This document shows positions 1 through 57,368 of a DNA stretch of 57,368 nucleotides, in pieces (within the stretch, counting starts at the first letter, position 1; each line of letters opens with the position of its first letter). Below the pieces are notes generated by a model. That model was not told where the DNA came from. It searched no databases and was given only the letters and a program-made list of their open reading frames with translations. Where the stretch lies: IMG/VR virus record IMGVR_UViG_3300020221_000020, positions 1 through 57,368 of that record; one strand, 5' to 3'. The position numbers were made by a program, and so were the translations under genes. The stretch comes from a virus (taxonomy: Duplodnaviria > Caudoviricetes).

Positions 1-151
1 AATATTTATTGTGCTGGTAAGGAATGTCTAATGAGATCTGTGCAAGATCTGCTGAGTATTGTTTGTTTTTGAATTGGAAGTCAATCTTTGAATCTTCTTC
101 CCATTCTGATCTAACATGATTAAAGAGTGTTTTCAGGTCATCAAATTTCAT
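1..151 (-). CDS. uvsY: UvsY recombination mediator, 5' part (runs off the window)
   Basis: Not in the ORF track. Manual translation MKFDDLKTLFNHVRSEWEEDSKIDFQFKNKQYSADLAQISLDIPYQHNKY has the W-x-x-D-S-K-I-D...S-L-x-I-P-x-x-H-x-K-Y pattern of UvsY. ATGA overlap with the gp3 stop; gp3-uvsY order is typical of T4-like cyanophages. Confidence 0.8.
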   Translation of the reverse strand, partial: MKFDDLKTLFNHVRSEWEEDSKIDFQFKNKQYSADLAQISLDIPYQHNKY

Positions 152-663
152 AATTTTTTATTTTTCTTATCTCGTAATTCAAATTTTGTATATTTAAAAG
201 TTGCATCTGCTGTAAAATAATTTACTTCAGTATCTTCAACATCAAATCTTACTTCGGTTAGTGATATTGGAAAAAGATTTTCAAATGATACATATGCAGC
301 AATTTTATTATTACTATTTGTAATTTCTAATCTTCCATTAGAAGTTTGTAATTCTTTGTGTGCATGTTCTTCATACAATCCAAATTCTTTTATCCAATTT
401 TGAATAGACATATAATTTTTTAATTCTTCATCAATAATAAATGTGAGATTTAAATCTCCAGTCTGTATGCCACCAGCACCTGCTAATGGGATAGATCTAA
501 ATCTGGTTGGGACATCAATTGAAGGTAAATTGATATCGGGTATATTTGCACGTTGGCAAAAGAAATCTACTCCTGGAAATAAATCCAAGTCCATTTTAAA
601 TCCTGTAGGAGCAAGAAAATTTCTATTTTTTGGTTGCTCCGAATACCACTTAGACTGTGCCAT
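148..663 (-). CDS. gp3: Tail completion / tail-tube terminator protein (T4 gp3-like)
   Basis: NRNFLAPTGFK...VDFFCQRANIP...FIIDEELKNY...LFPISL...YFTADATFKY motifs; lies downstream of gp23. Confidence 0.9.
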   Translation of the reverse strand: MAQSKWYSEQPKNRNFLAPTGFKMDLDLFPGVDFFCQRANIPDINLPSIDVPTRFRSIPLAGAGGIQTGDLNLTFIIDEELKNYMSIQNWIKEFGLYEEHAHKELQTSNGRLEITNSNNKIAAYVSFENLFPISLTEVRFDVEDTEVNYFTADATFKYTKFELRDKKNKKL

Positions 664-676
664 AGTGTTTTATTTT

Positions 677-683
677 TATTTAG
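677..683 (-). promoter_or_regulatory. Late promoter (CTAAATA) for gp3
   Basis: CTAAATA 13 nt upstream of the gp3 ATG, just after the gp23 terminator. Confidence 0.6.
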
Positions 684-689
684 GTGCAT

Positions 690-716
690 AAAAAAAGACC
701 CCCTTTTGGGGGGTCT
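690..716 (-). terminator. Rho-independent terminator after gp23
   Basis: Minus strand AGACCCCC-CAAAA-GGGGGTCT followed by a T run. Confidence 0.9.
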
Positions 717-735
717 CCATAACTATCAAACTGAA

Positions 736-2127
736 TCAGTTGATGTTGGTGATTTGTACTCTTCTGTAGTACTGGTTGCTGTTAGCATTCATTGCCTCGC
801 CAGCAGGTGCTGAACCATAGTTACCATCAGTAGTAACGAATGGGTTGGCGACCATACCGTAGCGAGTCTTGAATCCAATCTTAGGCTGGAAGGTGTCTTG
901 ACCAATGCTACGAACCATTTGGAGAGGAACGTATGGGCAATAGAATAGACCAGCATCATAAGGTGAGGTGCCCTTATAACCCATTACATAGTAGTGCTTA
1001 GAAGCAGTGCTTTGGGTGTAGGAAGGACCACCGAATGGATCGATGTAAACCTTAACGCGACCGTTGAGGGTGCCAGCGAATACGTTACCAGTGTCATCAA
1101 CATTCATTGAAGTGCTGAGAGCAGGAGCGTAATCGAGAGCGCCAGTTAGGTTGAGAGCTGAAGCAACGTCTGCTGAGCAGATGATGAAGTTGCCCTTACC
1201 TCTACGGGTTTCCTGAGCGATAGCATTAGCGTCGCGGTCAATCTGGAATAGAAGACCCTTAAACTTCTCTGCCATCCAACGACCGTTGGAGTCAACATCG
1301 AGGTCGAATACGCCAGGAGTTGCAACATTGTGCTGAGCACCTTTCTTAGCAACGAAATAAACTGTGCGGATGATTTCACGGTTGATTTCAGCAAGAATCT
1401 CTGAAGAGAGAATGTTAGCAAGCTCTTGCTCAGCATCAAGACCGTGAATTGCCTTAAGGTCTTGTGCAAGCTCTAGAGTGTATTCAGCTTTGAGAGCGCG
1501 TGACTTGGCAGTAACCGAAGTCTTCTCGATGCTGAATGCCATCTCACGGAAGAGATAACCAGCTTCACCGAGTTGCTCTGACTCTGCACGAGTCATCTTT
1601 GATCCACGCTCATAGGTGCCAGGAGTGCTGTCATTAAGAACTGCAGGGTTGTTACCCTCCATATCTCCACCCGAACCTGCTTGGTTACGGACGTTGTAAT
1701 CGCCCTTAGCAGCATCGTAGCCACCAGAGAAACCTGCATCAGGCTCGTTGTATAGCGCCTCTTCGCCACCCTGATTCTCATACTTCGCTTTCATTGCGAA
1801 GATAAGACCAGTAGGACCGCTCATTGGTTGTACACCACAGATGTCGTAAGCAACGAGGTTAGGCATTGCACGACGAATTAGGCTGATGAGCACAGGATCG
1901 AAACCAGCGATAGCGCCAGTCGATGCAGCTGCACCAGTCATATTAGTTGCGCCAGCGAAGTTTACTGCAACTTCGTTAAGCACACCGCGCTCTTCGCGCA
2001 TAAATTTTTCTTGATTTTCTAACAGGACAGCGGTGACAGCCTTTCTGTGAGCATCAGAAATCTCGGTGACTCCTGAATGATTGAGAACGGGTGCCCACTT
2101 TTCCTGTAACATTTCTGCGTTAAACAT
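736..2127 (-). CDS. gp23: Major capsid protein
   Basis: LQEKWAPVL, FDPVLISLIRRAMPNL, GVQPMSGPTGLIFA, SRALKAEYTLELAQDLKAIHGLDAE, DAGLFYCPYVPL, FQPKIGFKTRYG. Confidence 0.99.
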   Translation of the reverse strand: MFNAEMLQEKWAPVLNHSGVTEISDAHRKAVTAVLLENQEKFMREERGVLNEVAVNFAGATNMTGAAASTGAIAGFDPVLISLIRRAMPNLVAYDICGVQPMSGPTGLIFAMKAKYENQGGEEALYNEPDAGFSGGYDAAKGDYNVRNQAGSGGDMEGNNPAVLNDSTPGTYERGSKMTRAESEQLGEAGYLFREMAFSIEKTSVTAKSRALKAEYTLELAQDLKAIHGLDAEQELANILSSEILAEINREIIRTVYFVAKKGAQHNVATPGVFDLDVDSNGRWMAEKFKGLLFQIDRDANAIAQETRRGKGNFIICSADVASALNLTGALDYAPALSTSMNVDDTGNVFAGTLNGRVKVYIDPFGGPSYTQSTASKHYYVMGYKGTSPYDAGLFYCPYVPLQMVRSIGQDTFQPKIGFKTRYGMVANPFVTTDGNYGSAPAGEAMNANSNQYYRRVQITNIN

Positions 2128-2166
2128 TTTTAACTCCGTTTGGATGTTTGGAAAAATTGGGTTTAT

Positions 2167-2174
2167 GATTTATA
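2167..2174 (-). promoter_or_regulatory. Late promoter (TATAAATC) for gp23
   Basis: 7/8 match to TATAAATA immediately after the gp22 stop; GGAG RBS downstream. Confidence 0.6.
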
Positions 2175-3305
2175 TCAAGTCCAGCGAGCGATTGCTGCCA
2201 TATAGGCTTGCATTTGAGGTGACACTTCCTGTCCCTCACCCGCTACTGGTGTTTCATCAACTACTTCTTTAGCTACAGATTTAGGGAAATATGATTCCTT
2301 AAGAGTGACAAGTTTCTCACGGAAGTTTTCTTCCGAAATAAACTCTACACCTTCTGCTAATGAAGCTAGTTTTTCTTTCTGAGTATCAGCGAGACCCTCA
2401 GAAATTTGATTTAGGATTACGGTCTTGTTGAAACCAGCAAGACGATTATTTAATTCAATGTTGCGCTCAATCTGTTCGTTTAGGCGCTGCTCCATTTCAC
2501 AAAGCTCGGTATTCATTCCTTCGACAAGATCAACTTTGTCGTCGGGAATATCGAGGTAATTTTCTTCAAAGACTGTTTTGAGACCCTTCATGAAATTCTC
2601 AGCAATTTCAAGCTTGAGACCTGTATCAATAGCAACTACGTTTTCTTCTAACCAATTTTGGATAGCGTAGTTAAGGGTTTCGTCTACCTTCTCAGCAAGT
2701 GAAGTTTTGATTGCTTCAACTTCTTCTGCTAGTTTAGTAGAATATTGTGCTTGAATGAAGGAAACTTGCTCATTGATTTTTGCCTTAACGGCAGCTTCAA
2801 AGATTGTTTTTGCTTTTTCTTTGAAAGTATCAGTGATTGTTTCTCCTTCTACAAGGGCTTCGATGTCATCATCAGATGAGTAATCGATTTCTTCCATACC
2901 AAACACCTTAGTGTTGTTAGGACCACCAGGAATTTGATAACCAGATGACTTAACTGATGGTGCTGGATCTTGATGATTGTCACGAACTACGTGACCATCA
3001 GCAACCTTCTTGTTATGTGATGCTGCTTTTGCACCAGGATTGTCTTCACCTTCTGGTTTTTCAAAAGTAGATCCGCCGTCATCTTCTGTTGACTGACCAG
3101 GGACAACCGAAGTTGGCACTGTTGGCATGGGATCTCTACCACCCGCTGCGTTTGCATTTACAGCTGTATTTGTTTGACCTGTTACTGGCTTCATATATCC
3201 ACTAGCAACTGGACTCCCAGGCACAACGGAGCTTCCGACCGATGGCATAGGATCACCATTTTCAGCAATAAATTCTTCAAACTTTTCGTTTAACATATCT
3301 GACAT
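2175..3305 (-). CDS. gp22: Prohead core scaffolding protein
   Basis: FKEKAKTIFEAAV, WLEENVVAI, GLADTQKEKLASLAEGVEF, KLVTLKESYF; sits between gp21 and gp23. Confidence 0.95.
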   Translation of the reverse strand: MSDMLNEKFEEFIAENGDPMPSVGSSVVPGSPVASGYMKPVTGQTNTAVNANAAGGRDPMPTVPTSVVPGQSTEDDGGSTFEKPEGEDNPGAKAASHNKKVADGHVVRDNHQDPAPSVKSSGYQIPGGPNNTKVFGMEEIDYSSDDDIEALVEGETITDTFKEKAKTIFEAAVKAKINEQVSFIQAQYSTKLAEEVEAIKTSLAEKVDETLNYAIQNWLEENVVAIDTGLKLEIAENFMKGLKTVFEENYLDIPDDKVDLVEGMNTELCEMEQRLNEQIERNIELNNRLAGFNKTVILNQISEGLADTQKEKLASLAEGVEFISEENFREKLVTLKESYFPKSVAKEVVDETPVAGEGQEVSPQMQAYMAAIARWT

Positions 3306-3330
3306 CTTTGGTTTCCCCTGTACAGTTATA

Positions 3331-3355
3331 CATTTATATTCTATGATTATTTATT
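3331..3355 (-). promoter_or_regulatory. Late promoter(s) for gp22
   Basis: AATAAATA at 3348-3355 and TATAAATG at 3331-3338 in the intergenic gap. Confidence 0.65.
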
Positions 3356-3359
3356 AATT

Positions 3360-4004
3360 TTATAAATTAAACATGAAGTCCTCAAAGACTTTGAGAGACT
3401 TCTCTTCAATATTTTTGCGAGTTGCCTCGGAAATATATCTTTGGTATTTAGCAACTTTTGATTCTTTTAAGATTCCATTATCCCACACCCACTCTTTTCC
3501 TTCCATAATTCCATTTACAAAAGCATCTGGTGCAGAAGGATCTGCTACGATATCAGCTGCTGTTGCAAGCATGAAATCATCGCGGACATAATTAGCACCG
3601 TTGCGCTCTTCAATAGAACCCATACCTCTTGAAGATACGCCAAGTTTTACTCCTGATTCTAGAAGTGACTTAGCGATGTTTCCCATAGGAGTGGAAAGAA
3701 TTTGTGCTTTGCCAATAAAGTTGCTTCCTTCTGCTTTGAGTGAAACAATCTTATGTGAAACTCTATCTAGATTTACAGTAGGTCCATCGGGGTGTCCTAA
3801 CTCACCAAGAGCACGTCCAGCGGCAACATAACTTTCGTTGTATCTCGCTACTTCACGCTCTAAAACGTTAAATGGATATACACGTCCGTTACGATTTTTA
3901 ATATCCCCTTGAAGGAATACACCTTCAATGTGTAGAATTTTTTTACCGTTTGATTCTTCAATAAGAACTTGTACGTCCTCAATACTCTCGGTAATTAGTT
4001 TCAT
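3360..4004 (-). CDS. gp21: Prohead protease
   Basis: MKLITE, IEGVFLQ..KNRNGRVYP, ALGELGHP, LGVSSRGMGS, DIVADPSAPDAFV. Confidence 0.98.
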   Translation of the reverse strand: MKLITESIEDVQVLIEESNGKKILHIEGVFLQGDIKNRNGRVYPFNVLEREVARYNESYVAAGRALGELGHPDGPTVNLDRVSHKIVSLKAEGSNFIGKAQILSTPMGNIAKSLLESGVKLGVSSRGMGSIEERNGANYVRDDFMLATAADIVADPSAPDAFVNGIMEGKEWVWDNGILKESKVAKYQRYISEATRKNIEEKSLKVFEDFMFNL

Positions 4005-4180
4005 TCTTCTGTACCTTCTTCTGGAGTTTCTTCTTGTGAAACAAAGAAAGACTGTGCTAGAATTTCTTTATATGACTTCATGTTTTCTGCTGCTTTAGCA
4101 TAAAGATGGTCATTAATTTTATCCATAGCGTCAATCTTATTACCATCTGCGATGGCATTGATGATATCAATAGTGTCCAT
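4001..4180 (-). CDS. Small acidic prohead-core-like protein (59 aa; at the gp67/gp68 position)
   Basis: Not in the ORF track. MDTIDIINAIADGNKIDAMDKINDHLYAKAAENMKSYKEILAQSFFVSQEETPEEGTEE; ATGA overlap with gp21; own late promoter. Confidence 0.75.
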   Translation of the reverse strand: MDTIDIINAIADGNKIDAMDKINDHLYAKAAENMKSYKEILAQSFFVSQEETPEEGTEE

Positions 4181-4201
4181 ATAATTTAACTGTTTAATAA
4201 T

Positions 4202-4209
4202 TATTTATC
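4202..4209 (-). promoter_or_regulatory. Late promoter (GATAAATA) overlapping the gp20 stop
   Basis: TGATAAATA at the end of gp20. Confidence 0.7.
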
Positions 4210-5845
4210 AAGAATCACTGCTTGACGATGATGCTTTAGAAGCAGCAGGTGCAGGAGCAGGTGGCGGCATTGCAGATAATTCCAATGCTTTAGCATTCAT
4301 TTTGTTAGTATGCACTGGGTCGGGTGTAATACCAGCACCAATATCATTCTTCATTTGCTTATTAATTTCTTCATACTGTATGTCTGTCTGCATAAGAATT
4401 TGTTTTCTTACATATTCAATTGAATAGTATTTGCCCACAAAAGGATCAATTTTCATTAGAATATCTAAGCGAGTATTCGTTAACTCCGCATCTCTTAACT
4501 CGGAGAAATGATTATCGAAGATGAAATCATACTGAATATTTTCTTCCATATCCTCCCAGTCTTCTGGAGTGATAATACCCTTTAAGACTAGTTGAGTCTT
4601 AAGCATGTCATGAAATACGCAAGAAAATTTCTTGCGAAGTCTTCCTACAAATTTGTTAAATTTTAATTCATCTCTTAATACTTCTGTAGTCTTACCAAGA
4701 TTAAAACCTTTGTTGTCATCTGTAAGACGTGAAGGTGGAAGGTTAAGTGAATTGTAAAGTTTCTTACGGAAATACTCTACGTCCTTCAACTCACCTAGAT
4801 TCTGCCCACCAGGAAGTGTGGTGATTTCTGTGCCTCTGCCGCCTTCACGACGAGGTAACCAAAAATCTTCAAGCATACTCATATGCTTTTTGTCATCACG
4901 AATTTCTCCAGTGCTTGCATCATACACAAGTTTATTGCGATAGCGATTCATCACTTCGCGGAGATACTGCTCTGCTTTTACTTTAGGAAGATTACCTACA
5001 TCAATATAAAAAATTCTTCTTTCTGGTGCGCGTGATAGTCTATAGATAACAAGACTATCTTCAATCATGCGAAGTTGATTGAGTGCTTTGATAGACTTAT
5101 GAAGATAACTTAAATTCATCTTCTTGTTTAAATCCATCAATCCACAAGGTGCAAATGTAATAGAATCTGCAGCAAATCTTATGCCGCCTTGCATTGGGTC
5201 TGGACCACCTGCAAATGAAATGAAACCTTTTGGATTGTAAAGGTAGTATTCTAAATACTCCCCAAAATCATAAGCATCAGCAGTAAGAGAAGATCCATCA
5301 CCTTTACTCATCATCTGTTGTGATGATTTTTCTCTATCTTGTATTCTCTGCTTTACTTTTTTAATTTTGAGAGGATCGATATATCTTAACTCAGTAATTC
5401 CAGCTTTAGGATTTGCATGATCAATTACTTTATGATAGTATGTTCTGCCATCAATATACCAGTTGCGAAATATCTCGTGTGCTTTCTTATCAAAATTTAA
5501 AAGTTTTTTAATATATTCAAATTCTTTACGAATTTTATTTTTAATTCCTTCACCAACTTCTAAGTTGGATAACTCGATAGAAACTGCTGATTGATCTTCA
5601 TTGCTTACGATTGCTTCATTAACAATTTCATCAACAGCACTATCGACTTCTGGATGTAGCGCCATATCACGATAGCGCCTAATGAGATCAAACTCATTAC
5701 GCGCTACGCCTTCTATATCTACATAATGACCGAAGTAACCACCAGCAACGGTAGCTACTCCATCATCTTGACTAGGTGGTATAGGGGACTGTCCTTTTGG
5801 TTTAGAAACAGCCCCATTTATTGAGAAACCAAATAGTTGACTCAT
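4208..5845 (-). CDS. gp20: Portal protein
   Basis: MSQLFGFSI, YRDMALHPEVDSAVDEIVNEAI, LRMIEDSLVIYRLSRAPERRIFYIDVGNLPK, EDFWLPRREGGRGTEITTLPGG. Confidence 0.99.
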   Translation of the reverse strand: MSQLFGFSINGAVSKPKGQSPIPPSQDDGVATVAGGYFGHYVDIEGVARNEFDLIRRYRDMALHPEVDSAVDEIVNEAIVSNEDQSAVSIELSNLEVGEGIKNKIRKEFEYIKKLLNFDKKAHEIFRNWYIDGRTYYHKVIDHANPKAGITELRYIDPLKIKKVKQRIQDREKSSQQMMSKGDGSSLTADAYDFGEYLEYYLYNPKGFISFAGGPDPMQGGIRFAADSITFAPCGLMDLNKKMNLSYLHKSIKALNQLRMIEDSLVIYRLSRAPERRIFYIDVGNLPKVKAEQYLREVMNRYRNKLVYDASTGEIRDDKKHMSMLEDFWLPRREGGRGTEITTLPGGQNLGELKDVEYFRKKLYNSLNLPPSRLTDDNKGFNLGKTTEVLRDELKFNKFVGRLRKKFSCVFHDMLKTQLVLKGIITPEDWEDMEENIQYDFIFDNHFSELRDAELTNTRLDILMKIDPFVGKYYSIEYVRKQILMQTDIQYEEINKQMKNDIGAGITPDPVHTNKMNAKALELSAMPPPAPAPAASKASSSSSDS

Positions 5846-5869
5846 GTTTAAATTATTTCACTGATACAC

Positions 5870-5877
5870 TATTTATC
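5870..5877 (-). promoter_or_regulatory. Late promoter (GATAAATA) for gp20
   Basis: Overlaps the gp19 stop (TGATAAATA). Confidence 0.7.
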
Positions 5878-6475
5878 ACTCAATTTTACCGCCCAATACA
5901 CCAGCTGCAGTTCCTTTTTCTGCAGTCCAATATTGAATTTGGAATTCAACCGTAAAGTCTTCAATCTGGTCATTGCTATCATAAGCAAGATCAATTTGAG
6001 AAATGTTAGTTGGGAAACAACCTTTGAAGAAATATTTTCTTAAGTTGGATCCAGTTGGCGTTTCATCTCTTTCCAACTGAGTTACGGTTAAATCTGCCAA
6101 ATATCCATTTGCGGCACCGCCAGCAACTGGTTTGTAACCAATAGCAGTATTTGCTTCATGCTTATTTATTCCTTCCATCCATTTTTCCATTCCATGACGG
6201 ATTTCAAAATTTCTATCATTAATAAATGTGGCGGTCCAAGTATCGAATGTTCTATCTCCAGCAATTTTAACTGTCCTCCCTCTAAAAGGAACTTCAATAA
6301 CGCCTAGATTAGAAGCAGGAAGTGCTGCTGATTTGCAGAGCATGTTAGTCACAGTATTAGTAGGAATTTCAGATCCAAGGATTGTTGGAAAGCTAAATTC
6401 TACTAAAAATAAATTATTTCTTACACCTTGTTTTACGGTGCTTAAAAATTGACTTACGCTACTGTTAATAGTCAT
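5876..6475 (-). CDS. gp19: Tail tube protein
   Basis: R.NLF.V, LCKSAALPAS, IEVPFRGRTVKIAGDRTFDTW, FPTNISQIDLAYD, IEDFTVEF. Confidence 0.97.
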   Translation of the reverse strand: MTINSSVSQFLSTVKQGVRNNLFLVEFSFPTILGSEIPTNTVTNMLCKSAALPASNLGVIEVPFRGRTVKIAGDRTFDTWTATFINDRNFEIRHGMEKWMEGINKHEANTAIGYKPVAGGAANGYLADLTVTQLERDETPTGSNLRKYFFKGCFPTNISQIDLAYDSNDQIEDFTVEFQIQYWTAEKGTAAGVLGGKIE

Positions 6476-6507
6476 TGTTTTTTACCTCTTTGTTAAATTT
6501 TATAAAA

Positions 6508-8166
6508 TCAAACTTGACCAGTTACTTCAGCGAATGAAACACCCGTCTTAGTAGCAACAAAAGTGATGGTAATATAATTAATCGACCTTGATGGTTTTAC
6601 ATATATTTCAGCCACAAACTCATTTCTGTCAATAACATCTGGTGTGTTATTGGTTTCGTCACAAACAACTAAGAAGTCAGTAACTCCTCTCTTTGCTTTA
6701 ACTTCTTCCATGTAAGCATTAACTGTAGTGAAGAAAGCGTTTCTAGTTGTTTCGTCATTCAATTCAAATAATACTGTTTTAGCAACAGATCCGACTCTTC
6801 TTTCTAGTGCAAGGAATAAACGACGGACGTTGATTCTATCGAAAGCACTTGGAGTTGATAGAGCAGTCTTATCACCAAATAATACAATTCCTTGACCAGG
6901 GAATGATGTAATAGGATTAATTCTGTTTTGATATAATTCGTCTCTGTGGGATTTAGATGGTGTATAGGCAAGTTTAATAGCGTTTCTTAAGTTACCTCTT
7001 TGTAAACCTGCTGGCGAGAACCAATCTTCTAAAGTTATCGAAGTTTGTACACAAAGACCAGCAACGTCTCCACAGCAAGGAATGTAACGATATACATCGT
7101 TATAGCGGTCGTAAATATATTTGTATCCACTATCAAAAACAGCGTATGAAGTACTCGTTAAACTACTAAAATAAGTAATAATTGCATCTTTCTGTGCAGC
7201 TGCATCGGAGAGAGCAACAAAATCTCTATATGGAGAAACAAAAGCAACACAATCTTTTCTATTTGCAGCAATAGAAATTGCTTTTAAAGCTTTAGTTTTA
7301 GTAGCATTACCAGGAGTAGCACCATAACTAACACTACCACCAGCAAGGATAAAATCAATAGTGATATTTTCAATATCATCAAATTTGCCAAGTGCTGTTT
7401 CTAATGCAGCTGTTGACGCTTGATAACCATCTGCACCGCCATCAAGTGATAAATCTACACTACCAGCAGCAACTAATTCATCTGCAAATACATATTTTGA
7501 TTTTTTGTTAACAACAGTTGGGTAGAAATTTGACTCTCCTTCGCTATTAACTGATGTTGCTACTCTTGAAACAAATAAGAAAGTTTCTAGAAGTGTCCCA
7601 GGTATGCCAGTAATCGCACCAGATTCATCAATAACTGCTACGTGGCAAGTATCGGCATTTGCTGGTTTTAATGCGAGCGATGACCATTTTGCTGTGCCGT
7701 GATAAGTATCAGAGGCATAAGCAGTAGCAGTTACGCTCCCGTCTACCACCGAAACCTTCAATGAGCTACCCCAGGTACCAGGAGTACGAGCAGCAAATGC
7801 AAAAGTTGTAGTTCCTTTTTGTGCTTCAAAATCATCAACTGAAGTAATTAAAGGTGCATTGGGAGTAGTTGTATTATAGTCTGTAACAGCATTCTTGAGA
7901 TTGGCGTCGGCAACTCTTACTACTTCAAGTTGCCCTCCATATGATAGGAATGTTGCAGCAACATACCAATCTTCAAAGTTGTTATTATTTGGTCTGCCGA
8001 ACGTGTCAACAAGTTGTTGCTCGCTAGTAATTTTTGTAATTACTCCAACTGGTCCTTTTTCAAAGGCACCAACTATTGCAGCTGTATTTGCTTCGGTAGC
8101 TACGGCAACGGAATTGGTTAAATCACGCTCTCTTAATACAATTCCAGGTGATACTTGACCTGCCAT
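6508..8166 (-). CDS. gp18: Tail sheath protein
   Basis: SPGIVLRERDLT, WFSPAG, RDELYQNRINPI, LFGDKT, SAFDRINVRRLF, YVKPSRSINYI. Confidence 0.98.
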   Translation of the reverse strand: MAGQVSPGIVLRERDLTNSVAVATEANTAAIVGAFEKGPVGVITKITSEQQLVDTFGRPNNNNFEDWYVAATFLSYGGQLEVVRVADANLKNAVTDYNTTTPNAPLITSVDDFEAQKGTTTFAFAARTPGTWGSSLKVSVVDGSVTATAYASDTYHGTAKWSSLALKPANADTCHVAVIDESGAITGIPGTLLETFLFVSRVATSVNSEGESNFYPTVVNKKSKYVFADELVAAGSVDLSLDGGADGYQASTAALETALGKFDDIENITIDFILAGGSVSYGATPGNATKTKALKAISIAANRKDCVAFVSPYRDFVALSDAAAQKDAIITYFSSLTSTSYAVFDSGYKYIYDRYNDVYRYIPCCGDVAGLCVQTSITLEDWFSPAGLQRGNLRNAIKLAYTPSKSHRDELYQNRINPITSFPGQGIVLFGDKTALSTPSAFDRINVRRLFLALERRVGSVAKTVLFELNDETTRNAFFTTVNAYMEEVKAKRGVTDFLVVCDETNNTPDVIDRNEFVAEIYVKPSRSINYITITFVATKTGVSFAEVTGQV

Positions 8167-8202
8167 GTTTGTCTCCTCGTAGAAGTCATTTTAATCTACA
8201 AA

Positions 8203-8209
8203 TATTTAG
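8203..8209 (-). promoter_or_regulatory. Late promoter (CTAAATA) for gp18
   Basis: Intergenic, upstream of a GAGGAG RBS. Confidence 0.65.
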
Positions 8210-8250
8210 GAAAATGCTTTTTTCAAACGGGGAAACAATGCATGAGCATT

Positions 8251-8478
8251 CTACCAATCAGGATACTCTGATAGTTGTGGGTGTTTTCTTTGTCTTCTAT
8301 TAGTAATTCTTTTGATTGTGCAATCTTTACACTCGTAAGAATATGAAGACGGAAGATATTTCTTGCCCTTACGAATATTATAAAAATCTGTCAACAAATC
8401 TTTTGTCTCTCCACATACTCTACATGTTCTTTCTCGAAAAAGTAAATGCTCTAATGAAAATTGATCTTCTATATCCAT
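8251..8478 (-). CDS. Small Cys4 zinc-finger-like protein
   Basis: RTCRVCG...YECKDC; start overlaps the gp17 stop. Confidence 0.75.
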   Translation of the reverse strand: MDIEDQFSLEHLLFRERTCRVCGETKDLLTDFYNIRKGKKYLPSSYSYECKDCTIKRITNRRQRKHPQLSEYPDW

Positions 8479-10142
8479 TAGTATCTCAGCATATATGAAA
8501 CTTCTGCTGCTACATCTCCATACTCATCAAGGTGCCAGACATCACCACTTTCATCTACAAACTTTACCTCTTCATCCTCAAACCCATCTACAATAAAACC
8601 AAACGGTGACATATCCTGTTCGATTTGATTTGCCTGCTCTTCATAGATACGCTTTCTTACATCATTATCTGTCATCTCTCTAAAGTAAGGTTGCACTGCT
8701 AACCAAGCAAATAATACAAGACACATTACTAAGTCATCATTATGTCCTTCATCTGCTTCAAAAGATTGATTCTTCTGAATGAATGTTGTAAGCTCACTAA
8801 TAATTTCGTAGTCAGGAATAAGCAACTTATCATCTTCAATTAATGTTTTAAGATTAGAGCATCCAACTTTTTTAGTTACCTTAGACATCTTCAAACCTAA
8901 TTGAGATTTGGTGCCAGAAAATCCTTGCCCCACAATCTGCCCAGCACGACCTCTCATCGCACACATCAGAATATTTGGATACTCTAAATCATAATGAAGA
9001 ATATTTCCCACTTGCTCACCAATATCATTAATTTCAATTAAGATGTATGCCTTGTTGTAATTTTTAGCAACTTGATCTACAATACTCGGAAACAGAATAG
9101 GTTTGATTTCATTGTTGCGATACTTTGCAACTACCTTCCATGGCAGAGAAGTAATATCAAATACCACAAATGCTGAGTAATCATTGTTTGTGCCGCGAGA
9201 CACATCAACAGTTATAATATAATCTCTGTCTTCCTTTACTTTCTCATAGACTTTGAGACCCTTACCATTATCTTGTATGGGGTCATCATAAACCATGGCG
9301 CGGAGTTTAGATGCTGAAATAAGAGTATCTACAGATCCCAAAAAGTTACATTCAAATTCTTGCTCAAACTGTCTTTGAGAAGTATTTGCAATTGTTTCTT
9401 CTTTCCACTTAGCATCACGACCAGGCACCTGAGACCAATGCACTTCAAGCGGCACATATCCATTCTTACCACGCTCAGCATCATGCCAAAGTTTATAAAA
9501 CATATTCATACCCTGTGGGGTAGAAATGATAATGACCTTTGTTGTTTTACCAGAAGAAATAGTAGGATACACAGAGGAGAAAAACTGCTCTGAAATATGG
9601 TTTGGAATAAACGCAAATTCGTCCAGAAAGATGATGTTAAAAGAGTTTCCTCTGACAGCAGAAGATGATGTAGAAGCAGCAATAATCTTGCTACCATTCT
9701 CCAATTCCATCGACCCTTTATTCCATGCCACAATACCCATCTGCATCCACTTGGGAAGATTCTCATATGCCAACTGCAAACGAGAAAGCAATTCTCTTGA
9801 TGTTTCTGCTTTGTTTGCTAGAATGGCAATCTTCACATTGTCGTTAAACAAAGCATAATGTAACAGATAAGAAATAACAGTTGTTGATTTTCCTGTTTGT
9901 CTAGGAAGTTTAGCAATATTAAATCTATGGTTGTGAAAATTATGTATTAATTGTTCTTGGAAGTCCCACATCTTAAATGGCACAAGACCTTCATCCAAAG
10001 AAACGATCTTGATATGATTCTTTGTAAAATAAACTGGGTCGTCCTTGCACTTAATAAATTCCTGAACTTGTTTCTTAGTGAAATTTATTGGTGTATTGGC
10101 TTTTTTTAAGTTAGGATTGCCAAGATATACTGCATCACTCAT
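8478..10142 (-). CDS. gp17: Terminase large subunit
   Basis: YLGNPNLKKA, Walker A PRQTGKST, Walker B IIFLDEFAF, STPQG, nuclease DVSRG..DYS and HNDDLVM. Confidence 0.99.
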   Translation of the reverse strand: MSDAVYLGNPNLKKANTPINFTKKQVQEFIKCKDDPVYFTKNHIKIVSLDEGLVPFKMWDFQEQLIHNFHNHRFNIAKLPRQTGKSTTVISYLLHYALFNDNVKIAILANKAETSRELLSRLQLAYENLPKWMQMGIVAWNKGSMELENGSKIIAASTSSSAVRGNSFNIIFLDEFAFIPNHISEQFFSSVYPTISSGKTTKVIIISTPQGMNMFYKLWHDAERGKNGYVPLEVHWSQVPGRDAKWKEETIANTSQRQFEQEFECNFLGSVDTLISASKLRAMVYDDPIQDNGKGLKVYEKVKEDRDYIITVDVSRGTNNDYSAFVVFDITSLPWKVVAKYRNNEIKPILFPSIVDQVAKNYNKAYILIEINDIGEQVGNILHYDLEYPNILMCAMRGRAGQIVGQGFSGTKSQLGLKMSKVTKKVGCSNLKTLIEDDKLLIPDYEIISELTTFIQKNQSFEADEGHNDDLVMCLVLFAWLAVQPYFREMTDNDVRKRIYEEQANQIEQDMSPFGFIVDGFEDEEVKFVDESGDVWHLDEYGDVAAEVSYMLRY

Positions 10143-10374
10143 TTGTTTTTTCTAAATTTTTCGTAAATACTCCTAATGTATTTAACCTTTTTTTCCACCC
10201 GTCACCTTTTGTTGTTCCTTTTGCTGGGTTGATGCATCTGTCATCATTCATTCTTTCGTTATCACAAACTAAACTAGCAAGCTCTGTCTCGTTGCCTTTC
10301 TTGGTAGTGCCAGACCAAAAATGCTGACCACCAATCCAGCAAGCCCCGCATTTAGGGCAAGTTTTTGTTTGCAT
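10135..10374 (-). CDS. Small Cys-rich hypothetical protein
   Basis: CPKC...LVC...RCINP; AAGGA RBS; overlaps the gp17 start. Confidence 0.75.
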   Translation of the reverse strand: MQTKTCPKCGACWIGGQHFWSGTTKKGNETELASLVCDNERMNDDRCINPAKGTTKGDGWKKRLNTLGVFTKNLEKTNE

Positions 10375-10400
10375 ATTCCTTACAGTAAGATTGAAGTATT

Positions 10401-10429
10401 ACTATATATTACAAAAAAATGTTTGTCAA
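10401..10429 (-). promoter_or_regulatory. Sigma70-type (early/host) promoter
   Basis: TTGACA (10429-10424), 17 nt spacer, TATAGT (10406-10401). Confidence 0.75.
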
Positions 10430-10439
10430 GTAACAAATG

Positions 10440-10745
10440 TCAGCAATTCCAAGCTCTCAATGATTTGTTAATACGAGAATCTGGATCTCTTGCGGTTTTT
10501 TTTGAAGTCAATTTCTTTTTCATACCTTTCATTCTGGCACAGAATGACGCCCTACGGGGATTTCCAACCTTCTTTGAAGGTGCTTTAAGGTCGCTTCCAG
10601 GATTCTCACGCTCGTAAGATTTTCTTCCCTTCTCATTTAAACCACCTTCTGAATTCTTACCAGACTTTTTGGTCCAGGCAGCACCCTCTTCTAAAGAAGT
10701 TTCGTATGCGTTGAGATGCTCTCGTAACTCGGCAAATGTTTTCAT
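10440..10745 (-). CDS. Basic protein, probable internal head protein (DUF6321-like)
   Basis: N-terminal MKTFAELRE; Lys/Arg-rich domain GGLNEKGRKSY...RRASFCARM...SRINKSLRAWNC. Confidence 0.75.
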   Translation of the reverse strand: MKTFAELREHLNAYETSLEEGAAWTKKSGKNSEGGLNEKGRKSYERENPGSDLKAPSKKVGNPRRASFCARMKGMKKKLTSKKTARDPDSRINKSLRAWNC

Positions 10746-11014
10746 GATTGATATGAAACTGCCACTGCTCTTATGTCATTGTTTGCAGCATAGATTTTTT
10801 GAGTAGGCAATTTTCTGATAACTAATGATTGACCAGGAGCTATACTAAAACTTGCTACTGTTGCTGGCGATGCTGCACCATCGGTAATCGTTACTAAGTG
10901 AGTTGTGTTAGCACCCTCATGCACGAGACGAACTTCTTGTGCTTCACCAACGGTAGTAGCTGTATTAGCAGTAGTAGGTAATGCTACCTCAGTGCCAAGA
11001 ATTTTTAATCTCAT
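10742..11014 (-). CDS. Hypothetical virion-associated beta-rich protein
   Basis: 90 aa ORF with ATGA coupling to the next gene; late promoter upstream. Confidence 0.75.
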   Translation of the reverse strand: MRLKILGTEVALPTTANTATTVGEAQEVRLVHEGANTTHLVTITDGAASPATVASFSIAPGQSLVIRKLPTQKIYAANNDIRAVAVSYQS

Positions 11015-11035
11015 TGTTTTTTACCATTTATTTTA

Positions 11036-11043
11036 TATTTATT
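11036..11043 (-). promoter_or_regulatory. Late promoter (AATAAATA) overlapping the gp16 stop
   Basis: Consensus match at the gene junction. Confidence 0.65.
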
Positions 11044-11443
11044 CTTCCTCTATTTTTCCACGCTTTAGCATCTTCTGTAGGTCTGCAGTGCTTCCTAGGA
11101 AGATAGCGTTATTAGTAACTGAGGTTGGTCCTTTGTTAGATTCTTCTTTACCAAGATTCTTCATTTTTTGCTGTAGATCAATTAATTTATCAGTCATGTC
11201 TGAGACCTGCTTCATAGCGTTTACAGCGACTTCATATGCTCTAGGGTGACCTGACTCCTGAGCAACCTCTAGAGCGCCTTCTACCGCCTCCTGACCCTTA
11301 GATATTAGACTGTATAATTGACCTCTGGTATATTCATAATCTTTGCCTGCATCTGGATTTTTTTCCACAGCAGTAATTTCTGTATTTTGAGATACCGTAT
11401 CGATATCAAAAATTTCTTCCATATTATCTTCAAACTTACTCAT
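11039..11443 (-). CDS. gp16: Terminase small subunit
   Basis: DYEYTRGQLYSLISKGQEA, SGHPRAYEV, NNAIFLGSTADLQKML. Confidence 0.95.
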   Translation of the reverse strand: MSKFEDNMEEIFDIDTVSQNTEITAVEKNPDAGKDYEYTRGQLYSLISKGQEAVEGALEVAQESGHPRAYEVAVNAMKQVSDMTDKLIDLQQKMKNLGKEESNKGPTSVTNNAIFLGSTADLQKMLKRGKIEEE

Positions 11444-12237
11444 AGTAATGTAATTCCTTCATTAAATCCAAAGTCATCTCCAGGCATTAACAACTCATCG
11501 TCTAAGTTGTTAATAATACCATCATTATTCTGGTCTGTGAGAGCATCTGGCTCTACTGTATATCTAACTGTTCTTCTATGTTGTTTTAAATCGCCAACAG
11601 ATTCAAAGACAATTGCCTTACGAATAATTTCTGCATTGGTAACAGGACCATAGAAGTATGTTTTGAGAGTGAAGTCAAGAGTATATGTAATACTCCTTCT
11701 TCTCATCATATCATCTTGATAGTCATCTTCGTATGAAATATTATTAAGAATGATGGGCAAATCTTTTTTCTCTTCCATTTCTGGAATAAGATTCACAGTT
11801 ACCGTAAATGCTGGTTGAAAGTATGGTATAATTTGCTCAAGAATTTGTAGGGCATCGTCTTGAGTTTTTGATAGAATACCTAATTCAAATCCTAGATTAT
11901 AAGGCACTGGCATATACTGCACCTTTGTGCTAGTGCCAGAATCTTCTTTAAGATACTTTTGAATTGGAGATGTCTTTCTTGCTGAGTCATATGTAATGTC
12001 AGTCATCTCAAACGAGAGACGTGGCATTGTGATACTGACCTTACGCTCAGTGTTAGGATCTTGGTCTAAGCGAGCAAGAAACTTACTCTTAGGACCATAG
12101 GCAAGAGGCACCTTAAAGCGTTGAATCTCTGCACCAGTATCTGGGTCTGTTTTAATAATTTCGATGTTATTAAAGATGGTGCCAAATGCCTTAACATTCT
12201 TTTTAATAATCTCGTGATAAAAATGTCTTCCTAACAT
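11440..12237 (-). CDS. gp15: Tail sheath stabiliser / completion protein
   Basis: FYHEII...FGTIFNNI, KVPLAYGPKSKFLARL, MPRLSFEM, PVPYNL, QILEQIIPYFQP. Confidence 0.95.
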   Translation of the reverse strand: MLGRHFYHEIIKKNVKAFGTIFNNIEIIKTDPDTGAEIQRFKVPLAYGPKSKFLARLDQDPNTERKVSITMPRLSFEMTDITYDSARKTSPIQKYLKEDSGTSTKVQYMPVPYNLGFELGILSKTQDDALQILEQIIPYFQPAFTVTVNLIPEMEEKKDLPIILNNISYEDDYQDDMMRRRSITYTLDFTLKTYFYGPVTNAEIIRKAIVFESVGDLKQHRRTVRYTVEPDALTDQNNDGIINNLDDELLMPGDDFGFNEGITLL

Positions 12238-13142
12238 TAGAATGAATCCTCCATATCTCCATATTCACCAAATGGATTTCCTTCACTAAAGTCAAGAATC
12301 GCATCGGCTTTATCTTCATACCATTTGTTTTCCGCATTATCATAATTATCAATTTCAAAATCAATAGTGGAGAAATTATCCACTATCCATGACGCACCAC
12401 TATCTTCACCAACTAAAGGTAAGTTTTTCTTTAATACTCCTTTTATATATGTGAGACGTAATTTTCTATTTGCTTGGTCCCAACTAGCAACTGTTGCTCT
12501 TGCTACAACTGGAGCACCACCTACAGGAGTAAATGTTTGTGTAACTTCTTCTCCTTCTATGAATACTCCTGTGCCACCAGTTAATTTGAGAATTACTGGA
12601 ATAGAATTTACTTCCTGTGGCAATTCATCAATTTCTGAAATACCAGTATCAAATTTACTATCAGCATGTTCAAACAACTCACAAGTTAATGCATACACAT
12701 AGTTTTTACCTAACTGATAGAAAGGCACTTCTCTTTCCACATACTTAATTTCGTATGTATTTTTAGTCATAGGAACATAAATTAAATCACCTTCGTTAGG
12801 TCTATTTCTAACAAAAGTAGATTCGTTGAGTGTATTAAAATTAGTCCAACGTCTTTTAGATACAGCTAATGTTACTTCATCTGTAATCTTAAGACCAAAC
12901 TTAGACATTGCAATAGCACCAGACCCACCAAAACCTTCCACATTAATTAGCATCATTTCAATCATGTATGCTTCTTTAAAGATGTTTAAAACGACATCAT
13001 TCAAACTACGGTCAATTAGCATTTCCTTTGGCACGTAATAAACATCCATACCAAACAATCGTATCTGCTCATCAACTAGATCTTGCACCAGATTTTGCTC
13101 TGATGATATACCGCCAAACTGTGGAAAATGTACGCTCTTCAT
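12237..13142 (-). CDS. gp14: Neck protein
   Basis: EQNLVQDLVDEQIRLFG, MSKFGL, RPNEGDLIY, PFYQLGKNYVY.L.CELF, DFSEGNPFG. Confidence 0.95.
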   Translation of the reverse strand: MKSVHFPQFGGISSEQNLVQDLVDEQIRLFGMDVYYVPKEMLIDRSLNDVVLNIFKEAYMIEMMLINVEGFGGSGAIAMSKFGLKITDEVTLAVSKRRWTNFNTLNESTFVRNRPNEGDLIYVPMTKNTYEIKYVEREVPFYQLGKNYVYALTCELFEHADSKFDTGISEIDELPQEVNSIPVILKLTGGTGVFIEGEEVTQTFTPVGGAPVVARATVASWDQANRKLRLTYIKGVLKKNLPLVGEDSGASWIVDNFSTIDFEIDNYDNAENKWYEDKADAILDFSEGNPFGEYGDMEDSF

Positions 13143-13143
13143 A

Positions 13144-13956
13144 TTATCCGATTAGGAAGTTAGGTGGTAATTCATACTCTGATTGCATTCTTGCTTCAAT
13201 GTCTTCTATCTCTGTTTTGCCTTCCTCATACATTTTCTCTCCATTGAGAGATACTCCACCAGGAAGTTGGACGCCATTAAACTTGATTAGATTCTGTCCC
13301 CACTGTTTTTTAATTTGAGCAGTAACATAACGTTTGAGAAAGCTATCATTGTATATCTTAACGTGGTCATTTGGATTGAGTGCTCTATAGCATTCAATAA
13401 CAATCCATCTATCCTTTGCAATATATTTTGGATCGTAGTCAATATACAAACGATTCTGTCGTTTTGTGTATCTCAACTGAATCATAGATCCAGTATTTAA
13501 AACCATATCAAGTGTCTCAAGATATGATTTGGTCATGTAGTAGTTTAAAATATCTAATGACCCAAATGCATATAAATCATTAAGAAACATCTGATATTCA
13601 ATACCAAATAAGTCACCACGAATAGTAGAAGAAACAAATGAAAATAATCTTTCTACACCGATTACGTGATCGGGTACTTCTAGATAATTGTTACGCTCTT
13701 CCCAAGAGTCATTGTTAGGAGCAGTTGTAGTTGTATTACTTGTTTGGAATCTATTTACATCTGCTTGAGTAAATTTGTGCTTGAGAAACATTTTCTCAAC
13801 ACCATCAAAATGTCTATCATTAAAATACTGCAAAGACATATCAATGATGTCTTCAATTTGGTCATCATCGACATTGATTTCTAAAATTGGAGCTCCCAGT
13901 CTACGGAGGCAAAAATCTTTCAACTCCTCTCGTGTTGCTGGTTGAGATTTGGACAT
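13144..13956 (-). CDS. gp13: Neck protein
   Basis: FCLRRLGAPILEINVDDDQ, HFDG, WGQNLIKFNGVQLPGGVSLNG, YELPP. Confidence 0.96.
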   Translation of the reverse strand: MSKSQPATREELKDFCLRRLGAPILEINVDDDQIEDIIDMSLQYFNDRHFDGVEKMFLKHKFTQADVNRFQTSNTTTTAPNNDSWEERNNYLEVPDHVIGVERLFSFVSSTIRGDLFGIEYQMFLNDLYAFGSLDILNYYMTKSYLETLDMVLNTGSMIQLRYTKRQNRLYIDYDPKYIAKDRWIVIECYRALNPNDHVKIYNDSFLKRYVTAQIKKQWGQNLIKFNGVQLPGGVSLNGEKMYEEGKTEIEDIEARMQSEYELPPNFLIG

Positions 13957-13980
13957 GAATATACAGAGACCCTTCTTATG

Positions 13981-13988
13981 TATTTATT
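13981..13988 (-). promoter_or_regulatory. Late promoter (AATAAATA) for gp13
   Basis: Overlaps the stop of the upstream U32-MTase gene. Confidence 0.7.
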
Positions 13989-15702
13989 ATTTTTCTAATA
14001 CGAATATCTGTAATCCATTCCAAAAACTATTCACATCTTCAACGACTGTTGTTAAAATTTTTCTATCAAACAATACTTTCAATTTATTTTGTTGTATAAA
14101 ATTGTAACTTGAATACACAACTCCATCAAAGTTGGCATCATCTAATACCAAAATAAATTTGTCATCCAACAATGGCAACATATGATTCAATGATTCTAAT
14201 TGACCTTCTGGCGAATGGTCTGAGTCATAGAAAATTACATTTGGTTTATGACCATTGAAATCTTCTGCTGATAAATCAGTAACTGACTTCTCGATAAAAG
14301 TATCAGAATCTTTTGCTAAGTGTTTCCAATTATATTTAAATTCTTCCTTTGGTGATTGATATTCTTTCCAGGGCACGTAATCCATCATTGGTTTAACATT
14401 CTCTGAAAAGTTATCAACGGCAAAGGATACGATATTATTATCTTCTGTGGCAGCAAAAAATGTGCTACCCATAAAACTGCCAGTTTCTAGGTAAGTTACA
14501 TCTTCATTATCACACAAACTATTTAAGAAATGTTTTACTAAATCAGATGATAGTCCTTGAATTTTTTTAAATTTATATTTTGAATCTTTTAGATATGCTT
14601 TGTCGATAGCATTTAAACAAATAGAAACTAATCTATCTGTGTATTCTGTATGTGATTTTTTGAAATAAGTATTGACTACTGCTTCACAATAATTGCAATC
14701 CCAACAATCAAACTTACAAGTTTTAATTTTTTCTCTCCACAAATCAATTGGTTTTTCTTTTAATTCAATATTGTCGGAATACTTTTTAAATTGTGGAAAC
14801 ATGTATTCAACATCTTTAGACCATCGATGAATTAAATCCATCGATTCTTCTAGTCTAGTAGCTGATTCTCTGCCATGTAATTTAAATACATCTATTCCTA
14901 AATTTAAAAATTCTTCCCAGTCTGCTTTCCACGGTGGAAGATTGGCAGCTTTAAGTGAAGTTGCAGAATCTTCTAAATCCCACTTAGAACAAGAAACTCT
15001 GCTGATGGGATTATTAAAATATTGCGACTCTGGAAATTGTCTAGTGCTATTATAATGATAGTGCTCTGGCATGATAGGACATCCACCCCAACAACCTTCA
15101 TTAACTAGTAATGAAATCTTTACTGGTTTACCTATAGAAGCACAATAATCTTTAGCTTCTTTAATGCGAATTAAAGAATCTCTATCTCTCATCAAATCTC
15201 TATCGAGATTGATGTATTGAAATCCTGCTTTTGCTAAGGATACAACCTCATTAGGTCTAGTAACTTCCCTCAAGATAGTATTTTTTACATATAAATCTGG
15301 AAATTCTTTTTGAATTTGTCCAGTCATTAACCAAGATGTATGTGGAATAGTAGCAATCTTTACCCCAACTTCATACAAGTATGTAAAATTTTCAATAAAA
15401 ATATCTAAATTTTCTTGTGTTGGTCTAACGTGAATGTTATTAAAAGTTGCTGAAAGAGGTATTCCAGTTTCATTACTGATGTATAATGCTTGCTTGATTA
15501 CAGCAACATCTGCTTCCTCACCACCAATAAAAGTTTCTCCCATTGCATCTTGAGCAAATGGGGGAATCCTACTAGTAAAGTATAAATCAAAAATATAATC
15601 TGAATGCTGCTTTAAAAATGGTATAAAAATACTATCAATAAATTCAGGAGATAGTTTGGGATTTATCGGTAGACTGAAGACTTTTTGTTTCACTTGTGAC
15701 AT
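13987..15702 (-). CDS. Fusion: peptidase-U32-family (Fe-S hydroxylase-type) domain + class I SAM-dependent methyltransferase (Methyltransf_24-like)
   Basis: U32-like motifs AGFQYINLDRDL, ISLLVNEGCWGGCP, GIDVFKLHGRE and Cys cluster CKFDCWDCNYC. MTase motifs YLETGSFMGST, FAVDNF, IFYDSDH, LVLDD. Start moved to MSQVKQ (15702) because a GAGGAG RBS precedes it. Confidence 0.8.
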   Translation of the reverse strand: MSQVKQKVFSLPINPKLSPEFIDSIFIPFLKQHSDYIFDLYFTSRIPPFAQDAMGETFIGGEEADVAVIKQALYISNETGIPLSATFNNIHVRPTQENLDIFIENFTYLYEVGVKIATIPHTSWLMTGQIQKEFPDLYVKNTILREVTRPNEVVSLAKAGFQYINLDRDLMRDRDSLIRIKEAKDYCASIGKPVKISLLVNEGCWGGCPIMPEHYHYNSTRQFPESQYFNNPISRVSCSKWDLEDSATSLKAANLPPWKADWEEFLNLGIDVFKLHGRESATRLEESMDLIHRWSKDVEYMFPQFKKYSDNIELKEKPIDLWREKIKTCKFDCWDCNYCEAVVNTYFKKSHTEYTDRLVSICLNAIDKAYLKDSKYKFKKIQGLSSDLVKHFLNSLCDNEDVTYLETGSFMGSTFFAATEDNNIVSFAVDNFSENVKPMMDYVPWKEYQSPKEEFKYNWKHLAKDSDTFIEKSVTDLSAEDFNGHKPNVIFYDSDHSPEGQLESLNHMLPLLDDKFILVLDDANFDGVVYSSYNFIQQNKLKVLFDRKILTTVVEDVNSFWNGLQIFVLEK

Positions 15703-16405
15703 CACTATTCTCCTCAAGGAATTTATTATTTGGAATTTCGTCTCTTAAAAACCTTACTGTTTTTTCCGAATTTAATTTAAGTTGATCTACGCCAGCATTA
15801 ACTGCACCTGCATAACTCAATGCAAGTTGCAAAGTCTTAACTTGGTCTTCTTCTGGCATTTGTAGAATAGCATCTAAATTACCAGCTCCTAATCTTCCAC
15901 TGGTAATAATATCTATAGAAGTTTGTTTTGCCATTCTGGCAATCCAATACTTGTGCTCTTCTTCATCATCTTGCTCGAAGAATTTATCTGCTTCTTCAAC
16001 GCTTCCGCAATTTTGTTTCAACCAATCTAAGAAATAGCGCATTTCTATGTGGCATTGTTTTATTTTTTTATGCCACACTCTTAAATCTAAAAGAATATCA
16101 TCTAATTCTATTTCAAGCAATTTCCTTTCGTAGTCATCCTCTGACTTTTCAATATTATTTTTTATTTTTTCTATTTCTAATTCACACTTTCTCACGGAAA
16201 TTTTAATTTTCTCAAGAGAATGTTTTCTTGAATTGAGTTCAATTAAGGTTTGTCTTACTTGTCTATAAAAAGTAGGATGAGACCCAGAAACAAAATGATT
16301 ACACTGAAACTCTGTCTGGGGAAATGGTGTATCTACTGATTTTTCTATGAGATACTCTTCAAATTCATCATACGCGAAGTGATTCGATTCTGAGTCTATT
16401 TTCAT
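15644..16405 (-). CDS. Hypothetical helical / coiled-coil protein of the accessory cassette
   Basis: Charged heptad-like stretch, then EEEHKYWIARMAKQ...GRLGAGNLDAILQM. Overlaps both neighbours. Start uncertain (16405 or 16429). Confidence 0.7.
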   Translation of the reverse strand: MKIDSESNHFAYDEFEEYLIEKSVDTPFPQTEFQCNHFVSGSHPTFYRQVRQTLIELNSRKHSLEKIKISVRKCELEIEKIKNNIEKSEDDYERKLLEIELDDILLDLRVWHKKIKQCHIEMRYFLDWLKQNCGSVEEADKFFEQDDEEEHKYWIARMAKQTSIDIITSGRLGAGNLDAILQMPEEDQVKTLQLALSYAGAVNAGVDQLKLNSEKTVRFLRDEIPNNKFLEENSDVTSETKSLQSTDKSQTIS

Positions 16406-16931
16406 TAAATATTCTTTGTCCATTGGCATTAATTCTATTCAATTCAACTGCTTGTTTGTAAGGCATTTCTATACCTAAGAAATCCTCATATAATATATTT
16501 AGGTCGTAAATACTATTGCAATTATCAAATGTTTGAATTAAAGATGTATTGAATCCAGGTGTGTTATTTTCAATTTCATCTTCAATCAATAATTTTGCAA
16601 AAATTTTCATGCAATTTACTACGCTAGCAACAGCCTCTTCAGATAAACTTACATAAACCTTCGTATCATAATTGCCAGTTTCAGGATTGAAAACATAGTC
16701 TTTCTTTTCTGCTCTAATTTCTGCCCACCACTTAGATCCTTTTACCGCAGTATTTCTATCTAAAGGAAAATGCTCTACACCGACAATATACTTATCGTAA
16801 TTTTCTTGAGTGCAACCTAAAATACTATACTTAATTTTAGTATCTTGAAACTCAAAAATTTTATTATCTAAAGCTTCCTGCGATACATCATGTAAATCAG
16901 CGAAGAAATAAATTAAATTATCGTAATTCAT
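16368..16931 (-). CDS. Hypothetical acidic protein (possible fibre/adhesin chaperone)
   Basis: 187 aa ORF with GAGG RBS directly after the propeller gene; function inferred from position only. Confidence 0.7.
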   Translation of the reverse strand: MNYDNLIYFFADLHDVSQEALDNKIFEFQDTKIKYSILGCTQENYDKYIVGVEHFPLDRNTAVKGSKWWAEIRAEKKDYVFNPETGNYDTKVYVSLSEEAVASVVNCMKIFAKLLIEDEIENNTPGFNTSLIQTFDNCNSIYDLNILYEDFLGIEMPYKQAVELNRINANGQRIFNENRLRIESLRV

Positions 16932-16942
16932 TTTACAACCTC

Positions 16943-17917
16943 TTAGTAGTTTGGTGCTGTTGTGCCATAAGTGGCATTAGTTATACTGTAAGCAGAAGCT
17001 AGTGATGCAGAAGACATTCCAGCATTTCCTCCAGGAGTAGACGATAAATCATTAGCAACATCATTAACATAACTTACTTTATACGTGTTATTATTTTGAG
17101 CACCGTTGTAATGACCTAGACAATAACCTTTATTTGCACCAGACTGATAATTTTCTTCCCCCGCATTTTGCACACCGAAACTACTAATCTGAGCTCCAGT
17201 ATCATCATTATACTTAACCAGAGTAGCATTCAAGTTGCCACCATTTTTCATGTAGGAATATCCTTTGTAACTACTTAAAGCTTTACCCCAACCATCACTT
17301 CCAGGAGATGTTGTCCATGATGCATATGTTTCAGTGGACCATGTGAAGGATTGTGCAGTGCTACCTGTTTTATGCCACCCTCTGAATCTACCCTCAGATG
17401 TTGCTGTAAAATCATTTGAAGTTGCTGAGTTTTGTGGTCTCTGTGCAGATGTTGCCATCGTTTCAGTTTTCAAATCAAATCTATCAGTAGCAGCATTACC
17501 GCCACCAACGATATAAACCTTAGCTCCAGCATGTTCATAATCAACCATAGTTCCCAAATCGTTTCTCGAAACTGTCATATTCCAAGAAGCAGTAGCACCA
17601 CCTCTTGATGCCTCATTGGTCATATTCATAGACCAAGTTGTAGCAGAAGAACCCATGAAAGCATTTGCGATAGCATAAACATAAAAATATAAATCACTGT
17701 TTGCTCCGTCAGAATATGAAGCTGCTTCGCTCATTTTATCACCAAGGTTTGTTGTGATATCAGTTGAGTGATTAGTGCGATTCACATTTCTCCATGGGGA
17801 GGAATCTTTATATCCCCCCGCAACAAATCCGTGAGTAATGATTCTTGCTTGTGGCCAGGGGAGATCGCCCCCCGCTCTGGATGCTCCTAAATCTCTTAAT
17901 GTAGTTAATCTTGGCAT
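16943..17917 (-). CDS. Kelch-like beta-propeller protein, candidate fibre-tip adhesin
   Basis: Repeated blades: HGFVAGGY, KVYIVGGG..ATDRFDLKTET, YSYMKNGG, KGYCLGHY. GGAGG RBS. Immediately downstream of the long fibre gene. Confidence 0.65.
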   Translation of the reverse strand: MPRLTTLRDLGASRAGGDLPWPQARIITHGFVAGGYKDSSPWRNVNRTNHSTDITTNLGDKMSEAASYSDGANSDLYFYVYAIANAFMGSSATTWSMNMTNEASRGGATASWNMTVSRNDLGTMVDYEHAGAKVYIVGGGNAATDRFDLKTETMATSAQRPQNSATSNDFTATSEGRFRGWHKTGSTAQSFTWSTETYASWTTSPGSDGWGKALSSYKGYSYMKNGGNLNATLVKYNDDTGAQISSFGVQNAGEENYQSGANKGYCLGHYNGAQNNNTYKVSYVNDVANDLSSTPGGNAGMSSASLASAYSITNATYGTTAPNY

Positions 17918-17949
17918 AGTTTGTTACCTCCGTTTTTTATTTTTAAAAT

Positions 17950-17985
17950 TTATCAACCGAAGGATTGTTATCAACCGAAGGATTG
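17950..17985. repeat. Perfect 18-bp tandem duplication of the fibre gene 3' end
   Basis: TTATCAACCGAAGGATTG at 17950-17967 and 17968-17985. Confidence 0.95.
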
Positions 17986-20900
17986 TTTTGATCCAATTAC
18001 GTCAACAAAACTACTACCACTTCTAATAATTGTATAAGTCCAAACTTCTAGTTTGTTTGCGGTTCCAGTTGGTTGATTTCCTCCTTGCCACTTAACTGTA
18101 AATGAAGATCCATTAACACCGAATGTTGTTGACATCTTATATGCAGTACCTCCCTGAGAAACTAAAATTGCGACGACAATCACTTTATTATCATCAACAG
18201 TTGTTGTAGTTGGAATATTCTGAATGTTTGGTGTGATATCACCACTCATCGAACCAGATGGATGATAGTAGATAGCTCTGGTTGCAAAATTATAGTTTTG
18301 GTTTCCAGACTGACCAGGACCTCTAATTTCAAGTGCTTCAGTGAAGCTTGCTTGCTTAGAAATACCAGTTACATCTAAACCAGCAAGAGTTCCAATGGAA
18401 GTTAGACCAGAAGCAGAAGTTACCGTTGAAGCAAGAGTAGTTGCACTTAAAACAGAAGCTCCATTGATTTGGTATGATGCGCCAGTTGGAATATTAACTC
18501 CACTGGTACCGCCAACATTTAGTCCAGCATTTGGAAGATTCCATCTGGTATTAGCATGATCATACTTAAAGCTTAGGTTGCTAGTGCCAAGTTGTAGTCC
18601 AGCATCATTGGCAGTGTCACTATTCGTGGCACCGCTACCAATAATGATTGTTTTATCTGCAATTGATAAATCTGTTGAATTAACAGTAGTTGTTGTGCCA
18701 GCAACGGTGATATTACCAGCAAACGAAGCATTACCATCTTTATCAACACTAAACTTAGATGCACCACCAACTTGAGCATTGATTAAAGTTGTGCCAGCAC
18801 CAGATTGTGTATTAGTTGCATTAATAGTTAATGCTTCGGTGCTTGATGCAGTATCCCAAGTAGGTCTTACTTTTAGTGTGCCTACAATATCAAGATCAGT
18901 TGCTACTTTTTGCTTTCTTTCTACCGTAATTGTGCCAGTGGCAGGTGAAACAGCAGTGCCAGTCATAGTGTAAGCAAATGTTTTGGCAGTAGCATTAACA
19001 GCGGTTACTGTAAATGTGCCATTATAATTTGCTTGGTTTGCACCAGAAACTACGATTTGGTCACCAAGATATACGTTATTGGCAACGAAGGAAGTTACAG
19101 TAGCAGTAGTGCCAGAAGATGTAAGTAAAGAAACACCGATGGTTGGAGAGGATCTTACAATACCAGCACCAACTTGTCCATCAACATAAGTCTTAACCGC
19201 AAGTTGAGTTGGAACTGCAGCATCTCTAGAGAAGTCTCCGCCTAATGTAGCATCAGCTGAGAATTCATTAATTGACACACCCAATTCAGCACCTAATGTG
19301 CCGAGACGTAGTGAGGATAGACCACTCAAGTTAAACGCACTAGCGTCTAGTGTAGCGGTACCTGTTGCCTGCTCAACAACGAAGAATTCACCAACTCTGA
19401 AGTTACCATCTTGGTCAGATGAAACGTAGTAACATCTTCCAGGGAAGTTTTCTACAATTTCATTTGCTTGTACTGGATTGGTGGTTGGTGTACCAGGCCA
19501 GTTTGTATTTGCTTTGTTTCCAGTACCAACTTGTAGGAAGTCATGACCTGTCATACGTACTTGTGAGTAACGTAGACGAATTTCTACTGACTGACCGTTG
19601 TTTGCATTGATATTCTTTGGTCCCGCAAAGATAATAGTTGCTCTACCAACTTGAGGTTGATTAACTGAGGTAATACGGAAGAATTCATCATCAACTTTAA
19701 CAATATCATTAGTGTCAAAGTTAGCGATAGAAAATAGAGGAATATCAGTTACAGCGGTATCAACGTCTCCACGTAAAGTGGTAGCATTTGCTGTTCTTGT
19801 TATATAGTAAATTATAGATCCGTCAGTATGTGCAGCAGCGGTTGTTCCTTCCTGACCTCTAACTACTGTAACACTAGCAGCGTTAACAGCAGTAATTCTC
19901 ATCAATTCGTTATTGACTAAAATAAAGTTGTTTGCGCCAGCAGCAAATCCTGATAGAATTGATTGAGTATCGTCAGAGAATGGAATTTCAGTAGCAGCGT
20001 TATCAACACCAACTGTGCCTAAAACATCAAGCTTACCAGTTATTGAAGAAACATTATAAAGAGTTACTGCAGCACCACCAGCATGTAGTGCAAGAGTGCT
20101 TCCTCCAGTTGTTCCTTGCTTATAAACTTTTGCATCTTGAAGACGAGCATCACCAGAAGCGATTGTTAAGTTGGTGCCTGGGTTTGAATAACTAAATGTA
20201 GTGCCAGTAAGCACAGTAACTGTAGTTCTTTGAAGCACCCCTCCAATAATACCCTTCGTAACACCATCAGTTGAATCAAAACCAGTTGCAAAAGGTCTTA
20301 CCGTAGCAGTAGCAGATGGAATTGCAATAACAACTTTATCACCAGTGCTAAGACCATGCGGTCCTGATGTAGTTAAAGTAGTTACGTTATTATTTCTACT
20401 TACGTCAGAAACGTTAACTGATGCTGGAGCGGTGCCAGGAACATCATATCTTCTGAGACTTGAAATGAAGATATTTGTTGCAACGCCTGCATCAACAACA
20501 TCTTTAATAACATAATACCCAGGATCATTATATTGTGAAGCGCCAGAAACGTTGAGGAATTTAGTAGCTCCAGTTATTTTTGGAAGTACAGGATTACCAC
20601 CGACAACAGGAAGGTTTGTGAGTGGGAAAATCTTACCCTTAACACCTTCTAGAGCTGGAGTTGCGCCTCCTGCAGAGGTTGTGGCAGTTGCACCAGATGC
20701 AACTACTCCAGCAGCACCCACACCAGCAATTGATTTGCTATTAGCAAATGTACCAGTGATAGGCTCAATTACTAGATAATTTGATTGGACATAAAGAATT
20801 AAACCAAGAGCATAATCTGCTGCTCCAACTGTGCTTTGAGCAACTTGCTCATTCTGCTTAAAGACAGGACTATTTTCTTCATAACTGAAGTTAAGTCTTT

Positions 20901-22896
20901 GACCTCTAACTGTACCTGTGATTGGGGTTTCTGTAGTATCAAAACCAGAGGATACCGCACCATATGTGCCCCATGAGTTGTTACCTACAAGTGAGCGAAT
21001 TCTACCACCACCAGAGCAGGTATAACCAATGTGACAATAGTATGTGAAGGAAGAAACGATTTCTGCGTTACCTAGATCCTTACACCAGAAACCAACACCT
21101 AAATCGTGTATTTGAGTGAATGAATCAAATAGCATCGATCCGTTAGAAACAGTATTACCATAAATGCTCTTATCGATGATAGCACCTACACCACCAGTGC
21201 AGTTCGGCGCTTCGCCTAAAGTGCGACCAGAGAATGCTGAGCACTGAGTAATATATGGTGATTTACCTGTAATTGGAATTGAAGGATTGAGTCTTAAGAA
21301 TACCCCTCTAATAGTTGCCTGAGTGATGTCAGGAGAATCAAGACCTGTGGCAGGTTCGAAACCTTCCATTCCACTGAAAATCATATCTTTCAGAGTTGTT
21401 GATTCTGAAAGGAAAAACATTGTAGAGAATCTGTTTTCTACAGGTGTTGCGTCAGTTGAAAGACCAACAGTGTTTGGAGAAATAACAGTGGCGCGAAGGT
21501 TATCGCCAATAATAGATGTGAAAGCAGGGACTGTTAGTGGAAGTTGCTCAGGGTAGGTGCCAGACTTAACAAAAATAGTATTGATTGAAGTCGCTGTGCC
21601 AACAGGAATCTGAGAAAGAGCATAACGTAATGTTTTCCAAGGTCTGCTGATATTTTTACCATGAGTAGTAGCATCAGTACCATCAGTTGCTACATAAAAA
21701 ACATTTGCACAAAGGTTGTTTCTTTCCCACGCAGGAAGACCATTATCGACTGTGAGAACTTGACCACTTGTGCCAATTGGAAGAGGCACATTAGCGCCAG
21801 CATTATTTCTATAAAGAGTATCACCAGGATTTTGTAGGGTTAGTGTTGATTCTCCCTGTGCAAGTGCTTGCCAGTTAGCGCCACCGTCAGCAACGGGGTC
21901 AATGTTAATATTGTGTGCTGTTAAATTAACCCAACTTGCGGAAGATTTAGAAACAACATCATTCACTTGATAAGTTGCTGTTGAAGACCAGGGACCTCTC
22001 CAATTTAGACCACTGGAAACTTTTTTCCATTTTGTAGCATCAGTTGGATAGATACCTGCAGCACTAGTTGAAATTTTTACATATGTATTTCCACCGAATA
22101 GCACAACATCTCCAGGTACATACACAGTTGTATTACTGTATTCGCCTTTCATATCAAAACCAGTGGTCACAATTCCCCAATCAGCTGGTATTGCTGGAGT
22201 TGGTGGAATTGGTGGACTCGCTGAAGAATCTCCTGGATTACCAGGAATGTCTATTAGATAAAGGTTAGGTTGCTTGCCTTGACTGATAGTTTTGGCAACG
22301 TAAGTATAACCACCATAATTGACAATATCTCCTGGTTGATACTCTGTGCCCTGTAACCAAGTATCTTCAAAATTAACAGACTCTAGATAAACACTAAACT
22401 TAGTAAGGTCGAATGAAATACCTGAAGTATGGGCGGTAGTTACGAGATATAATGTGTTACCATATCTTACGATATCGTTTAATTTATACCAAGTGCCAGC
22501 GGTCCAATCTGATTTATATGTCGTGCCAGCAGTATAAAGAGACCATTTGGTAAGATCATTAGTATAGAATAAATTCTCGTTTGCTGCGGATGTATGATTC
22601 TGCACACAGAGATATTGATTAGCACCATAGCTAACAAGGTCATTCTTAGCGAAGAATGTATTTGGAGTCCATGTGCCTATGATTCTAACACCAGGGACAT
22701 GTAGTTGCCATCTTGGCACCGCAATGTCTAAATCTGTTGATGCCCAAGAAGTTTCTGATGCTGCCGAAGTATGATTAACGACACAAACGTATGTATTCCC
22801 TTTAAAGGAAACGATGTCGTCAATTACATAGGCAGTAGATGGAGCCCATGCACCTCTCCAGTTGAATTTTAATCTACCTAATCTGAAATCAGCCAT
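17971..22896 (-). CDS. Long tail fibre / receptor-binding protein (1641 aa)
   Basis: N-terminal repeats W..ST.Y...D.V...G.TY (carbohydrate-binding-module-like), a pectin-lyase-like VFYVATDG..PWKTL domain, a Gly/Thr-rich shaft and a C-terminal VKWQGGNQPT domain. Confidence 0.8.
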   Translation of the reverse strand: MADFRLGRLKFNWRGAWAPSTAYVIDDIVSFKGNTYVCVVNHTSAASETSWASTDLDIAVPRWQLHVPGVRIIGTWTPNTFFAKNDLVSYGANQYLCVQNHTSAANENLFYTNDLTKWSLYTAGTTYKSDWTAGTWYKLNDIVRYGNTLYLVTTAHTSGISFDLTKFSVYLESVNFEDTWLQGTEYQPGDIVNYGGYTYVAKTISQGKQPNLYLIDIPGNPGDSSASPPIPPTPAIPADWGIVTTGFDMKGEYSNTTVYVPGDVVLFGGNTYVKISTSAAGIYPTDATKWKKVSSGLNWRGPWSSTATYQVNDVVSKSSASWVNLTAHNINIDPVADGGANWQALAQGESTLTLQNPGDTLYRNNAGANVPLPIGTSGQVLTVDNGLPAWERNNLCANVFYVATDGTDATTHGKNISRPWKTLRYALSQIPVGTATSINTIFVKSGTYPEQLPLTVPAFTSIIGDNLRATVISPNTVGLSTDATPVENRFSTMFFLSESTTLKDMIFSGMEGFEPATGLDSPDITQATIRGVFLRLNPSIPITGKSPYITQCSAFSGRTLGEAPNCTGGVGAIIDKSIYGNTVSNGSMLFDSFTQIHDLGVGFWCKDLGNAEIVSSFTYYCHIGYTCSGGGRIRSLVGNNSWGTYGAVSSGFDTTETPITGTVRGQRLNFSYEENSPVFKQNEQVAQSTVGAADYALGLILYVQSNYLVIEPITGTFANSKSIAGVGAAGVVASGATATTSAGGATPALEGVKGKIFPLTNLPVVGGNPVLPKITGATKFLNVSGASQYNDPGYYVIKDVVDAGVATNIFISSLRRYDVPGTAPASVNVSDVSRNNNVTTLTTSGPHGLSTGDKVVIAIPSATATVRPFATGFDSTDGVTKGIIGGVLQRTTVTVLTGTTFSYSNPGTNLTIASGDARLQDAKVYKQGTTGGSTLALHAGGAAVTLYNVSSITGKLDVLGTVGVDNAATEIPFSDDTQSILSGFAAGANNFILVNNELMRITAVNAASVTVVRGQEGTTAAAHTDGSIIYYITRTANATTLRGDVDTAVTDIPLFSIANFDTNDIVKVDDEFFRITSVNQPQVGRATIIFAGPKNINANNGQSVEIRLRYSQVRMTGHDFLQVGTGNKANTNWPGTPTTNPVQANEIVENFPGRCYYVSSDQDGNFRVGEFFVVEQATGTATLDASAFNLSGLSSLRLGTLGAELGVSINEFSADATLGGDFSRDAAVPTQLAVKTYVDGQVGAGIVRSSPTIGVSLLTSSGTTATVTSFVANNVYLGDQIVVSGANQANYNGTFTVTAVNATAKTFAYTMTGTAVSPATGTITVERKQKVATDLDIVGTLKVRPTWDTASSTEALTINATNTQSGAGTTLINAQVGGASKFSVDKDGNASFAGNITVAGTTTTVNSTDLSIADKTIIIGSGATNSDTANDAGLQLGTSNLSFKYDHANTRWNLPNAGLNVGGTSGVNIPTGASYQINGASVLSATTLASTVTSASGLTSIGTLAGLDVTGISKQASFTEALEIRGPGQSGNQNYNFATRAIYYHPSGSMSGDITPNIQNIPTTTTVDDNKVIVVAILVSQGGTAYKMSTTFGVNGSSFTVKWQGGNQPTGTANKLEVWTYTIIRSGSSFVDVIGSKQSFG

Positions 22897-22953
22897 TTTT
22901 TATTTTCCTTATAGTGGTCCTTGGTGGATAAACGTTTGTGCCTAACCTGGCAA

Positions 22954-23625
22954 TTATTTTGGTCCTACACTGTAATCATAACTACCAAATCTAGCAACGA
23001 AATAACCTTGATCATCAATGAAATAGGTTATCTTTCTTGCTTCAAACTTATACTGTTGATATTTATCATTGTTTTCGTCGTTACTAAAAGATTTAACAAT
23101 ACTAGTAACTCTAAAAGTTAAATCTGTAACATCATTAACTTTTGAAGAAGGAACTGTTACAGTTTCATTTGGAGAGAATTGAGCTCCTCCACTATGAATT
23201 TCAACTGTTGAAATATAACCTTGAGCATTTCTAGTAATTAAAAGATTTAGTCCTGATCCAGGTTTTCTATTTGATTCTCCTTCTCCATCACCATTCCCAA
23301 TTAATCCAGTTACTGTGTATGTCACATTAGCATCAGTTGAATTTTCAATGCCTCCAGAAACTAATTGTATTGTTTTAACACCACCAACTTCAACAACGTT
23401 ATTCCAAGCATCCATGAAATCAATTTGCGCTGTGCCATCAACATTAAAAACATCAATATTATCGTTATCTGCAGTGTTTGTTTTGGTATAAACAAGCATA
23501 CCATCAGCGTCTCTTCTTAGAGCATGAAAAGTAAAACGGTTTGAGGTGTTAAAGTATGAATACATGCTTCCCCCTCCAGATCCAACACTACTGCCCTGCC
23601 CAGATTCACTTAAGTAAAGTGCCAT
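22954..23625 (-). CDS. Hypothetical virion protein (fibre-associated)
   Basis: 223 aa; FHALRRDADGML and KYQQYKFE..ITYFIDDQGYFVAR segments; two late promoters upstream. Confidence 0.75.
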   Translation of the reverse strand: MALYLSESGQGSSVGSGGGSMYSYFNTSNRFTFHALRRDADGMLVYTKTNTADNDNIDVFNVDGTAQIDFMDAWNNVVEVGGVKTIQLVSGGIENSTDANVTYTVTGLIGNGDGEGESNRKPGSGLNLLITRNAQGYISTVEIHSGGAQFSPNETVTVPSSKVNDVTDLTFRVTSIVKSFSNDENNDKYQQYKFEARKITYFIDDQGYFVARFGSYDYSVGPK

Positions 23626-23645
23626 CTAAAAACCCCAACTTGAGT

Positions 23646-23671
23646 TATTTATGATATCACAAGTATTTATA
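23646..23671 (-). promoter_or_regulatory. Tandem late promoters (TATAAATA, CATAAATA)
   Basis: Matches at 23664-23671 and 23646-23653. Confidence 0.75.
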
Positions 23672-23682
23672 ATAATTAACTA

Positions 23683-24420
23683 TTATGAATACACCTTCCA
23701 AAAATCTCCAGTCCAAACAATTGTAACTGTAACCCCAGCAAGATCAAGAATATATGGACTATCTGTGTCTCCAGTTTGATCTTGGAATGTTTTTCCTGAT
23801 CCTGCATCTAATATAACTGGATATGAATTCCAAGAATTTTTCATATCAGCAAAAACAATAGTATTACCTATGTTTGGATTTACTGGAAGAATTACTGTAA
23901 TATCTGATTGTGTAGAAGAATTAGTTAAGGTATCTACTAAATATCTTCCACTGACTTGTGCAACAAAATTTTGTGTTTCTACACCAAAACTTGCGCCAGC
24001 AGCAATATTATTACTGCCTCTAACAATAAGGTCACCTTTAATTTCTACTACACCAGTAACATCATTATCATTATTTGGGTCAATAACAATATCACCAGTT
24101 GCTTTAACTCTGTTAACTAACAAACTATTCATGGTGAAATCGCCAGTGCTCTCAAGAATACTTGGAGTTACTGAGTTTGGAAACATATTGATAGTATTAA
24201 CCTTTCCCCAAGAAAGGACTCCATTACCATCGGTAATTAACATTTCGTTAGCAGCACCATCATCAACTGGCATTGTCAATGTATAGCTTCCAGTTAAACT
24301 GGATGGTGCTTTAAGAGACACAAATCTAAGTGTGCCTACATTAGTGCTTAATTTTACTGCGTTGTTATTTTCAACAACCAGTCCGTTTTTTACGGTAAAT
24401 TCTTTGTTGTACGTAGCCAT
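23683..24420 (-). CDS. Fibre-like virion protein
   Basis: NKEFTVKNGL N-terminus; LKAP....YTLTMP.DDG....L.TDGNG.LSW fibre motif; C-terminal YLVDT...ILP.NP.IG....F.D...W beta-sandwich. Confidence 0.75.
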   Translation of the reverse strand: MATYNKEFTVKNGLVVENNNAVKLSTNVGTLRFVSLKAPSSLTGSYTLTMPVDDGAANEMLITDGNGVLSWGKVNTINMFPNSVTPSILESTGDFTMNSLLVNRVKATGDIVIDPNNDNDVTGVVEIKGDLIVRGSNNIAAGASFGVETQNFVAQVSGRYLVDTLTNSSTQSDITVILPVNPNIGNTIVFADMKNSWNSYPVILDAGSGKTFQDQTGDTDSPYILDLAGVTVTIVWTGDFWKVYS

Positions 24421-24453
24421 AACGGTTCACTCTCCCCGTTGTAGTGTTAGAAA

Positions 24454-24461
24454 TATTTATG
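24454..24461 (-). promoter_or_regulatory. Late promoter (CATAAATA)
   Basis: Overlaps the stop of the 491-aa gene. Confidence 0.65.
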
Positions 24462-25932
24462 ATTTAATGGCAGTAGCAACTACCTTTACAGTAGTTAAAG
24501 TTGTTGCTGATGCTGGTGTGACCAAAAGACGAATATTGCCAGAATTAATATCAGCAGAATACGAAGCAATATATGTATCAGATGCTATAGCATTTTGCTC
24601 AGTTATAGTTACATCAATGCCGTTGTGTATCAATAATAGTTTTGATACATGTGTATTATTTCCCGATTTTGCTTGAATCAAATATTCCACTGAAGAGAAT
24701 GTGGAAGCAGGGAGGGGGAGAATTGGATATTGCGATGTTGACCCCGTTGTATTTGAAGCAGATGTATAAACAGCAACATTATTAACAGATAACATAGTAG
24801 CAGACGCAATTCCTAAAGTTGGGTCTGTTAATATAGGAGAGGTTAAAGTTTTGTTGGTTAAAGTTTCTACATTATTTAAAGTAGAAAGAGTGCCACTCGT
24901 AGGTAACGTTACATCCGTATTAGCAGTGGTTGTTACACTCAAAGTATGAGCACCAGTGTGTGTAAAATTACCGCCAAGAGTAATTGTTTTAGTGCCATTA
25001 TTTACACCAGTGCCACCGTAGGTTGGCGAAATAATTGTGCCATTCCAAACACCATTAGCAAGTGTTCCTACTGAAGTTAGATTGGAAGAAACAATTCCAC
25101 TACCTAATGCAGTCGATCCAATTACAGTAGTGCCATTAATCTTATAAGTTTTTCCTTCGGCAAGATTCCAACTTTCAGAAGAAGACCACGAAGTATATCC
25201 GTGACTATAAGTTAAAGTAACTCCAGTAGTGCCAACATTAAATCCAGACCCATCAGCGGCAGCTGCACTACTTGTGCCGTTAGCAATAATTACAACTTTA
25301 TCGGTGATTGCTAAATCAGTAGTACTAATTGTAGTGGTAGCACCTTGTACTAGCAAATCCCCAGTAATAGTTAAATTACCAGATATAGTTGCTAATGTGC
25401 CATTATCTCCGATGATTGAATCAGTAAACTGATTGTCGGTGTCATTCCACTTTGTTAGTTTATTTTGAGAAAGATTATCGCCATTTTTAATAGCAACTGT
25501 TACATCAATACTACCATCAAAACTTGTGCCAGATAGTCCTGTGCCAATGGTTAATGTTTTATCAATTGCTGCTTCGATAGTAATATTTTGACTACCATCA
25601 AATGCAATACCGTTGATTGTTCTTGCTGTTGCTAATTTTGTTGCAGTATCAGCATTACCAACTAACGCACCAGTAAATGACTGTGAAAAAATATTAGCAA
25701 ATTTGAAAGAAGATGACCCAAGATTATAAGTGGTGTTAGCAGAAGGTAATACAGTAGCGCCAAAAGAAGCGTTGGACATATTTGCCCTTGCTATTTCATA
25801 ACCACCAGCGGTTACTCCATCATGCAACCTCAAAGCATAGTTGCTAAGATTTACTGATAACTCACCTTGTGCTCCAGTAAAGTTATTATTTTGTGTTGCA
25901 GTGCCTCTTCTAAACTGTACTTGGGTTGCCAT
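24457..25932 (-). CDS. Fibre protein with Mtd-N-like N-terminus
   Basis: MATQVQFRRGT...FTGAQGEL...LRLHDG.TAGG; ADTATKLATARTING fibre motif; Gly/Thr-rich shaft. Confidence 0.8.
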   Translation of the reverse strand: MATQVQFRRGTATQNNNFTGAQGELSVNLSNYALRLHDGVTAGGYEIARANMSNASFGATVLPSANTTYNLGSSSFKFANIFSQSFTGALVGNADTATKLATARTINGIAFDGSQNITIEAAIDKTLTIGTGLSGTSFDGSIDVTVAIKNGDNLSQNKLTKWNDTDNQFTDSIIGDNGTLATISGNLTITGDLLVQGATTTISTTDLAITDKVVIIANGTSSAAAADGSGFNVGTTGVTLTYSHGYTSWSSSESWNLAEGKTYKINGTTVIGSTALGSGIVSSNLTSVGTLANGVWNGTIISPTYGGTGVNNGTKTITLGGNFTHTGAHTLSVTTTANTDVTLPTSGTLSTLNNVETLTNKTLTSPILTDPTLGIASATMLSVNNVAVYTSASNTTGSTSQYPILPLPASTFSSVEYLIQAKSGNNTHVSKLLLIHNGIDVTITEQNAIASDTYIASYSADINSGNIRLLVTPASATTLTTVKVVATAIKS

Positions 25933-25949
25933 TACTTTTTCCTATAATA

Positions 25950-26477
25950 TTATGGAGTATTTAAATCAACTTGATATAGTCTGCCTTCTGGACTCATCAT
26001 GTCCCAAAAAGCAATAGTTGACACGCCAAAAGCATCTGTTGTATTTGCTAGTGGGTCGTTTGGATCTGAATTAGCGTTATAATCACCAGTAGGAAACAAG
26101 GAAAGTCCAGGAAGTTCAATCCACTGCACTCCAGATCCTGTTGTTGCCAGAACATTACCAGCCGCCCCTGTACTACCATTAGCAGTCAGAGTGCCTAATA
26201 ATTTTAAATTTGTCGCATTTACATAGTAACCATCCCAAGTTAAATTGGGAGATGACCCATAAGAACCATTATTATTAAATTGAAACTCTCCGTTATTTCC
26301 AGCAAGACTAGTAGCAGATCCAATATCAATAATTGATTCTACACCGTTTTGATTTTTTTTGAGGAATAATTTACCTTCAAAGGTATTGATGGCTAATTCA
26401 CCTAAGTCAAGTTGCCCCACCTCGGGAAATTTCCCAGGTACGGCTGTACGTTTAATTCTAATCTTAGGTGCTGCCAT
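25950..26477 (-). CDS. Short fibre-like protein
   Basis: IRIKR...P....L.LGELAINT.EGKLF N-terminus; QFNNNG and G.AG.VL.TTG.GV.W motifs. Confidence 0.75.
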   Translation of the reverse strand: MAAPKIRIKRTAVPGKFPEVGQLDLGELAINTFEGKLFLKKNQNGVESIIDIGSATSLAGNNGEFQFNNNGSYGSSPNLTWDGYYVNATNLKLLGTLTANGSTGAAGNVLATTGSGVQWIELPGLSLFPTGDYNANSDPNDPLANTTDAFGVSTIAFWDMMSPEGRLYQVDLNTP

Positions 26478-26499
26478 ATGGCTTCCTCTCAGTCAGTGC

Positions 26500-26506
26500 T
26501 ATTTAG
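26500..26506 (-). promoter_or_regulatory. Late promoter (CTAAATA)
   Basis: Intergenic, upstream of a GAGG RBS. Confidence 0.6.
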
Positions 26507-26518
26507 CGGAGGGTGACT

Positions 26519-26740
26519 TTATGTAAAGTCTTCTTGGACAGTATTTACTGCCTTCTTTTTGGTTGTCCCAGTGGATTTATCAGATTCTAACTCGGTAATT
26601 TTTTCCCTAAGGGAGCTTACTGTCTGCGTTAGAATATTACCTCTGGTCTCTAAAATAATGTTTTGTTGGATTAAATCCGACAAACGCTTTTGATAAACTT
26701 GAATCAAAGAATTGTAATCAATTTCGACATCATTAGACAT
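26519..26740 (-). CDS. Small coiled-coil protein
   Basis: 73 aa heptad pattern; GGAG RBS. Confidence 0.7.
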   Translation of the reverse strand: MSNDVEIDYNSLIQVYQKRLSDLIQQNIILETRGNILTQTVSSLREKITELESDKSTGTTKKKAVNTVQEDFT

Positions 26741-26757
26741 AATTTACTCCATATAAA

Positions 26758-28257
26758 TCAGAATGTACCGCCATCCACGAGTGTGTTAATTAACTCAAAA
26801 GTGCCAGCGTTATTATTTAAAACTTGATTGGTTGCAGTGCCGAAGCTACCTAACCAAAGACCTTTCATCTGGACATTTGCTAATGTACCAGATAGTTGAG
26901 GACCAGCGACTTCAGTTGTATCATCTACAAATAAGAATCCAGTGTTTCCATCCCAGAAGATAGAAGATGTTTTTGCAGATGAGTCGTAGTAGTGGAATCT
27001 AAAACCACGGTCAGTTGAAGTTGCTGAAGATGGAGCAGATCCATTAACTGTACCTAATTCTAAAACAGGGTCATCATAAGTTGTGACGGTTGAGTTAACA
27101 GTAGTTGTGCTACCATTAACAGTTAAGTTACCAGAAACAGTTACGTTTGCTCCAGAAAGAGTAAGTGCAGTTGATCCATCAGAAGCTTTAATATCATTGC
27201 CATTTACTCTTAAATCACCTGCAACAGTAACATCATTACCACTATAAGTAATAGGAGAATTTACTAATTGGTCGTTAGTATTATCCCAACCCATAATAGT
27301 GTTATCAGTAAGAGCACCACCATTCTTTAGTTGAATATCATCAGCATTAACTGTAATACCGATACCAGCACCAACTGCTAAATCAACAGTTTGACCTTCG
27401 CTTGCTGAAGATGTCTTAGCAAGACCATCACCAGCAGTTACATCAGCAACATAGTTACCAGTGGTATCAGTGCCAAGAGCAACTGAGTTAGCTTCGATAG
27501 TTGCAGTTAGAGTTGCGTTAGCAAGGTCAGTGATAGTTACACTACCGCTTAAATCACCTGCAAGAGTGATTGTGAAATCTGCAACGTCGAAATCTAACTT
27601 TCCAGCACCGCCAGCATTATCTGTGTAGGTAACGGAAATGCCAGATTCGCTGTTGCTGCTAACCATAGCACCAACAATATCTTCAATTCTTTCTGCTGCA
27701 ATTGTTACTGCTCCATTCACAACAGAAAAATCTGAAGTCGGAAAATTAGCAACACCAGCGTTAGTATCTGTTGCCAATTCTGCAGCAATAGTAACTACGT
27801 TATTGGTAATAGTTGTGTCAATACCTTCACCACCAGTAAAGGTGAGTGTTTCTCCTGTATTGATGGTATCTGTGCCAGTATCTCCAGCAATAGATAAATT
27901 ACTTACAACTTCTGCCCATGACATAACACCATTTACATCTGTCTTTAAGAAGTAATTTGCAGTAGGTGTTGCTGGAAGTGTGTAGGTAGTATTTGATGCT
28001 GAAGTATCTGGTGCTTTCAGTGAGACACTACCGCCGCCGCCAGCTCCAGTTTTTGCGTGTAGTTTTACTGATTGCCCAGTAGTTGAATTTTCTTTAATCC
28101 AGTAGCGAGCAGACCCAAAAAATTTATTATTATTGGTTGTGCTATCAAGTCCCACATAAAAATTATATTCATCATTGACAAATGCTGGTTCACCTGCAGC
28201 TAATGCTGGGAGGTTTGCTTGCGTACCTCTTTTAAACTTAATCGTTGGTGCCGCCAT
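26758..28257 (-). CDS. Fibre protein (499 aa)
   Basis: IKFKRG....LP.LAAGEP N-terminus; ANSVALGTDTTGNYV and V.GNLTVNG.TTTVNST motifs; ends LVDGGTF. Confidence 0.8.
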   Translation of the reverse strand: MAAPTIKFKRGTQANLPALAAGEPAFVNDEYNFYVGLDSTTNNNKFFGSARYWIKENSTTGQSVKLHAKTGAGGGGSVSLKAPDTSASNTTYTLPATPTANYFLKTDVNGVMSWAEVVSNLSIAGDTGTDTINTGETLTFTGGEGIDTTITNNVVTIAAELATDTNAGVANFPTSDFSVVNGAVTIAAERIEDIVGAMVSSNSESGISVTYTDNAGGAGKLDFDVADFTITLAGDLSGSVTITDLANATLTATIEANSVALGTDTTGNYVADVTAGDGLAKTSSASEGQTVDLAVGAGIGITVNADDIQLKNGGALTDNTIMGWDNTNDQLVNSPITYSGNDVTVAGDLRVNGNDIKASDGSTALTLSGANVTVSGNLTVNGSTTTVNSTVTTYDDPVLELGTVNGSAPSSATSTDRGFRFHYYDSSAKTSSIFWDGNTGFLFVDDTTEVAGPQLSGTLANVQMKGLWLGSFGTATNQVLNNNAGTFELINTLVDGGTF

Positions 28258-28287
28258 TTAATGTCCTATCTATACGATTTCTTTTAC

Positions 28288-28295
28288 TATTTATG
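28288..28295 (-). promoter_or_regulatory. Late promoter (CATAAATA)
   Basis: Intergenic consensus match. Confidence 0.65.
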
Positions 28296-28306
28296 AATTA
28301 GAATAA

Positions 28307-28648
28307 TTAAAATCCACCGCCATCAACATCAATAAGATTGTCAAGATCAACATTCAATTCATCAATAAAGGATTGTGGCAATCCAGGTGATGTAAGATCT
28401 GTTGCCGCAGTTGCGAGCACAACATCTGGATTGACAAATTTGTATTTTTTCAAAGCAGCATCATAAACCATGACATAATTATTTGTAGTGTTTCCTACTT
28501 TATCTAAAGCAGAGGAGTCTACATTTCCTAAATCTTCTAGTGACTGTGCCAAGAGTTGTGTGGTGGATAAACGGAGATTTGTTACTGATTTAAGTTGAGC
28601 GGTAATGTTATTACCATATGTCATTTTTACGCGATACTCTGACATCAA
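28307..28648 (-). CDS. Hypothetical virion protein
   Basis: L.DL.NVD...NYVMVYDA fibre-type motif; ends IDVDGGGF; coupled to the upstream gene. Confidence 0.7.
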   Translation of the reverse strand: MMSEYRVKMTYGNNITAQLKSVTNLRLSTTQLLAQSLEDLGNVDSSALDKVGNTTNNYVMVYDAALKKYKFVNPDVVLATAATDLTSPGLPQSFIDELNVDLDNLIDVDGGGF

Positions 28649-28977
28649 GTAACTCCTGGTGATACGGTTACGATTCCTTCTGCTACTCTGGTTTTTACAC
28701 CACCGCTGGATGTAATAACCAAATCATAAACATAACGTCCAGGTTTTAAAATTTTGGTAGCAAAATTGCCCATTGATAATTTTAACTTACCATCTGATCT
28801 ATTGACAAAAGAAGTGCCAAAATTATTATATGAAGATGAAGTATGTGTTTTTCTAATTTTTGCTTCGGCTGTATAACCAGTCAAATCTAATGGCACATTA
28901 TTTGCTGATGTTACAGTAAACTGTGCCTCAAAATCTGCACCTTGCTCCACAACTAAATTTACAGGTATGGCTGCCAT
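28645..28977 (-). CDS. Virion beta-sandwich protein (fibre/baseplate adaptor-like)
   Basis: NLVVEQGADF...LDLTGY....IRK...GRYVYDL.I....KTRV.EG.V.V.PGVT pattern common in T4-like cyanophage structural regions. Confidence 0.8.
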   Translation of the reverse strand: MAAIPVNLVVEQGADFEAQFTVTSANNVPLDLTGYTAEAKIRKTHTSSSYNNFGTSFVNRSDGKLKLSMGNFATKILKPGRYVYDLVITSSGGVKTRVAEGIVTVSPGVT

Positions 28978-28987
28978 TGCTACCTAC

Positions 28988-29020
28988 AAAAAACCCTTCG
29001 TATGATATTTATACGAAGGG
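28988..29020 (-). terminator. Rho-independent terminator containing a late promoter
   Basis: Minus strand CCCTTCGTAT-AAATATC-ATACGAAGGG-TTTTTT; TATAAATA at 29006-29013. Confidence 0.85.
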
Positions 29021-29026
29021 GGGGAA

Positions 29027-29233
29027 TTATTCTTCAGTTGTAGTTTCTTCTTCAGGCAACTCACCCAAATCTTCAGATTCGGATTTTTCAAGCAATTCAA
29101 TAGTTTCTAAACCACCTTGTAATTTGAGTTTATACTCTTGTGCTTTTGCTAACTCTGTTTGAATTTGAGCAATTTTTTCGTCAATTTCTTTGAGTTGATT
29201 TTGAAAATTTTCTTTCAGACCAGTAGTATCCAT
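29027..29233 (-). CDS. Small acidic coiled-coil protein
   Basis: MDTTGLKENFQNQLKEIDEK...KLQGGLETIELL; likely start is 29233 rather than 29254, which is too close to the promoter. Confidence 0.7.
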   Translation of the reverse strand: MDTTGLKENFQNQLKEIDEKIAQIQTELAKAQEYKLKLQGGLETIELLEKSESEDLGELPEEETTTEE

Positions 29234-29257
29234 ACGCTTAAAATAACAACACAATGC

Positions 29258-29271
29258 TATTTATTATAGCA
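29258..29271 (-). promoter_or_regulatory. Overlapping late promoter (AATAAATA) and extended -10 (TGCTATAAT)
   Basis: Minus strand TGCTATAATAAATAGCA. Confidence 0.6.
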
Positions 29272-29277
29272 CGGATG

Positions 29278-32200
29278 TCAAGAGATTACGTAATTTTTTT
29301 GAATAATCAAACGATTTAAATAATCATTTCCATCAAATGCAGGAGTATAACGTAATCTAACATTACCCCCAGAAATGTCTGCAGTAAATGCTCCGAGTAA
29401 TCTATTATTAAAAATAGTTGAATACTCTGTTACATAAACATCTGTGCCATCATTTAAAAGCATTAACTCCGTTGAATGAATATAATTGTTGACTGTATTT
29501 TTAATTTGAATTAAATATTTTGCTGTATAAACAGATGATACTCCAAATGAATCAACAGTAATGGTTGCCGAAGAAGTGGAATCTATAACTTCTAAATTAT
29601 CTAAAATTCTAACAATTTTTAATACACCATAGTTTTGTGTATCATTACCAGATTGATAATACAGGAAAGGCGGAGCATTTTGTGGTACTGTAAATCTAAC
29701 AGTAGTATTACTACCATTACCGTTACCAATAACACCAGTTGTATATAAATTTGCTCCAATAGGACCAGGAGATGTAACAATATTAAATGGGTGACCCGTT
29801 ACATCTCCTAATCGAAATACATATTCTTTACCAGGAATTAATTGTAAATCGGGTAAAACACCCAAATCTTGTGAGATATTTACATCTAAAATTTTATATC
29901 TATTGTTTTCTTTGGTAACTTCAAATGTTGGTACACCAGCAACTCCAATACCAATTTCTATCTCACCTGGATTTGCTGGAAGTAATCCAACATTTCCTAA
30001 TAAAGTCCTAGGTCCTATATTTTGTAGTTTTCCTAAATTTATTCCTTTTTCTTTAATATCAATAACATTTTGAGGATTGATATCAAATAAACTAAATTTA
30101 TACCTAGCAACACCCAAACTACTAGATCCAGATGTTTGTCCTGAAGAATATGCAGCAGCATTTACATCTAATTCTAAGAAACCACTCTCATGAATAGATC
30201 CAACTGTTACTTGACCACCAGAGATATAACTACCAGGATTTGTAGACTTTGCTACAGTAAAAGTATCGCTATCGACTAATGTAATTTGATATGTGCCATT
30301 AAATGTATCTGGAATTATCCCTTCTACTTCTACAAAATCCCCATCATTTAATAGGTGAGCAACAGAAGTATTGAATGTAACTAAATTTGTAGATGCACTC
30401 CATGTTGCTGATGAAATATTTTTTGAGACACCAGTTTTTTTTAGAATATCTCTAGTGCCGCCAACAGAAATTGCTGAGTTTATTGGAGGTAAAATACCTT
30501 TAACTACAGGAGTAAATTTACTGATACCACTTAAATAAGTATCTTCGTTTGGTACTCCAGTGCCTAATCTTGACGGGGATAAAATGCCAGAAACAATGGC
30601 AGAAGCATCTAGTTGATTTAACGATAGTAATTCCCAATTATCTGGGTCTGTTGCTGGTAAAGCAGTGAGAATCCAAGTTTGCACTACTGTATTTGGATCT
30701 CCATCTAACTCATTCTTTTGTACTGCTATATCTCCAGGTTTTAATGCATTACCAATAAATGTTAACGTTTGCCCAGCGGTAATTGTTGGTAGTGATTGAT
30801 CTACGGTAATCGTTTTATTAACAACATCAATTCCACCAATTACAATTCTAGTATTATCTGGAATTCCTGTACCAGTTATTAAAAGACCATCACGTAAATT
30901 TGTTACACTGTTTAAAACAATAGTATTTGTAGTATTACTAACAACAGTTTTATATGCTACAGGAATATATTCCTGTAGTCTTTCTATATCAGTTTCAATC
31001 GTATAAACTACAAATTGTTGTGTTTGTGGTAATTGAGAAACATCAATTTTTCCGTTAGAATCTAATTGTACAATTAAACCAGGAATACTTGCGGTGCCTT
31101 TGTTTAATCCAATAAAGTTTCCTAATACAGAAGATTTGTTGATATAATCTCTAACTGCTTTTTGAGTCGGTAATACAGTATGAGCCGCACCAACTACTCC
31201 ACCTAAAGTATCATCTGGAGAAAATTTAAATATTGGTACTCCAGGAGATCCTTTAAGTTGTAACGAATCTAATACTCCAAGAGCAACAGATCCATTAAAT
31301 GTTACTTTACCGCTTCTTAAATCTACATTGAAAAATTGACCGACACTAAAATTACCGCTTTGATCTGTAGCACTAACATAACATTTTCCAGAATCTATTT
31401 CAACATTTTGTGTTGCTGTAACAGTGATACCACCATTTTGTGGAAATGCAGTATAATTAATTCCAGATCCCACATACTCAAAAGTGTGCCCAGAACTATT
31501 AACTGTTGATGGTGAGAATAATTGAATTTGTGCGTTATTTGCTATTGCTGCTACTTGAGCATTTGTTAATGGAAAATTGGTCGTAAATTGAGTATTATTT
31601 CCTTCGCTGTAACTTAATACTTCCCCTACTACTTGCTCATTTCCATTTGGATCTAAACCTAAACCAGGAATTTTAATAATATAATTTGGAATTGGTGGTG
31701 CTTGGAAACCAGTTACGGTTACTTTAGTAAATACGGATCCAGTTGCAATAGTAATTTCTCCAGTAGAAGATCCTGGTGTATTAGCATAATTAGCATTCCA
31801 TGCAGTATCTAAAATAATAGAAATTCTATTAGTTTGAAAATCTACGCTATCAATGATTCTTCCAGTGCCATTGATTGATGGAGTAGAAACATGATTAGAA
31901 ATTGTTATTGCTTGACCTCTTTCAAATTTTCCAATATCTATAATTGAAACTTCTATAGTAACTTTTGTTTTAGTATTTCCAGCTGTTGAAGAAAATACAG
32001 TTCCTATAATACCACTTGGTGTTTGATTTATATCACTTTTTGTAATATTTTGTACTGAAGAAACTTGCCCTGCAGAAAAAATGGGCAATACATTATCAGA
32101 AAAACCAACTGCTTTTAATCCTTCTATACCAAAGTTTGTAGCAGAGTTAGTAATAGAAGCATACCCGCCAGATTCACAAAGTACACCTACTGCTTCAAAA

Positions 32201-34218
32201 ACTTGGAAAACAGACACCAACTGTGAATATGCATCATTCTTCATATGGAATCCAATGGACCCAAATACAATTTGAGTAAACGCATCAGCAACCATTGATT
32301 CTAATGGACTGTTGCTATCTAATTGAGCACCATCCGCCAAAAGACCGCCAGCCCTTGTTTTAGAAGCATCATAAGTTTTGGTAAGAGGATTGTAGGATAC
32401 TTTACCTAATTTAGAAATACATGAGCAGTTTTGAGTATATGGAGATAAGAAAATTCTTTCTTTTGGTGGAATAATTTTATATGTGGTAAGTAGTTTACCT
32501 TGCCCAGCAGGTATAGGAGCACTCAATACTAATTCATCATTTGAATTAATACTATTAATTGTATAACTATTGCTACCAATTTTGATTTTCCAACCTACAT
32601 ATGCTTCTTCTAAAAATCTGGTGGACAAGTTACCAGTAACAATAGGACTACCAACTGTTAAGTTGATTCTTCCTTTTCCTTTTATCCCGCTTTGCTCTGG
32701 ATATGCTACTGCATATCTCCAAGCAAATGCATCTTGAGAGACAAATGCACCAGTAACATGTCTCTTAGCGGTCGTTGCCACTCCTGTGATTGGATCTGGT
32801 TGTCCTCTAACAACAATCAATTCTCCAGTGGTAGTGTTAAAATCATACACTTTCATCCACTCTTGATCTACTAAAATAAAACCAGGACCAGGACGATATG
32901 GTGGCACATCACCACCTTGAATAATCGATGTTACAATACCAATAAGAGTATCGATTGTATTTTGTACTTTAGTACATTCTGGGAATCCTGTTAAATCTGG
33001 AAGAGGATCTGGATATCCTGCATTTAGAAAACCAGGAGGGACCGTTAAAATCTTTTGTTTTGCATGATAAGCAACTCTCTCAAAAGAGTAGACTAATTCT
33101 ACTTCTTCGCCAGCAACAGCAGCAATTAAAAATCCATCGGCATCTAAATATGATTCTCCACTTTTTACAGATTTTACATTTCCTCCACTTCTTAAATCAG
33201 CAACTATACCATCAATAACAATACCAAGATCCCTGCGGCAAATAAGTTCGTCATAATCTGGATCATTAATCAGAGCGGGAAATTGAGTGAGTAAATCAGT
33301 AATTGCTAAATTTATAATATCTGTTTTTTGAAATTCAATTAAATTAGATCCATCAAAATATACTCCTTCAACTCTAGAAAGAGTGTGCCCAGGTAATACT
33401 CTAAAAGTAGTATCAGTTGCTGATAAAATTCTATTGTCTGATTGCTCTGTTTCTAAAAATCCTTTACCGCCTTGGAAGTTATCCTCAAATACCATGTAGT
33501 TGATATAACAACCAGAAGTAACCCAAAAAATATCTCTACCTTCATTTTTTGGAATTACAATAGTTTCTCTTAAGTTATCACCTACAATTGAAGTTCCTTT
33601 TGGTAAGTAAATAGGATTTTCTTCGTAGTATGTGCCAGTAGAAACTCTAATAGTAGTATTACCATCTAAAGCAGCAGCTGCCCGTGCTGCCGCCCTAATT
33701 GATTTAAATGCTTTTGAAGGACTTTTCCCAGACTTAGAATCGTTGCCGTCTGTTTTTACATATAAAACATTGGTATAGTCTGCGTCTCCTAAAGAAGTTG
33801 GAGACCCCCATCCACTAACTGTTTTAGGTCCGTATAATTCTTTTGTAACACTATTATAATAATAGTCATTAAGTTTTCCTTGGGTGCTTAATGGCGCAAC
33901 AACACCAGATAAAATTTGCTCGGAAATAGAAATAGTTGATGCTGGCCAAGATCCATTTGTTTTGGGACCATATAAATCTTTCTTAACAGTATCTAGATAA
34001 AAATCTCCATTAGCACCATCCGCAGATGTAGGTGGCAGTGTGCCACTTAATAATGATCCACCGTCATCTCCAGCGAGGGAAATTTGATTAATAGCAGTAA
34101 CTAGATTAGGTAGTCCACTAACAAGTTGGCTAATGTCTCCTACATCAGTAGCAAGAGAATTAATCTCCTGTCTCTGTTGATCAAAGGTATAACTTTTGGG
34201 AACGTTTCTAATTGCCAT
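29278..34218 (-). CDS. Large fibre / virion structural protein (1646 aa), partial paralogue of the 1641-aa fibre
   Basis: TFDQQRQEIN N-terminus, two LYGPKT..W repeats, VLYVKTDGND pectin-lyase-like domain, FTVPQNAPPFLYYQ module and C-terminal AKYLIQ...ADISGGNVRL domain. Confidence 0.8.
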   Translation of the reverse strand: MAIRNVPKSYTFDQQRQEINSLATDVGDISQLVSGLPNLVTAINQISLAGDDGGSLLSGTLPPTSADGANGDFYLDTVKKDLYGPKTNGSWPASTISISEQILSGVVAPLSTQGKLNDYYYNSVTKELYGPKTVSGWGSPTSLGDADYTNVLYVKTDGNDSKSGKSPSKAFKSIRAAARAAAALDGNTTIRVSTGTYYEENPIYLPKGTSIVGDNLRETIVIPKNEGRDIFWVTSGCYINYMVFEDNFQGGKGFLETEQSDNRILSATDTTFRVLPGHTLSRVEGVYFDGSNLIEFQKTDIINLAITDLLTQFPALINDPDYDELICRRDLGIVIDGIVADLRSGGNVKSVKSGESYLDADGFLIAAVAGEEVELVYSFERVAYHAKQKILTVPPGFLNAGYPDPLPDLTGFPECTKVQNTIDTLIGIVTSIIQGGDVPPYRPGPGFILVDQEWMKVYDFNTTTGELIVVRGQPDPITGVATTAKRHVTGAFVSQDAFAWRYAVAYPEQSGIKGKGRINLTVGSPIVTGNLSTRFLEEAYVGWKIKIGSNSYTINSINSNDELVLSAPIPAGQGKLLTTYKIIPPKERIFLSPYTQNCSCISKLGKVSYNPLTKTYDASKTRAGGLLADGAQLDSNSPLESMVADAFTQIVFGSIGFHMKNDAYSQLVSVFQVFEAVGVLCESGGYASITNSATNFGIEGLKAVGFSDNVLPIFSAGQVSSVQNITKSDINQTPSGIIGTVFSSTAGNTKTKVTIEVSIIDIGKFERGQAITISNHVSTPSINGTGRIIDSVDFQTNRISIILDTAWNANYANTPGSSTGEITIATGSVFTKVTVTGFQAPPIPNYIIKIPGLGLDPNGNEQVVGEVLSYSEGNNTQFTTNFPLTNAQVAAIANNAQIQLFSPSTVNSSGHTFEYVGSGINYTAFPQNGGITVTATQNVEIDSGKCYVSATDQSGNFSVGQFFNVDLRSGKVTFNGSVALGVLDSLQLKGSPGVPIFKFSPDDTLGGVVGAAHTVLPTQKAVRDYINKSSVLGNFIGLNKGTASIPGLIVQLDSNGKIDVSQLPQTQQFVVYTIETDIERLQEYIPVAYKTVVSNTTNTIVLNSVTNLRDGLLITGTGIPDNTRIVIGGIDVVNKTITVDQSLPTITAGQTLTFIGNALKPGDIAVQKNELDGDPNTVVQTWILTALPATDPDNWELLSLNQLDASAIVSGILSPSRLGTGVPNEDTYLSGISKFTPVVKGILPPINSAISVGGTRDILKKTGVSKNISSATWSASTNLVTFNTSVAHLLNDGDFVEVEGIIPDTFNGTYQITLVDSDTFTVAKSTNPGSYISGGQVTVGSIHESGFLELDVNAAAYSSGQTSGSSSLGVARYKFSLFDINPQNVIDIKEKGINLGKLQNIGPRTLLGNVGLLPANPGEIEIGIGVAGVPTFEVTKENNRYKILDVNISQDLGVLPDLQLIPGKEYVFRLGDVTGHPFNIVTSPGPIGANLYTTGVIGNGNGSNTTVRFTVPQNAPPFLYYQSGNDTQNYGVLKIVRILDNLEVIDSTSSATITVDSFGVSSVYTAKYLIQIKNTVNNYIHSTELMLLNDGTDVYVTEYSTIFNNRLLGAFTADISGGNVRLRYTPAFDGNDYLNRLIIQKNYVIS

Positions 34219-34430
34219 TACTTACCAGCTATTTCTCTTAAAAGATTTTTAATTTCCGATAATTCACCTTTAAGAATCTCTACATCTTCTGTCAATCCTT
34301 TAATAATTTCACTAGGAGATTTAGATTTTCTGGTGCTATCAAATAAACTTTTATCTGTATTTATTATAGCACCAGTCATGTTATCACGATATAAATTTTC
34401 ATGACCACATACTTTAGAATAATTATTCAT
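34218..34430 (-). CDS. Small conserved hypothetical protein
   Basis: MNNYSKVCGHENLYRDNMTGAIINTD...LKGELSEIKNLL; start placed at the TAATG overlap with the upstream stop. Confidence 0.75.
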   Translation of the reverse strand: MNNYSKVCGHENLYRDNMTGAIINTDKSLFDSTRKSKSPSEIIKGLTEDVEILKGELSEIKNLLREIAGK

Positions 34431-37400
34431 TAAAATGCCGCCACAATTCTGGCGTCTTGTATTTTTGGTACATAACAAGGATTAGATGCTTTCATTACAA
34501 TTTTAATTGCAAACGATGAGAATTCATTTAAATTTACTGCAGTATACTTATGCTCTTTATATGAAGATTGATTTTCAAATAAACCAGCAATTGCAATTTC
34601 ATTAGATGGTGCTACATCAAAATCTGGATATCCAGTACCATTAAAGGGTATATACTCAACATCATCAAAAGTACTTTGTGAATTAACTGGTTTTATTTTA
34701 TAGTAAACTTCAATATCATCTTGTTTTGCTAAATTAGCCGTTAATCTTACATCAATTGTTGTTGCTGGGTTTGCTAAAGTAATTTCTTTTGTTACATATT
34801 TTGCAACAGAAGAACTATTTTTAGAATTTATATCAGAAATGTATAGTATTCCAGGTGAATAAGTAGCAGAGGAAACCTCAATAAATCCTGGCACAGATTC
34901 ATTTGTATCAGTTAAAGATTGAGGAGCAATATTTTGATGCCATAGTTTGTCATATACGCGAATAATATCTGGTTGTTGGTTAGCACCATTGTTTGCAGAA
35001 GATCTTCCATATGTATTTCCTTCTGCATATGCAGTATAGTTGCCATTAATCGGTGCTTTTTCTTCTAAAACGACCAATTCTTTTTTAATTTTATCCCAAG
35101 AAATAATTTTTGCATAAATTTTAGTTGAAAATCTATTTACTAAATCTTCACGGTAAACTTCTACATTAGTGCCAGGAGTAAATACAGGCAATACTTCTGT
35201 TATACCATTTGGAGAAACAGAGGCACCATCTAGATTTTGGACACCAAAAGTTAATGCTTCGCCAGCTTGATATAAACCAGTGTTTTTAATTTTAACATAT
35301 ATGGTATTGCTTGTTACTTTTATAATATCTCCTTTAGTTTTTGTGTTAACACCTACCACACTTTGATTAATCGTTGGTAATATAGCTTGACCTCCCTGTC
35401 CAGCTGGTAAATTAGAAACTTCAAATTTATAAACTGGATAGAATTTTAATATTTTATATCTTCTTCCATATCTAGTTTGGTCACCATATCCTTTATCAAC
35501 AAATGATGAAATTGTTTTTACTGACGAAGATCGTAAATCAATTATTGGTGATAAATGATCTAATGTAGTGCTAAAGGTTAGTTTATAAACTAAAGATTTT
35601 TTCTTTTCCCCCCATGTTGCATTATTTTTTATCTCATTAAAATAAGACGCAATAACTTTTTGATTTGTAAAATAATGCTCTTCGTTTAAAAATGTAGTTT
35701 CATAATCTGATTGTTGATACGAAGTATAATTTTCGCCCACACTATCTAAAGGAATTATATTTGTAGTTTTTACTTCCGCATTAAATTTTGTATTAGTAAA
35801 TGAGAGATATCCGATTTGTGGGTATAATTTTTCATATTTTCTATTATATGAAGCAAGGATTTTATTTCCTCCTCCAAAAGTAGAAGATCCCGCACCCAAA
35901 TTTGTAGTAATATTATAATATTCTAATCCAGAATTTGAAACTGGGAAAAGATTTGTATTAAAATATTCACCGTCTATTCCACCAACTGTATTTACTTGTT
36001 TAAATGTTACATATGATTTCCCAGAATCTTCAAATCCATTATTAATATGTAAAATTCTAGTAATTTTATTATTATTTTTGAATAATAAAGATGTAGCAGA
36101 ATCATTGGATGAAGCGTCGGTCTCTATAGAATTCATATCTAACATTTCATAACCCAAATCTTCATTAGTCAATCTAGCAGTAGCAGTTGATCCTTTTGTG
36201 AAAACTGCTCTATATAAAGTAAATTTAATATCTTGACTTAAATCTTCTGTCCAAGTATCAACATTTTGTGATTTAAAAACTGATCCTAATAAAGGTTGTT
36301 GAGTAATTACCTGTGAAGTAGCTACATCAGTTTCTCCTAATTTAGATGACCATATCCTATAATTAGTAGAATCTGTTTCAATAGATAAAGCATAATCAGT
36401 ATTATTTTGTAAATAGATTGGATTGTCAAAAACAAATTTTGTTGGGGAAATAGATGATGTAGTTACTCCATCATTAGGATCTACAGAAACCCCCATTCTA
36501 ACTGCAGGAGTATCTACTTCTAAAATAGGAATAATTACAGCTTCTCTACTAATAGATCCATTTGGTTTCAAAATAATAGAAGGTGGGTCGGTATATCCTG
36601 ATCCTGGCAAAATAATATTTGCTTCAAATACTTCACCATTAGAAATTGAAACATTACCTAAAGCACTACTTCCTCCAGGAAGTTGAGGACTTTGGATGAT
36701 TAATGTAGCAGAATCATATCCCTCACCGTAATCTGTTATGAGTAATTTTGAAATTTTTCCAGAATCTTTAGATATAGAAACAAGTAACTGACTATTATTT
36801 TGTTTGTTAATATCAATTAAAGTTTGTATTACTAATGATTCTCCAGATTTAAATGCAGATCCAGTAGCACTGATATAATTTGATAAAACGAGAGTATATA
36901 CTTGATCGTTACTCAAAGAAACAGTTTTTTGCAGCGTGGGGACTAATTTATTTCCGTTTTTATCAACTACCTCTTTTACTACTCCTTTAACACCAGATTC
37001 ACTACCAGAAATAGTTTCACCAATTGTCAAATTTAAAGTAGAATTAGCAGTTATTTTTAAATAAGTATCTGGTAGCTTAACTACTTCTGTTCCTGGTATA
37101 ATATAGTTGCCAGGTTTCTTACTATTTGTATCTGTTAAATATACTCTTACTGGTAAAGTATCGCTTTTTTTAGAAAAGAATAAATCTAATTCAGTTACAA
37201 ACACACCGCCCTCAAAATTTTCTATTCTAAATGTTTGTGATAAAGGACTTGGTTTTGCTTGAGTTGATGCATTATCAATAAATTGAATTCCTTCTGGTGC
37301 TTTAAAGAAAGATGGAATTGTAGAAATAATAGATGCTGGTTGATTTGGAAAAATACCAGTAGGATAATACTTACATTCAGCAAAACTATCTACAGTATTA

Positions 37401-40400
37401 TCAATTTTATCTTCTGTGCTAGTTGTAAATCTTATAGTTTTAATTCCTGCGGCAAAATTTAATTTTAATGCCCCGTCTTCATTATCATATGATACTGTGT
37501 TAATGTCTCCTGTCCATGAAGCATTTTGCACTGGGGCATAACCAGCTGGAAAAATTAAAATGCCGCTGGCATCTCCATTTTCATTTGATGTAATAGCATG
37601 ACCATTATCTCCATTAGATCCAAATGCACCAACTGAATTGCCAGGAATCTGAGTAAATCTAGTATCTTGTGCCACCCATCTAGTTACATTACGAGTATCA
37701 ATAAAAGCATAATATTTTGTATTTGGTTTTAATCTTCTAACAATAAATTTAATAGCTTTAGATCTAGCATAAAGTTGAATAGACGAGGACACTATTTTAG
37801 ATCCGTTGCTTACACTTTGCACTCCTTTACCAATTTCATTATTTTGTGGACTTATATTTGAGCTAGTTGAAACAGTGGCTGGTAAAATAGTAGTATTGCT
37901 ATTTGATGTTACTTCGCTTAAAGAACTAACATTAAAGAAAGTTCTATTTGTACCTATCCAGTTTGTCAAATAAAAATTATTTAAACTAGAATATCCCTCT
38001 CTTGAATCTGCCTTTGATAAGAAAACCGAAAATACCTTTGTGTCATTATTCAATACAGAAGGACTTTGCTTAATATCATACCAATGATCAATATTTGGAG
38101 AAATTGACAAATCTCCAACGTATTGGACCACTACAAAAGGATTTGGATTTATTTCTCCGCTAGCTGTGGCAAATTTATTTTGAATTACTGTTTGTGGAGT
38201 GTATGGTAAAGTGATGACATCTCCAGTCCTTACATAACCATCAGTTGCTCGTTGTTGAGCAGATGTATTTAACTCCACTAAAGAATAAGAATTTTCTATT
38301 GATCTTGGTCTTAAAATAGATTGTTGAGTATCAATAGCACATTTGTAATCTAAAGATGGTAAATTGCCAACTGCGTGATTTTCAAAACTATCTACAATAA
38401 TACCAGATTTAAATCTATCTAATCCAATATCATCTTTTACTTGCATATTAAAAGTTTGCTGCTCTAGAATACTCATTGTAGTATAATATTCTAATCTTTC
38501 TATGCGTTTTTCTAACTTACCAATATCACGCATAGTATATCTTCTATTATCTACAGCAGTTACTCTTACATCAGCAACACTATTTGTATATGCTGGTAAA
38601 AATAGATAATATAATGCTATTGAATCATCTGGAGTTTCTGGTTTTGATGGATTCAATGAAGAATTTCCTTTTTTAGCAATAAATTCTCCTTTTTTATTTA
38701 AGAAAATTCCATCAATTCTATCTAAGTATTGTTGACTATTAAAAATTATTGATGCTTCTAAACTAGCATCATGTGCTACTGCAGCAGATGGAATACCGCC
38801 AGATCCATTAAATCCTATTGATTCGCCAGACAATAATAGTGTTTTATTTTGGAATCCAGATAAAATAGTATTTACATCAACTTTTGGTCTAAAATCAACT
38901 ACATCTGTCAAAGAAACTTTTCCTAAAACGGGAGAATTGAAACTAGGTATATCAGATATGGGAGTGCCAGTTAAAGTATACGAATCTACAATAGAAAAAT
39001 CTCCTTGTGAATGCTCAAAATAATTAAAAACAATCACTAATTGTCCGATTGGAGCAGAATATCCTGGTTTTAAAACTAATCTAGAAACATCATAAAATGT
39101 GTCTCTTTGACCATCATCAAAAGTAAAATGATCTGTAATATCAAATCCATCTATTATATTATTTTGATCATCTAAAACAGGTGGACTTGAAGTAGATCCT
39201 TCAAAAACTTTAATGTCTGTGCCATAAATTCCAAATGCATCTGCATACGAGATTACATCTGCAGTTTTTTCATCATAGTCATATCCTCTAAATGGTATTA
39301 TTTTATCTCCACTTGACACTACCGCAATACGTTTGTTTCGGATAGCAACTTTAGTTTTAGGGGAAGCTTTATCTATTTCGATAGTAGCAGATAATTTTAA
39401 CACTACATTTGATGCTGCCGCAGCATCAGTACGAAATGTTAAATTATCTAACGTAATTGCCACCCCACCAGTTAATGTTTGTGCAACTTGATCTTTGGTG
39501 AGATACATTACATCACCATTTTCTAATCCAGTATTTGAATTTCCTTTGTCTAAAATAGTGAGTAAGAAATTACTTTCTTCAAAATCTATGAATCTTTGTG
39601 TACCAAATTTTAATTGTGCCGAAAACGTAATTTTTCCGCCAGAAGTAGAAGAAGTAGTAATAAAATCTCTTCTTATATAATACTTAAATTTTGTATTATC
39701 ACTATCCTGAATTAATGATCTTGGTGATTTAAATCCAATTGGAAATAATAACGATGGATTTGGAGGACTAGTTAATTTTGTCCTTTTTCTAACAATAACT
39801 GAATTATTAACATCTGCTTTTAAAGCACTATCTAAGTATATTGCTGCTTTAGATAATCCTGAGGGAGATGATACAGATTCTACTAGACTTCGTACTACTG
39901 TATTATTAACGTCAATATATTGAATAATATCCCCAGGCACCAAATCTTTTGCTGGATCTCCAGAAAAAGCTAAACAAATTAAATATTTCTGTCCTTTCTT
40001 ACCAGAAAAAGTTAATGTAGTTATATCCTTACTAACAGAATATTCAGTATCAAAAGTTTCTACATCAGCAGTAAATTTATTTACGCCACCACCGCCAAAT
40101 TCAGAGTAAAGTGACTTTACATTTTCGTTTGTATAAGTTGTAATTACATTTTTAAATAAAACCGCTTTTACAACTGCAGTTTGTGTTGGATTAACGCCAG
40201 AATCACTGTTTATTATTACAGACGGCGGTGATACATATTCATCACTAAACAAATTTCTATCTATGATAGATACGCTGATAGCTTTTCCTCCTACCAGTTG
40301 GGGTTTAATTATAGAAACATCAACTGCTTTTCCATTAATAGAAATTGGTTTTGAAGCAACAACTGAAGTTGATTGGGCATAACCACTTCCTCTTTTTGTC

Positions 40401-42964
40401 ACAACAAAATGAGAAATTGTATTTTCTCTTGCAATGGAAATAGAATTTCCAGATTCATCTGTTATTGTTTCTCCTGAAGCAAAAGTACCAGACAATACCT
40501 TGACATGTAAAGTATTTGATGAGCTAAAACTAGAATCTGCTGTGCCTTCAATAACAGCATACGCTCCACTTTTGGATCCTGTAATATATTGACCAGCGGA
40601 AAATCCAGATGTTATTTTACTCTCGGTTGTTATTTTTGTAAAAAATAAAGGATTGAAATATTCTAAATTAAATATGGCATTATAAACAGAATTTCCAGAA
40701 ATATCTTTTCCTTTTGAAATTATTTTATCTGTTTCTTGATTAAACCCAGCTGCTCTTTTTAATAAAGTAATATTTTTTGATTTTGCAAAACCAATAATAG
40801 GTATAATGGTTTCGCTATAATCTACGATTTCTCCAAATGGCAAAATAACATTAGTTGCTGTAATTGGCACTGTTAATATAATATTTCCAGTCGCTGCCGA
40901 ATTAGGATTAGCTGCTAACGTATATTCAAAATATTTATCGGTAGGTCCAGCTAAAACTGTTGCTCCAGAAATATTATAAACATCTGGTATTGCCCCTGCT
41001 ATTGTTATCGTATTCCCAGCACTTAGACCATGACTTGTTAAAGTGGTTACTTTTGCAATGTAAGTATTGACACCACCAACAACTCTAACTTCATATGCTA
41101 AAGATACCACTTGAATTTGAGTGCCACTCGCTTGCCAGTAATAATTTTGTGCATTGAAAGCACCGTTATCGGTAGTGCTGGACGGTGTTCTATAAAATAA
41201 TTGTCTTCTTTTTACATCTGTAGTTGCAGATGTGGCACTTAATGCAGAAGGAATAAAATCACCGTTATCAAATTCTAAAAATTTTTCTTGTAAATCCCTT
41301 TTATTACCTAAAACTGTTAATTCTAAATACACTTCACCGCCAATATCATCTGGTCTTTCGACAGTGGAGAATGCAATTACTTCTACATAATCAACTGTAG
41401 TAGCTGCTAATGATTGTGCTAAATTAGCTACATAGTATAATTTTTGACCTAAAATATAATCAAAACTTGCTGCAGGCGTTTTTGCTTTGACGTAAATAGT
41501 TTTTATTGCATAATCATGTATAACATTAGTTTTTGCTAATGATCTCAGAGGAAGTGATCTACGTGAAGATGTTTTTCTAAATCCAGAATTTCCATTGTAA
41601 CCTAAATATCCATCATTAAATATTGAAGAAAAATATAATGTTGGATATGATGTTAATTGCTCTCCTTCATTATTTAAAGGAATAGTGCCATATACATTAG
41701 TAATATTAAATGATGGCAATCCATATGTCTTAATTCTATTATTTTCTTTAGTTAAAACATCACGCGCTTTATCTACAGTTACAAACTTAGTTTGTTTGTT
41801 GGCAATTTCGTATCCTCTAACATATGCTTTACCAGCACCCAAACCAGCAACAATTTTTGTCTCTGCTTCTTTTTCAGAAAAATTATCATCCCCAACAGTG
41901 CCATCAACTCTTAGTGGATAGATACCTTGATTATCTCCTTTTTGTAGATATTCTCTAATCTCAATTGGAAAATTGTCTACAATGTAATCACCAGATTCAT
42001 CATATGTTCTTCTTGCTAAAGTTTCTTCTATAACTGAAGATTCTTGATTTACAACTTTTCTTTGGATTACACCTAATTTTAAAGTAAGTAATTCAATAAA
42101 ATTATCATCTGTTGTAGTGTTTAAATCATATGCTACTAAATTCAAATCAATTTTTAAACGATGTGCTCCAGGAGCAGTATAGTTAGAAAATCCCCTAGCA
42201 TTATCATATAAAGTGATATCTTTTTCTGGAGTTACAATTTCTTCAGAAATTAAAAAACCAATTTTTTTAGATGGTTGGAAATTATACTTATCTATTACTA
42301 ACAAAGATTCTTCATTTTGCACAAAAAATCCATTAACAAAATATATTCCAGTTTCTACTTTTACTGCAGAAGCAAATCCCATAGCAGTACTTGGTTCTTC
42401 TTTTACTGCCAAAGTATCTGGATTTGTTACTTTTATTTTACTAGGTAAAGAGCTGCTATCAGTGCCCACAGTCAATCTTGGACTATTTGTAATATTTACT
42501 TCTAATTCTTCACCTTGCCTAAAAGTTTTTTCGCTATTATCACCACCACTAATATAATTTACATAAATGGTATCAGATTCTGTTTCTGTTGCATAATCTG
42601 CTTCAACTACAAGTGCTTGCACACCAGAATTTAAACCAGTTAATGTTAAATTAATTAAATCTTTGATATCATACTTTTTAAATTTAATTTCACCACCAAC
42701 ATTTTCTGCTACTTCTGAGACAGAAGATAATTTTACATAATTTAATCTATTATTAAAAGAAACTTCCCCTGGGATTACTTGTTGCCCTTGTTTAAATTGA
42801 TATTTCCCAAACTGCTCAATTTGATTCTGTAATATCGATTGTAAGGTAGTTAATTCTCTAGTTTGAATAGAATATCCAGGTCTAAAAAGTACTTTATAAA
42901 AGTTTTTAGACGCTTCAAAATCGTCGTTATATTCTTTCGTGTTTAGATTAATCTTTTCGGGCAT
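34430..42964 (-). CDS. VrlC-like / DUF4815 large virion structural protein (2844 aa)
   Basis: FYKVLFRPG..IQ.RELT.LQS.LQNQ, APGAHRLKI, LARRTYDESGDY, RRYTMRDIGKLEKRI..LEYYT, DRFKSG..VD.F. Confidence 0.9.
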   Translation of the reverse strand: MPEKINLNTKEYNDDFEASKNFYKVLFRPGYSIQTRELTTLQSILQNQIEQFGKYQFKQGQQVIPGEVSFNNRLNYVKLSSVSEVAENVGGEIKFKKYDIKDLINLTLTGLNSGVQALVVEADYATETESDTIYVNYISGGDNSEKTFRQGEELEVNITNSPRLTVGTDSSSLPSKIKVTNPDTLAVKEEPSTAMGFASAVKVETGIYFVNGFFVQNEESLLVIDKYNFQPSKKIGFLISEEIVTPEKDITLYDNARGFSNYTAPGAHRLKIDLNLVAYDLNTTTDDNFIELLTLKLGVIQRKVVNQESSVIEETLARRTYDESGDYIVDNFPIEIREYLQKGDNQGIYPLRVDGTVGDDNFSEKEAETKIVAGLGAGKAYVRGYEIANKQTKFVTVDKARDVLTKENNRIKTYGLPSFNITNVYGTIPLNNEGEQLTSYPTLYFSSIFNDGYLGYNGNSGFRKTSSRRSLPLRSLAKTNVIHDYAIKTIYVKAKTPAASFDYILGQKLYYVANLAQSLAATTVDYVEVIAFSTVERPDDIGGEVYLELTVLGNKRDLQEKFLEFDNGDFIPSALSATSATTDVKRRQLFYRTPSSTTDNGAFNAQNYYWQASGTQIQVVSLAYEVRVVGGVNTYIAKVTTLTSHGLSAGNTITIAGAIPDVYNISGATVLAGPTDKYFEYTLAANPNSAATGNIILTVPITATNVILPFGEIVDYSETIIPIIGFAKSKNITLLKRAAGFNQETDKIISKGKDISGNSVYNAIFNLEYFNPLFFTKITTESKITSGFSAGQYITGSKSGAYAVIEGTADSSFSSSNTLHVKVLSGTFASGETITDESGNSISIARENTISHFVVTKRGSGYAQSTSVVASKPISINGKAVDVSIIKPQLVGGKAISVSIIDRNLFSDEYVSPPSVIINSDSGVNPTQTAVVKAVLFKNVITTYTNENVKSLYSEFGGGGVNKFTADVETFDTEYSVSKDITTLTFSGKKGQKYLICLAFSGDPAKDLVPGDIIQYIDVNNTVVRSLVESVSSPSGLSKAAIYLDSALKADVNNSVIVRKRTKLTSPPNPSLLFPIGFKSPRSLIQDSDNTKFKYYIRRDFITTSSTSGGKITFSAQLKFGTQRFIDFEESNFLLTILDKGNSNTGLENGDVMYLTKDQVAQTLTGGVAITLDNLTFRTDAAAASNVVLKLSATIEIDKASPKTKVAIRNKRIAVVSSGDKIIPFRGYDYDEKTADVISYADAFGIYGTDIKVFEGSTSSPPVLDDQNNIIDGFDITDHFTFDDGQRDTFYDVSRLVLKPGYSAPIGQLVIVFNYFEHSQGDFSIVDSYTLTGTPISDIPSFNSPVLGKVSLTDVVDFRPKVDVNTILSGFQNKTLLLSGESIGFNGSGGIPSAAVAHDASLEASIIFNSQQYLDRIDGIFLNKKGEFIAKKGNSSLNPSKPETPDDSIALYYLFLPAYTNSVADVRVTAVDNRRYTMRDIGKLEKRIERLEYYTTMSILEQQTFNMQVKDDIGLDRFKSGIIVDSFENHAVGNLPSLDYKCAIDTQQSILRPRSIENSYSLVELNTSAQQRATDGYVRTGDVITLPYTPQTVIQNKFATASGEINPNPFVVVQYVGDLSISPNIDHWYDIKQSPSVLNNDTKVFSVFLSKADSREGYSSLNNFYLTNWIGTNRTFFNVSSLSEVTSNSNTTILPATVSTSSNISPQNNEIGKGVQSVSNGSKIVSSSIQLYARSKAIKFIVRRLKPNTKYYAFIDTRNVTRWVAQDTRFTQIPGNSVGAFGSNGDNGHAITSNENGDASGILIFPAGYAPVQNASWTGDINTVSYDNEDGALKLNFAAGIKTIRFTTSTEDKIDNTVDSFAECKYYPTGIFPNQPASIISTIPSFFKAPEGIQFIDNASTQAKPSPLSQTFRIENFEGGVFVTELDLFFSKKSDTLPVRVYLTDTNSKKPGNYIIPGTEVVKLPDTYLKITANSTLNLTIGETISGSESGVKGVVKEVVDKNGNKLVPTLQKTVSLSNDQVYTLVLSNYISATGSAFKSGESLVIQTLIDINKQNNSQLLVSISKDSGKISKLLITDYGEGYDSATLIIQSPQLPGGSSALGNVSISNGEVFEANIILPGSGYTDPPSIILKPNGSISREAVIIPILEVDTPAVRMGVSVDPNDGVTTSSISPTKFVFDNPIYLQNNTDYALSIETDSTNYRIWSSKLGETDVATSQVITQQPLLGSVFKSQNVDTWTEDLSQDIKFTLYRAVFTKGSTATARLTNEDLGYEMLDMNSIETDASSNDSATSLLFKNNNKITRILHINNGFEDSGKSYVTFKQVNTVGGIDGEYFNTNLFPVSNSGLEYYNITTNLGAGSSTFGGGNKILASYNRKYEKLYPQIGYLSFTNTKFNAEVKTTNIIPLDSVGENYTSYQQSDYETTFLNEEHYFTNQKVIASYFNEIKNNATWGEKKKSLVYKLTFSTTLDHLSPIIDLRSSSVKTISSFVDKGYGDQTRYGRRYKILKFYPVYKFEVSNLPAGQGGQAILPTINQSVVGVNTKTKGDIIKVTSNTIYVKIKNTGLYQAGEALTFGVQNLDGASVSPNGITEVLPVFTPGTNVEVYREDLVNRFSTKIYAKIISWDKIKKELVVLEEKAPINGNYTAYAEGNTYGRSSANNGANQQPDIIRVYDKLWHQNIAPQSLTDTNESVPGFIEVSSATYSPGILYISDINSKNSSSVAKYVTKEITLANPATTIDVRLTANLAKQDDIEVYYKIKPVNSQSTFDDVEYIPFNGTGYPDFDVAPSNEIAIAGLFENQSSYKEHKYTAVNLNEFSSFAIKIVMKASNPCYVPKIQDARIVAAF

Positions 42965-43007
42965 CTCTATTCAATGTGAAGTTTTATATTATGAAATTAA
43001 TAATATA

Positions 43008-44888
43008 TCAGAATTCGATCACTAATTTAATATCTTCAATCTGATCTGGTGCTCTTGTAATTAGTCTTCGATTTTCAACGTAAATAATATCTCCAGTATA
43101 TTTTGCAACTTCTGGTAATGCTAATCCATTAGTAAAAGATAATCCTAGAAGTGGTAGCACTGTTCCTCCAGTAGTATAAGTTGTTTCTACGGTGCCAGTA
43201 ATTAAAGAAGTTTGTCCAGTAATTAATTTTGCGGCATTAGAAACAAACAATCTTACAACACCATTATCTGTATGTAAATCTGGAGTTTGGAAATACTTTA
43301 ATACGCCTGAAGATGGAGTTTGCCCCGCTGGCACTTCATCAAAAACCCAAGAAACCACAGTTCCTATTGCAAATTTTCCTGCAGCAATTTCTTGTTTAAT
43401 AATTTCATCTGGTTGGAAATTTCCAGAAACGTTATTTAACTTAACAGCGTACAAAGAGCTTAATGTATCTGCTGTTGCAAAATCTGTTGATGGAGCGGGA
43501 AGACGAGGATCGGTAATAATACCAATTCTTCTAAAATCATTATCTACAGGGAAATCACCTTGTCCCTCGGCATACGTTAAACGAATATTTGCCATGATTC
43601 TCTTGGCAAATAATTCAGCAACAGGATCTGCACCGTGACCTCCTTTTACTGGGATAACAACTTCGATTGCTCCAGTAGCACTTCCAGGAACTGTAAATGG
43701 ATTTGTCAAATCTGGATTTTCAAATAAATACCCATTCTTTAATAAGATATTACCGTAAGTATATCCAGACCCAGAAATATTTACTCTTGCTCCAGTATTG
43801 TCAACAAGATATGCGGTATCAATTGTGCCAGATGCAGTAGTTTCGATTCTTACTCTGCCACCAGTGCCGTTTCCTTGAATTTCAGTATAGATTACTTCAC
43901 TAGCTGGTAAATTAGATCCAATATTTTTTACAATAATTGCACTAATTGATCCAGACTGAGTTGCTGCTAGAGTTTGAACTACAGAATCTTGCACAACTGG
44001 CATAAAATCTGTAGATAAAAATCTAATAACATCATTGGTTGGGATAGTATACATATACTTCCAGATATATCCATTTAATGCTACCGTTGGGAATTCAGTG
44101 AAAAATCCTGTTGCACTATCATATGCTCCTTGCCCAGTTGGTGCAGGATTTCTTTTTGGTTGTAAAGCAACATTGGTGCCACCAGGATTTGCTGCACTCT
44201 CTCCATTATAAACACATTTGAAAACTTCATAGTTTTCATTTACAATATAAAATCTAGCATTTGAGATAGATTGAGCAGGACCAGCTGGACCAGAACCATC
44301 TGGATCAACTGTAGCTGGTTTAGCATAAGAATAATCAGGTTTCCACATGTCAAATTTGGGATTGACAGTTGGATTCCAATTATATCTTCTAATTACTGGT
44401 CTAACTTGCTCGGATGTAATTCTTTTCAAAGCAACCATGTCATCATGAATGCTTTGATCTTCCTCTTGATTATCAGCTGGTCTTAGAGGAATTTCATCGG
44501 TAGCATAACGATATACTGCAGCATTTGCAGTTGCATTTGATGTATTACCTTTAATTTGACTTCCAATTCCAGGCACCGCAACAATATTAGGAAATACGTT
44601 TGAAAGAAGTAAACTATTTGGATAAACAGCTTCTACAGTTGCTCTAAATGGAGAATTTGATAACGTAATACCAGTGCCAGTCACAAAGACCTGCTCTCCA
44701 ACCTGAAAACTTCCAACAGCAGCATATATTTCTAGATATGCGTACCATCGTTGTGGTCTACCGACAAAGAAATATGATTTTGTCCTGTCTGAAGAAGTGG
44801 ATTCAGACCCAGTTGCCCCCTCGGACAAAGATTCTAAAAATTGTTTTGCATTAAAAATTCTGAATTTTTCAGAAATGATGGCTGCCAT
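43008..44888 (-). CDS. gp8: Baseplate wedge subunit
   Basis: AIISEKFRIFNA, FYIVN.NYEVFKC, GYIWKYMYTI, FLSTDFMPV, GGHGADP, NDFRRIG, YVENR...RAPDQIEDIKLVIEF. Confidence 0.93.
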   Translation of the reverse strand: MAAIISEKFRIFNAKQFLESLSEGATGSESTSSDRTKSYFFVGRPQRWYAYLEIYAAVGSFQVGEQVFVTGTGITLSNSPFRATVEAVYPNSLLLSNVFPNIVAVPGIGSQIKGNTSNATANAAVYRYATDEIPLRPADNQEEDQSIHDDMVALKRITSEQVRPVIRRYNWNPTVNPKFDMWKPDYSYAKPATVDPDGSGPAGPAQSISNARFYIVNENYEVFKCVYNGESAANPGGTNVALQPKRNPAPTGQGAYDSATGFFTEFPTVALNGYIWKYMYTIPTNDVIRFLSTDFMPVVQDSVVQTLAATQSGSISAIIVKNIGSNLPASEVIYTEIQGNGTGGRVRIETTASGTIDTAYLVDNTGARVNISGSGYTYGNILLKNGYLFENPDLTNPFTVPGSATGAIEVVIPVKGGHGADPVAELFAKRIMANIRLTYAEGQGDFPVDNDFRRIGIITDPRLPAPSTDFATADTLSSLYAVKLNNVSGNFQPDEIIKQEIAAGKFAIGTVVSWVFDEVPAGQTPSSGVLKYFQTPDLHTDNGVVRLFVSNAAKLITGQTSLITGTVETTYTTGGTVLPLLGLSFTNGLALPEVAKYTGDIIYVENRRLITRAPDQIEDIKLVIEF

Positions 44889-44923
44889 AGTCTTCCCTTT
44901 GGTTGCTTATTTTAATTCCAAGT

Positions 44924-44937
44924 TATTTATATTTATA
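44924..44937 (-). promoter_or_regulatory. Two overlapping TATAAATA late promoters for gp8
   Basis: Matches at 44924-44931 and 44930-44937. Confidence 0.75.
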
Positions 44938-44941
44938 CTGT

Positions 44942-47900
44942 TTATAATAAACTTCTTAAGTAATCACCAGCATTGTGCGATTTAGCAACTGTATTTTCTG
45001 CTCCCCTAACACACCCAATAAAACGATCACTTAATTTATTAGTATATGTTACTATTTCATCACCAATCAGTAGTTTCCCAGTATTAGGATACCTAGACGT
45101 GTTTGGAATATAAACTATAGTATCAGTTGTGTTTAATCCGCTATCCAATATTGCGCCAAATTCATTGACAGATGGCCATGTTAATTCCCAAACAGATCCA
45201 CTTATTCCTGTAGATGATGCATAACCATCCGAAAAATCTCCAAGAGTTATATTTGGGTAATAAATCTCCATCATTTCTAAAGTATTTTGCTCGCTTACAT
45301 TTGCTAATCCATAATCAGTAATAAATTTAATATTTTCATAAACTTCAAATCTATTTCCTAATTTACCAAAGTGATACTTATCATTATTTAACCCAGTGTA
45401 ATAAGTGTCAACAGCTCCAAAATCTGCAATTACTGTGGTAGTTTTTGTTAAAGATTGAATTGTAGAAATTACTGGGGGGAAGAAGAATTTAGATAATCTC
45501 TCATACGAGATATTAGTAATTGAAATAAATTCTGGTGGATCTAAAGTTATAATAGAAGTAATATCTCTGTTTACTTTTTTTATCTCTGCATCTTTTGGTG
45601 GTGGTGTTATTATTATAGTTGGATTTGTTGAATCGTAGAAACACCTTACATCAGAAATTGTTTGAATTTCTGGTGAATCAGAAGGAGTTTTAATAATTGA
45701 GATTAATCTTGATACAGTAGTATCTAAAAATATTTGTGGACTTAGTAATAAATCAGTCCTGCTGCTTATTACTTTTTGTGGAGATTTGTATATACTATAT
45801 CCTCTAGTAACATATACTTTTGGCGGAGTAATATAACCACTACCAGGATTTGTAATGACAATATCAATAATTTCTCCTCGGTCCATTACGACAAAACCAG
45901 AAGCGCCTCCCCCAGTTACAGGACCAATGATATTACCAAAAGAATCTCTTTGTGGTTGTGGCACAAAAACCAATTGAGGAGTTTTATCATATCCATATGC
46001 ATTTGGTTGAATTGATATGCCCCTATATTCAATAATGGCATCATTTTTATTAGTCACTAATATAGTTGTGTTATCACGCAATCTTACCAAATTTGGATTT
46101 GTCAATTCTACAATAGTATTTCTTCCATAAATGGTTTTTGGTAAGATAATTCCATCATATATTCTAACAGCAAATTCTTCATACTTTCTATTATTCCATG
46201 TTAATGACGTTACTTTTCCACCATTAACAGATGCTAATACACTTAATCCAACGCCATCTATTATACCGTTATATTGTGTTACATCAACTAAACCATAGTG
46301 ATTCTCTTCAATAAGATCTTCTGGTCTATGACCTAGTTTTTTTAAGGTTTCTGGAATTTCTAAAATTTGACGATAATCTCTCTCGCCATCAATTTTTACT
46401 AAATCTCCAATATCTAAATTATTTTCATACTTAGGTAGTAATTCTGTGCCTACCATCCATCCAGCTTTAGTTTTGAATACTAATTCATTTTTTTCATCAT
46501 CCTCAGTAAAAGAAGAAATTGATGCAATTTGATTAGATGGTATTACATATTCAGACAATCCTCCAGTTGGCACAAATTTTAAATCTTTCAAAGATGAAAA
46601 TTTATTATTTTGTTGTCTAATTATAAATCTAGTAGTTAATTGTCCAGGTGTTTTACTATATTGTAATACTTCTCCCACCGCTTCCCATTGCCCCAAACTA
46701 TTTCCTTGATAAACCGTCGATCTATCAGATAATTCTTTGAAAGATACTGCACCATTTACTACAATATTAATAACATTGAAAAATTTATTATTTTCAAAAT
46801 TATAAAAAGTCAATTTAGGAATTGTTTGTCTTCCATACAAATAAAGAACATTTATTTTTTGTCCAGGTTTGGGTGCTTCCGAAAAAATAATATCTGATCC
46901 CGTAATGGTGTAATCTCTGTTTCTTACTTGTAATATTCCCTCTCTAAACAGTAAAATACTTCTATCACTATCTACACTAATTGTGCGTTTTCCTAAAACA
47001 CTACGAAGTATAAATGGACCTCTTCTTTCTCCAGTAAATAATCTTTCATCTATTTCTAATCTTTCGTAGTTTCCTACACTGTAAGCAAAGAATTTTTGTC
47101 TATTTTCTTCATTTATTTTAGTTGGTGGTGCAACAAAAACTATTTCATTTGGAGTTTTTGTTCTATCGATATAATACGACGATGTTGCTGGAATTAAAGG
47201 AGTCATTTTATTTTCCTGCAACACTCCATCCAAAGAAACTATAAGATTTTCTTTGGCATCTAAAATTGCATTTGTGTCATCTTCATAATATAAAGGAAAT
47301 CTTGTCTTAATGCCATTGAAATCATTTTCAATATTTTTAATTTTTTTGAAATATTGAGAATTAAAAGAATTATTTTTAAATCTAACTAAACGACCAACAA
47401 ATTTTTGTGCTTCTACTATTTGATTATTTGAAATTCTTTGCCCTAATGGTGCTTGAGCAAAAGTAATGGTAGATCCAGAAACAGTAAAAGCTCTTCCAGG
47501 TTCTTGCAATACACCGTCTAATGTAATAACCAAATTATTAACATTACTCACATTTAATGGTCCTACTCCAGAAACAATCATATTAAATGTTTTTCTTCCA
47601 ACTCTATTTCCAGATTGATTAAAGTCGCCATCAAATACTTGTTGTAAAGAAAAAGAGTATGATATTGTTTCTGAAGTATCAATTGAAGATGCAAATACAG
47701 ATCCTTTACCTCTTCTAATATTATTATCTTTAACATCAATTATTGTTTGAGTAATCTGTTGTCTTGTGCTTTCAATAGTAACTCTATTAGTTTTTTCATT
47801 CCATAATTCTATAATACTAACATTATCCAATATTCTTTGATTCTCTGGCATCTGTGTCGATGCTGTAACATCAATAGATACTTCACCAAACATTTTAAAT

Positions 47901-50900
47901 CCAGCTGGATGCACAGTTTGCTCAACCAACTTTTTCCAGATATTAATGGGTGATTTTGATTTTACAACATAGGAATAATCTTGATAGAAATAAGAATCTG
48001 ATAATTTTTGATTTCCTACAGATAATTTTCCCTTATCTGTATCATAGTATCCAGCATTATCATAATATGATCTAATATCAGAGGAAAATATACTATAGAA
48101 TACTTTATTAACTAGAGCAACATTTTTTTTAGATTGTCCAATAATTTGTAATCCAGATTTAAATTCTCCTATTACATTAATAAGTTTGATTATATTAATT
48201 TTATTTTTATATCCATCTACAGAAATTCTTCCTTCTGCAATCAAAGAATTATTTTCATATTGTTTGACTATTTCACCATTTAAAAAACAATTTTCAGTAA
48301 AATTAGATAGTTGTAAAATTTGATGAGATGTGTAAACAGATGATAAAGAAAAATCATCATAATAATTAGATCCATTATAATCAATTCTAATATTATTTGG
48401 TATTCCTATATTATTACTTCCAAAATAAGCGATTACATCTGTTTCAACCACAATCATTAATGGTTTTGTTTTATAAACAATATTATAATCTTTTGGCAAT
48501 ATTGCTATTATTTCTCCACTGTTTCCTTTTACAATTTCAAATTCTGGAAAAATGTCACTGTTTAAAATTACAACAGATGGTTTTGAATATCCACTGCCAG
48601 AAAGACTTACAGACACGGACAATATTTTTCCTGTCAATTGATCATAATTAACATTTGGAATACATTCAAATGCAGGAGAAACTCTAATACCACGAATTAT
48701 TGGTAATTTTTTATATAATTTTCCCGTATTTGTAATTTTTAAAGAATCGATTTTTCCAATTGCAAAAATTGAAGAAGTAGTGTAATTAAAACTACCAGAT
48801 CCATCATATTGAGGAATTTTATCTAATTTATAAGCAAATGATTTTGGCGAAACATAAGATACTACCTTTTCTCCTTGTAAAGGATCGTCTATTACTGATA
48901 AGTAAGAATTTTCTGAGTCTATAACACCAGATTTATCATAGTAAAAATAATTTGTAAAATCTAATGATTTTTTTTGTGTATAATTATTTAATGGCGAAGA
49001 ATCACCAAAACCAAATTTAACTGAAATAAAAGAATTAGATTCTGACCCAGATCCAGGCAAAGAATTTCCTTTAATAACTTCTGTAGTAACTAAATTTCTG
49101 TTATTACTTGGTGAAAATTCTAAAAATGACCCAGCTAAAGATGGATGATTTGTGATAAATTTATACTTATAATATTTTTGTATTTCTATAACAGGATTTT
49201 TTATCCAAGGACCGTTAATAGATTTTGAAAATTCAAACTTGTAATTTGCATCCTTAATAATAGAATCAACACGCACTAATTTTACTGGAGTACTATTATC
49301 AAAAAATGTTGATGCGAATGATAATTTTGTAATAGATTCTAATGTTTGATTATTGTCAAAGATAACAGTTAATTCTTGTCTTTCCGAATTATACTCATTA
49401 ATTACAGCATCTCCAGTTGAAGGTCCAATTCTATTACCAATAGTAAAATTATATTTTGCATTATTAACAAATACTGTTTGATTTGAGAAATGATTTACAG
49501 CTGCCGTATTTTGAATACCCCTAGTTACATTGATTGTATTGTTTAATATAGAATTAACAGACATTAATTCATCATTAACCTTTAAAATATCACCGTTTGA
49601 TATCCCAGATACATCATTTACTATTAATTTTGTTTGTGTTTTTCCAAGACCAACATGAGTAACTTCTAGATATAATACAGATTGACTTAATGATCCAGAA
49701 AGTCTTTGAAGACTAGAATTTAAAACAGTAAGGACATCTCCAATTTGATACCCACTACCCTTTCCAATAATTACTACACCATTTTCCGTGACAGATCCAT
49801 TGACAACCGTTATAGTTGCTCTTGCATTACCAGGAGCGCCTGGAGACCCAACAAAAGCATTTGAAGAGACTATAATACCATTTTGATTTCTACATTTTGT
49901 TTGATCTGCAAAAATTAATTCTATGTTAGAATAAGTTGCCGACCCAGCATTTGCATAATCAGATCCTCCGTTTAAACGTTTTGTTACGCCAACACCAGAA
50001 TCATTTATAGTTGTGGTAAATGATGGAGTAAATAATTTTACTGTTTGATATATTCTTTTTCTGACATAATAATTTGTAGTAGTTGTAGAATCATTTGGAT
50101 TGATATCAACAAATATTTTATCATTTTCTGTTATCTTATGTTCGGTATTGGTTTTAATTAATCCAATATTTTCATTTAATGAAAATATTTCTATATTTTT
50201 ACTCAACTCATCTATTTGAAATACTCTACTGCCTACCGTATCATCAATATTGTTTGTTTTTAAGTAAAAACTTGCCGATGTTGTAAATGTACCATCTAAT
50301 ACCTTAATTTTTACTGTATTTCCTCCTATCACCTCTTCTAAAATTTGTCCTCTGCCATTTTCACTAGTTGCGACTACTCCAAATGTGGCAGCATTTTGTA
50401 AAGAAATTGGATTTCCATTAGGAGTCTCGGAAATCTTAAATTGGTTGGTTGTAGAATTTTTAACATAGTAAATTTTATTTGCAATGATACCATTAGATGA
50501 TTGTGGAAAAACTATTCCACTGCCATCTGTAAATGGATTAAAAGCTACTTTTAAAAAATTATTTTGTATGCTTAATACCGTTACTTCTTTACCAGTAGTG
50601 AGACTTATTATTGCATTTTTTGTATAGAATGATTCTGTGTCCAGAATTAAATTTAAAACTCTAATATTAGAGTTTAATTTGTTTACGGTATCAAAATTTC
50701 CAGAAACATTTCTAAAAACAAATTTATTTGCCGAAAAAATATTACCAACAACTTCACCATTTGCTCCAGTACCTTCTTGTGTAATTATTGACCCATCAAA
50801 AAAATAAACTGGTGTTTTTGATTCTATTAATACTGCTTTTGTTTGCTGAGATTCTATAGATACAATATTTTCTCCCTTTAAAGAAGCAACATCTGCACTT

Positions 50901-53785
50901 GCTTCTTTGCCATTTGTGTCAAAATTATCTATAATTACCGAAGACCCAACAGAAAACTTATTATGTGAATTTTCAACCACAGAAGATGTAATATTACCCT
51001 CTTTTGTTGTTTCTACGATTGCTTGTGCTCCAATGCCATTATTAGGCATAGAAGATAATCTTAATCTTCTTGAATTTGAAGGAAGATTAGTGTGTTGTAT
51101 TTTATTAGTATAATTTGATTCAACGGGAATAGAATAATATCTATTTCCTAAAATATAAGGAAATTCTGGTTGATTAGAAGAATTAATAGTAATGAAATAA
51201 GCATAAACTCCTTCTGGATAATCTGGTGTTACACAATATCTTCCATTATTATCATCTAAATCTCCAAACCTATGTTGATATCTGTAATCTTCAATAAAAT
51301 ATCCTAATGGGTAACTGGAAATATTTGGTCCTCCAGTTCTTTCAGTTTTTAATCTGTAACTCGTTTCCATTCTCTTTATCGAAGAAGATGGATTCAAAGG
51401 ATCTGTATAAGCATATGGACCATAAATTGGGTTGCCATCATATGCATATCCCAAAATAGGCGAGTGCTGAGAAGAATTAGTATCTCCTAGTTGATTTCGT
51501 AATGCAACTGGATTAGCGATGTGAGCATAACCATAACCAAAAGATCTTTCAATATTTTCAAAATAAAAACCATTATTGGAGTCTAAATTAGATGTATATC
51601 TTTGATACCTGTTTATTTTCCATCGCTTTACTTTAGTAACAGCAGTTGCACCTTCTCCATCTGGAATTATTTGTATTCTAATATTTCCTTGTGTATAAAA
51701 CTTGCCTTCCTCTACTTTGATAGTATCAATTAACTTACCATCTGTAGAAATAACCGCTTTATATTCTGCTAGTTTTCCAGCGTTTGTTATGTCACTAATA
51801 ACAATTTTTGGCGGGGATGAATAATACTCTCCAGGATTGTCAATAATTAATTTTGTAACTTTATCTTTTGTGACTACAGCACTTATTACAGCACCTCTAC
51901 CAGAGCTAATCAAAACCTCTGGATCTGTTTCAAATTTTTCTCCAGGAGAAGCTATTTCAATTCGGTCAATTACTTCACCAGACAAAACTGCTTTTGCTTT
52001 TGCTCCTTTATCGCCGCTTATAATGACATAAGGTGGTGCTTTGTAACCCTTTCCTTTGTTTGTTACATTGATAGAAACTACACCACCAAAAATTACATCA
52101 TTTTCAACTAAATTATTTTGGGAATTAAAAACAGAATCGTAATCTTTATATCCATATGCCAAAACACCATTCAAAAATACTCCAACATCTCTAATTCCAG
52201 TTTCATATAATTCAGTAGTCCTTGATGGATACTTTTTAATTAATTTTAAATGTTTTTGATCTTTAAATGCAATTCCAGTAAAATTACCGATAGTATATGA
52301 AGGATACCCAGATGATGCAATATAATAATATTGATCATCTTCATAAATTGCCGCTACATTATTCAATACTTCATTTAATCCTGCAACATTACTATAAGAA
52401 ACATTATTATTTAAAATCCAACGATTTGCAGATAAAAGTTTACTATAAATTACAGGATTTCTAGTTTCAAATCCAGGTTTACTAATTTGTACAGTATCTC
52501 CTTCAGATGAAAAGGGCGTTCCTGAAGAAACATTGATATTATATAAAATTCCCAATGCCAAAAACTTAATTTTTTGTGTTACTCCATTGATGACAACATC
52601 TACAGACAATGTTGCATAATTATAAACGGGAGTATTTACTGGATAATCTCCATTTCCAGATCTTGAGTCTATTTCAAATTGATTTACAGTTTTATCTTTA
52701 AATGTAAAAGTTTCATTTCCGATTAAAACTTTTCCTTTAGTGTTTTTCCAACCAGTTGCTGAAAAAACATTAATTTTACTATTATTAGTTGCGGTAGGAA
52801 GCAGTCTTTTTGTTAGAAAAGTTTTTTGTGCTACTTTAAATTCTCCAACTATACTATTTGGAGAAATTACGATTTCGTAAATACTTTCATTATCATAATT
52901 TCCTAAAAATAAAATATTATCTACGATGCCAAAACTATTCCTTACGGAAGAATTGTAAATATCCTCTTCCTGGATTATTTTTTGACCAATTACTGATAAA
53001 ATATCATTCTGATTAATTTGACTAATTATTTTTACTTTTAACGCATATTTTCCAATCCAATTAGAAGTAGAAGTTTTTAAAGTATTGTCTTTTGGGTAAT
53101 AAATGGAAGGAATATCATTTGCATCTTGAGCAACAATTGAATTAAAAATAAATTTAATTGACTGATCTGTTCCTTTTGCTCTATAGAATTGTTTGATGTT
53201 TTTAATTAAAGTTCTTTTATCTACTTCTGGTTTTAAAGATTCTTCTGGGAATGATGCTAGATATTGCGTTTCATAATTTTTAACAAAAGCATATAAAAAT
53301 AAGTTACTAATGTTAAAAACTTGTGCTCCAATTAAATGTTGGAATCCTGTGGATAAATTATGGGATTCTACTGTTTTATATTTTGATGTATTATATAAAT
53401 CTCCTAATTTTGTAGTCCCACTAAGATTTCTCTTGCAATTTACAAATGAAGTTGGTGTTTTAGAAGCATAGAAAATAATTTCATCATCTATCATTACATA
53501 ACCATTTTTTTCTGGAAACGCATATGTATCAGAAACATTGATTGTAGTAGAATTACTAGAAACATTACTAGTTAATGTAGTATATTCTGATAATAAATCT
53601 TTTTCGTAAGTATCAATATCGCTATACTTAGTTAAATTTTGAATAATATCAAGAGGTTGCCCAGTAAGCTCTAGTTGCTCGTAATACTTTTGTAAAAACG
53701 AAGCAAATTTTGGATATTCACTAGAAATAAACTCGGGTAGTTGACGATCAACTAATGTAGAAATTCTTTTCTGAATGGTTGCCAT
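44942..53785 (-). CDS. gp7: Baseplate wedge initiator (cyanophage-type gp7, 2947 aa, with a YHYH-like domain)
   Basis: QLPEFI..EYP.F..FL..YY, IKNIKQFYRAKGT, HSPILGYAYDGNPIYGPY, DSYFYQDYSYVVKS, VHPAGFKMFGE; between gp6 and gp8. Confidence 0.88.
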   Translation of the reverse strand: MATIQKRISTLVDRQLPEFISSEYPKFASFLQKYYEQLELTGQPLDIIQNLTKYSDIDTYEKDLLSEYTTLTSNVSSNSTTINVSDTYAFPEKNGYVMIDDEIIFYASKTPTSFVNCKRNLSGTTKLGDLYNTSKYKTVESHNLSTGFQHLIGAQVFNISNLFLYAFVKNYETQYLASFPEESLKPEVDKRTLIKNIKQFYRAKGTDQSIKFIFNSIVAQDANDIPSIYYPKDNTLKTSTSNWIGKYALKVKIISQINQNDILSVIGQKIIQEEDIYNSSVRNSFGIVDNILFLGNYDNESIYEIVISPNSIVGEFKVAQKTFLTKRLLPTATNNSKINVFSATGWKNTKGKVLIGNETFTFKDKTVNQFEIDSRSGNGDYPVNTPVYNYATLSVDVVINGVTQKIKFLALGILYNINVSSGTPFSSEGDTVQISKPGFETRNPVIYSKLLSANRWILNNNVSYSNVAGLNEVLNNVAAIYEDDQYYYIASSGYPSYTIGNFTGIAFKDQKHLKLIKKYPSRTTELYETGIRDVGVFLNGVLAYGYKDYDSVFNSQNNLVENDVIFGGVVSINVTNKGKGYKAPPYVIISGDKGAKAKAVLSGEVIDRIEIASPGEKFETDPEVLISSGRGAVISAVVTKDKVTKLIIDNPGEYYSSPPKIVISDITNAGKLAEYKAVISTDGKLIDTIKVEEGKFYTQGNIRIQIIPDGEGATAVTKVKRWKINRYQRYTSNLDSNNGFYFENIERSFGYGYAHIANPVALRNQLGDTNSSQHSPILGYAYDGNPIYGPYAYTDPLNPSSSIKRMETSYRLKTERTGGPNISSYPLGYFIEDYRYQHRFGDLDDNNGRYCVTPDYPEGVYAYFITINSSNQPEFPYILGNRYYSIPVESNYTNKIQHTNLPSNSRRLRLSSMPNNGIGAQAIVETTKEGNITSSVVENSHNKFSVGSSVIIDNFDTNGKEASADVASLKGENIVSIESQQTKAVLIESKTPVYFFDGSIITQEGTGANGEVVGNIFSANKFVFRNVSGNFDTVNKLNSNIRVLNLILDTESFYTKNAIISLTTGKEVTVLSIQNNFLKVAFNPFTDGSGIVFPQSSNGIIANKIYYVKNSTTNQFKISETPNGNPISLQNAATFGVVATSENGRGQILEEVIGGNTVKIKVLDGTFTTSASFYLKTNNIDDTVGSRVFQIDELSKNIEIFSLNENIGLIKTNTEHKITENDKIFVDINPNDSTTTTNYYVRKRIYQTVKLFTPSFTTTINDSGVGVTKRLNGGSDYANAGSATYSNIELIFADQTKCRNQNGIIVSSNAFVGSPGAPGNARATITVVNGSVTENGVVIIGKGSGYQIGDVLTVLNSSLQRLSGSLSQSVLYLEVTHVGLGKTQTKLIVNDVSGISNGDILKVNDELMSVNSILNNTINVTRGIQNTAAVNHFSNQTVFVNNAKYNFTIGNRIGPSTGDAVINEYNSERQELTVIFDNNQTLESITKLSFASTFFDNSTPVKLVRVDSIIKDANYKFEFSKSINGPWIKNPVIEIQKYYKYKFITNHPSLAGSFLEFSPSNNRNLVTTEVIKGNSLPGSGSESNSFISVKFGFGDSSPLNNYTQKKSLDFTNYFYYDKSGVIDSENSYLSVIDDPLQGEKVVSYVSPKSFAYKLDKIPQYDGSGSFNYTTSSIFAIGKIDSLKITNTGKLYKKLPIIRGIRVSPAFECIPNVNYDQLTGKILSVSVSLSGSGYSKPSVVILNSDIFPEFEIVKGNSGEIIAILPKDYNIVYKTKPLMIVVETDVIAYFGSNNIGIPNNIRIDYNGSNYYDDFSLSSVYTSHQILQLSNFTENCFLNGEIVKQYENNSLIAEGRISVDGYKNKINIIKLINVIGEFKSGLQIIGQSKKNVALVNKVFYSIFSSDIRSYYDNAGYYDTDKGKLSVGNQKLSDSYFYQDYSYVVKSKSPINIWKKLVEQTVHPAGFKMFGEVSIDVTASTQMPENQRILDNVSIIELWNEKTNRVTIESTRQQITQTIIDVKDNNIRRGKGSVFASSIDTSETISYSFSLQQVFDGDFNQSGNRVGRKTFNMIVSGVGPLNVSNVNNLVITLDGVLQEPGRAFTVSGSTITFAQAPLGQRISNNQIVEAQKFVGRLVRFKNNSFNSQYFKKIKNIENDFNGIKTRFPLYYEDDTNAILDAKENLIVSLDGVLQENKMTPLIPATSSYYIDRTKTPNEIVFVAPPTKINEENRQKFFAYSVGNYERLEIDERLFTGERRGPFILRSVLGKRTISVDSDRSILLFREGILQVRNRDYTITGSDIIFSEAPKPGQKINVLYLYGRQTIPKLTFYNFENNKFFNVINIVVNGAVSFKELSDRSTVYQGNSLGQWEAVGEVLQYSKTPGQLTTRFIIRQQNNKFSSLKDLKFVPTGGLSEYVIPSNQIASISSFTEDDEKNELVFKTKAGWMVGTELLPKYENNLDIGDLVKIDGERDYRQILEIPETLKKLGHRPEDLIEENHYGLVDVTQYNGIIDGVGLSVLASVNGGKVTSLTWNNRKYEEFAVRIYDGIILPKTIYGRNTIVELTNPNLVRLRDNTTILVTNKNDAIIEYRGISIQPNAYGYDKTPQLVFVPQPQRDSFGNIIGPVTGGGASGFVVMDRGEIIDIVITNPGSGYITPPKVYVTRGYSIYKSPQKVISSRTDLLLSPQIFLDTTVSRLISIIKTPSDSPEIQTISDVRCFYDSTNPTIIITPPPKDAEIKKVNRDITSIITLDPPEFISITNISYERLSKFFFPPVISTIQSLTKTTTVIADFGAVDTYYTGLNNDKYHFGKLGNRFEVYENIKFITDYGLANVSEQNTLEMMEIYYPNITLGDFSDGYASSTGISGSVWELTWPSVNEFGAILDSGLNTTDTIVYIPNTSRYPNTGKLLIGDEIVTYTNKLSDRFIGCVRGAENTVAKSHNAGDYLRSLL

Positions 53786-53789
53786 CTAA

Positions 53790-55601
53790 TTACTCTTGTA
53801 CAATCGTAAATTTACTATTTGTAATATCGACATCGAGAAACATTTCTCTAGCAGACACAATATCATTTGAAGCTGGTTTTACACGAATTTCAATTTTATC
53901 ATCGGGAAAAGATCCTTTTAAAATAATTAAATTATTCATCATCAATTCCCCTTTGCCATAATCTACTTGACCAAGTTGTGGGTTTAAGACAATTTTATCA
54001 CCAGTTATACTATCTAGACGATATAAAATAAGTTTTCCTTTTCTATCTTCAATATAAACTTGATATTGAGGAAACTCTCTAACAGTAAATGGTGTGCTGC
54101 TTACTACTGGCAAATCATCGACTAAAAATGGGTTTTTATAACAAATTTCATAATAATATTTTGAGTTAATAGCAGGATAAAAATCTTTTCTCATCATCAC
54201 TGTAGTCAAATTAGATTTGATCGATGATTCTGCATCATCAATGACACCAACAAATTTACTGTATCTAAATTTACCATCAAATTTTTCTGTATCGGAGAGA
54301 AAAATATAATCTTCTATATTTTTAATTACCAACGAAAGAATTTTGTCGTTTTTATATGTTGTTTTTGTTGAGTCATAAAAAATCTTTGAGGTCAACTCAA
54401 CATATAAAATAGATGGATCTACAATTCTAGGAGTTACAGAAGCAACCGAATATTTTTTAAGTTTGTTTTCTAACTCTGTTTTTGTAAATGAAGAAAGTGT
54501 GGTAGAATATCTGGGTTTAATTGCAATCTTGACTACTCCATATTCAGGCGGATCATCTTCTTCTCCACCAAAAGCAGTTATATCAGCAACAGCTGGATAT
54601 AGATTTCTTATTATTGCTTTATAATCTTCTCCAGTAACTGCTCGATCTTGAGTGGCATAATTTTTGGACGCATTAAATTTAATTCTTTCTAAACTTTCTG
54701 AGTATTCGCCGCCTGAAGATGCCGAAACAAGAGTAATTTCTCCTATGTTAAAAGAATAAGCGTTAATACTATTGTTTGTTGATTCTAAATCTTCTACAAA
54801 ACCATTAAATCCAAAATTCTTAGCACCATTTGTTTCTGGACCAGATGTAGTAAGATATGAAATTTCTACATATTCTCCATCCAGTAGTTTTCTACCAAAT
54901 ACACCATCACCAAATTTAATTTCGTAGTTTTCGTCCTCAATTTCTGTTAGAAAGAAAACTTTGCTTCCTGGCAATACATTTAAAATATTTTCTGCATACT
55001 CATACAAATCAAAAGCAGATGACTGAGCAGATTTAAATACCTTCACTCTAATTGTTGTGGTATCAATATTTTGATTTTTTAACAAAAATCTTTGATTTCT
55101 CAATGCGCCTAGCACAGTGTGGAAATCAGTTATAATTACTCCAGAATAAATGTTTATATTTTGAAACAGTGCAATACCATTATTAACTGGTGCTCGCACA
55201 TCATCTAAAATAGAATATTGATAAACAGTATTATCAAAAAATGCTGTAAAAGCTTTTCCTCTTCGGATTAAAGCTGTGTTTGGTTTATTTGGCGAAGTAT
55301 ATTGTAGTTTTAAATTAACAGTTGCTTGAGAAGCTGTTGCTGATTTTGGTCTATATCCTAGTTGCTTAGCAATAGCAACAACATTGTCTCTAAGAGTAGC
55401 AGAATCGAGAAACATCTCGTTTGCCACCATGTTTGTATTAAAAGCAGTATAATACGTATTATACGCCAAGACATCTAGCAACTGACTAAGAGCACTCCCC
55501 TCAAAATCATAGTCACTAAATTCCGAATTTGCTCTCAAATAGTCTTTAAGAGACGTTTTTATATTATTAAAGTCTAATTGATTTAATTGAGAGTATGGCA
55601 T
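53790..55601 (-). CDS. gp6: Baseplate wedge subunit
   Basis: LDFNNIKTSLKDYLR, DYDFEGS, LAYNTYY, FLDSATLRDNVV, FGDG, QDRAVT..DY. Confidence 0.96.
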   Translation of the reverse strand: MPYSQLNQLDFNNIKTSLKDYLRANSEFSDYDFEGSALSQLLDVLAYNTYYTAFNTNMVANEMFLDSATLRDNVVAIAKQLGYRPKSATASQATVNLKLQYTSPNKPNTALIRRGKAFTAFFDNTVYQYSILDDVRAPVNNGIALFQNINIYSGVIITDFHTVLGALRNQRFLLKNQNIDTTTIRVKVFKSAQSSAFDLYEYAENILNVLPGSKVFFLTEIEDENYEIKFGDGVFGRKLLDGEYVEISYLTTSGPETNGAKNFGFNGFVEDLESTNNSINAYSFNIGEITLVSASSGGEYSESLERIKFNASKNYATQDRAVTGEDYKAIIRNLYPAVADITAFGGEEDDPPEYGVVKIAIKPRYSTTLSSFTKTELENKLKKYSVASVTPRIVDPSILYVELTSKIFYDSTKTTYKNDKILSLVIKNIEDYIFLSDTEKFDGKFRYSKFVGVIDDAESSIKSNLTTVMMRKDFYPAINSKYYYEICYKNPFLVDDLPVVSSTPFTVREFPQYQVYIEDRKGKLILYRLDSITGDKIVLNPQLGQVDYGKGELMMNNLIILKGSFPDDKIEIRVKPASNDIVSAREMFLDVDITNSKFTIVQE

Positions 55602-55604
55602 TGA

Positions 55605-56003
55605 TTATCTCGTTCTCTGTAAAAGAAATTGGGTTGATAGTGGAGCACCTTCAACTTCTCTACCTATAATTTCAAATTCTATATAAACCTCAAATGCATT
55701 ATTGCCTTCATCGGGAGTAACAATAATGTCTCTAACATTTACCCGAGGCTCATAATTTTGCACCAATAAAAAAATTTCATCTCTTAGAGTAGCAGCAGTA
55801 GCAAAATCTAATAAATCAAACAATAATTCACTAACTCTACTGCCTAGACTAGAATTAAAAGGTCTTTCACCTCTTTTAGTCATCACTAAATTTCGTAAAG
55901 CAGTCTTAATGGCGGTTTCATTTTTAGTTACCACCAAATCTTTTGTATTTGGGTGGGCACCAAATGCCACACTTATGTCCTTAAAGGTTTGAAAGGTGGG
56001 CAT
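55605..56003 (-). CDS. gp25: Baseplate wedge / sheath initiator
   Basis: FKDI...F..HP...DL...KNE.AIK...NL..T..GERPF...G....LLF, YEPRV. Confidence 0.95.
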   Translation of the reverse strand: MPTFQTFKDISVAFGAHPNTKDLVVTKNETAIKTALRNLVMTKRGERPFNSSLGSRVSELLFDLLDFATAATLRDEIFLLVQNYEPRVNVRDIIVTPDEGNNAFEVYIEFEIIGREVEGAPLSTQFLLQRTR

Positions 56004-56026
56004 GAAATACCACTAGAAGTCTAATA

Positions 56027-56034
56027 TATTTATC
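56027..56034 (-). promoter_or_regulatory. Late promoter (GATAAATA) for gp25
   Basis: Intergenic consensus match. Confidence 0.7.
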
Positions 56035-56038
56035 ATGC

Positions 56039-56089
56039 TTGTGTCGGAGATTCGCGCTCACCAGAGGTTTTATGTCGGAGTCCCGCTCA
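56039..56089. repeat. Imperfect ~21-bp GC-rich direct repeat
   Basis: TTGTGTCGGAGATTCGCGCTCA (56039-56060) versus TTATGTCGGAG--TCCCGCTCA (56070-56089). Confidence 0.7.
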
Positions 56090-56296
56090 TAACCATTCTG
56101 CATAATCATCAAAACCATTCTTACCACCACACCACTTTTCCATGCGGTTTTGAGGAATCTTATATTTTTGAATACGTGCTTTTCTTAGCAATGCATCACT
56201 CTTAGGATCTGTAATAAGCACAGAAGTGCCAAAGTCATTTTGCATCATCGAAGGTACATTATCTGGAATTGGTTTGTTAGCCATCTGTTTGTCCAT
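56087..56296 (-). CDS. Hypothetical protein
   Basis: ANKPIPD...DFGTSVLITDP.SD.LL..A; start may be 56284. Confidence 0.65.
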   Translation of the reverse strand: MDKQMANKPIPDNVPSMMQNDFGTSVLITDPKSDALLRKARIQKYKIPQNRMEKWCGGKNGFDDYAEWL

Positions 56297-56326
56297 AAGG
56301 GGTAAACAGAACTTTTAAAGGGGTTG

Positions 56327-56755
56327 CTATCCCTCGACTATTCGATTGTACATCTCTCTTGACCAATAGCGGTAATATTCTGTTTTTCTTAAGTAGTCTC
56401 TAGCATTTAAAAGGTCGTCACGTCGCTGAGCTATAATTAAGTTATGTTTTCCACAATTCGTCTGAATTCCATTAACATAAGATGGTTCGGAGATGTGGTC
56501 ATCTAGAAATATATAGTCTCTATGAATCATGTGGAGCTCAGCGCACCGCTGTAACATCTGAGAAAGTTTACAATCCCCAACTACAAAAATAGCGACATCG
56601 ACTCCTTCAATGGGACCGACATCGCTTAAATTACATTCCTTAATACAATAAGTCGCTTTAGCAGCATATGGACACACAGGAAACCCTCCAAGGTCTTTCT
56701 GTGGTTTTGTAATGCTGTTTATCCAATCATCGATGTCTTCAACGACCTTGCCCAC
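56327..56755 (-). CDS. Hypothetical protein (W...P...L.GFPVCPYA motif, DUF1415-like)
   Basis: Start placed at GTG 56755 with AGAGG upstream. The longer ORF-track start overlaps the upstream 47-aa gene more extensively. Confidence 0.65.
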   Translation of the reverse strand: MGKVVEDIDDWINSITKPQKDLGGFPVCPYAAKATYCIKECNLSDVGPIEGVDVAIFVVGDCKLSQMLQRCAELHMIHRDYIFLDDHISEPSYVNGIQTNCGKHNLIIAQRRDDLLNARDYLRKTEYYRYWSREMYNRIVEG

Positions 56756-56882
56756 GATACCTCTTCTTAGCCCCGTTACGTGCTGTTGCAGCACGATTTG
56801 TATTTTTACTGCGCCCTTGGCGAGTGCATTTGGGTTTTCCAGGAATATAATTTGACTTATTAAAACTAGGAGACTTTGCCAT
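56739..56882 (-). CDS. Small very basic protein (47 aa)
   Basis: Not in the ORF track. MAKSPSFNKSNYIPGKPKCTRQGRSKNTNRAATARNGAKKRYRGQGR; a sigma70-like promoter lies just upstream. Confidence 0.75.
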   Translation of the reverse strand: MAKSPSFNKSNYIPGKPKCTRQGRSKNTNRAATARNGAKKRYRGQGR

Positions 56883-56905
56883 ATAGTTTAAACAACTAAA
56901 AAAAT

Positions 56906-56934
56906 ATTATATCACGAAAAAATTTATGATGCAA
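56906..56934 (-). promoter_or_regulatory. Sigma70-type promoter with extended -10
   Basis: TTGCAT, 17 nt spacer, TATAAT, with TG at the extended -10 position (TGATATAAT). Confidence 0.65.
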
Positions 56935-57247
56935 CCGTCACGGTAGGTACACCGCCACCAGTAATAGGACCAGCGGCGGTTGTCGATCCTACAAACGCTA
57001 ACGGATTTCCACCAACTAAAACTTTTGGAGCTCCACTGGTCACCGTGCCTGTAGCAGTAACACACCCAGGCGGTGTGCCAGCTAGCCATGGAGTTACTGG
57101 AGAATTAACAGTTGCTACTGGCACACCACCTATCAATACGGTTTGATTGACAGGCGGAACAGAAATGCCAGTTTGCACAGTAGTCGTTGTTTGGCAAGGT
57201 CCTGTATTAATTGTAATTATACTTCCTTGCGTTGCTACTTGTGGCAT
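56924..57247 (-). CDS. PAAR-like spike-tip protein (T4 gp5.4-like)
   Basis: VAT.GS, TVLIGGVPVATV, SGAPKVLVGGNPLAFVGS, ITGG...V.V repeats; 107 aa; near gp25. Confidence 0.8.
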   Translation of the reverse strand: MPQVATQGSIITINTGPCQTTTTVQTGISVPPVNQTVLIGGVPVATVNSPVTPWLAGTPPGCVTATGTVTSGAPKVLVGGNPLAFVGSTTAAGPITGGGVPTVTVAS

Positions 57248-57368
57248 TCTTCACCTGCCAAAAAGTCTTCTACCTTATTTAGACGCTCATATAAAACATT
57301 CAATGCATCAGGTAGACTTTTGTAATCTTCTCCAGGTGGTCTGTATTCCAGAATAAATGGATCAGGAA
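57235..57368 (-). CDS. Hypothetical protein, 3' part only
   Basis: Open frame ...PDPFILEYRPPGEDYKSLPDALNVLYERLNKVEDFLAGEECHK*, overlapping the PAAR start. Confidence 0.6.
   Translation of the reverse strand, partial: PDPFILEYRPPGEDYKSLPDALNVLYERLNKVEDFLAGEECHK
57276..57282 (-). promoter_or_regulatory. Late promoter (CTAAATA) for the PAAR gene
   Basis: 28 nt upstream of the PAAR ATG, inside the upstream gene. Confidence 0.55.

Follow-up and report, generated by a model that had tools for sequence, protein, structure and literature searches.

In T-even phages, the adhesin gp38 (T2/S16 type) binds the C-terminus of the distal fibre protein gp37. Regarding the peptidase U32 group (UbiU/UbiV, TrhP, RlhA and Mk0906, 5d88), the partial texts available assign its pathways to RNA bases or ubiquinone precursors, not to proteins. 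A U32 step followed by O-methylation is known from Bacillus subtilis, where TrhP1/TrhP2 and the SAM O-methylase TrmR, encoded by separate genes, convert ho5U34 to mo5U34 in tRNA (available part of PMC6599085). Operons of hydroxylases and sulfotransferases with tail-collar or collagen-like proteins are found, along with cyanophage dioxygenase/halogenase arrays, in the accessible portion of PMC2938197, where co-encoded fibre-like proteins are predicted as hydroxylase substrates and the cyanophage arrays are assigned to secondary metabolites; that portion names neither U32 nor the present cassette and ties enzyme kits to no particular adhesins. Orthologues in the same order are the T4-GC351-354 genes of P-SSM4, P-HM2, Syn19, Syn33 and S-ShM2, which carry no proteomic flag and are annotated as hypothetical or 'similar to sericin' (PMC3037559); they have stalked propellers and a GC352 with an insert, whereas the genes described here encode a stalkless propeller and a short GC352. 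The 'Kelch' gene reported there as unique to P-HM2 is T4-GC575, not an earlier recognition of the propeller. No paper describing the cassette was found in a literature search with subscription papers and bioRxiv supplements outside its range.

The locus belongs to a lake phage contig, a partial genome, and the window is the whole stretch analysed, 57,368 nt. The 1641-aa tail fibre gene (17971-22896, minus) is separated from the neck gene gp13 (13144-13956, minus; PHROG211), the fixed downstream flank of the slot, by four ORFs on the minus strand. They encode a Kelch-like β-propeller of 324 aa in stalkless form (16943..17917; PHROG1417, T4-GC351 'sericin-like'), a 187-aa protein in short form (16368..16931; PHROG1604, T4-GC352), an all-helical 253-aa protein (15644..16405; PHROG1409, T4-GC353) and a 571-aa fusion of a U32-like barrel with a SAM O-methyltransferase (13987..15702; PHROG1458, T4-GC354). 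The 253-aa length is counted from an inner ATG of an ORF open to 16429, and the 571-aa length from an ATG behind a GAGGAG box in an ORF open to 15717. The tight packing described in the earlier note is borne out, with gaps of 53 nt between fibre and propeller, 11 nt between propeller and 187-aa gene and 30 nt between enzyme gene and gp13, and overlaps of 38 nt (187-aa/253-aa) and 59 nt (253-aa/enzyme). The same note had recognised no promoter or terminator and taken co-transcription with the fibre as probable. In a consensus scan, terminator-like sites were indeed absent from the intergenic gaps, and promoter-like sites numbered 42 vs 34.7±7.2 expected; judging from this layout, co-transcription of fibre and cassette is plausible. 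The higher AT content that it saw in the three downstream genes stands as a measurement (GC 0.30-0.33 vs 0.405 in fibre and propeller) but not as a mark of transfer, as GC3 is similar (0.21-0.25 vs 0.23-0.26), and therefore the gap reflects amino-acid composition, not foreign origin. Contig depth over the cassette is lower than over its flanks in two runs, X22 and X23, but as depth sums other organisms too, the exchange was judged from assembled relatives.

Close relatives exchange the four genes as a single block together with the fibre's last ~170 codons. Against L187 and L191, DNA identity ends at 18493 and 18509, respectively, and restarts at 13987, L187 being 98.5% identical on the shaft side of the block and 95.8% on the gp13 side. 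The replaced stretch runs from 13987 to ~18500, including the fibre's C-terminal ~170-aa domain (17971..18500, minus), with shaft and gp13 retained. A shaft of 58-100% identity is found in 32 loci, some of which are the same contig in two collections, and 31 of them show a downstream gene; this cassette occurs only in L190 (1/31) and the other 30 carry other modules, in agreement with the swappable module at the fibre tip proposed earlier. The fibre-end domain is 90% identical in L190, vs 33-52% in relatives bearing other modules, where gp13 is 77-99% identical. A cultured pair of one species, P-HM1 and P-HM2, also differs by the module, as the cassette of P-HM2 takes the place of a 2OG oxygenase gene and two further genes in P-HM1. 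By profile search, the fibre-end domain lies directly upstream of 3 of 22 short-form cassettes and of none of 79 long-form ones; by BLAST, it is present in 6 of 10 loci checked, and the exact DNA pattern from the fibre had no match in viral contigs. This domain is likely the docking domain for the tip protein. As with gp37/gp38, a tip gene lies directly behind the fibre gene and is swapped with the fibre C-terminal part; what is new here is that the exchange unit, swapped between close relatives, comprises the cassette and the fibre end. The exact duplication formerly taken as the upstream border turned out to be something else: the 18-nt tandem repeat of the fibre's last codons and stop (17950..17987) is a strain-level feature, crossed without differences by contigs of runs X1 (possibly the run of origin), X17 and X22, the unit is single in L190, the closest relative to share the cassette, and the exchange point lies within the fibre gene, ~500 nt upstream of the repeat.

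Regarding the other occupants of this slot, the first gene encodes a Gly_rich_2 protein in 10 of 13 scanned (one below the curated cut-off), and this glycine-rich majority (PF21722) is another likeness to the T-even arrangement, from which the present locus differs by a Kelch-like propeller tip accompanied by two helper proteins and an enzyme. The Gly_rich_2-type genes are followed by 2OG oxygenases, a Trp halogenase, a sulfotransferase or a carbamoyltransferase. An enzyme is recognised in 12 of 18 complete slots, L190's cassette included (2OG oxygenase, halogenase, sulfotransferase and U32 fusion), and none in the other 6. A given first-gene family keeps one enzyme set across different phages, and an N-terminal peptide is common to the first genes. 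The slot contents, adhesin-like proteins often with oxygenases or halogenases, fit the idea of an adhesin with its tailoring enzymes, and the enzyme classes are those of the operons and arrays in the part of PMC2938197 referred to above. For one neighbour that is common downstream, the label 'DNA endonuclease V' (PHROG274) is uninformative, as the profile also matches a 2OG oxygenase.

The identification of the first cassette protein as a β-propeller agrees with its model (pTM 0.75, pLDDT 0.62), which resembles Kelch proteins with TM 0.76-0.79, predicted vs predicted, in the ESM Atlas. The sequence matches PHROG1417 (E 1e-91) and neither the Kelch repeat nor any Pfam family at E<=0.1, including the polyglycine sandwich domain PF21722, and 22% of the members of a look-alike cluster carry a Kelch family. 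Its gene is the first of the exchanged slot, directly behind the fibre. The anchor peptide is degenerate in this phage, with a score reached by 6.5% of background N-termini (2.8% for the L190 propeller), and in L087, the propeller's nearest relative (65-67% identical), it outscores every one of 1071 background N-termini. Elsewhere, propellers are fused to fibre stalks or to Gly-rich, Ig or fn3 domains. Residues Y36, K212, E254, Y270, Q274 and S303 are invariant at a mean column identity of 25%, and the Kelch repeat register suggests that they share one face. The propeller is likely the fibre-tip adhesin, working at most like gp38.

The four families of the cassette, whose co-occurrence in databases was the check suggested by the earlier note, are found together in 115 of 153 distinct viral loci, 99 of them in contiguous order. 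One to three propeller paralogues accompany each single set of the other genes, and in 12 four-gene loci other genes stand between the enzyme and 253-aa genes. The enzyme is the loosest member, with a distance correlation of 0.27 with the propeller. A version of the cassette is also present in the Ralstonia jumbo phage RP12, where ORF141 lies at the position of the 187-aa gene but gave no match to its profile (E 0.72), its orthology being positional only.

Regarding the two middle proteins, the 187-aa copy of this phage lacks a ~70-aa insert of its family that is present in relatives with stalked propellers. Where the propeller has the stalk motif, the insert is always there (71 of 71 loci); where it has none, 23 of 32 loci lack the insert, and the short state falls in two separate clades. 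Of two Helicobacter prophages inspected, one has the homologue of the insert, labelled 'Tfa-like', next to a tail gene. The family has no Pfam match of note and corresponds to no named chaperone family, only to the unnamed PHROGs 1604, 10301, 2618 and 21671; the protein is likely an assembly partner of the propeller. The 253-aa protein (AF2 mean pLDDT 89) combines a long antiparallel hairpin with a C-terminal helical head, the latter conserved, its orthologues in S-ShM2 and RP12 are supported by structure and by sequence, and its family has 460 clusters at E<=1e-10. Its fold search returned generic helical hairpins only (best Z 10.9, rmsd 2.4, 95 aligned, residues 43-137) and the ESM Atlas no usable match, results which do not amount to a new fold. 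It is likely a scaffold or adaptor. No loci of its divergent relative P0348 were found in viral contigs, and P0253 and P0301, long proteins with the 253-aa domain, are not fusions to cassette genes. The predicted complex of these two proteins with the propeller gave runs of 0.53, 0.00 and 0.78 vs 0.80 for the control, with no verdict returned, and PDB sequence searches gave nothing under E 0.08 for any of the four cassette proteins.

The U32/methyltransferase assignment made from the sequence is upheld by the enzyme model (AF2 pLDDT 88.8; residues numbered from the one after Met). Its barrel best matches U32 Mk0906 (Z 15.5, rmsd 3.1, 217 aligned, residues 3-283), the next barrel being MTHFR (Z 12.8), and the other domain matches the O-methyltransferases MeT1, TrmR and SpnH (Z 15-16.5) and PF13578 (26.4 bits, cut-off 26.3). 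Foldseek with the whole chain gave mixed TIM barrels and methylases, U32 not being named. Residues N200, E201, C203, C207, H213 and C237 are invariant in the barrel (all except N200 checked over 34 diverse rows), and G407, G411, D429, D492, D520, D521 and N523 of the methyltransferase motif are invariant in 73 rows. As in peptidase U32, the fold is a TIM barrel, with invariant cysteines after a C-terminal strand that may correspond to the Glu/Cys motif and four-Cys Fe-S site of that family (TrhP E162, C170, C177). In a weak hhalign alignment to E. coli TrhP (11.5%), only part of the barrel, a short segment opposite TrhP residues 67-156, is covered, and this motif is not. No U32 family matches at E<=0.1 in Pfam or NCBIfam, the spacing differs (N-E-x-C-x3-C-x5-H...C), an extra, near-invariant C-x3-C-x2-C-x2-C (C328-C338) is present, and the enzyme is fused to a methyltransferase, tied to fibre-tip genes and matched only twice in GTDB genomes. 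It resembles TrhP1/TrhP2 and TrmR, as given in the available part of their source, in joining a U32 step to a methylase of similar fold, and differs in being one chain with an optional methylase, which is absent from RP12 ORF139 and from the short U32-only P0134, P0139 and P0145. It is possible, with slightly less than even confidence, that the enzyme adds a hydroxyl to an aromatic ring on the tip and then O-methylates it, both activity and target being predicted.

Building on the observed gene order, co-inheritance, exchange borders, kinds of slot genes and predicted folds, a joint reading is tentatively put forward, again a little short of even chances, in which the fibre end and four genes form an exchange block with a propeller adhesin at the tip, helper proteins and a predicted enzyme that tailors the tip's aromatic ring. 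The propeller's N-terminal peptide would bind the fibre C-terminal domain, like gp38 on gp37, and the 187-aa and 253-aa proteins would combine with the propeller into one unit and present it. The barrel would hold an Fe-S cluster via C203/C207/C237 (H213) and a second metal site through C328-C338, hydroxylating a ring carbon, perhaps with prephenate as oxygen donor as proposed for U32 proteins; the fused domain would methylate the new hydroxyl with SAM, giving +30 Da net, or +16 Da where the methylase is missing. The target could be an aromatic residue (Tyr or Trp) at the conserved pocket of the propeller, tuning receptor binding. A wider and more doubtful proposal is that aquatic T4-like phages tailor their receptor-binding tips by adhesin-specific enzyme kits swapped with the tip gene, with the cassette encoding the first protein-directed U32 enzyme and a methoxy-aromatic residue in a propeller adhesin as its product. 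If so, host range would depend on post-translational chemistry beyond adhesin sequence alone, many cyanophage fibre-region 2OG oxygenases and halogenases now counted as metabolic genes would gain a role, and U32 Fe-S chemistry would extend from RNA and quinones to proteins.

Against the joint reading stand the degenerate anchor peptide of this phage, the few cassettes with the fibre-end domain just upstream, the loose tie of the enzyme to the other members, the six slots with no recognised enzyme, the weak TrhP match, the RNA and ubiquinone-precursor substrates of U32 pathways in the partial texts, and the RP31 virion list given below. The linkage to a DUF401 membrane protein also counts against it because protein tailoring leaves this unexplained: in 26 of 93 loci, RP12 among them, the DUF401 gene comes after that of the enzyme, and 12 of 12 phage records with it also have the enzyme (~58 kb apart in S-CAM4). 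It speaks for a rather unlikely alternative, in which an aromatic compound or metal chelator imported by the DUF401 permease, and in some loci an outer-membrane channel, is hydroxylated, methylated and bound in the propeller pocket as cofactor or bridging ligand. The best methyltransferase folds do include small-molecule O-methylases, the L166 cassette has a weak Phenol_MetA_deg match (E 0.009, below cut-off), and six invariant propeller residues at such low column identity are odd for a host-range surface; however, the transporter is absent from this contig, itself a partial genome, and from most records, and the module is swapped with the fibre end as an adhesin would be. The membrane protein, and an enzyme kit tied to a given adhesin, would also be explained by receptor masking, a less probable option in which the propeller is the adhesin and the enzyme, with the permease, alters the host receptor, for example as an O-methylated surface glycan late in infection, keeping progeny or competitors from adsorbing to the dying cell. 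Its model is T5, where llp travels with pb5. The sugar O-methylases MeT1 and SpnH are among the best folds, and capsule decoration is proposed for similar cyanophage enzyme clusters in the available part of PMC7824862. Nevertheless, U32 enzymes hydroxylate rings rather than acting on sugars, the halogenases and 2OG oxygenases of the same slot are better suited to amino-acid side chains, and the cassette order is kept in cyanobacterial and Ralstonia phages, whose receptors are expected to differ.

Two further readings, both quite improbable, separate the enzyme or the whole cassette from the tip. The enzyme could be a one-chain TrhP-TrmR analogue making 5-methoxy-pyrimidine in tRNA, rRNA or phage DNA, with the fibre side as a recombination hot spot only. 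This has the slimmer chance: TrmR is a top fold match (Z 15.4) and the ho5U to mo5U route is known in the partial source cited, but the enzyme is nearly always with the propeller unit (without any partner in the available sequence of 5 of 153 loci), also in a phiKZ-like phage, no RNA-binding domain was recognised in it with Pfam, and the region of the essential TrhP E162/C170/C177 was left unaligned. Alternatively, the cassette would work outside the virion as a module of its own, for instance as a complex in the cytoplasm that targets host proteins, with the slot as its landing site. In RP31, the orthologues ORF136-139 are indeed absent from a 32-protein virion list of shallow gel-band data that holds the upstream collagen-like ORF140 by 2 peptides (PMC5468394 Table S3); moreover, phages of unrelated hosts share conserved U32, 253-aa and propeller genes, and the cassette position differs between genomes. 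In favour of the fibre-tip reading over this one, propellers begin with a fibre stalk, an adaptor domain or the shared anchor peptide, and every relative has a candidate tip gene in this slot, the propeller being the only one in this phage.

The 57-kb contig is a minus-strand structural block of a T4-like myovirus comprising baseplate, several fibres, neck, terminase and sheath, and lake-water metagenome runs contain near-identical DNA (X1, X17 and X22 compared). As described in the earlier note, four genes lie between the 1641-aa fibre (17971-22896) and gp13 (13144-13956), encoding a propeller (16943-17917, 324 aa), a 187-aa protein (16368-16931), a 253-aa protein (15644-16405) and a 571-aa enzyme (13987-15702). 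This cassette is very probably an exchangeable fibre-tip module, of a kind already known, with an uncharacterised U32-like enzyme. Its closest annotated relatives are cyanophages, and its genes (T4-GC351-354, annotated as sericin-like or hypothetical) date back in databases to the P-SSM4 genome and carry no assigned function. Literature searches, which covered passages of PMC3037559, PMC7824862 and PMC12801897, gave no description of the cassette.

The exchange was seen by searching with the fibre shaft instead of the cassette, giving 32 loci that were 58-100% identical across much of the query, after omission of two duplicates of included contigs and of weaker matches. In these relatives gp13, where reached, is 77-99% identical, while the last ~170 fibre residues are 33-52% identical and are followed by different genes. 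The cassette occurs in one of the 31 loci showing a downstream gene, L190, where the fibre end is 90% identical. DNA identity with L187 and L191, close relatives carrying other modules, stops at 18493 and 18509, respectively, and restarts at 13987; slot and fibre end thus differ together among close relatives, bearing out the proposal of a swappable module at the fibre tip. A similar swap behind a common fibre is found in the cultured pair P-HM1/P-HM2.

The genes directly behind the fibre in the other slots encode 298-625 aa where complete and share an N-terminal peptide, which is clear in the propeller of a close relative (L087) and degenerate in that of the window. Of the 13 scanned, 10 match Gly_rich_2 and one a fibrinogen-like domain. 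They are followed by 2OG oxygenases, a Trp halogenase, a sulfotransferase or a carbamoyltransferase, each first-gene family having one enzyme set, constant across different phages, with families assigned from one scanned representative per cluster; among 18 complete slots, a recognised enzyme is present in 12 (L190 included), the first gene stands alone in five and unannotated genes occupy one. The slots of L187-L213 and L267-L273 show that twelve or more distinct tip kits occur within one phage group, each with a glycine-rich or fibrinogen-like first gene, its own enzyme set and the common N-terminal peptide. In T-even fibres, gp38 is exchanged together with gp37, and the likeness lies in a propeller at the adhesin position and a slot exchanged along with the fibre end. 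The slot content is therefore very probably a fibre-tip module, in which the propeller would stand in for the adhesin.

Regarding conservation, a search of 50,697 phage records gave 126 matches for the enzyme (123 over 80% of its length), 123 for the propeller and 125 for the 253-aa protein, with identical cyanophage tallies of 77, 38 and 8 when compared as totals, many of these records being near-identical isolates. The expected co-occurrence of the four families was found in 115 of 153 distinct loci (out of 182 fetched by cassette queries or as annotated records), 99 of them contiguous and in the same order; the remaining 38 mostly stop at a contig edge, and the enzyme lacks a partner in five. 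Both matches in GTDB genomes are short contigs carrying the phage cassette. One to three propeller paralogues accompany a single set of the other genes, and certain phages have two cassettes; loci L088-L093 carry two diverged tandem cassettes that differ in having a stalked or a stalkless propeller, the stalkless one preceded by a free-standing 178-aa gene similar to the fibre-end domain. In the phiKZ-related Ralstonia phage RP12 the order is collagen-like gene, propeller (E 2e-4), 158-aa gene, 253-aa orthologue (E 2e-29), U32 barrel and DUF401 protein.

Distance correlations over 50 loci, all inflated by shared ancestry, are 0.62 for the 187- and 253-aa proteins, 0.49 for propeller and 253-aa protein and 0.27 for propeller and barrel, and in 12 four-gene loci other genes, often 2OG oxygenases, separate the 253-aa gene from the enzyme. 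Consequently, the propeller and its two helpers form a tighter core than the enzyme. A common downstream neighbour (L001:13698-14207), which carries the label 'DNA endonuclease V' (PHROG274), may be related to 2OG oxygenases, as its profile also matches the P-HM1 2OG oxygenase (E 3e-7).

The 324-aa protein is predicted as a Kelch-like propeller (TM 0.76-0.79), with relatives of 314-706 aa that vary in N-terminal stalks and adaptors and a family that holds invariant residues. The 253-aa protein is modelled as all helical with a long hairpin and belongs to a large family (460 clusters at E<=1e-10), and the 187-aa protein is the short form of PHROG1604. In the 71 loci with a stalk motif in the propeller, the ~70-aa insert of the long form is always present; among 32 loci without the motif it is missing in 23 and present in nine, six of which look by eye like pattern misses. 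This ties the 187-aa protein to propeller architecture, its short form occurring in two distinct clades of the tree of propellers, judged by topology. The insert domain also occurs in Helicobacter prophage genes (PHROG2618; L185:4572-5249 and L186:4605-5264), in L186 ahead of a tail protein gene.

The enzyme model is confident (pLDDT 88.8): its barrel matches the U32 protein Mk0906 over 217 aligned residues (Z 15.5, rmsd 3.1), and the C-terminal domain matches the O-methyltransferases MeT1, TrmR and SpnH (Z 15.3-16.5). An alignment of 34 diverse rows shows full conservation of N200, E201, C203, C207, H213 and C237 and near-complete conservation of C328/C332/C335/C338. The enzyme is called U32-like, rather than a filed member, because its sequence resembles E. 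coli TrhP only weakly (11.5%, 90 columns) and a Pfam search left the U32 family unmatched. By analogy with U32 proteins for ring hydroxylation (PMC10990095) and with TrhP1/2-TrmR for hydroxylation followed by O-methylation (PMC6599085), the predicted chemistry would be hydroxylation of a ring, then O-methylation. The methylase part is optional, as RP12 ORF139 ends behind the second Cys motif.

Regarding the substrate, the other kit enzymes in the slot belong to classes with known activity on amino-acid side chains. Together with the prediction, in PMC2938197, of fibre-like proteins as hydroxylase substrates, this favours, tentatively, a tailoring of the tip, most likely at a Tyr or Trp in the propeller's conserved pocket. 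Three observations speak against tip tailoring and keep two other readings in play, that the enzyme acts on a small molecule, which is unlikely, or serves receptor masking, which is more doubtful still. The cassette proteins are lacking from the RP31 virion list (PMC5468394 Table S3), though the upstream collagen-like protein is on it. The enzyme has a DUF401 membrane protein as a companion in 26 of 93 loci, and all 12 records with DUF401 also carry the enzyme, although DUF401 is missing from the window contig. Moreover, the invariant propeller residues are more in keeping with a fixed ligand than with a variable receptor.

The ion-transporter-like DUF401 gene is found at L086:11016-12056 and L013:3717-4754, and far from the cassette in S-CAM4. 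A 289-aa gene within one cassette (L166:10553-11422) has a weak match, below cut-off (E 0.009), to Phenol_MetA_deg, an outer-membrane channel family. In the jumbo phage RP31, a radical-SAM/Fe-S gene cluster that includes an MgoB-like gene (ORF72-76) directly follows virion YomR-like genes (PMC5468394 Table S2B) and is possibly a second structural-gene-linked tailoring set.

Two side claims of the earlier note did not hold. GC3 is equal across the block, so the AT-richness of the downstream genes reflects amino-acid composition, and the 18-nt duplication taken as the module border is genuine, yet L190, the closest cassette-bearing relative, has one copy. At 13970-13990 (minus strand), overlapping the enzyme stop codon ahead of gp13, stands the motif AATAAATA, which resembles the T4-type late promoter; gp13 may thus be transcribed from a promoter of its own at the border of the module. 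Repeats at the start of the fibre encoded at 17971-22896 match CBM_5_12 (E 7e-28), and the domain at about residues 1140-1250 of this fibre is common to the 1646-aa fibre at 29278-34218 (PHROG5342/9851). The baseplate/fibre block at 29278-53785 includes three very large structural genes, of 1646, 2844 and 2947 aa.
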